A DNA stretch of 47,248 bases, filler included, from Catajapyx aquilonaris (Eukaryota): assembly GCA_000934665.2 (NCBI GenBank). It is 2 parts of 2 records of this genome, joined end to end, with 100 filler letters (N's around TTAATTAATTAA, not from the genome) between each part and the next. Parts side by side here need not be neighbours in the genome. Positions count along the whole stretch, not along the records: positions 23,583 to 47,248 come from JYFJ02005673.1; 1 more part is not named here. One strand, 5' to 3'. The position numbers and the translations under genes were made by a program. Shown piece after piece: positions 1-47,248 of this stretch (the stretch's first letter is position 1; every line of letters starts with the position of its first letter). The notes below the pieces were generated by a model. It saw only the letters and a program-made list of their open reading frames with translations, ran no database searches and was not told the origin of the DNA.

Positions 1-129
1 GCACTCTCCACATGACGATGTCCGAACACGACCAGTTGCCAGGTAACGCCAAAGTCGTTGTTTACACTTGTTATATGCTATTGTGTCCAGCACTGTACTA
101 TTTTCTGCATTCAAATCCACACCCCATAC

Positions 130-440
130 ACACACACAAGCTTGCATGGCATTATGTGGGGACATGGCTAACACAACTTTTGAAACCTAGTTTATCCTAA
201 CATAAACTATGCTAACCTACCCTAACGTGACCTACCCTACCCAACTAACCTAGTCTGAGATAAATGGATTTTTGAAGAACCCAATTGTGGGGACATGTCC
301 CCACTAAAGCAGTACCTAGTCAGGTGTTTTAACTATGGGGACTGAAAATGTCCCCACAATTTGGAAATGTCCCCACAGTTACAGTTAAAACACCAATTTC
401 CATCCCCACAGCTAATGTAAGACCAATACACCCACACACA
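130..440. mobile_element. TGGGGACA-repeat non-autonomous element (relative of 36974-37290, opposite orientation)
   Basis: Multiple tgtggggaca/tgtccccaca motifs, a degenerate (CCTAA/CCTAC) block, and CA-rich flanks. Confidence 0.65.
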
Positions 441-2876
441 CCCCACCGAGTTTCACGTGTGTCCATTGCAGCATCACTTCCCAAAAAACCTCAAGTCATA
501 AAATAGGACATCTGCAGATGCTTTTTAACTTTAGCAGCCAATCAGTCAGAAAGACAGCCAAGTCACCAGCCCATTCTACACCAAAGCTAATAATTGTCCA
601 TAAAAGCTTTTTAAAATGTTCAGAATGTAGGTAAGGGTAGCAAAGATGTTGGCCCTCATCATGCACTGGGAGATTGAAATATGTGCAACATCTGTGTCTA
701 TGATTGCACTCTCCATCCTCCGCATTTTACATGGGTCTTGAAAATTGGCTATCAAACATCGTCAAGGTTTGGATGATCTTATTATGTACAGTTTGACTGT
801 TCCATTTGGGTAAACATAACTTGCTAATGACCTGAAGGAGTTACAGTCCAGTTAACCTGGTAGCCAGTAATGGGAGAGCTATATTGAAAAAAGAGCAATA
901 GGCATATCACCGAACCAAACCATCGATAGTATCTGATAAAAGAACTGGCACAAAGAGAAATGTTTTTAAAATGTGTAATTTTCTACACAGCACTATCATA
1001 CAAACCAATAGGTAAAGATCCCAAAATTTGCCCAGCGAAGTTGCCAACTTGCAATTTCAAGTTATTTACAAACAATTGATTTTCCAAATGTGCTATGACA
1101 CATACCGATCAACTCTATACTCATAGTTTCTTAATTCTTCTTGTGATATCATTGGGACTCGTTATAGACTTTCCAGTCTTTCCAGTGCTTGTCCAGTTGA
1201 CATCATCAAAAAGCTGGAGGTACTTAAAGAATCGTCCCGTAATGTCGTAGAATCTACTCTCCCATCCTGGAAGCTCAGGTAATGCATGAAAAACAAATAG
1301 GCTACTTCGATTCAGGTACATTATATTAAAACCACAACAAAACCCAAATATAATCCCTTGTGCCTCTATCTGTGAACCTAACTTGGCGCCATGACAATGT
1401 TGAAGTGTAAAATAATACAGTGAAACCTCATTAATTAAAATTAATTAATTAAACCCTATCTAGTCATGAGTTGATAATGTTCCAAATCATAATGCTGAAA
1501 CTGCACCATTTCAGATTTCAGATACAGATACACACTGGTTGCCTACTTCCAGAAGTGATCCTGTTCATGAAAGTTGGGTTTTTCATGGCAAATGAGTTAT
1601 ATCGGCACATACAAAAGTGAGAGAGATAACAATACACTGCCTCTTTCTCAGTGCTGCTTCCCCATATACTGCACAAATAGGTATCATATGAAATGGATTT
1701 GGGTATCAATAACAGGTAGGGAAAAACTGCTAGTCCAGCCAAATTGTCATGGTTTCCATAAGCCTGAAAATTCTGCCATGCCACATCGATCTTCCATCCC
1801 AAAAAAAACCCACTCTTCCATCCTGTCTGACACCTTTGAATTACCACGAAGAGATGCATTCATATGGCACTGACAATAGTCAGGAGGTGGCATGTACACT
1901 CGCGAGCATAAAGATGGAGACGGCCGGCCCTCACCTTCGGCAGGCTGCTCTGTCAATCTCAGCAATTACGGTATCAAATATACTGTCATAAATACACGGA
2001 CACACGCTTGAAGCAGCAAACTCGGTCCAAAAAATAGTTCATTAATTTGAGTCGGATAAAGAATTGTCAAAAAAGGGCCTGCCGTCTCCATCTTTATGCT
2101 CGCGGGGGTACCTTTTTAAGGGGATGCAGTGTGGGGGTTGTGGCTGAATTTTCAGGTTTGATCAGGGAAGTACTGTACACTATGGTGCGGACTGTAGTTT
2201 CAACATATATGAACTCGACTTACTGGACAATGCCACTTTGGACAACCGAATGTGTCCCCTTCCCACCAAAAAGGGCCTTGGGTGTAGTGGTTACACACGT
2301 GGTCAAGAAGGCCTGCGATTGAGCCAACCACCCATTGATTAGTCCTTTACATAATGTGACCCTTGGAGTTGGCCTGGAGGATATCTTTCCACAAAATTGG
2401 AAGGCCAAATTGTGGACAGACCCGATAATTGGAAGCTTGAACTTCGAAAATATGAAGTTGAGTGTTTCAGCTGTGACTTCAAATCGAATTTAAAATGATG
2501 TGTATTTCTAATTAAGTGGATTAAATAGCATGTAAAGTCATATTAAATTGGCTAGGGAATGGGTATCACTTCAAATGAAATCATATTTAAAATTAGCTGA
2601 TTTCGAAGTAACAAGGTTTTCACCATATTTCTATTAAAATGTGAATAGTCCCGCAATAAAATCAAATCTTTTCTACAAATCAGTCTTTGGCAAAAAGATT
2701 CGTTCTCCATGTGTAAGCCATGCGTAAAAGTGTAAACCGTTGTGTCAACATAAAACATCACTTGGTAATACTGCATGATTGTCGTATTTGTTGCTTTGTT
2801 ATCCAACACTACTTGGTTTGATGAACAATGTTATGAGCAAGAATTCCTGCATAGTGAATATTGTGAAGGCACATTG

Positions 2877-15222
<12,346 letters not shown>

Positions 15223-15381
15223 AATTGCACGTGTTAAAATGGGAGAGATCGCTTATTGTTTATCTGACTGCAGCTGCGTAAATAGTTATCATTAGCACAA
15301 GTAAATAATGCATGTCCATACGCAACTACGGCCATGACTTGAATCACAGCTACGCCTACATGGCCAGCAATCTAACGTTCG

Positions 15382-15430
15382 ATTGGAGGGCCCGCCAACA
15401 TCACTGACGTCAGTTGCTTGCTGGACCAAT
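15382..15430. promoter_or_regulatory. Candidate IRE1 proximal promoter: ATTGG - CRE palindrome - CCAAT
   Basis: ATTGG 15382-15386, 12-bp palindrome ACTGACGTCAGT 15403-15414, CCAAT 15426-15430 followed by TGACG; 160-210 nt upstream of the IRE1 ATG. Confidence 0.5.
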
Positions 15431-17726
15431 CAAGTGACGCGTAGGAAAGTACGGTATACCGTATTTAGAGAATCAAAACTTGCATACTTCCACCGACAGA
15501 GGCGCTTGTAGACATCATATACGTGTCCATCAAATTACCCTAATACGTTATTATACTAAATCATATTGTGAGATTTAGCTCTTAAAAATGAGTTCGTGTT
15601 TGTAAAAATACAGGTGTTTTAAATAGATCGCAAATGAAAGAAAAACAAAGAGCAATTTGGCAGCATTGTTACTTCTGCTATTCATGTCTCTTGCATAGGA
15701 GGCGTGACGATGCAAGGAGGAAAAAAGACAAAAAAAAAGAGAACGTAATTGATTTTAGAACTTAGTTTAGTTACGATTCCCTCCAATGTGCATCATTTTA
15801 TGACCGCCTGTACAAGTTTTGGACGCATTGCCTAGGCCTCAGACCAGGGATGACTTGGTGTACCGCAGGGTAAATAGCCCAGGAATACTTTTTTTCGCAA
15901 ATGCAGGCGCAATTTGCTGGGTTTTTGAATGAGAAGAACTCAAGACCTCCTGCGGGGTGAGTGGTGCTTTCTGCTTCCGTTTGTAATATGCCTGTCATAG
16001 AATTAGCCTGTCATAGTCCTACGGTTGTTGGTTTTCGGGTGACAAACATGATAAGAGGGACCGAGTTGTTGTTCCAGTATCTGAATTATCATAACTGATG
16101 ACACCGCCACACTGACATTTGCTTCTAGTTGTACCCTCATTTGCAGCGGTGTTGCATGCACTTGGTCTTTTAATAATGCCGAAGGTTTGGGCATTTGAAA
16201 GGAGCATGTAGGTAGTTGTGGCAGCAGCCAGCAGCGCACTGAATGCATTTTCCTGTCAGTTTTCTGAAAATAAAAAATAGCCTCGCCTTACCCATTCGAA
16301 CTTACTGATGTATTCAAATACACTGCAGCAAGCATAATCACATGCCTGCGCACCGCTCTCGCTCTTGTCAGTGTGAGCGCCAAGCTGTTCCAAAGTCATG
16401 CTCTTGTTTACGCTAATGGAAATTGGTTCAGTGTTTGTTTGCGTTGCGTTATGCTTGCCATTTTGTCTTCAGGGTGAAATTTCTTATCTTTTAATTAACT
16501 GAAACTAATACACATAATAAGGTGCAATGGATATGTGGCAAAGGGTGGTAGTTAAGTGAAGGGTGGACCTGCATGAGTTAGAAACTTTCCAAGTTAACAT
16601 AGTAATGTCAGGGAGCATTTATATGCTCCCTGGTAATGTAGAGTCTCAAGGCCAAGTAGGGAACCTGTAAATGCATAAGAGGGTCAAGTATAACTCAATG
16701 CATGTTGCAAAAATATAATATCCACATGTCTAAATACTTCTCTATTATTGCATCATTACTTGTATGTGCTATGGAAAAAGTGATAGGAATAGTAAGAAAA
16801 TATTTAGAGCATGACTTATTTTTGCAATCACTTCATTCATCTAAACAAAGAGCTTGTATACTTGTGCAAAGATTGTAACTGAAATAAGGTCACACAAGTT
16901 TGTTTATTGAAGGAGTCAATTACATCATACTTATGGGCATATATGTTGTCATATTTTTGTCACAAAGACTTATCAGCTGTCTATCCATAAGTAGTGCTTA
17001 GCATTTGCCAAAAAGATAAGTGGGAGGCAGCTCTCATTAAACTTTGCTCAGTCCAGTTTTTGTGGCATGACCAAAATGTAGCATTTCCTGGATCATTGAT
17101 CATATATTATTATTCAGTGACTCCGATGTATTGGCAATACTGTTAAATGGTGAAATAAGAGAGCAACAAAAATACTGTTGACTCTAGTCACTACCACATG
17201 TCAAATTATCAAAACTACTATTTAACGTTACTTGCCAGAAATACTCATAAGAATGTGCAATATGGCTATTTATGGCCCTAGTCTCGTCTCCCAATGGATT
17301 GCAACTATATTATAGAACCATCTAAAATGTTTGAATCGAATGACAAGCACCTCATGGGTAAACTACCTCCATGTCCAGAGTAGGGTCCTCATGCAGATAT
17401 GTTATCAGCCAAATGATTAGGTTTGAGGTGATGCCATCAGTTTTACAATGGATGACTTAGCTATGTCGATATATTACAAACCAGATGGATAACACTGTAA
17501 GTAAATACACAAGATTAATGCATTCCCCTTCTATGGAACATTGAACTTATTAAGCATGAGTCTTGACGTAAATAACTTGAAGCAAAGCAAGGTTAAGAAT
17601 CTTGCAGAGCAGGTTAGTATGATTACCCTTAGAGTCCACCTAAATTCTTTCATCCCAGTGCATGTTTCAAGGATCATCTTCCTGTTTCAGGTATTCAGAA
17701 CTGAGACATTCCAGAATTTTAAAGCT

Positions 17727-20700
17727 ATGAGTAACAGAAAATTTTCTGGGGGGAAAATATCTTTGGGAAAGTTACGAGGTAAGCCACACTTATGATTACT
17801 TTGCAAGTGAATTTTTGGAAGCCAATAGCGCATGCTAGCTTGAAAATTTGTTGTTGTCAAGTTGGCCTGCACCCAACAGTACCTGCATTTATTTGTATTC
17901 TGTAACTTAAGAAATGTAGCCAATATTTTTGTTCAATAATTTAAAATGATTGCGATGAGCTCCTGTTTTGTGTTGAAGAACCTCTCTAACCTAAGCTAGA
18001 TTTGCTGATTTATTCACTTGCATCAATTATGTTGTTGTTAGCAGTGTTTTAATGAGCCATTATCTCCTAGACATGTTGTCATAGCTATGGCCATGGATTT
18101 ACTTCACTGTCATTAACACATATAACTTATGGCCTGTACCAACTGATATCTATTACCATCTATTATCACTAATTAATTACCGGTGTGTAGTGAAAGGGGA
18201 AGCTATTGGACAGGTGTTTTTTTTTTAAACTTCAAATAACCTTTTAAGTATTCCACATGTAAACTGCATTGGTGGTAGTAGTAGCTTGCATGATTTCATT
18301 ACTAACATCAGGAATCCATAGGATAAACTGTTGCTAGCATTACTTTCAAGATGCCATCATCATAGAAGTTTTGTTGATGTAGTCCCACATTTCACCACTG
18401 ACTGACTTGTGTCAGCTCATTGCTGCGTGATGTTTTGATGTTGCTGAACAAGGCAGCATCTATATTACTTTTATGAGGTCAAACCCTTGTAAGCTGATAA
18501 ATCCATGACCTCCATGATCCATGACTATGAGAAATGTTAGAAACCTCGATATAGTGGCTCCCAATGTATTGACCCTCTTGAGTCAGTGATTTTCTCTTTT
18601 TAAGGCAAATCTGCCGTAACATCTGTTCCAACATTTTGCTTCACACCTGGAAATGAGGATTTGAAAGAACTTCCACCAGAAACTAGCAGCAAGGAAGAGG
18701 AGAGTGATATCAAAGAAGGTACATTGAGTGACTGAAAATTCTCTTGTTTTGTGGACGTATCAGTGTGTATTTTTTTTTGCCTGTCACTTATTAATATTTT
18801 CCTGTTTGTTCTGGCTTGTGTTAGGGGTGGATTTTCTTTGATTTAGGTTCTTTAGCTTTGTGTTATGTATGGTTATTTTGCTTATCTTAGTGTAATATGT
18901 GAAGATAGGTTTTTTTCAGAAGCAAAAAAGTGTGTTGAATTGTTATGTCTGAATGTGGCAATGTTTGTTGTGTTACGATCAGGTACAAATACGAAGGTAC
19001 AACAAAAATGAAACTGATGCAAGCAAATAGATGTTAATGGGGAGCTGGAATTTTGAAACGTAGCACACAGCTCAAAAGGCACAAGCAGCTGTTAAACAGG
19101 TCCATCCAGCTGTCCTAGTTTGATTTTTAAAGTTATTAATATGCTGATCCTAGTCTTTAATCCCCATATTGGACATGCTACATCCTATTATTCCTATTAT
19201 TATCAAAACACTCCAGAAGTATTTTTGGGTATAAAGACAAACTAATATTATTAACCTAAGCGGATGCAAATGTAAATTAAGCAAATAAGAACAAAACTGC
19301 TTAAAGTTCAGTAGGCTGTATCCTGCTTCAAATATAATCTTTTTGAAAGCATATTAAATTAATCTGTGGGTACCCTTTGAGAAATATTAGATTTTCCTAT
19401 CAGAATGAAAGAGGTGCATATCAACTCCTTAAAATATTGCCATGATCATGACCATGGCAGTAGCCAGGGGGGGGGGGGGGNNNNNNNNNNNNNNNNNNNN
19501 NNNNNNNNNNNNNNNNNNNNNNNNNNNNNNNNNNNNNNNNNNNNNNNNNNNNNNNNNNNNNNNNNNNNNNNNNNNNNNNNNNNNNNNNNNNNNNNNNNNN
19601 NNNNNNNNNNNNNNNNNNNNNNNNNNNNNNNNNNNNNNNNNNNNNNNNNNNNNNNNNNNNNNNNNNNNNNNNNNNNNNNNNNNNNNNNNNNNNNNNNNNN
19701 NNNNNNNNNNNNNNNNNNNNNNNNNNNNNNNNNNNNNNNNNNCCCCCCCCCCTCCTCCCCCCAACCTAAATCCTGGCTACGCCCATGATTTAGACCCAGT
19801 CTTTAGCAGTTGAACCTGAACTATGATGTGCTCTGCAATAGTGCATTTCCACCACTACTTCATAGTACAATACTGTGAGGAAATAAGGCTTGTAATATGA
19901 TTTTGTAAATTTTGCAAAAACTCTCCTGATTCACGTAAGTGATATTAGCCTAGGGCATTATTTGCAACTTTAAAGTGAAAACTGTGCAGGATGGCTGAGT
20001 CTCAGGGATCAATAAATTACTGTCATGGTACTTCAAATAGTAGCTTACAGTCCCATGATCATAGAGAATCGCCTAAGGGTGGATTATATAATGGAAACAG
20101 GTTATTTCTGTAATTTTCCCCTATTTCATATTCTCTTTTTTTTGCATGATGGCCTTGAATGGCCCTGGTTTTTAATGCTATGGGGAAATTACACTGACCT
20201 TCACTATCCTTATTGCAGAGGGAGGAAAAGCTTCTGAAAGAGTGGAATGTGAACCTGGGACATCAGCCATGTTAGAATTGTTTCACGTCCCCCACGATTT
20301 GGACTGCACTACGGATGTGGCTCCAGCATGTACAGGTATACTGGGTTCTTCACCCATCAAAGAATCTCTGCAGAAGACGGGGAAGCGATCATCCAGTTTA
20401 GACAGCGCAAGTTCAGCAACCACATCGACTGACACTTGGAATGTCTTTCTGCATGAGATCAAGGGAAAAATCACAAGGAAGGTGGAGAAACTAGGGGATA
20501 GGCGCACAAAGATTAGGAGCATAAGCGAAACCAAAGAGTCTGTGAGTGTGAGTGATACTGAAGAGTATTTGGACAATTCAGGCCCAAGCAAATCAGAGGC
20601 AAGGAGTGAAAGCAAAGAGTTAGAAGACTTGCCTCACATTTTACCTCACGTTTGCACAGCAAGCGGGGAGCTCTTTAGTGCAGGGGAAGAGTTGAAAGGT

Positions 20701-23200
20701 GGGAAAACAAAGCAGCCAACGGGATTTTTAGCCAACCTTATCACATCTGAGCAATCACTCCAGGACCGTATTAGGCCAAAATTAGCTGACCTAAGAAACC
20801 TGCGCAGGATTCCATCAGGAGACTTTGTGATTCCCATGTCCACTTTGACTTCAGAGGAAGCTGCTTCAAGTGCATTGCCTGCCAAGTCGGAGGAAGTGGA
20901 GTCAGGAGTCGAGGCTGAGGAGGCCCTCTCAGTGGACACCCGAGCTGACTCCCAAGTCCTTAAACCAACATTGCCAATTCCTCACCAGCCTGAAACCAAA
21001 AGCCAGAGCACTGCCATGTCACTGTTGTCCTGTGTGATGTGGGTCAACCCCTTGTACTTGATTAGCACCATAGTTGTACTTTTCCTGCTGCCCATGTCTC
21101 CCTTCCTCATGGGCTTCTTGCTTGGAGGTGCTTTAATGGCGCTAGCTTTTGGAATCCTGTACATATTCACGAAGCCTCAGCGTGTGAAAGGGCTGCTGAT
21201 ACCAGACTACAGCAAGCTACCACCTCTGGAAAATTTAGTTAAGGAATATGCTCCTCTGGAGAGATATGAGGTAAGGATGAAAGGTAAATGCATTGGTACT
21301 TGTAATTAGAGTATGGCCCATATAGAGCCCATAAGACCCATGTGATGACCTTTTGGGGTTGTCGTTGTCCAGTTAGTAGGTTGCGGTTTTTTTAAGCATG
21401 TTTAGACTACATTCCATCATCAGGTCAAGCATCTTTCCAGGAGCAGCATCAGGATTTTAGGAAGAGGCCAAAGGGAAAATTTGATGCTGGGAGGGAGGGG
21501 TAAGAAAAAACAGTGGCCAGAAAACAGCTAGACCAGAAAAAAGGTGCAGAAAGTAACATTTGGATATCGTGGAAGTGAACCAAGGCCTATGCAAAGTGCT
21601 AAAAAGTACCCGGTTTTACCTTTTTTGAGCTGAACAGGACAGTTCTCGAGATGGAGACATGTGCTTAGTTGCATCTGACTTGATCATTAATGGTAATTAA
21701 AGTATCAGCAAAAATTAAGCTTCTCATACGTTCAAAAATATTGTTAGAACATCATTTGGAATGGCTCTTTTCTGATATCCAAGGATTGGTCAGGGAAGTG
21801 TTTATTATGTATACAGGTTGAGGTCAATCTGCATTTCAATTAAATCCTATGTCAGTTGTGGGATTGGTGAATCCTCTGGTAGAGGAGGTCATTATGTACC
21901 TATATCTCAAAGGACCTACTAGAAATATTCCACATTATGCTGCATCTAAAAGTGTGACCTGATACTGAGTGTGTCATGCATACTAATTTGGGAATTTCTG
22001 CTTTGGGTGTAGCCTTTTTGAGTTTTAATTAAATTGAATTATTTCTTATTCATTATTATTTATAAAGGTATAGTGCTTACCTCAGAGAGGTCTTGCACTG
22101 ACTTTGATTATTATACCATACATATTGAAACCTTTTTGTGAAGCCATGGTTGATTATTACAATAGAGCTCCTCATCTGAAACACATCTTGACACTTGCGC
22201 AGGAGTTCTTCAAAAAGAGAAATCTTTGCTTTCATTGCCTTAAATTGCTGATAAAATACTAACTGAACAAATTGTAAATTTGACTGAAATGAACTCGAAT
22301 TTCATGAGTAAAAATATTATTGCAGGTTTGTTTTCATATCGCAGAAGTGTTGACAATTAAAGTTACAAGGTATAACTGTTTTTCATGCGTGACTTTGGGT
22401 GCACTATGGTAGTGTCATGCTGTCATTATCTCATAACATTCCAGAATACTATCTCTCATTTCATGACCAGTCATCTCCATTTTTTGCTCATGATAGTACA
22501 TGCGAATTAAAGGAAACATAAATAATTAAATTGTGATTTTTTTGTCAATTACAGGGATGGATGAATGAACTCTTAAGTGAGTATGATCCACAAACATTTC
22601 ACATCCGGCAAACATATTCAGTGTTTGTTCGCCTGGAGGGTTCAATCATTCGCCTATCATATCCTCGTAAAGGAGTACCAAGGAGGGCAATGTGGAATGA
22701 ACCAAAAGTCAACCCTTATTTTATACATCAGAAAATGTATGACCTCTCGGATTGTGAAGTCCGACTCTTACCTGAAGGACTGTCACTCTTCAGGTTGGTA
22801 TGCTTTGTTAGTTTCTGTGACTGGAGTTATCAACTTTGCATTTCAGGCGTTGGCGGAAAAAATATCCAATTATTATTAAACTTCACAAGACATCAGACTT
22901 GAGCTTGTCGTCGAAAATTCTCCCCAAGAATGATCCATCGCCAACATTGTCAAGGTCATCTGATGTCACAGACAGTACTGTGGAGAGAAAATCCCTGCTA
23001 AACAATGGTGATGTTGTCTCATTAGAGAAACAGGACTCATTAGAAGAATCAGATGCAGCTTCAATTAAAGAAAAAGATGGCAAGGATTCTGATCAGAGCT
23101 CAATGGATGAAGATGACTCATTCTTGCATGTCACACGTGAGCTCTATGAAGGTTCCACTCTAATATTTTTTGCAAGGACAGATCGTGAAAAAGATGACTG
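17727..23200 (+). CDS. TEX2: Testis-expressed protein 2-like (TEX2/Nvj2 family ER lipid-transfer protein), 5' part only, truncated by the assembly join
   Basis: Exons 17727-17778, 18605-18718, 20219-21270, 22555-22793, 22847-23200 splice in frame. N-terminal GKSAVTSVP motif, long Ser/Glu-rich region, two TM helices (LYLISTIVVLFLLP; FLMGFLLGGALMALAFGILY), and PH-like motifs GWMNE..YDPQTFH..T.SVFVRLEG..IRLS.P, LLPEGL..R.W.KKYPI, FARTDREKDDW. The expected C-terminal SMP domain exons are absent from the window. Confidence 0.88.
19481..19742. other. Assembly gap inside a small TIR element in TEX2 intron 2
   Basis: 262 N between a G run and a C run, flanked by inverted ends catggcagtagccagg / cctggctacgcccatg. 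Confidence 0.85.
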
Positions 23201-23482
23201 GTAAGTTAAAATTGTTCATAAACTTTCATCAACCTTGACATAAGTGTAGTGACCTTTTACTTTTATCTTGCACTGGCCTACCCATGAGCCCTGTTGAGAC
23301 AAAAGAGTGTATTTAGTCAGTGTTTCTCCACCCTGGGTGATTAAATTCCCAACTTGAGGATTACTATATTTCAGGAATGGTTTAGTGTGCACTAAAGAAA
23401 TGTCAGTAGAAGTTGCAGCAAGAATATACTCTTAGAAATTGTGACTTCTTCAAGATAGCTAGAGCAGTAGAGTAGCATAGAA

Positions 23483-23582
23483 NNNNNNNNNNNNNNNNNN
23501 NNNNNNNNNNNNNNNNNNNNNNNNNNTTAATTAATTAANNNNNNNNNNNNNNNNNNNNNNNNNNNNNNNNNNNNNNNNNNNN
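23483..23582. other. Artificial 100-bp contig spacer
   Basis: 44 N + TTAATTAATTAA (23527-23538, stops in all six frames) + 44 N. Genes on both sides are truncated. Confidence 0.93.
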
Positions 23583-25056
23583 AGAGGTTCCTCTTCCTGG
23601 CGGGGGTGGACACCTCCTCAGGGGTCCAGGGAGGTCATCCAGGGATGGCCAGGCTGCTCTCCAACTGCCACTTTTGCAACGGGGGTCATCCCGGGGTCGT
23701 CACTAGGGGATGGTTCGACCCTGAAAAGGAAGAAGTGATTCCATCCGGACTGGAGATATTTCCGGATTATTCCCGGAATCTGCACAATCGATTTCTCAAC
23801 GGATCATTCATGGTGGACCTGAGTAAAAACGAGCTTCAGTATTTCTTTGAAAACAAATTGCCCATGTTCCCAGAGATAATGGAACTCCTGCCCATCAGCC
23901 AGGCCATGAATTATGACTGGGTCATGGAATCCATCGAGGGGGAAGACGGGGTGCTACCGGATGTGCCTCTGCCAGACGGAAACTACACCGGAGCAACAGG
24001 AGTCATCCTCCGCAGAAAAGCAGTGTTTGGATTAACACATTGACTAAAGGTGGCATGTCCCTAGTGGTCGATATCAATTTTCCCCACGCGTTTGGCATCA
24101 TCACGTTCGTAACCAGGGCCCCTCGAGTGAGCTACACCTGGGACGCGATGCTCCGACCGTACACTCCGGACATGTGGGCGATGGTGATGGTCTCCGTAGT
24201 CTTTGGCAGCGCAGTCCTCGCCCTCCTCTTGAAGTGGAGTCCCCTCCCCCCCTTCCCTGGCCGCCCCTGGTCCTTCCCCCGCCTCCTCCTGTACTCCCTG
24301 AGGTACCTCTCCTCCACCCTGATCGAAGAGAACCCGAACCTGGTCCCCTCCACCCAACCACCCCGAATATTCATCTCCTTCTGGTGGGCCTTCTCCCTGG
24401 TCATCATCTGTGGGTACGAGGCCCTCTACTTCGGCTTCCTGGCCTCTCCCTTGATGGAGGACCTCCCGGAGACATTCAGGGAGCACCAGGAATGGCTCAA
24501 GTGGACATGGGGCACGATCGCGTTCGCCAAACCTTACATCGGCAGTGCTCTCCTGCGCCTGGAGTACTTCTCTTCAGTGGCGAGTAACCTGACAGATCAC
24601 GTGGACCTCAACACGTGTGTGCTCGAGGCCATCAACTCCGACCACTGCTGCATCGGTTCGCGCGAATTCCTGATAGCAGGAAGCTACCAGTTTGCGGACA
24701 AGGCCGGCAACCTGCAGACAAAATTTGCTAAAGAGAACGACTTGGTTGTTATCGGTGCTTTCCTGACCGAGAAGCACAGCCTAATCTCTCCGATCACATC
24801 CAGGATGAGCAAGTACATCAGAGAGTCCGGTGTCCACGAGAAGTTCCGTAGGTCATTCGATTATTCCTGTCTGGCCATGGGAATAGGTGATGCCCGAAAG
24901 AAGGACCTCCTCCTCAAGAGGCTGATGGCCCTCAATTTCACCCAGATGAGCAGTGCCTTCTATTTCCTATTAATATTCTCTTATGGGTTGGGTTTGCTCG
25001 TATTCTTTGCGGAAATCTGCACGTCACGTTCTATGCGTCATTTACTTAGGTTATGA
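23583..25056 (+). pseudogene. Divergent, intronless ionotropic receptor (IR/iGluR-like chemoreceptor), 5'-truncated, one frameshift near 24020-24045
   Basis: The frame of ORF 23606-24043 is open from the gap edge and ends in the S1 motif DGNYTGATGVILRRKAVFG. ORF 24040-25056 (another frame) continues VDINFP..ITFVTRAP, LRPYTPDMW + M1, RIFISFWWAFSLVIICGYEALYFGFLASP (M3-like), ESGVHEKF, and terminal TM ALNFTQMSSAFYFLL..GLLVFFAEI. AATAAA at 25351. Could be an intact gene with a sequencing indel. Confidence 0.8.
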
Positions 25057-26149
25057 CATCGCTCTGCAACAATAATGTTATGCTCATAATCCCAGTGCAC
25101 TGCATCAGTAATTTACACTTAACATGTTCATTGTTCAGGCGATTTCATCTCTATATCGCGTCAGAACCACATCTGCGTGCTATCCGTATAGCATAAAATA
25201 AGAAATGAACATGTCGTTTACACAAGTATAGTACAACCCACATTATCAGTAGTCGTATGCGACCTATTAGCTAGCCGAAAATTATGAACTATTTTCTGTC
25301 ATCGTACGCCAACAAAAAAGGCTATGGATATGTGTTGGTTTTGATTTTTCAATAAATATTATATCTGCCTTGTGAAACTTTCTTTAGCTGATCCTATACC
25401 CTGTTTTTTTTAAATTGCTATTATTATTATCTAGGATACCGATACTCTATACGGCAATGGCGGCGTAGCGTGGGGCAGATAATTAAATCCACGGCCAAAA
25501 ATTCAGACATATTTCCGGAAAGCTTTTCAATGCCGCTGATTTCAGATCCGACGTCAAAAATTCAAATTTCAAAATGGCTGATCCAAAATGGCGAACATTA
25601 TATGCAAGAAATGGTCACATCAGCGCAGCGTCAGAATTACCATCAGGGCGTTTCAGATGACGCTGATTTCAGATCCCATCTCAAACAAAGAGAATTCAAA
25701 ATGGCGAATCCAAAATGGCGGATAGTGCCTTTCCCTATGCGTTCCATTCCCAACATGGCTCAACACCGTCGCCTAGGAGACATCTGTCAACAAGCACCTC
25801 CTGGTGAGATGGAGTCTTCCTGGGTGTTCTGGTTGTTTACATCGCCATCAACAACCCATTCTGTGCCTGGCTGTTGGACTGGAAGGTCACAAGAGTGGTT
25901 GTTCCAACCCCAACATGGCTCAACACCGGAGACTCATTTTTACATAGATTTTACATAGTTTTATGTGGTTTTTTGTATATTTATATGTGTGTATTGTGCG
26001 TGTGTTTGTGTATCTGTATGTATTCATGTCATCCTTTTCATTATATCCTCTGCGTGGCCTGACCAGTCACCAGAGGATTCATTATACTGGTCGTTCGAGA
26101 TGGCCAGGTGGACTGTAAGGCCTACCTGGTCATCGCTGGTAACCCCATC

Positions 26150-26238
<89 letters not shown>
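26150..26238. repeat. (TAA)n microsatellite
   Basis: Pure TAA run, possibly the tail of an upstream retroelement. Confidence 0.95.
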
Positions 26239-26239
<1 letters not shown>

Positions 26240-26429
26240 TAGTGCCCCACGATGATAACGTCAGAGACACCACGAATAACACAATGGTTTGTATTCCAGG
26301 ACGACAGGCTACAAACGTCCGTCCCAAAGGACGTCAGGAATAGAACTAACTCAAACATTCAATAACCCCTGACAACATCAATAATGCAGTGACCAGGCAA
26401 CCATCAACAGCCAGTTGCCTGGACACTAC

Positions 26430-26495
<66 letters not shown>

Positions 26496-26791
26496 CATAA
26501 TAATCATAATAATCATAATAATCATAACAACAACAACGGATACCCCGTGATAGGCCCCTTGGGCCTCTTAGGGGATCATCTTTTGAATACCAGACTTTAA
26601 TCATTTGCCTGTAATGTGATGGATTTTGAAAGTGGGAGGAAACGGGAGAACCCCGAGAAAACCCACGCGAACACGGAGAGAACCCATCGAAACTCTATCC
26701 ACATAAGTATCCTCCGTCCGACCCGGGGATCGAACTCGGGACCTTAGAGGTGGAAGGCTCCGGCGCTAACCGCTCGGCCACCGTGTCGCCC
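26430..26791 (-). mobile_element. tRNA-derived SINE with V-domain-like core and (ATT)n tail
   Basis: Minus-strand head GGGCGACACGGTGGCCGAGCGGTTAGCG (A box) ... GAGTTCGATCCC (B box); core GTGTTCGCGTGGGTTTTCTCGGGGTTCTCCCGTTTCCTCCCAC; simple-repeat tail at 26430-26535. Confidence 0.85.
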
Positions 26792-27379
26792 TTAAATTGA
26801 AGGAGTACCAAAGAGTTAGGTACCTAAGGAGATCCTGGGAGTATGCTACTGTAGGTGTATAGCGGAGTAAGAAGAATATTATTTTGTTGTTCTCCTTTCC
26901 GATATAACGTCACATTTCAACAGAGTCAATGACTGTAAACGTGTTCTGTTTTTAGTCTGCGGTATATTCGTAGGCTACACTATGCAGGAATGTCAAGTGA
27001 GCTATGTATAGGCCTACCCCACATAATCGTCTGATGTAAAAGCATTGTCTATAAATCAAGACTTCAAACCTCCACCACCAGATACTTGGGGATGGAAAAA
27101 TCTGGACGGCTATATTTGTGGCTGTGGTAAACCACGGTCAACCATTGCAGATGTAGCGGGAATCTCAGAAGAACTTGATCGCAGGTGGACCCTGCAAGAA
27201 GCGGTGCTCTTTATGTAAATTCGAGAGCGTGATTAGAATATACTTTTTTCTCGTTCTTTCAAGTAGGTTAATGACTGTAGCAATGTTGTTGATGCCAACC
27301 TGCATGTTGCGTATTTTTTCAGTGGATAGCTCATTATACCGCCTGCGTCTCCTTCCCCCACCACCCACACCCCCTAACC

Positions 27380-27840
27380 GTCCATTCTCCCCAGACCGTC
27401 CCATTCTCCCCAGACCGTCCCAGTCCCCCAGACCTACCAGTCCCCCACCCCCTCCTACCCCCAGACCGGCCCTTTCCCATATGAAAAATAAATCCTAGCA
27501 AACCCTTCTTTTAGACATTTTCTCATCCATCGGAAAAAGTATTATAGCACGGCTCTGTCCGTCCGTCCGTCCATCTGTGGACAGGTACCAGGTACCAGTA
27601 TCAGGGGGAGGAGGAGGAGGAGGGGGAAACGGGTGACCTGGGGGAGGGGGCTGCGGGGGAACTGGGAGGTCAGGGGGGAAAGAGACGATCAGGGGAGAAT
27701 GGCGGCGGTCAGGCGGATAGAGTGAACCCGGAACCCGAAAATCGGAAAAAGTCATTAGTTATAGCACGGCACTGTCTGTCTGATACCTTTCCACAGACAG
27801 ACAGACAGACAGAGCTGCTCTATAAGACTTTTTTCTCGAA
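27380..27840. mobile_element. DINE-1/Helentron-like non-autonomous element
   Basis: Duplicated ggaaaaagt..tatagcacggc.ctgtc block followed by (GTCC)n/(GTCT)n, an inverted (CAGA)n..ctataagactttt block, and ccccagacc repeats. Confidence 0.5.
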
Positions 27841-29370
27841 AAAGTAAAACTGTTTAAAACGCTTACAGGTCCCGGACCAGGTTGGCAACACCGCATAACT
27901 CGTTGTGACCTAAGGGGCCGATCAGGTGCCGCCAACTCTCAAAATGGCTCTTATAGGCCTAGGGAACATGTGTGCCAAATGTGTTACAGTTAGAGAGATT
28001 CATTATGACGACATTCATAATCAGACCACGAACACGGGCTGTAATATGCGACACACACCTCTAGGTATTTAGAACACCGCATCATGTGCCACTGGACCGA
28101 AGAAATCGGGAATCCAGCAGTGTACCTAGATTCCTTGCGCTTCCTTTCGTTCGGTATTCCATGGAACGTAAAACCGCGCTATATTCGGGGTATGTTGCAG
28201 GTGGGGGGTGTACTACTGCCGCTCATTGTTCGGCTCCTGCTTGAGCTACTAGCGTAGAACCACCTGGAATCGGTTCAGTGTCGCCGGAACTCTGTTTCCC
28301 GCACTCTATTTTGCGAATCATAATTGCGAGTTTCGTGCATCATAAATTTGATTTTCGCTCAACATAGTGTGGTTTTACGTTCCACGGCGGCGTGGAAATC
28401 AAAACCGCGCTGTTTTTTTTTNGGGGGGGGGGGTGTCCAACTGTCGCTTGCCATTCAGTCGTAGTTCAACTCGTTTCGGCAAATCATTCAGTGGATACCA
28501 ATACCACGCATGTGCGATCCGTATTTCCGTTATTATGGGCTTCGTTCAATAAGGTCGAGATTCGCAAATCTTGAAAATGCAACATAGCGCGGTTTTGATT
28601 TCCCACGCGGTTCAATTAATTAATTATCATACAATTCTTGTAATTTGGAAGGACTTCTATATAGTGATGTAATTACTCATTTGTGGAAATGAAAAAAATG
28701 GAAACTTGCGCGAATACCCAAAACTGTAATATTGCTGAAAAATTAGCAACAAAATAGCATCCACAGGGATGATGGCAAACCCCCGCAATGCGCCGTATTT
28801 CCTCGACACCAAGGTGGAGAAAAGCAAACGAATAAATGCTAATAAAGGGGTTTTAATGGTCATTAATAATATTATGTTCTCATGCAGGCAGACAACAATC
28901 ATACTTTCTTCATTTAATTTTGGGAATGTTTAGCCCCAGTTTACACGCTAAAAAGTAAAAATTGCATATCATCCTCCTTGAGGGGAAGCGGGACTCTACA
29001 TGCAATTTATAAATAGAGAATTTTTGGGGGGGTTACTAGACCACAAAAAGTAAATCCTCACCAAATTAAATATAGGAACGTCGGATTATAGTCAATATCA
29101 AGGAGGAACACGTAACAAACTGATTTTCTGTGCGGAAAATATAGATGCGCTTATTTTATACGCATACTCACACTATCAAAACAAGCGCAACATAACATTC
29201 AACAATAATGTTGAGTTATACTCACTATACCTACGCCATCCTAGCGAATGATAACATCGAGGAACACTACGTGCAAATTGCGAATGTTTGTAAGGGTTGT
29301 GTCCTGGTTAGGACTCGAAGTTACGAAATCTGTAAAATGAGCAGAAGCAGTTGCTAAACTAATGCCTAAC

Positions 29371-29488
29371 ATTGCACCAACTGAATTACCGATCCGATAG
29401 CTCCTAACAGATCGTTAGGTTAGCCCTTGTTTAACGTGTACTAACGATCTGTTAGGAGCTGTCGGATCGGTAATTCAGTTGGTGCAAT
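29371..29488. mobile_element. Short hairpin MITE
   Basis: 48-bp arms (47/48 complementary) with a 22-nt spacer. Confidence 0.85.
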
Positions 29489-30156
29489 CAGGCACAAGTT
29501 GTTTCGGCTTAGTACAGTAGAATTATGTAGACCGCGACAAAAATCTCGCAGCAAAGCATCACTTTTCAAGGGTGTAAATCCGGAGAGGAATATTCTTATT
29601 GCATCGTGCAGCATGTATTTGTCACCCATCTTTCGGACAAGTTCTTAAACTTTAAAATGGTCTTAGCAGCACCTATAAGGTCTAGATTATTACAACAAGC
29701 CCGGCCGGACAAAACTGGTTCCATTTTGGGAGCCTATTAATTAAGTGTCTGGGAATCTCCATGGCCTTGCCCTGTCACGCATTTTTTCAGAAACGTATAT
29801 GAAGAAATGCAGTGAGCCAGTGACGTTAATGCGTTAATGTGCAGGCATCGCACGATAAATCACCCTTTTTCCACCGTTTTATTTCAGTTAAGTGTGGCAT
29901 AAAAACACGCCGTGCCAGCAAGGTGATTGGGGGCACACGGAGGTCATGAAGGAACGAAATTCCCGTAGTGCGTCAGACGCACAATGCATTTTATGGCAGT
30001 GTTATTCACTAAATTATATTATTAACAAATAGGTTGGGTGATCTGGCTGGTGTAAATGTATTATTTCGAGCTGATCCTAATTTGCACAGAATGTGAATTT
30101 TTACAGACTCAGCATGCTGTCCTATGAAATCAATTTCACCAATATTATTGCGTTAA

Positions 30157-31667
30157 AGGGACACTCCACTCAAAATACAAGTTGGGTTCTAAAAATCGGG
30201 CAAAAAATCCTGATTCCGAGGGTATAAGCAGTTTTTCTTAAGAGACGAACGGTAAGGCCAGTGTGAAAGCTGGAAGTGTGTCGTTCGAAAACCGCGCGCG
30301 GGGCGGTGGGCAACGCCACCAGAGTGGAACCGGGCGGAACTAGAGAAAGTGATGGCGCGGCCAGGGTCCCCTACATGGTTGCCTCCCCCACCCTAACTGT
30401 CTAACTCTCTAGGTGGGGGAGGCACTCATGTAGGTGACCCTGGGCGCGGCAGCGCCTCTACTTCTCCGGTTTTCCGCGGGATGGTGCTGTATCGCCCTTC
30501 TTAGCAGACGACGTGTGTAGATATATTATTTTCCGTGTTACCGTTGGCATATTGGCAAACCCCAAGTGGTCCCCGCAACCGGCCCTAATCCAGCCCTCCC
30601 ATTGGCTGCATCGGGTCCGTGACGTCACGGACTCTCGTGACGTCATGTACTCGCGTGCAGCCAGTGAAAGGCCGGAACGGCGGAATGAGGAACAATTGAA
30701 TACCGTAAATGATATAAATTGTCATGTAATTATTTTTATTAATAAAAAAAATACGTTCTGCTACCTGCAAACCTTTATTACCTCCAAAATTAATTGCCCA
30801 TTGGAATGGCGAGTTCCTATTGGCTCGCACACGGGTAGACGGGGGGGAAAAATATCAAAAAAAAAAAAAAAAACTGGCGCCGATTTGACGGGGAAGAGGG
30901 AAGAATCAGCCTAATGCTGCTTCACATTGAAATGAAAGAATTTCTCAGTTTGTTTTTGGTATTCTCTATGTGATGCATGCATTTATATTTGATGGAATAA
31001 TTACCTTAAAGGTCGGTACTAAAGGGAATAAGAAAGGGTTGTATACTTTAAGGGTCTTAGGCATTACTATTATCTGGGTTGTGAACTAGTTGTTTATTCC
31101 ACCTGTCATACCAGCATTTTGTGGAAAAAATGATTGGGGCCAGCAGGTGTTTAATATCATAAGGCACTAATAAATGTGACAGGTAATAGTAAATATCTTA
31201 CACTAATGTTTGTTCATCAATAAAAACTTTCATTTGTCTAATATCGTGTTTCCCCCTGCCCCAAGCTTTGTTGCAGCTGTTACAACTCTCGTTACAGCTA
31301 TCAATTGTTGATCAATGCATACTATGCCTGTTTTAAATGATGCCTTTTTATTAGTTTTATCACCTCTTAACTGCGCTTCTCACTCGACCTTGACATTGCA
31401 CACTGCAAAAGTATCTTTTAAAAAAGGTACGAGCAATGCTCACCTGTTCGACATGCAAAGGGATGACGTCACGCAACCATGACGTCACATTGAGCTCCCC
31501 CCTACGTCGTGAATGAGCGTGACGTCACGGACCCGATGCAGCCAATGGGAGGGCTGGATTAGGGCCGGTTGCGGGGACCACTTGGGGTTTGCCAATATGC
31601 TTACCGTTGGGCGTAGGAAAAAACCGATTGCACATTCGGAATCAGCATTTTTGAGTGGAGTGTCCCT
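30157..31667. mobile_element. Kolobok-like non-autonomous DNA transposon, copy A
   Basis: TTAA-AGGGACACTCCACTCAAAA...TTTTGAGTGGAGTGTCCCT-TTAA (TTAA target, AG..CT termini). Confidence 0.85.
30547..31600. mobile_element. Mutator-like (MULE) non-autonomous element nested in Kolobok copy A
   Basis: Perfect 83-bp TIRs (30547-30629 / 31518-31600) and 9-bp TSD TTACCGTTG. The empty site is visible in copy B near 32283. Confidence 0.9.
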
Positions 31668-31671
31668 TTAA

Positions 31672-32379
31672 AGGGACACTCCACTCAAAATACAAGTTGG
31701 CCCCCAAAAATCGGGCACAAAAATACGATTCCAACGATACCAATAATAATTTTTTCCGATGAACGATGACCTCAGCGGAACCGGTTAATTACGCGCATTT
31801 TGGCAATACGGTTGCAATCGTATGCTACTGTTCACGACACCCTCGCCGCCTGGCGTCAGGAATGGGAAATGGAGGATGCATAGCTCTGCCCGCGAATTCA
31901 AACCTGAACGTATTCGAACCGATGCAACTGTTCACGACACCTGCGCCACCTATCGGCAGAAATTGAAACCCCACTTCGTCGTCGTCATACGGCTCGCACT
32001 GGTAGGGCCGCAGGGGAGGTGCGAGGGCGCCGGGATGGACTCTACCTGTGCCGGCCTCCGAAACATCGGGTGCACTTACACACCCGACCTTTCTGTGGTC
32101 CGCCATCCTTCTCATCAGGTTCGGCTCGAAAGCGCTCGAAGCTGGCGCGCTTGTGTTGCCTATAGCGCGCCTCGCGCGGCAGTTGTTTGTTGAGCACATC
32201 CTCTACGTCTCCGGCTTGCCGCGGGATGCTGTTGTATCGCCCTTCTTAGCAGACGACGTGTGGAGATATATGATTTTCCGTGTTACCGTTGGGTGTAGAA
32301 AAAAACCGATTGCACATTCGGATCAGGTTTTTTTGCCCGATTTTTGGGGGCCAACTTGTATTTTGAGTGGAGTGTCCCT
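31672..32379. mobile_element. Kolobok-like non-autonomous DNA transposon, copy B
   Basis: Same TIRs, extended to about 40 bp; shares the TTAA at 31668-31671 with copy A and ends with TTAA at 32380-32383. Confidence 0.85.
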
Positions 32380-32613
32380 TTAAGAAATTCGCACACAATC
32401 ATATCGGGAGAGAACCTGAAAAACTGTCAAAAGTGAGTAAGTTCACTATGGTTTATGACGATCCCAGTAATAGTAATAATGTGTCCCTATAATTGTTGCA
32501 ATGGCAGAATACCCGCCTCCTTACTAACAAATCCCATGTTAGTAGACCTACTTGTTGTTGCAAGATCATGTCATACGAGAGGAATTGTTATTGACAAGTT
32601 TTGCCCCAACACC

Positions 32614-32710
32614 GACAATTTATTCCGAAGACCAGAAGAGGCCAACCCTGCTGGTACTTGACCAACGGCAACCGGATTGAGGGACTAACTATAAGGCCTT
32701 CAACGACGCC
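32614..32710 (+). pseudogene. Decayed third FPPS-like copy (exon-3 remnant)
   Basis: aagaccagaagaggccaaccctgctggtacttgaccaacgg...aaggccttcaacgacgcc encodes [14 protein letters not shown] then, after an insertion and frameshift, KAFNDA, matching exon 3 of the two full-length copies. The DDxxD upstream is destroyed. Confidence 0.8.
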
Positions 32711-33557
32711 ACAATCATCCTTCGTACAGCATTACCAACATACTCTCGAATGAGGTAAGACAATTTTTTCCGAAGCAAGGGAGCCGACGAAATCCCCTGT
32801 TCTTATATGCCGGTTGAGCAACTCTTATTATTTGTGAAAATTATTGTGTCAGCAATTTTCATACGTTATCGATTAGCACAACTTGCTGGCGTGCAATTCT
32901 ACCAGCAATAAATCGCATGATTGCCATGGATGTATCGTATATTGGAATTCATTGCCTCATTGTAACCTTGATATTTCTCCCCCCCCCCCCAAAAAAAAAA
33001 AACATACGGCACAAAAACCAGTTATAATCAAGGTGAGGTGCACTTGAGGTCAGATGTGACCAAAACACGTTGCACTTTGCAGGTTATATGCAACGATTTA
33101 AATTGACAGGGAGATAGTACTTCTTTGAGATTTACTTCATGCCGATTATTATTGCGATATACTGACTGTGCTGAAGCTGACATACAGTATAGGCTTAGAG
33201 CTACAAGGTGTTTCCTTCTTTGGAACAGGTAACTAGAAAATAATACTGGCCAATTATGTCTCTCAAGTATAGCCAAAGTCTAGAAGGTCCAGAAATGTGT
33301 TGCCTCTATTAAAATTCCAGCCATAGCATTTTTACAGGATATTGAACAAAAGAGCATTAATAAGAGTGAATGCTTCCATTCAGACTACCCAAGTCACCAA
33401 ATAATATTGATGTGATTATCTTTGACTGTTACAAAATCGCCACTCAATTATAAGCAGATTAGTGCAGGAATTTTTAAGGGCAAGAGAAGCTTTAATAATT
33501 ATTATTGGAACTCTGATTGCCGATAATGATCATTTTGATATTCAAATATGCTTATAA

Positions 33558-33995
33558 CTAGCGCACCCGTAGCCAAAATTAGGCAAAATCTTCAATGATG
33601 AAGACAATGGGAATGAAAAAAAATGGAATGAGAGGGCTCGTGGAGTGACAACTAAGAATAAATAGCGTTGGCCTATAGCTAGTCGTAAGACGGGGTTGAA
33701 ATATTTAGTGCCATTGAATCAGTGGACATACTGTACACTTCCTGAATCGGACATGAGAAAACCTCGCGATATACAACATGCTGTGTAAACACTCTGTTGT
33801 TGGCGAGCAATGTTCCGTGTTGAGCAGTAGGAGTAGTGAACGCTTTGACCCGACTTGGGTTGCGAGACCGGGACAGTGCCACATACAGCTGGCCATGATT
33901 GGGAGAAGACAGGTTCATCCAGGTAAATGGTCACGTGCTGAGAAGTCTGGCCCTGCGACCCTGCCATCGTCATGGCATTGGCTGGGATGACAGTC
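33558..33995 (-). mobile_element. Helitron 3' remnant (PIF1-like helicase C-terminus, frameshifted)
   Basis: AMT...SQGQT..V.IYLDEPVFS / HGQLYVALSRS...VFTQHVVYREVF across two frames; candidate 3' terminus gctacgggtgcgCTAG-T at 33558. Confidence 0.85.
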
Positions 33996-34071
33996 ATTAT
34001 GTCAATCTTTTCAATGAGACTCTTGTCAATGAGACTTTTGGATCAGGATCTAGCAGGTTATGATTAAGGCC

Positions 34072-34153
<82 letters not shown>
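34072..34153. repeat. (AAT)n microsatellite
   Basis: Pure AAT run. Confidence 0.95.
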
Positions 34154-34162
34154 GCTGATAAT

Positions 34163-34605
34163 TTATTTATTTGCTACCCAGTGCTGGAGCAATTGCATTG
34201 GCTCCCTTAGGGGGGTGGAATACCGCTATTTTTTCTTACGAATTTTTCTTTGGCATTTTTCTTTCAGGTGCAGGGATCAGGATATTGGGATTTGTGAGGA
34301 AGGGATACTGTTGTCTTTATGTTGGGATCGTGTGCAGTCCTCCAGGGGGTCAGGTTGCAAGACAACACCCTAGGTGCGGGTCGGATAATCCCCCCACCGA
34401 CACCGCACCTCCCCATGGATGGGTCAAGGATAGGAAAGGAAGGGGGCGGCTGTGGCCTATTATTTAGGAAACGACCCCGGAATTTTCCTGGGAGGACCGT
34501 GGGAAACCACAGAAACCCACGGTCAGGATCACCGGCCCCGGGACTCGAACCCAGGACCTCCCGATTAGCAGTCGGACGCTTATCCACTCCACCAACCTGC
34601 TTCGG
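34163..34605 (-). mobile_element. Full-length tRNA-derived SINE with target-site duplication
   Basis: Minus-strand head TGGTGGAGTGGATAAG (A box) and GGGTTCGAGTCCC (B box), (AAAT)n tail, about 17-bp TSD taataatagctgataat at 34146-34162 and 34606-34622. Confidence 0.88.
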
Positions 34606-35340
34606 TAATAATAGCTGATAATAGCTGATATGAGCATATTTGAGTGACGCGGCAACATGAGGGATGGAGTCGCCCTTTGTCTAGGTCATGCTGTATGGCT
34701 TTATGGTACCACAACAATACTGTCATCTGTTGTGGCCCCGGCAGCCACGGTTCGTCGCCCTATATTTTAGTGAATGCGGAGCTGGGCGCTTATTGTGAGT
34801 TTCGTATCCGCAACATTTACTGGCCGCAGGCCCAAATAACGTTATTGTGGCTTTGCCAACCTCCAATCCCCTGCTGATCCCACCGGTGATATCTTGGTTG
34901 CTGCCCCGGGAGGTTCATGCGACGCCGGCAAATAAGTCGCAAGGGTTTACTCTAAGATATGCGCTAAAAATATCTACGTTGGTAGATCCGGATCCAAAAT
35001 GGCGGCAAAGTTAGAACGTGGGGCTGAAAGTAGCAGCTTATATGACAGCTTTCTGAATATTCTCAGGCTCAGATTGAATCAGTTGGCAGACCAGTTTTTG
35101 GCCTTAAAGGAAATTGGTGGTCAGGACTTGTGGCGGGAAGGGCTTTCGGCGGCCGGATTTTTTTTTTTGTCGACAGCCGTGAAGTTTACGGCCTTCCGCC
35201 TGGCGGCGCTGGCGGCCGGCGGGACGGCAGATGGCTCCTCTCTTGGGCCACTTGGGTATGGTGGGTTGGCCTGGTGTACGTTTGCCGATGTTAGGCACGT
35301 GAGTACCGGCCAATAAGAGACGGAGGGTTGGCCTGGTGTA

Positions 35341-36258
35341 CACTCTTAGTCCGGTCACCTTTATTAAAGGTGACAAAACGGCCTGTTTTGTCACCTATAT
35401 TTTAGAAGGGAATATGTCCCCTTGAAAATAAAAGGCACCATTGAACCCTGTAAAGTTTTAGTCAGGTCACCTTTATTTACATGCAACAAAATGGCCTGTT
35501 TTGGCCCCCTTTAGTTTGGAATGGTAATGGTATATATGCATCCTTGGCTTGCCCGGAATCTTGCTCAATCCATCACAAACCCATCACAGCTGGTCACAAC
35601 AATGGGGCGTGCAGAAGGTGCAACACAGCAAGAAGAACACAACGGGAAGCCTGCAAAAAACATACCAGGCTTGGAAGCATTGTCGAAACGACTGACAGCA
35701 AGACACCAAGCTGACCTGGACACTGCGGTGGCAATCCCAGTCTGGCCAGGCCAAGGCCACTGTGTCACCAAGTTGACCTGGACACTGCGGTGGCAATCCC
35801 CATCAGTCTCGCCAGGCCCAGGCCACTGTGTCACCAAGCTGACCTCAAGTGTTGGCAGTCAACTGGTCACAACACACGCAAAAGGTGCAACAACACAGAC
35901 CAAAGCGAGTCCAACTTCGCGGCGCGGTCCCTCCATCTCGAGGCCAGGTTACAAACGTCAGCAACAGTCAAGTGACCACTGACGTCACGAGTCTGACAAT
36001 TTTGAATTAGAGGTGATATTTCCGGTTTATAAGGAACCACGGAATCTCACATCTCAGCAAGTCACCTATAAACCAGTGTCACCTTATAATCCTCCTGTCA
36101 TTGTCCCCTATACATTGACGTCACCTTTATTGATGCAGAAATTACTTCCTCCTGTCACCTTTATTCAACGCATCCCTTATAATTCCGTAACTGCCGCATT
36201 ACGGATCACCTTTAAAACAACTCTAAAGGGGATATTATAGGTGACCGGACTAAGAGTG
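35341..36258. mobile_element. CACTA/CMC-like non-autonomous element nested in an older foldback element
   Basis: TA-CACTCTTAGTCCGGTCACCT...AGGTGACCGGACTAAGAGTG-TA, many subterminal gtcacct motifs, internal ~65-bp tandem repeat at about 35705-35845. Host inverted arms at about 35158-35243 and 36366-36460. Confidence 0.8.
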
Positions 36259-36973
36259 TACCTATGCCGCTGTTAGGCAAGAGGTACCGGCCGCTTGAGG
36301 TATACGATCTGTTCTGGAAAGGAGAGCTTCCAGCGCTGCCCAGCCGAAGGGAAGTTCACTGAAAGAGAGAGGAACCATCTGTTGTCCCTCTGGCCGCCAG
36401 CGCCGCCAGGAGGAAGGGCGTGAACTCCACGGCTGTAGACAAAAAAAAAAAAAAAAAAAANAAAAAAAAAAAAAAAAAAGGAGGGCGGTAAAATGATTTA
36501 GTGCGGAAGGTGGCGGAAGGTGGCAGCAGTCACAGTCACGACAGTTCCTAAGCGCTTTCCGCCAAGACCGGTAGGTGGCGTAGGTGGCAGCACTGGGGAC
36601 GGGCCATGACGTCAGAGTGACGTCACGGTGACGTCAGAGTGTTCCAGAGACATAAAAATTAGGCGTTTATTATGGGGAATTATTATAATAATATAAAGCA
36701 AGAGCCCTTGAAATAGATTTCCACATCACTCCGGTCTACTCTCTTAAAACATTGTGTACAAAAAGGATACACAACGTGTGTGTATAATGCAATCCACACA
36801 TTGTGGTGTACGATGAGGACCTGATGAGGACACATTTTGTGTACATAAATGATTCGAGTCAAGCAGATGCACAATTTGTCTCTACAAAATGGGAGGTACA
36901 CAAGGTGTGTAGCACAATATACAGAATTTTATACACATTCCGATCTATGTGCCATACACCATCCTGTGATCAG

Positions 36974-37290
36974 GTCTTGACTAAGGTCTGGGGACGGAAG
37001 TCTGTGGTTTTACTGTAGCTGTGGGGACCAGTTCCAATTGTGGGGACATTTGTCGGTCCCCACAGTCTCACACACGCGAAGTGTACCATTACAGTGGGGA
37101 CATGTGTAAATTAGTGGGGACATGTCCCCACTATTTTCATTTGTAGGGTTTCACAAAAGTCCATTTTTCTCAGCCTAGGTTACTTAGGGTAGGGTAGGTT
37201 AGGTAGGTTAGGTTAGGTTAGGTTAGGTTAGATCAGTTTACACTCGCAGTGAAAAGTGATCAATGTCCGTCCCCACGCCTTAGTCAAGAC
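36974..37290. mobile_element. TIR element with TGGGGAC repeats and an internal (TTAGG)n tract
   Basis: 25-bp TIR gtcttgactaaggtctggggacgga / tccgtccccacgccttagtcaagac (23/25 match); TTAGG repeats at 37199-37231. Confidence 0.75.
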
Positions 37291-38000
37291 AAGAGTGTGT
37301 GTGTATGCATGTGTCACTGGCTGTGCGCGAGGGATTTCCCCGCTGGATGTCGTCAGCGTGCCGGGTGCGGGCGGTGCCGTGTATTAACAAAGCCAGTCCT
37401 GCAGCAGTCAGTGCATGGATCATCAATGCAGCTGAAAGCTTGGCTTAATGTATGATGCTGTGCAGAAGCTCTTAAAAGAGGAAGGCCTAGATGATTATGT
37501 AAGCGTCTTTGCTGGTGAGTGTAAGAGTGATAAATAATATTGCAGCGGTAATAATATAACCCACTTGTTACAGGGTGAAGCCGTACGTATACACCAAGGG
37601 GGTATAGCCACAAGCCACTTGCCGTGAAGGTGTACACCGGTTCCCGAAACCGCCGGTTTCAGGTGGTCATTTGCATAGTTTCTGTGTGCAAGATTCGGAG
37701 GCTGATGAAAAAATTACTGCGGACATTCAGAACATTTCAGATTATCATCCACTGGATGGACATGTTAACATTATGCAATCAGATAAACGATGTTTGCTGA
37801 TCGGATTAAAATATCACGTATTTTAATGTAATAAATTGGTATTTTTCAGTCTGTACCAGTATTATTTTTCAGTTAGTTTGTTCACTGTGCACCAGATATT
37901 CCCCCTTGATGTTGTTCCTGTCTGACGTTTCCTGCAATCAGTATATGTTTCTCACATGGTGCAGTGCAAGGAAAATACCAGTAGGCCTGGATTGTGACAG

Positions 38001-38001
38001 C

Positions 38002-38038
<37 letters not shown>
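38001..38038. repeat. (CAA)n microsatellite
   Basis: Pure CAA run. Confidence 0.9.
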
Positions 38039-38717
38039 TCACGACATTTCCCTATGAGGGGTAGTCAGCGATGTTGCTGTAACATGTCACATTTTCTGCC
38101 CTTCCCTGTGTGCAAGTGTACACAGGGAAAGGGCAGGAAATTTTATGGATTGCACTACTGGCATGTGTATATGCATTGTCCACGACAAAGGTGTACAAAG
38201 TGAAACTGGTAACACAAATATGTGTGTCGCAATTGTGACATTACATGTGTATGTCATTCCATTACGTACACTGCAGTGTGTATGTCAAATATGTACACAA
38301 TGCAGTACACATTTTGCATATGTCAGTACCACAATAAGTGTACTTTTTTGTGTACCCTGCATACACATAGTTTGCATGCAGATATACACAGGTGTGTGTA
38401 TCTCATATATGTACACAAAGCAGTACACATTTTGCATATGTTCTTTTTAGCACAACTGGGTGTACTTTTTTGTGTACCCTATATACACAATGTTTTAAGA
38501 GAGTAGTTGCGTAGGTTGGCCGTATCAAAAAATTGCTTGCTATTAGGGGAATCCCAAAGAATTGAAAGAAAAAATAATATAAATAATCAGTCAGTCGTCA
38601 GGATTACAAATATATAAAGAGGGAAGTGGTGTGGCTCGCCACTTCACCCAATACAGTATTTCCCTTACAGCAACACTGCTGTAGAGAATTGGTCAAACTT
38701 AGTTTCGATCCTGGAGA

Positions 38718-40725
38718 ATGGGTGCTAAGAACAGCGACAGGAACGCTTTCTTGGCGCTGACCTCCGAGGTCATCCAGGACCTGACCTCCTCTGGAACCGA
38801 TGACGAGGGCTTGCGGGAATTCGACACCTGGTACAAAAAGGCCCGGACATGAATATTACTGCCCGGATTGTTAGCTAACATGCTGCAAGTATGTAGTAGC
38901 GCTCCTCACATTGTTGTCACTGAAGGTGCTGGACTACAACCTTCTAGGAGGGAAGCTGACCCGAGGCACGATGGTGGCCAAGTCGTTTTCCATCCTGGCA
39001 GAGGAGGAGGATGTCACCGAAGAGAACGTCAGGTTGGCTCACCTCATGGGATGGTGCATAGAGCTGGTGAGTTTCGGTATATACAAATAATGATATTGCC
39101 TGCCCCATCAGGAAGACTTGGTGTGAAGTGACTTTGTGCATGTTACCACACAGCTTCAGGCAGCATGTTTGCTGGCGGACGACGTGATGGACAATTCCAA
39201 GATCAGAAGAGGTCAGCCATGCTGGTACCTGACCAACGGGTTGGGGTCAAAGGCCTTCAACGACGCCTTGCTGATGGAAAGGGCCGCATTCCACATCTTC
39301 TGGAAACACCACAGAGACCAGACCTACTACACCAAGTGCATCGATCTTATTAGCGAAGTAATACTCCAATGACGATTTACCATTGAAATTCATTCTCTCT
39401 TCAAATGTGAATCGGTGGAATGAATAGGTCCAATACCTTCAGCTCACAGCTCACAGTTGCGGTTGGTACAGGTAGCAGGTGGACCCAATAACCATAGGAC
39501 GCCATTCTTGGGGTGTAATGGCCTAATTATTTTTAAAACACTTCATTTTAGCGAGAAAAATAATAGCCAAGAAAGTGAAGAATTTCTTGTCCGGGGAACT
39601 CATCCCATAAAAATAAGGCTGCAAATTGGCAGATAGGTGAAGGAACTGTTCAAGGGATTTTTAACATTTTTCCCAAATTCCTAGCCGAAAATACTTTCAA
39701 GTACAGCAATATTTCTGTGCGATTAAGGAGTGTCACTCTTTTTGTTAAGCGTTCCTCGGCATCTCAGAAAAATGTGTATTATTAAAAACTATTTTCTTCT
39801 GAAGGTGATATTCAAAACGGAGAAGGGTCAGGCCCTGGACCTTCTCACATCATCCGGAAGCAGGCCCCAGTACGACCTGTTCACAGAAGAGAGATACGCA
39901 ACAATAGTCAAGTACAAGACCTCCTACTACTCCTTCTGTCTTCCCGTGGCACTCGCAATGATAATGGTTAGTTGTACTGGCAACCTTCCTTGATAATATA
40001 ACAAAGGTAGAAACAATAGTGTGCACTGGCGTTAATGACTAAAAATGAAACGTGGTGCAGCCTTGGTGCAACCAAATTAATCACCACAATGTAACGAATA
40101 ATTACAATATATAGAATGATTTCATTCTTTGCAATGACACATCATGTGAAAGACCAATTACTAATTCCGTAACTGACTCTTCGTAATAATTTATATCCTA
40201 TGTAATACGAATTTGACCTTCACCGCAGGCAGGCGTGCACGACCAGGACCTTCACTCTGAGGCGGAAGGAGTCCTCTTGAAGATCGGTCACCTCTTCCAA
40301 GTCCAGGACGACTACCTGGACTGCTTCGGTGACCCAGAGGTCATTGGGAAGGTGGGGACGGACATCGAGGAGGGGAAGTGCTCCTGGCTGGTGGTCACCG
40401 CACTCAAGCACGCGGGTCAGGACCAGAGGATGCTCCTGGAGGTAGTACATCAGTAACATGCTCCTTGACAAGATGGCTCCTGGAAACACTCGTCAGCATC
40501 AAATTAATCTCCTTCCCATTTCAGGAGTGCTACGGATCAGAGGACCCAGAGCACGTGTCCCGAGTGAAGGGTATGTACAGGGACCTGGGTCTTCCAGAGA
40601 TGTACAGGGAGTTCGAAGATGACTGCAGGAACTCGATCCTGAAGGAAATATCCTACATGAAGAATCCGAATATGAGGGGTCTCCGCACCGTCTTCCTCGA
40701 GAAAATCCTCGATAGGAAGCGATAA
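38718..40725 (+). CDS. Fpps: FPPS-like trans-isoprenyl diphosphate synthase, copy 1 (6 exons, about 347 aa)
   Basis: Exons 38718-38840, 38926-39066, 39154-39357, 39805-39966, 40229-40441, 40525-40725, all phase 0. Motifs [80 protein letters not shown]-terminal RKR. The intron-1 donor reads GC (AAG/gcccgg) rather than GT. Confidence 0.9.
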
Positions 40726-42027
40726 GAGTAGCCAAACCTGCATGCACTATACAGTATACAGGTTATAACGGGTTATAAATAGTTTGCATATACTGTACCT
40801 ATGTAAACAGGGATAGGATGCTAATGTCTTTGGAATAAGTTGTAGAATGTCTGTCTTGGGGTGGAGATGTGTCTGGAGAATATATTTACATTTGAGATGT
40901 GTTGGATGCCTGATGTTATTCGCACTAGTGGTGTCTCTCACCAATAACCGAGGGACGTCACTTCAATATACTACTCCCAATAATTATACTGAATTGATTT
41001 TTTTTACCATGGGTGTTTTTTTACCATGGGTGTTTTTTACCATGGGTGTTTCACAGCTCCCCTGAAAAAAAACAACTTCCAAGGTGAACTCCAGAGCACC
41101 AGTGGATCCCTTCACCTTTGGTCTCCTCAACCTAGTCATCGAGGAAACAAGAACATACTCTGCTCATCTCGTATTGTTATAGCATATCCTCACCTGGAAT
41201 GTTTGACAATGTCTGACTGCACACGAGGCGGATCCCAATCTATGTGCTGACTGTCTGTGCCTTGTGCAGTTGATGCCTATTCATGGCGTAGATGAAATTA
41301 AACTGCAAGGATACATTTTCACATTTTAATTGGCATGATAAAAAAGCAGAAGAAACATAAATGACGAAAAATGACCTTGAAAATGACCATGTGCGTCACA
41401 AGAGAAAATACACAGAAAACTTACTGGCTGCACTCTTCACGCCCAATGACGTTCATTCTGATTGCGTTGCGAAAAAAAAAGTGAATGCAGGCACTAATGT
41501 TCCTCTCTGCATGTGACAATACTAAAGTATATACAAGGGCGCCTACATACACCACCATGATTTTTTGGGGGGATTTATGCCTGTCCTACTGTTACTTTCA
41601 GCTGCTATAAGTGAGATAATTCCAACGGATAATTCAGTATATTGCTTACTTGTACAGTGCAAAAATATGTAGAACATAATATTCAGGCAACTTCTCATTA
41701 ATGTTGGATCGCCCTTCGCTTCAGAATTTTAATTTATTAAAATCTATCAAATAAAACAATAACAGGCTGTTAAGTGAACTTGAAAGGAACGCTTTTTTAC
41801 AACCATTTCATAATATTGTCGTTTCATTATAACTTGAATGCCACGAGTTCTCTCTGATGAATGTTTTATTACGCAAGAGTTTTGAAGATACATTCATCCA
41901 TTTCTAATATTTACTATTCGATCTTGACACCTCATCCTAGTATCCTAGTATCAATATATTATCATTAGCCCAATGTCAGTGAGATTTGTTTACACATGTA
42001 TAACGTACGATACTGTCGAGCCCGACA

Positions 42028-42710
42028 TTACAACACGCAAGTTAATGATTCAAGTAATATATTGCACCAGTATTTTGTTTCCAACCGATATGCAAGAGTG
42101 ATGCAAAAGCTCCCAACTGTTGGGATTGCGCGATAATAATCTCCCGTTCGCTCCCGCGATTCATGACCGACTGTCATACAATGTCTTTGCAATACTAGTA
42201 GGCTACGTTAGATAGGAGGTAGGATACGTAGATCATCCGGCAGAGCCGAACTGCACTGCTTGATCTTGACATCTTCGGGCCTGTGCCCCATTATATACCC
42301 TGGGTCCTTCTGTCTGATTCTTCCGCTCCAACAACAACCGACCTGCAAGCTAGTTTTATCCTTGAAAAATGATAAAGATATATAAAAACATATCATGATG
42401 AAATGGTTAGTATATATAGTGGATCAAATACGTCAGGACAACCAGATGATACCGACACTTTCTTCATGTCTCTGAATTCCTCCTGTTCTAGCTGTTGAAG
42501 TTTATTTGTGCTGTTTTTAATGCAGTATATTGACTATTTGCAAACTTGTTAGTTTATAAGTATATTATGGTGCCACGCACAATACTGCACGTGGTGAAAT
42601 ACCCAATAACTGCATATTGCAGTGTAATGCGAATGTTGATGGATTTGGATTGCGGGAGAACAGGGAACGAGAGCCCCGAGAAGACACGCTCGAAGAAGGA
42701 GAGAACCCAT
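42028..42710 (-). CDS. Putative 4-exon gene for a small Cys-rich secreted protein (about 147 aa), family not recognised
   Basis: Exons 42603-42710, 42432-42491, 42228-42360, 42028-42170 join through GT-AG introns (111, 71, 57 nt) in one open frame. N-terminus MGSLLLRACLLGALVPCSPA looks like a signal peptide. A homologous, stop-disrupted copy of the last exon lies at about 46880-47058. Confidence 0.45.
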
Positions 42711-43697
42711 TGAGAAACGCTTCTCAAATCAGATAATCCTCCGATTTTAGATGTGGACTTTAGCTGCCAATTTTCCAAGTCACATAAAATTGCATACCTC
42801 CGTAAGTATAAGTCGCTAATATGATGTGCCTCCATTAGCACCTGGGTCAAACTTACTGCTGTAGGCCCTTATAAGTTGCTTCCATATATTATTTCTGGTG
42901 CAAGGGAGGTACTAGAATGCAATATTAGTAACAATATGCGTTCTAATATTGCTCATTATTACCCTTCAATACGATATGAAATGAGAGATGGAAGGAGGCA
43001 AAAATAATACTGTATGTGGAAGTGATCAGGTTTCCAAGGAAAATATTTTGTCGGAATGCCGCATGGCAATCAAGATTATGCGCAAAAGAGGTTTTTGATT
43101 GATTATATTACTGTTATAAGGCAACTTTTACATAAGGCTAAACTTGCTCCAATGGGCCGCGGTAACAAAACCATTTTTGTTATGCTTGTTAAAAAACGGC
43201 AATTTTTTTCAACGCCTGTTTATACCATTGCTTCTCGGATTTGATTTTGAAATAATTGCATAAGATAATACTCTTTAAAGGATGGAAAATATCTCATAAT
43301 GTGCTGTAATCTATCTAAGCTATTGTCTTGCTAACCTGCCTAGCGTAAAAGAGACTCTGATATGTCACCGAGCATTAAGGATGTAATGTATTTTGTAATA
43401 CTAACATATTACCTTAGCTTTCGCATGAGAACATCAAATTTTAAAATGTTTCGAAATGATACGCTGAATTATATGAACTGCTTTGAGATATACACTGATG
43501 TTGGCTGACAGGGCCGCCCATTTTTAAGCCAGCGCGAGAATAGATCATTAGAGCGTTAGAGAAGTAGGCCTACATGTACAAATAATTGTAAGATTAAGGT
43601 AAAGACACCTGTTATGCAAGTAACGTGGCTTGACTGCTACATTTTTTAAAAAACGGACTCACTTCACCAAGCATAAATATACGTTTCCAACAGAGAG

Positions 43698-44787
43698 ATG
43701 GGTTCCAGGATCTGCGACCGGTCTGCCTTCTTGTCCCTGAGGTCAGAGGTCATTCAGGACTTGACCTCCTCAGGAAAGGACGGTCAGCAGGGATTGCGAG
43801 TCTTCGACGCCTGGTTCAGAAAGGTGGGTCAGTCCATCAGTGATGTGTCTCAGCATTTGCGCATCTAACATACCAGCTAATCACACCGCTGTGTTTCCAA
43901 GGTGCTGGACTACAACCTCCGAGGAGGGAAGCTGACCCGAGGCACGATGGTGGCCAAGTGGTTTTCCATCCTGGCAGAGAAGGAGGATGTCACAGAAGAG
44001 AACGTCAGGTTGGCTCACCTCATGGGATGGTGCATAGAGCTGGTGAGTTTCGGTATATACAAATAATGATATTGCCTGCCCCATCAGGAAGACTTGGTGT
44101 GAAGTGACTTTGTGCATGTTACCACACAGCTTCAGGCAGCATGTTTGCTGGCGGACGACGTGATGGACAATTCCAAGACCAGAAGAGGTCAGCCATGCTG
44201 GTACCTGACCAACGGGTTGGGGTCAAAGGCCTTCAACGACGCCTTGCTGATGGAGAGGGCCGCATTCCACATCTTCTGGAAACACCACAGAGACCAGACC
44301 TACTACACCAAGTGCATCGATCTTATTAACGAAGTAATACTCCAATGACGATTTACCATTGAAATTCATTCTCTTCTGACTGGCGTGAATCTGCGAAGTG
44401 AATAGGTCCGATTACTCGCATTTGTTTCACAAATTAACTGGTGGCCAAGGATGATGGGAGATTTCCTCTCTAAGGCCTCTCTCTATATATTCTCCCTATA
44501 GTCAGATATTACGTATGTGCCTATTCCACGGACTCTTGCACAGTTGCGTATTCTCCAGGTGGTACTAGTCGACCATCCCTAATAATAACCGAAGGAATGG
44601 ACTTCAAACACAATGCATAAAATATCCTGGCAGGTGTGGTTCCCTTAATTTTAGAATTCTAATTCAAAAGGTGTTTCCATAGCCATTTAAATTTAAAATA
44701 CGATGGCCAAGGTGATGGACGTGTTTTGTCCTCAACGGTCCTCGACATGGAAGATTGCATCATATAATAATGCATACGTATTTTATT

Positions 44788-44853
<66 letters not shown>

Positions 44854-46000
44854 GTTATTATTATTATGGATAACAATAGGGACTAGCGGACAACCACTCC
44901 GCCTACATCTTTAAAATAACTACTTAAAACCCTTCTACCACCCCACAAAGTCACGGTCAGGTCACGGTATATGTTAAATTTCCTCACCTTGATGAGTATT
45001 GCTTTTAAAAAGTACTGATATTTACATAGAAAAGGTTTGTCAGTGTTGTTGATCAGTTTCATTAATCATTTGAACCAAATGTGTCATTATAAACGATGTT
45101 CTTCTGAAGGGGATATTCAGGACGGAGAAGGGTCAGGCCCTGGACCTTCTCACATCATCGGGAAGCAGGCCCCAGTTTGACTTGTTTACGGAAGAGAGAT
45201 ACGCAACAATAGTCATGTACAAGACATCCTACTACTCCTTCTGTCTTCCCGTGATACTCGCAATGATAATGGTTAGTTGTACTGGCAACCTTCCTTGATA
45301 ATACGTATAACAAGGGTAGAAACAATAGAGAGCACTGACGTTAATGCCTAATTATGTGACGGTGAAGCCTTGGTATACAACCAAATTAATCAACACAATG
45401 TAACGTAAAATTATTATTATATTTTCATAATTGTTTTTACCTTTGCAATGGATACGTCATAAACAGAGCAAATTAGTATCAGAAAAGTATTCACCAGGTC
45501 GATTTCAGGCAGGCGTGCACGACCAGGACCTTCACTCTGAGGCGGAAGGAGTCCTCTTGAAGATCGGTCACCTCTTCCAAGTCCAGGACGACTACCTGGA
45601 CTGCTTCGGCGACCCAGAGGTCATTGGGAAGGTGGGGACGGACATCGAGGAGGGGAAGTGCTCCTGGCTGGTGGTCACCGCACTCAAGCACGCGGGTCAT
45701 GACCAGAGGATGCTCCTGGAGGTACATCAGTAATGCTCCTTGACAAGATGGCTCCTGGAAACACTCGTCAGCATCAAATTAATCTCCTTCCCATTTCAGG
45801 AGTGCTACGGATCAGAGGACCCAGAGCACGTGTCCCGAGTGAAGGGTCTGTACAGGGACCTCGGTCTTCCAGAGATGTACAGGGAGTTCGAAGATGACTG
45901 CAGGAACTCTATCCTGAAGGAAATATCCTACATGAATAGTCCGAACATGCGGAGACTCTGCACGGCCAGTCTCTACGATATCCTGAACAGGAAGCGATAA
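43698..46000 (+). CDS. Fpps: FPPS-like trans-isoprenyl diphosphate synthase, copy 2 (6 exons, about 348 aa)
   Basis: Exons 43698-43823, 43902-44042, 44130-44333, 45110-45271, 45509-45721, 45800-46000, all GT-AG and phase 0, no stops. Same motifs as copy 1. Confidence 0.93.
44780..44866. repeat. (TTTA)n/(TTA)n microsatellite in FPPS copy 2 intron 3
   Basis: Simple repeat run. Confidence 0.9.
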
Positions 46001-46033
46001 GAGCATAGCCAAACCTATACACACTAGTATACA

Positions 46034-46119
46034 TAGCGCGGGGTGAAAATTACAAGGTTGTAACTACATAGTTAAGGTTTTCATCGCAGTTGCAACCTTG
46101 TAATGCTCACCCCGCGATA
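46034..46119. mobile_element. Small hairpin insertion just after the FPPS copy 2 stop codon
   Basis: cgcggggtgaaaattacaaggttg / caaccttgtaatgctcaccccgcg inverted arms; absent from the homologous 3' flank of copy 1. Confidence 0.7.
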
Positions 46120-47058
46120 GGTTAGACCGGGTTATACGTAATTTGCATGCGGTAAGCAGGGATATAGGAGACTATAGTAGTTGGTTGGAGAATGTGCAGT
46201 GTTTCATGTAAATTAACAATAAAGATATAAAACAATTAACTTATTATTTGTTTTGCTGCCTTCTGGACGAGAATGTGATGCTGAGCCGCATGGTGCCTGT
46301 ATAATAACAAGTAAAAATTCCGTGTTGACATCTTTACAGAGTGTCGCATTAGTTCATTCTGCATGGTGTTTCGTAATTCGTTCTGAAACCTTCCGTGGTG
46401 AACTCCTGAGAGCCAGTGATTTCCTCCACCATTCAGTCTATATACTGTAGTTACCCACATAATGGACTGTCTATCATGTAGTGCAGCAGCATGTCCTGAA
46501 ATATTTGACAATGTCTGACCACACACGAGGCACGTCCCAACGCGTTCTCTGCCCGCCGCGCCTGTGCCTTGTACTATACAGGTCATGTCGATTCAAGGCC
46601 TACGTGAAACTGCACGATAACAATTTCTCATTACATGTAATGACCATGGGTTACCAAAGTAATGATAAAAAATAAAGGAACTTTTGTGGCAAGGAACATA
46701 CCCAGCAGAATTCATGCTGTACAAGTCAGTTGCGGCCCATATCTTACACACGGTGGGTATAATCTCGGCATTCTAGGCAGGGGAAGGTTATGCAACAACA
46801 GTGTCAACATATCCCCATCCTGTGCATCATAAATAAGGATAACTCCCCACGTTGTTGTGTTTTATGACCGTGTGGAAACACTGTCGAGCCAAGAATTACA
46901 ACACGGGCGTTAATGACTCAAGTTAATGGCACCAATATTTTGTTTCCAACTACTGTGCAAGAGCTCCCAGCTGTTGGGGATCTCCCGATTCATGACAGCC
47001 GACTGTTGTACAATGTCTTTGATATAATATATTATACTACGTAGTAGGTCATCCGATA

Positions 47059-47248
47059 GCATATTGGCAAACCCCAAGTGGTCCCCGCAACCGGCCCTAA
47101 TCCAGCCCTCCCATTGGCTGCATCGGGTCCGTGACGTCACGGACTCTCGTGACGTCATGTACTCGCGCGCAGCCAGTGAAAGGCCGGAACGGCGGAATGA
47201 GGAACAATTGAATACCGTAAATGATATAAATTGTCATGTAATTATTTT
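47059..47248. mobile_element. Second copy of the Mutator-like element, running off the window end
   Basis: Matches 30547-30736 almost exactly (one substitution seen). Confidence 0.92.

Follow-up and report, generated by a model that had tools for sequence, protein, structure and literature searches.

The terpene chemistry of arthropods, which includes pheromones and defence compounds, has originated repeatedly from duplicated farnesyl diphosphate synthase (FPPS) or GGPPS genes, and the FPPS-derived cases described are mostly terpene synthases (TPSs) that no longer bind IPP. In eukaryotic FPPS, the aromatic residues that occupy -5 and -4 relative to the first Asp-rich motif (FARM) form a floor that limits the product (PMC7953025). 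Changing the two Phe residues of the insect enzyme MhFPPS to Met and Ser (F95M/F96S) resulted in GGPPS activity (PMC6140472), and the chains formed by an avian FPPS double mutant fell just short of C50 at the longest (PMC7887238). Insect TPSs of the isoprenyl diphosphate synthase (IDS) type have non-aromatic residues at -4/-5 (PMC6140472). The characterised insect TPSs retain ~10% of the IPP-contact residues, and in one characterised leafhopper TPS almost every IPP motif is present (PMC10108439, section 2.4); TPS activity is therefore compatible with intact IPP motifs, which counts against the reading favoured below. In the sandfly, a functional FPPS has 15/15 IPP contacts, while its TPS has 3/15 (PMC10962984).

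Layout and integrity of the gene pair

The window, i.e., the whole 47,248-nucleotide stretch of Catajapyx aquilonaris DNA analysed here (GCA_000934665.2), contains a pair of FPPS-like genes on the + strand, copy 1 at 38718-40725 and copy 2 at 43698-46000, each with six exons (347 and 348 codons, respectively), whose products are 90% identical. The preliminary description had placed the locus at 38718..46000, and these positions proved to be the ATG of copy 1 and the final base of the copy 2 stop codon. Chance does not account for the pair: DNA identity between the copies is 88-96% across the exons and part of the introns.

In copy 1, exon 1 (38718..38840; ATG, 41 codons) is followed by exon 2 (38926..39066), with GGKLTRG (IBM-1; avian K71 and R74) and a weak Pfam match (22.7 bits), exon 3 (39154..39357), with the Ala112/Cys113 gate, FARM, SKIRRG, PCWY, and AFNDA (PF00348, E 1.2e-16), exon 4 (39805..39966), with TEKGQALD and KYKTSYYSF (IBM-4), exon 5 (40229..40441), with FQVQDDYLD (SARM) and GKVGTD (IBM-5; Pfam E 3.6e-22), and exon 6 (40525..40725), which encodes the C-terminal lid and ends in ILDRKR before the stop codon. 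Copy 2 consists of exon 1 (43698..43823; ATG, 42 codons), exon 2 (43902..44042; GGKLTRG), exon 3 (44130..44333; the gate and FARM stretch and SKTRRG; Pfam E 6.6e-17), exon 4 (45110..45271; TEKGQALD and MYKTSYYSF), exon 5 (45509..45721; SARM and GKVGTD; Pfam E 1.8e-22), and exon 6 (45800..46000; ending in ILNRKR before the stop codon). Both DDxxD motifs are present in both copies (DDVMD at 97/98 and FQVQDDYLD at 233/234), and every motif listed earlier from the DNA, including the terminal RKR, was found in both spliced products.

The Pfam family PF00348 was matched at E <= 0.01 by 7/9 exon translations, six of them over the curated 27-bit cut-off and one under it (22.7 bits); the SARM exons, for instance, scored 79.3 and 80.2 bits. 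The two last-exon pieces gave no Pfam match in this profile search because the PF00348 model ends upstream of them. The significant matches place the pair in the polyprenyl synthetase/trans-IDS superfamily. With few exceptions, the 51 PDB sequences matched in the exon 3 search bear the name FPS or farnesyl diphosphate/pyrophosphate synthase, the exceptions being isoprenyl diphosphate synthase (the 8a6u group), a monoterpene synthase-FDS chimera, and a bifunctional farnesyl/geranylgeranyl diphosphate synthase (9nsr). On sequence grounds, the pair is classified as an FPPS-type IDS, as opposed to the GGPPS or DPPS type. On the strength of its neighbours (IRE1, an ORF of unknown identity, and a weak match to a ligand-gated channel), we rejected a biosynthetic gene cluster.

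The introns are GT-AG throughout copy 2 and in four of the five cases in copy 1. Intron 1 of copy 1 begins with a GC donor (AAG/GCCCGG), where copy 2 has AAG/GTGGGT, and the only in-frame GT in the copy 1 exon 1 region, at 38769, would remove 24 residues if used as a donor; the missing GT donor counts against the longer-chain reading that we favour below. It also suits an alternative that we regard as unlikely, a lack of catalysis in one copy or in both, with copy 1 a young pseudogene whose intron 1 donor is broken, or with the proteins serving as non-catalytic heterodimer partners of another FPPS-type subunit. GC-AG introns are a known minority class, and both spliced frames are open, with no stop codons or frameshifts. 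Copies in the array do die, as indicated by a decayed, frame-broken FPPS-like exon 3 relic ~6 kb upstream of copy 1 (32622..32800, + strand), which was matched by tblastn at 93% across 15 residues (E 5e-7) and by blastn at 89% across 47 bases; it has a 12-residue stretch followed by KAFNDA in a second frame and lacks FARM upstream. Two sites at which 86-89% of canonical FPPSs have Lys are altered in copy 2, K212M and K361D (avian position 212 is Lys in copy 1 and in 30/35 canonical enzymes), while the catalytic Asp and phosphate-binding residues are complete in both copies. Between copy 1 and copy 2, 43 non-synonymous differences stand beside 33 synonymous ones, for a dN/dS of 0.34 (binomial p 2e-5), and both frames are under purifying selection. 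Gene conversion from the sister gene may alone keep the core of an idle copy looking healthy, but purifying selection extends to the unconverted ends, where a raw pS of ~0.5 with ratios of 0.38-0.52 indicates that both copies have been long maintained.

The chain-length gate and the predicted product

Both copies share a 13-residue stretch in which Ala and Cys occupy -5 and -4, just as the preliminary description had read them; FARM corresponds to residues 97-101 of copy 1, with Ala92 at -5 and Cys93 at -4. Its rule that aromatic residues at these positions limit the product is backed by PMC7953025 and PMC6140472. Copy 1 can be aligned with a vertebrate FPPS from residue 45 through to the C-terminal end without a single indel, and the motif offsets relative to the avian/1zw5 numbering are all +20; this indel-free alignment puts Ala and Cys at the chain-length gate, avian 112 and 113. 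Phe is found at -5 in 30/35 and at -4 (position 113) in 34/35 canonical FPPSs. The pair shares PF00348, the indel-free core, FARM, SARM, and 15/16 IPP contacts with canonical type-I FPPS (avian 1fps and arthropod enzymes), but has Ala/Cys instead of Phe/Phe and thus lacks the aromatic residues at -5 and -4 that mark this type. The FPPSs of the arthropod panel are 400-432 aa long with an N-terminal extension, whereas the pair (347/348 aa) is without one, unless an upstream exon was missed.

Among 121 columns at least 80% conserved in the 35 canonical FPPSs, 104 are retained in both copies, and the most radical changes at conserved columns are F112A and F113C. The best solved chain for exon 3 among the 51 matched was 1ubv (E 1.2e-14; FQAAS at 109-113), which we take to be the engineered avian FPPS mutant F112A/F113S. 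As in the engineered avian enzyme (1ubv, 1ubw, and 1uby) and MhFPPS F95M/F96S, both gate residues of the pair are small and the rest of FPPS is intact; residue -4 is Cys in the pair and Ser in the laboratory mutants. Those mutants are laboratory-made and yield known products (longer chains, GGPPS activity), whereas the pair is natural and its products are predicted.

We tentatively favour the reading, which falls somewhat short of probable, that the pair are active trans-prenyltransferases making GGPP or a longer product. Both genes would encode active, homodimer-type trans-isoprenyl diphosphate synthases on an FPPS scaffold, with the allylic diphosphate held by FARM and SARM together with Mg2+ and IPP held by an unchanged pocket. 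With Ala/Cys at the bottom of the elongation pocket, where the avian enzyme has F112/F113, condensation would continue past C15; the main product that we propose on this basis, GGPP (C20) or a prenyl diphosphate longer still, would feed a specialised pathway and not the housekeeping sterol-free isoprenoid supply. Catalytic activity, product length, and physiological role are what we infer for the pair. Further substitutions at conserved sites (V115L, L157F, and F174I) are candidates that could form a new pocket floor, which counts against a longer product. Quite improbably, the pair may be a natural counterpart of F112A/F113S that makes medium or long prenyl diphosphates (C25+) for sesterterpenoids and larger terpenoids or for terpenoid lipids of the cuticle, the C-terminal lids of the two copies differing and with them the product length. 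To our knowledge, a medium- or long-chain prenyl diphosphate route on the FPPS scaffold is not known from animals. An additional source of GGPP is not obviously needed because arthropods own a separate GGPPS family (PMC13143122).

It is improbable that the pair are short-chain enzymes that make FPP, or GPP and FPP, maybe with a larger pocket for bulkier homologous substrates or with altered kinetics, as in lepidopteran and aphid paralogues. In lepidopteran FPPSs, the residues close to the gate are smaller or non-aromatic, and these enzymes are linked to ethyl-branched substrates. The remaining active site of the pair is canonical, and aphid FPPSs with Gln at -4 yield both GPP and FPP (PMC7953025). 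However, both gate residues are small in the pair, not one alone, and making both small led to longer products in two scaffolds (PMC6140472; PMC7887238).

IPP binding and the terpene synthase alternative

The 16 IPP-contact positions listed in Table 1 of PMC10108439 were compared with the consensus of 111 relatives: 15/16 match in the pair, and the sixteenth is a conservative Lys to Arg change (K367R). Conserved IPP contacts are the Rebholz IBM mark of a catalytically competent IDS, and the pair is predicted to belong to this class. The strict IBM regular expressions were matched by IBM-5 alone in both copies, and additionally by IBM-3 in copy 2, the failures being at non-contact positions (T73, C113, I125 in copy 1 but not copy 2, S216, and the tail of IBM-6). 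The Cys downstream of FARM (PCWY) is kept, as are the Lys and Arg of KKxR (GKLTR), which are IDS-like states (PMC6140472). The TPS states (Lys replacing this Cys; loss of KKxR) are absent from the pair, as are the disruptive substitutions in several IPP-binding motifs that are a criterion for insect TPSs. Retained IPP motifs had led the preliminary description to favour an altered-specificity or bifunctional IDS over a pure TPS, and their retention is borne out here. The Lys that it had seen before GQALD is present in both copies (TEKGQALD) and in 0/111 relatives; AFNDA in place of AINDA is also present, but it is not unusual, since 17/111 relatives have Phe at this site, and it was ruled out as a distinguishing feature.

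These data bear on the possibility, which we consider doubtful, that the pair are IDS-derived TPSs or bifunctional IDS/TPS enzymes, in which an open pocket would let the tail of FPP or GGPP fold, ionise, and cyclise or eliminate to give a pheromone or defence terpene. Insect IDS-type TPSs replace the aromatic residues at -4/-5, and MhTPS activity was abolished when Phe was restored (PMC6140472); the leafhopper enzyme shows that one characterised TPS has nearly all IPP motifs (PMC10108439, section 2.4). On the other hand, the 15/16 intact contacts differ from the ~10% of characterised insect TPSs (PMC10108439), KKxR and the Cys after FARM are in the IDS state, and the Phe to Met/Ser swap in MhFPPS yielded GGPPS, not TPS, activity (PMC6140472). 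MhTPS, PsTPS1, and LlTPS resemble the pair in being paralogues derived from FPPS that were duplicated within their lineage, sit on a long branch, and carry residues at -4/-5 that are not aromatic, but they have lost most IPP-binding residues (3/15 left in LlTPS, PMC10962984), which the pair retains.

Relatives of the pair and the chain-length rule

The pair forms a long branch within the arthropod FPPS-type clade (98/92), with a stem of 1.38 substitutions per site, and shares just 45-47% identity with the canonical enzymes compared. No close orthologue was found in two very large protein libraries. The distance and branch length partly support the preliminary inference that the pair is not the housekeeping FPPS, and it may be a specialised expansion beside one, but the AU test did not reject a placement beside insect FPPS sequences (p 0.297), and firm exclusion of the pair from the insect FPPS clade was dropped. 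The long branch apart from canonical FPPS, as with insect IDS-type TPSs, and the tandem duplication are consistent with the TPS alternative, tandem duplication being typical of specialised metabolism.

Relatives were gathered by an exhaustive exon 3 protein search and an exon 5 search (a word-index exon 3 search gave 1 match among 21 candidates). Both gate positions are non-aromatic in 12/111 full-length relatives; FPPS-like proteins of this kind occur in the millipede Chamberlinius (GAB6030999.1, 'SC'), Albugo candida ('SC'), and the mite Dinothrombium ('NA'), all of which fall apart from the pair in the tree. Several match the IPP-contact consensus at 14 or 15/16, with deviations at avian 219 and 365/367, and we know of none that has been characterised. 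Over exon 3, the most similar fragment reaches 56% identity; the Ala-Cys gate was found in one relative only, the more distant 99 aa fragment P0063.

With the full condensation machinery present and only the gate removed, the pair would offer a clean test, provided by nature, of how the chain-length rule applies to FPPS scaffolds of animals, and it could point to a supply of C20 or longer precursors that has gone unrecognised in Catajapyx aquilonaris.

Structure and motifs of the tandem genes

Two FPPS-like genes of six exons each lie in tandem on the + strand, in sequence of eukaryotic character with short introns: copy 1 at 38718-40725 (exons 38718-38840, 38926-39066, 39154-39357, 39805-39966, 40229-40441, and 40525-40725; introns of 85, 87, 447, 262, and 83 bases; 347 codons) and copy 2 at 43698-46000 (exons 43698-43823, 43902-44042, 44130-44333, 45110-45271, 45509-45721, and 45800-46000; introns of 78, 87, 776, 237, and 78 bases; 348 codons). 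The limits proposed in the preliminary description coincide with the start codon (ATG) of copy 1 and the stop codon of copy 2. Every junction is GT-AG, with the sole exception of the first donor of copy 1 (AAG/GCCCGG; AAG/GTGGGT in copy 2), and when all in-frame donor/acceptor pairs were enumerated, no alternative GT retained the N-terminal helix. The arthropod FPPS of our panel (400-432 residues) carry an N-terminal extension that the predicted models of the pair lack, and the genes may have an additional upstream exon. Runs of N occur at 19481-19742 and 23483-23582, with single N at 11225, 28422, and 36461, and both genes are free of them. Because no identical protein was found among the matches from the searched libraries, the genes appear to be unannotated there.

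Seven of the nine exon translations matched Pfam PF00348, and two C-terminal exon pieces lie outside the span of this model. The motifs listed previously ([51 protein letters not shown], GKVGTDI, and the terminal RKR) are present in both products.

The chain-length gate and the IPP site

From residue 45 to the C-terminus, copy 1 aligns with a vertebrate FPPS with zero indels, and every motif converts to the avian/1zw5 numbering of Rebholz et al. (PMC10108439, Table 1) by adding 20 to its copy-1 position. Because this offset is uniform and without indels, Ala92/Cys93, described earlier as positions -5/-4 before the first Asp-rich motif (FARM), are avian 112/113; that observation is correct. Among solved structures, exon 3 best matched 1ubv, which we take to be the engineered avian F112A/F113S enzyme, with FQAAS at positions 109-113. 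The gate was readable in 118 of 151 fetched relatives, where FF (48) and YF (24) prevail; the single AC gate belongs to a fragment of 99 residues. Both positions are non-aromatic in 12 of the 111 full-length relatives; such gates are found in a millipede paralogue, a mite protein, and Albugo, among others.

When 35 canonical FPPS (arthropods, molluscs, vertebrates, a sponge, and algae) were compared, both copies retained 104 of the 121 columns conserved at ≥80%. The columns altered in both are N73T, F112A, F113C, V115L, Y154F, L157F, P165T, F174I, A216S, I245V, M249I, Y331F, P351M, and F355R/C, and those altered in one are T125I (copy 1) and K212M and K361D (copy 2). The gate is the most radical of these losses, since 34 of the 35 carry Phe at position 113. 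The Lys previously noted before GQ is present in both copies (TEKGQ; region of 39811-39813 and 45116-45118) and in none of the 111 full-length relatives, where this position is mostly hydrophobic; judging from helix periodicity, it probably points away from the pocket. AFNDA, put forward as a departure from AINDA, proved ordinary, with Phe there in 17 of the 111. That the pair still makes short chains, with a changed tolerance for substrates, is rather improbable.

At the IPP-contact positions (K71, R74, E107, Q110, L114, R126, R127, T215, Y218, S219, F253, Q254, D257, K271, R365, and K367), 15 of 16 residues equal the consensus of the full-length relatives, and the remaining one is Lys to Arg. 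The strict regular expressions for IPP-binding motifs (IBM; PMC10108439) matched only at IBM-5 and, in copy 2, at IBM-3; in most IBMs they fail, at non-contact positions (T73, C113, S216, the tail of IBM-6, and, in copy 1, I125).

In eukaryotic FPPS, two aromatic residues are described as the floor of the allylic pocket (passage in PMC7953025). The avian double mutant is credited with chain lengths up to just under C50 (passage in PMC7887238), and an insect FPPS with both Phe changed to Met/Ser becomes a GGPPS (passage in PMC6140472). The same source describes insect terpene synthases of isoprenyl diphosphate synthase (IDS) type as having a non-aromatic gate together with loss of the KKxR motif and of the Cys after FARM. 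Characterised insect terpene synthases and IDS are, with one exception, told apart by loss of IPP contacts in the account of PMC10108439, and PMC10962984 sets 15/15 contacts kept in an FPPS against 3/15 in a terpene synthase. A terpene synthase or bifunctional enzyme would share the non-aromatic gate, but the pair, unlike the insect IDS-type terpene synthases, retains the Cys after FARM and the KKxR Lys/Arg, and we regard this reading as unlikely. Because an open gate is combined with an intact IPP site, the KKxR Lys/Arg, and the Cys, the best-supported reading, although held tentatively, is an elongating prenyltransferase that would run beyond C15.

Selection and history of the array

Neither copy contains stop codons or frameshifts, and 43 non-synonymous and 33 synonymous changes separate them (dN/dS 0.34; p 2e-5 overall and 0.0016 with exon 1 left out, one-sided binomial test against the neutral expectation). 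Raw synonymous divergence is ~0.5 in codons 1-40 and 326-347, the diverged ends (38718-38840/43698-43823 and 40660-40725/45935-46000), while codons 42-325 hold 13 synonymous differences over 185 sites (~0.07), and high DNA identity reaches into the introns. We read this uneven pattern as a probable old duplication with a core homogenised by gene conversion. Because the old ends still have ratios of 0.38-0.52, selection has apparently preserved both copies. A disabled or regulatory copy seems improbable. A decayed, frame-broken, FPPS-like exon-3 relic at 32622-32800 (+), ~6 kb upstream of copy 1, shows that the array formerly had at least one more unit; remnants of other exons did not turn up at E ≤ 1.

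A repeat of 196 bases upstream of the FPPS region (30541-30736) recurs with 98.5% identity at the window end (47053-47248), and an 84-base piece occurs inverted at 31518-31601. The repeat may represent a mobile element or mark the boundary of a segmental duplication. The neighbours in the window do not point to a biosynthetic cluster. These are a many-exon IRE1 kinase/endoribonuclease gene at about 3200-15300 (-) (Ribonuc_2-5A, 3229-3573 and 4687-5115; Pkinase, 6767-7015; both -), nearest to cockroach and cricket IRE1 (~55% identity over ~970-990 aligned residues); a 377-codon open frame without a Pfam match at 20176-21306 (+), followed by more open frames up to 23201; and a long open frame at 23917-25053 (+), which matches a ligand-gated ion channel model weakly (26.9 bits against a cut-off of 30.8) and may be ionotropic-receptor-like. 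Judged by its IRE1, the host is an arthropod to which none of the fetched proteins is closely related.

Relatives and phylogenetic position

An exhaustive HMMER search with exon 3 against 1.84 billion representatives yielded 991 matches at E ≤ 0.001 and none at E ≤ 1e-30, the top one being a 70-residue fragment (56% identical). The exon carrying the second DDxxD found 1338 proteins, with top alignments (about 61-70% identical) spread alike over plants, molluscs, mites, insects, and crustaceans. In the main tree (IQ-TREE, 42 rows, LG+C20 PMSF), the pair falls within a supported arthropod clade (98/92) and is not part of the canonical pancrustacean FPPS clade (94/94); its stem measures 1.38 substitutions per site. 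FastTree with 102 rows was in agreement. A clade of the pair with the 10 insect sequences was not rejected (AU test, p 0.297), so that the two genes could represent either an ancient paralogue or an offshoot of the insect sequences that has evolved fast.

The interpretation of the pair as altered-specificity enzymes is reasonable but unproven. Altered-gate paralogues derived from FPPS are a known theme in arthropods, to which the pair adds a new, uncharacterised case in which the gate change is unusually clean.
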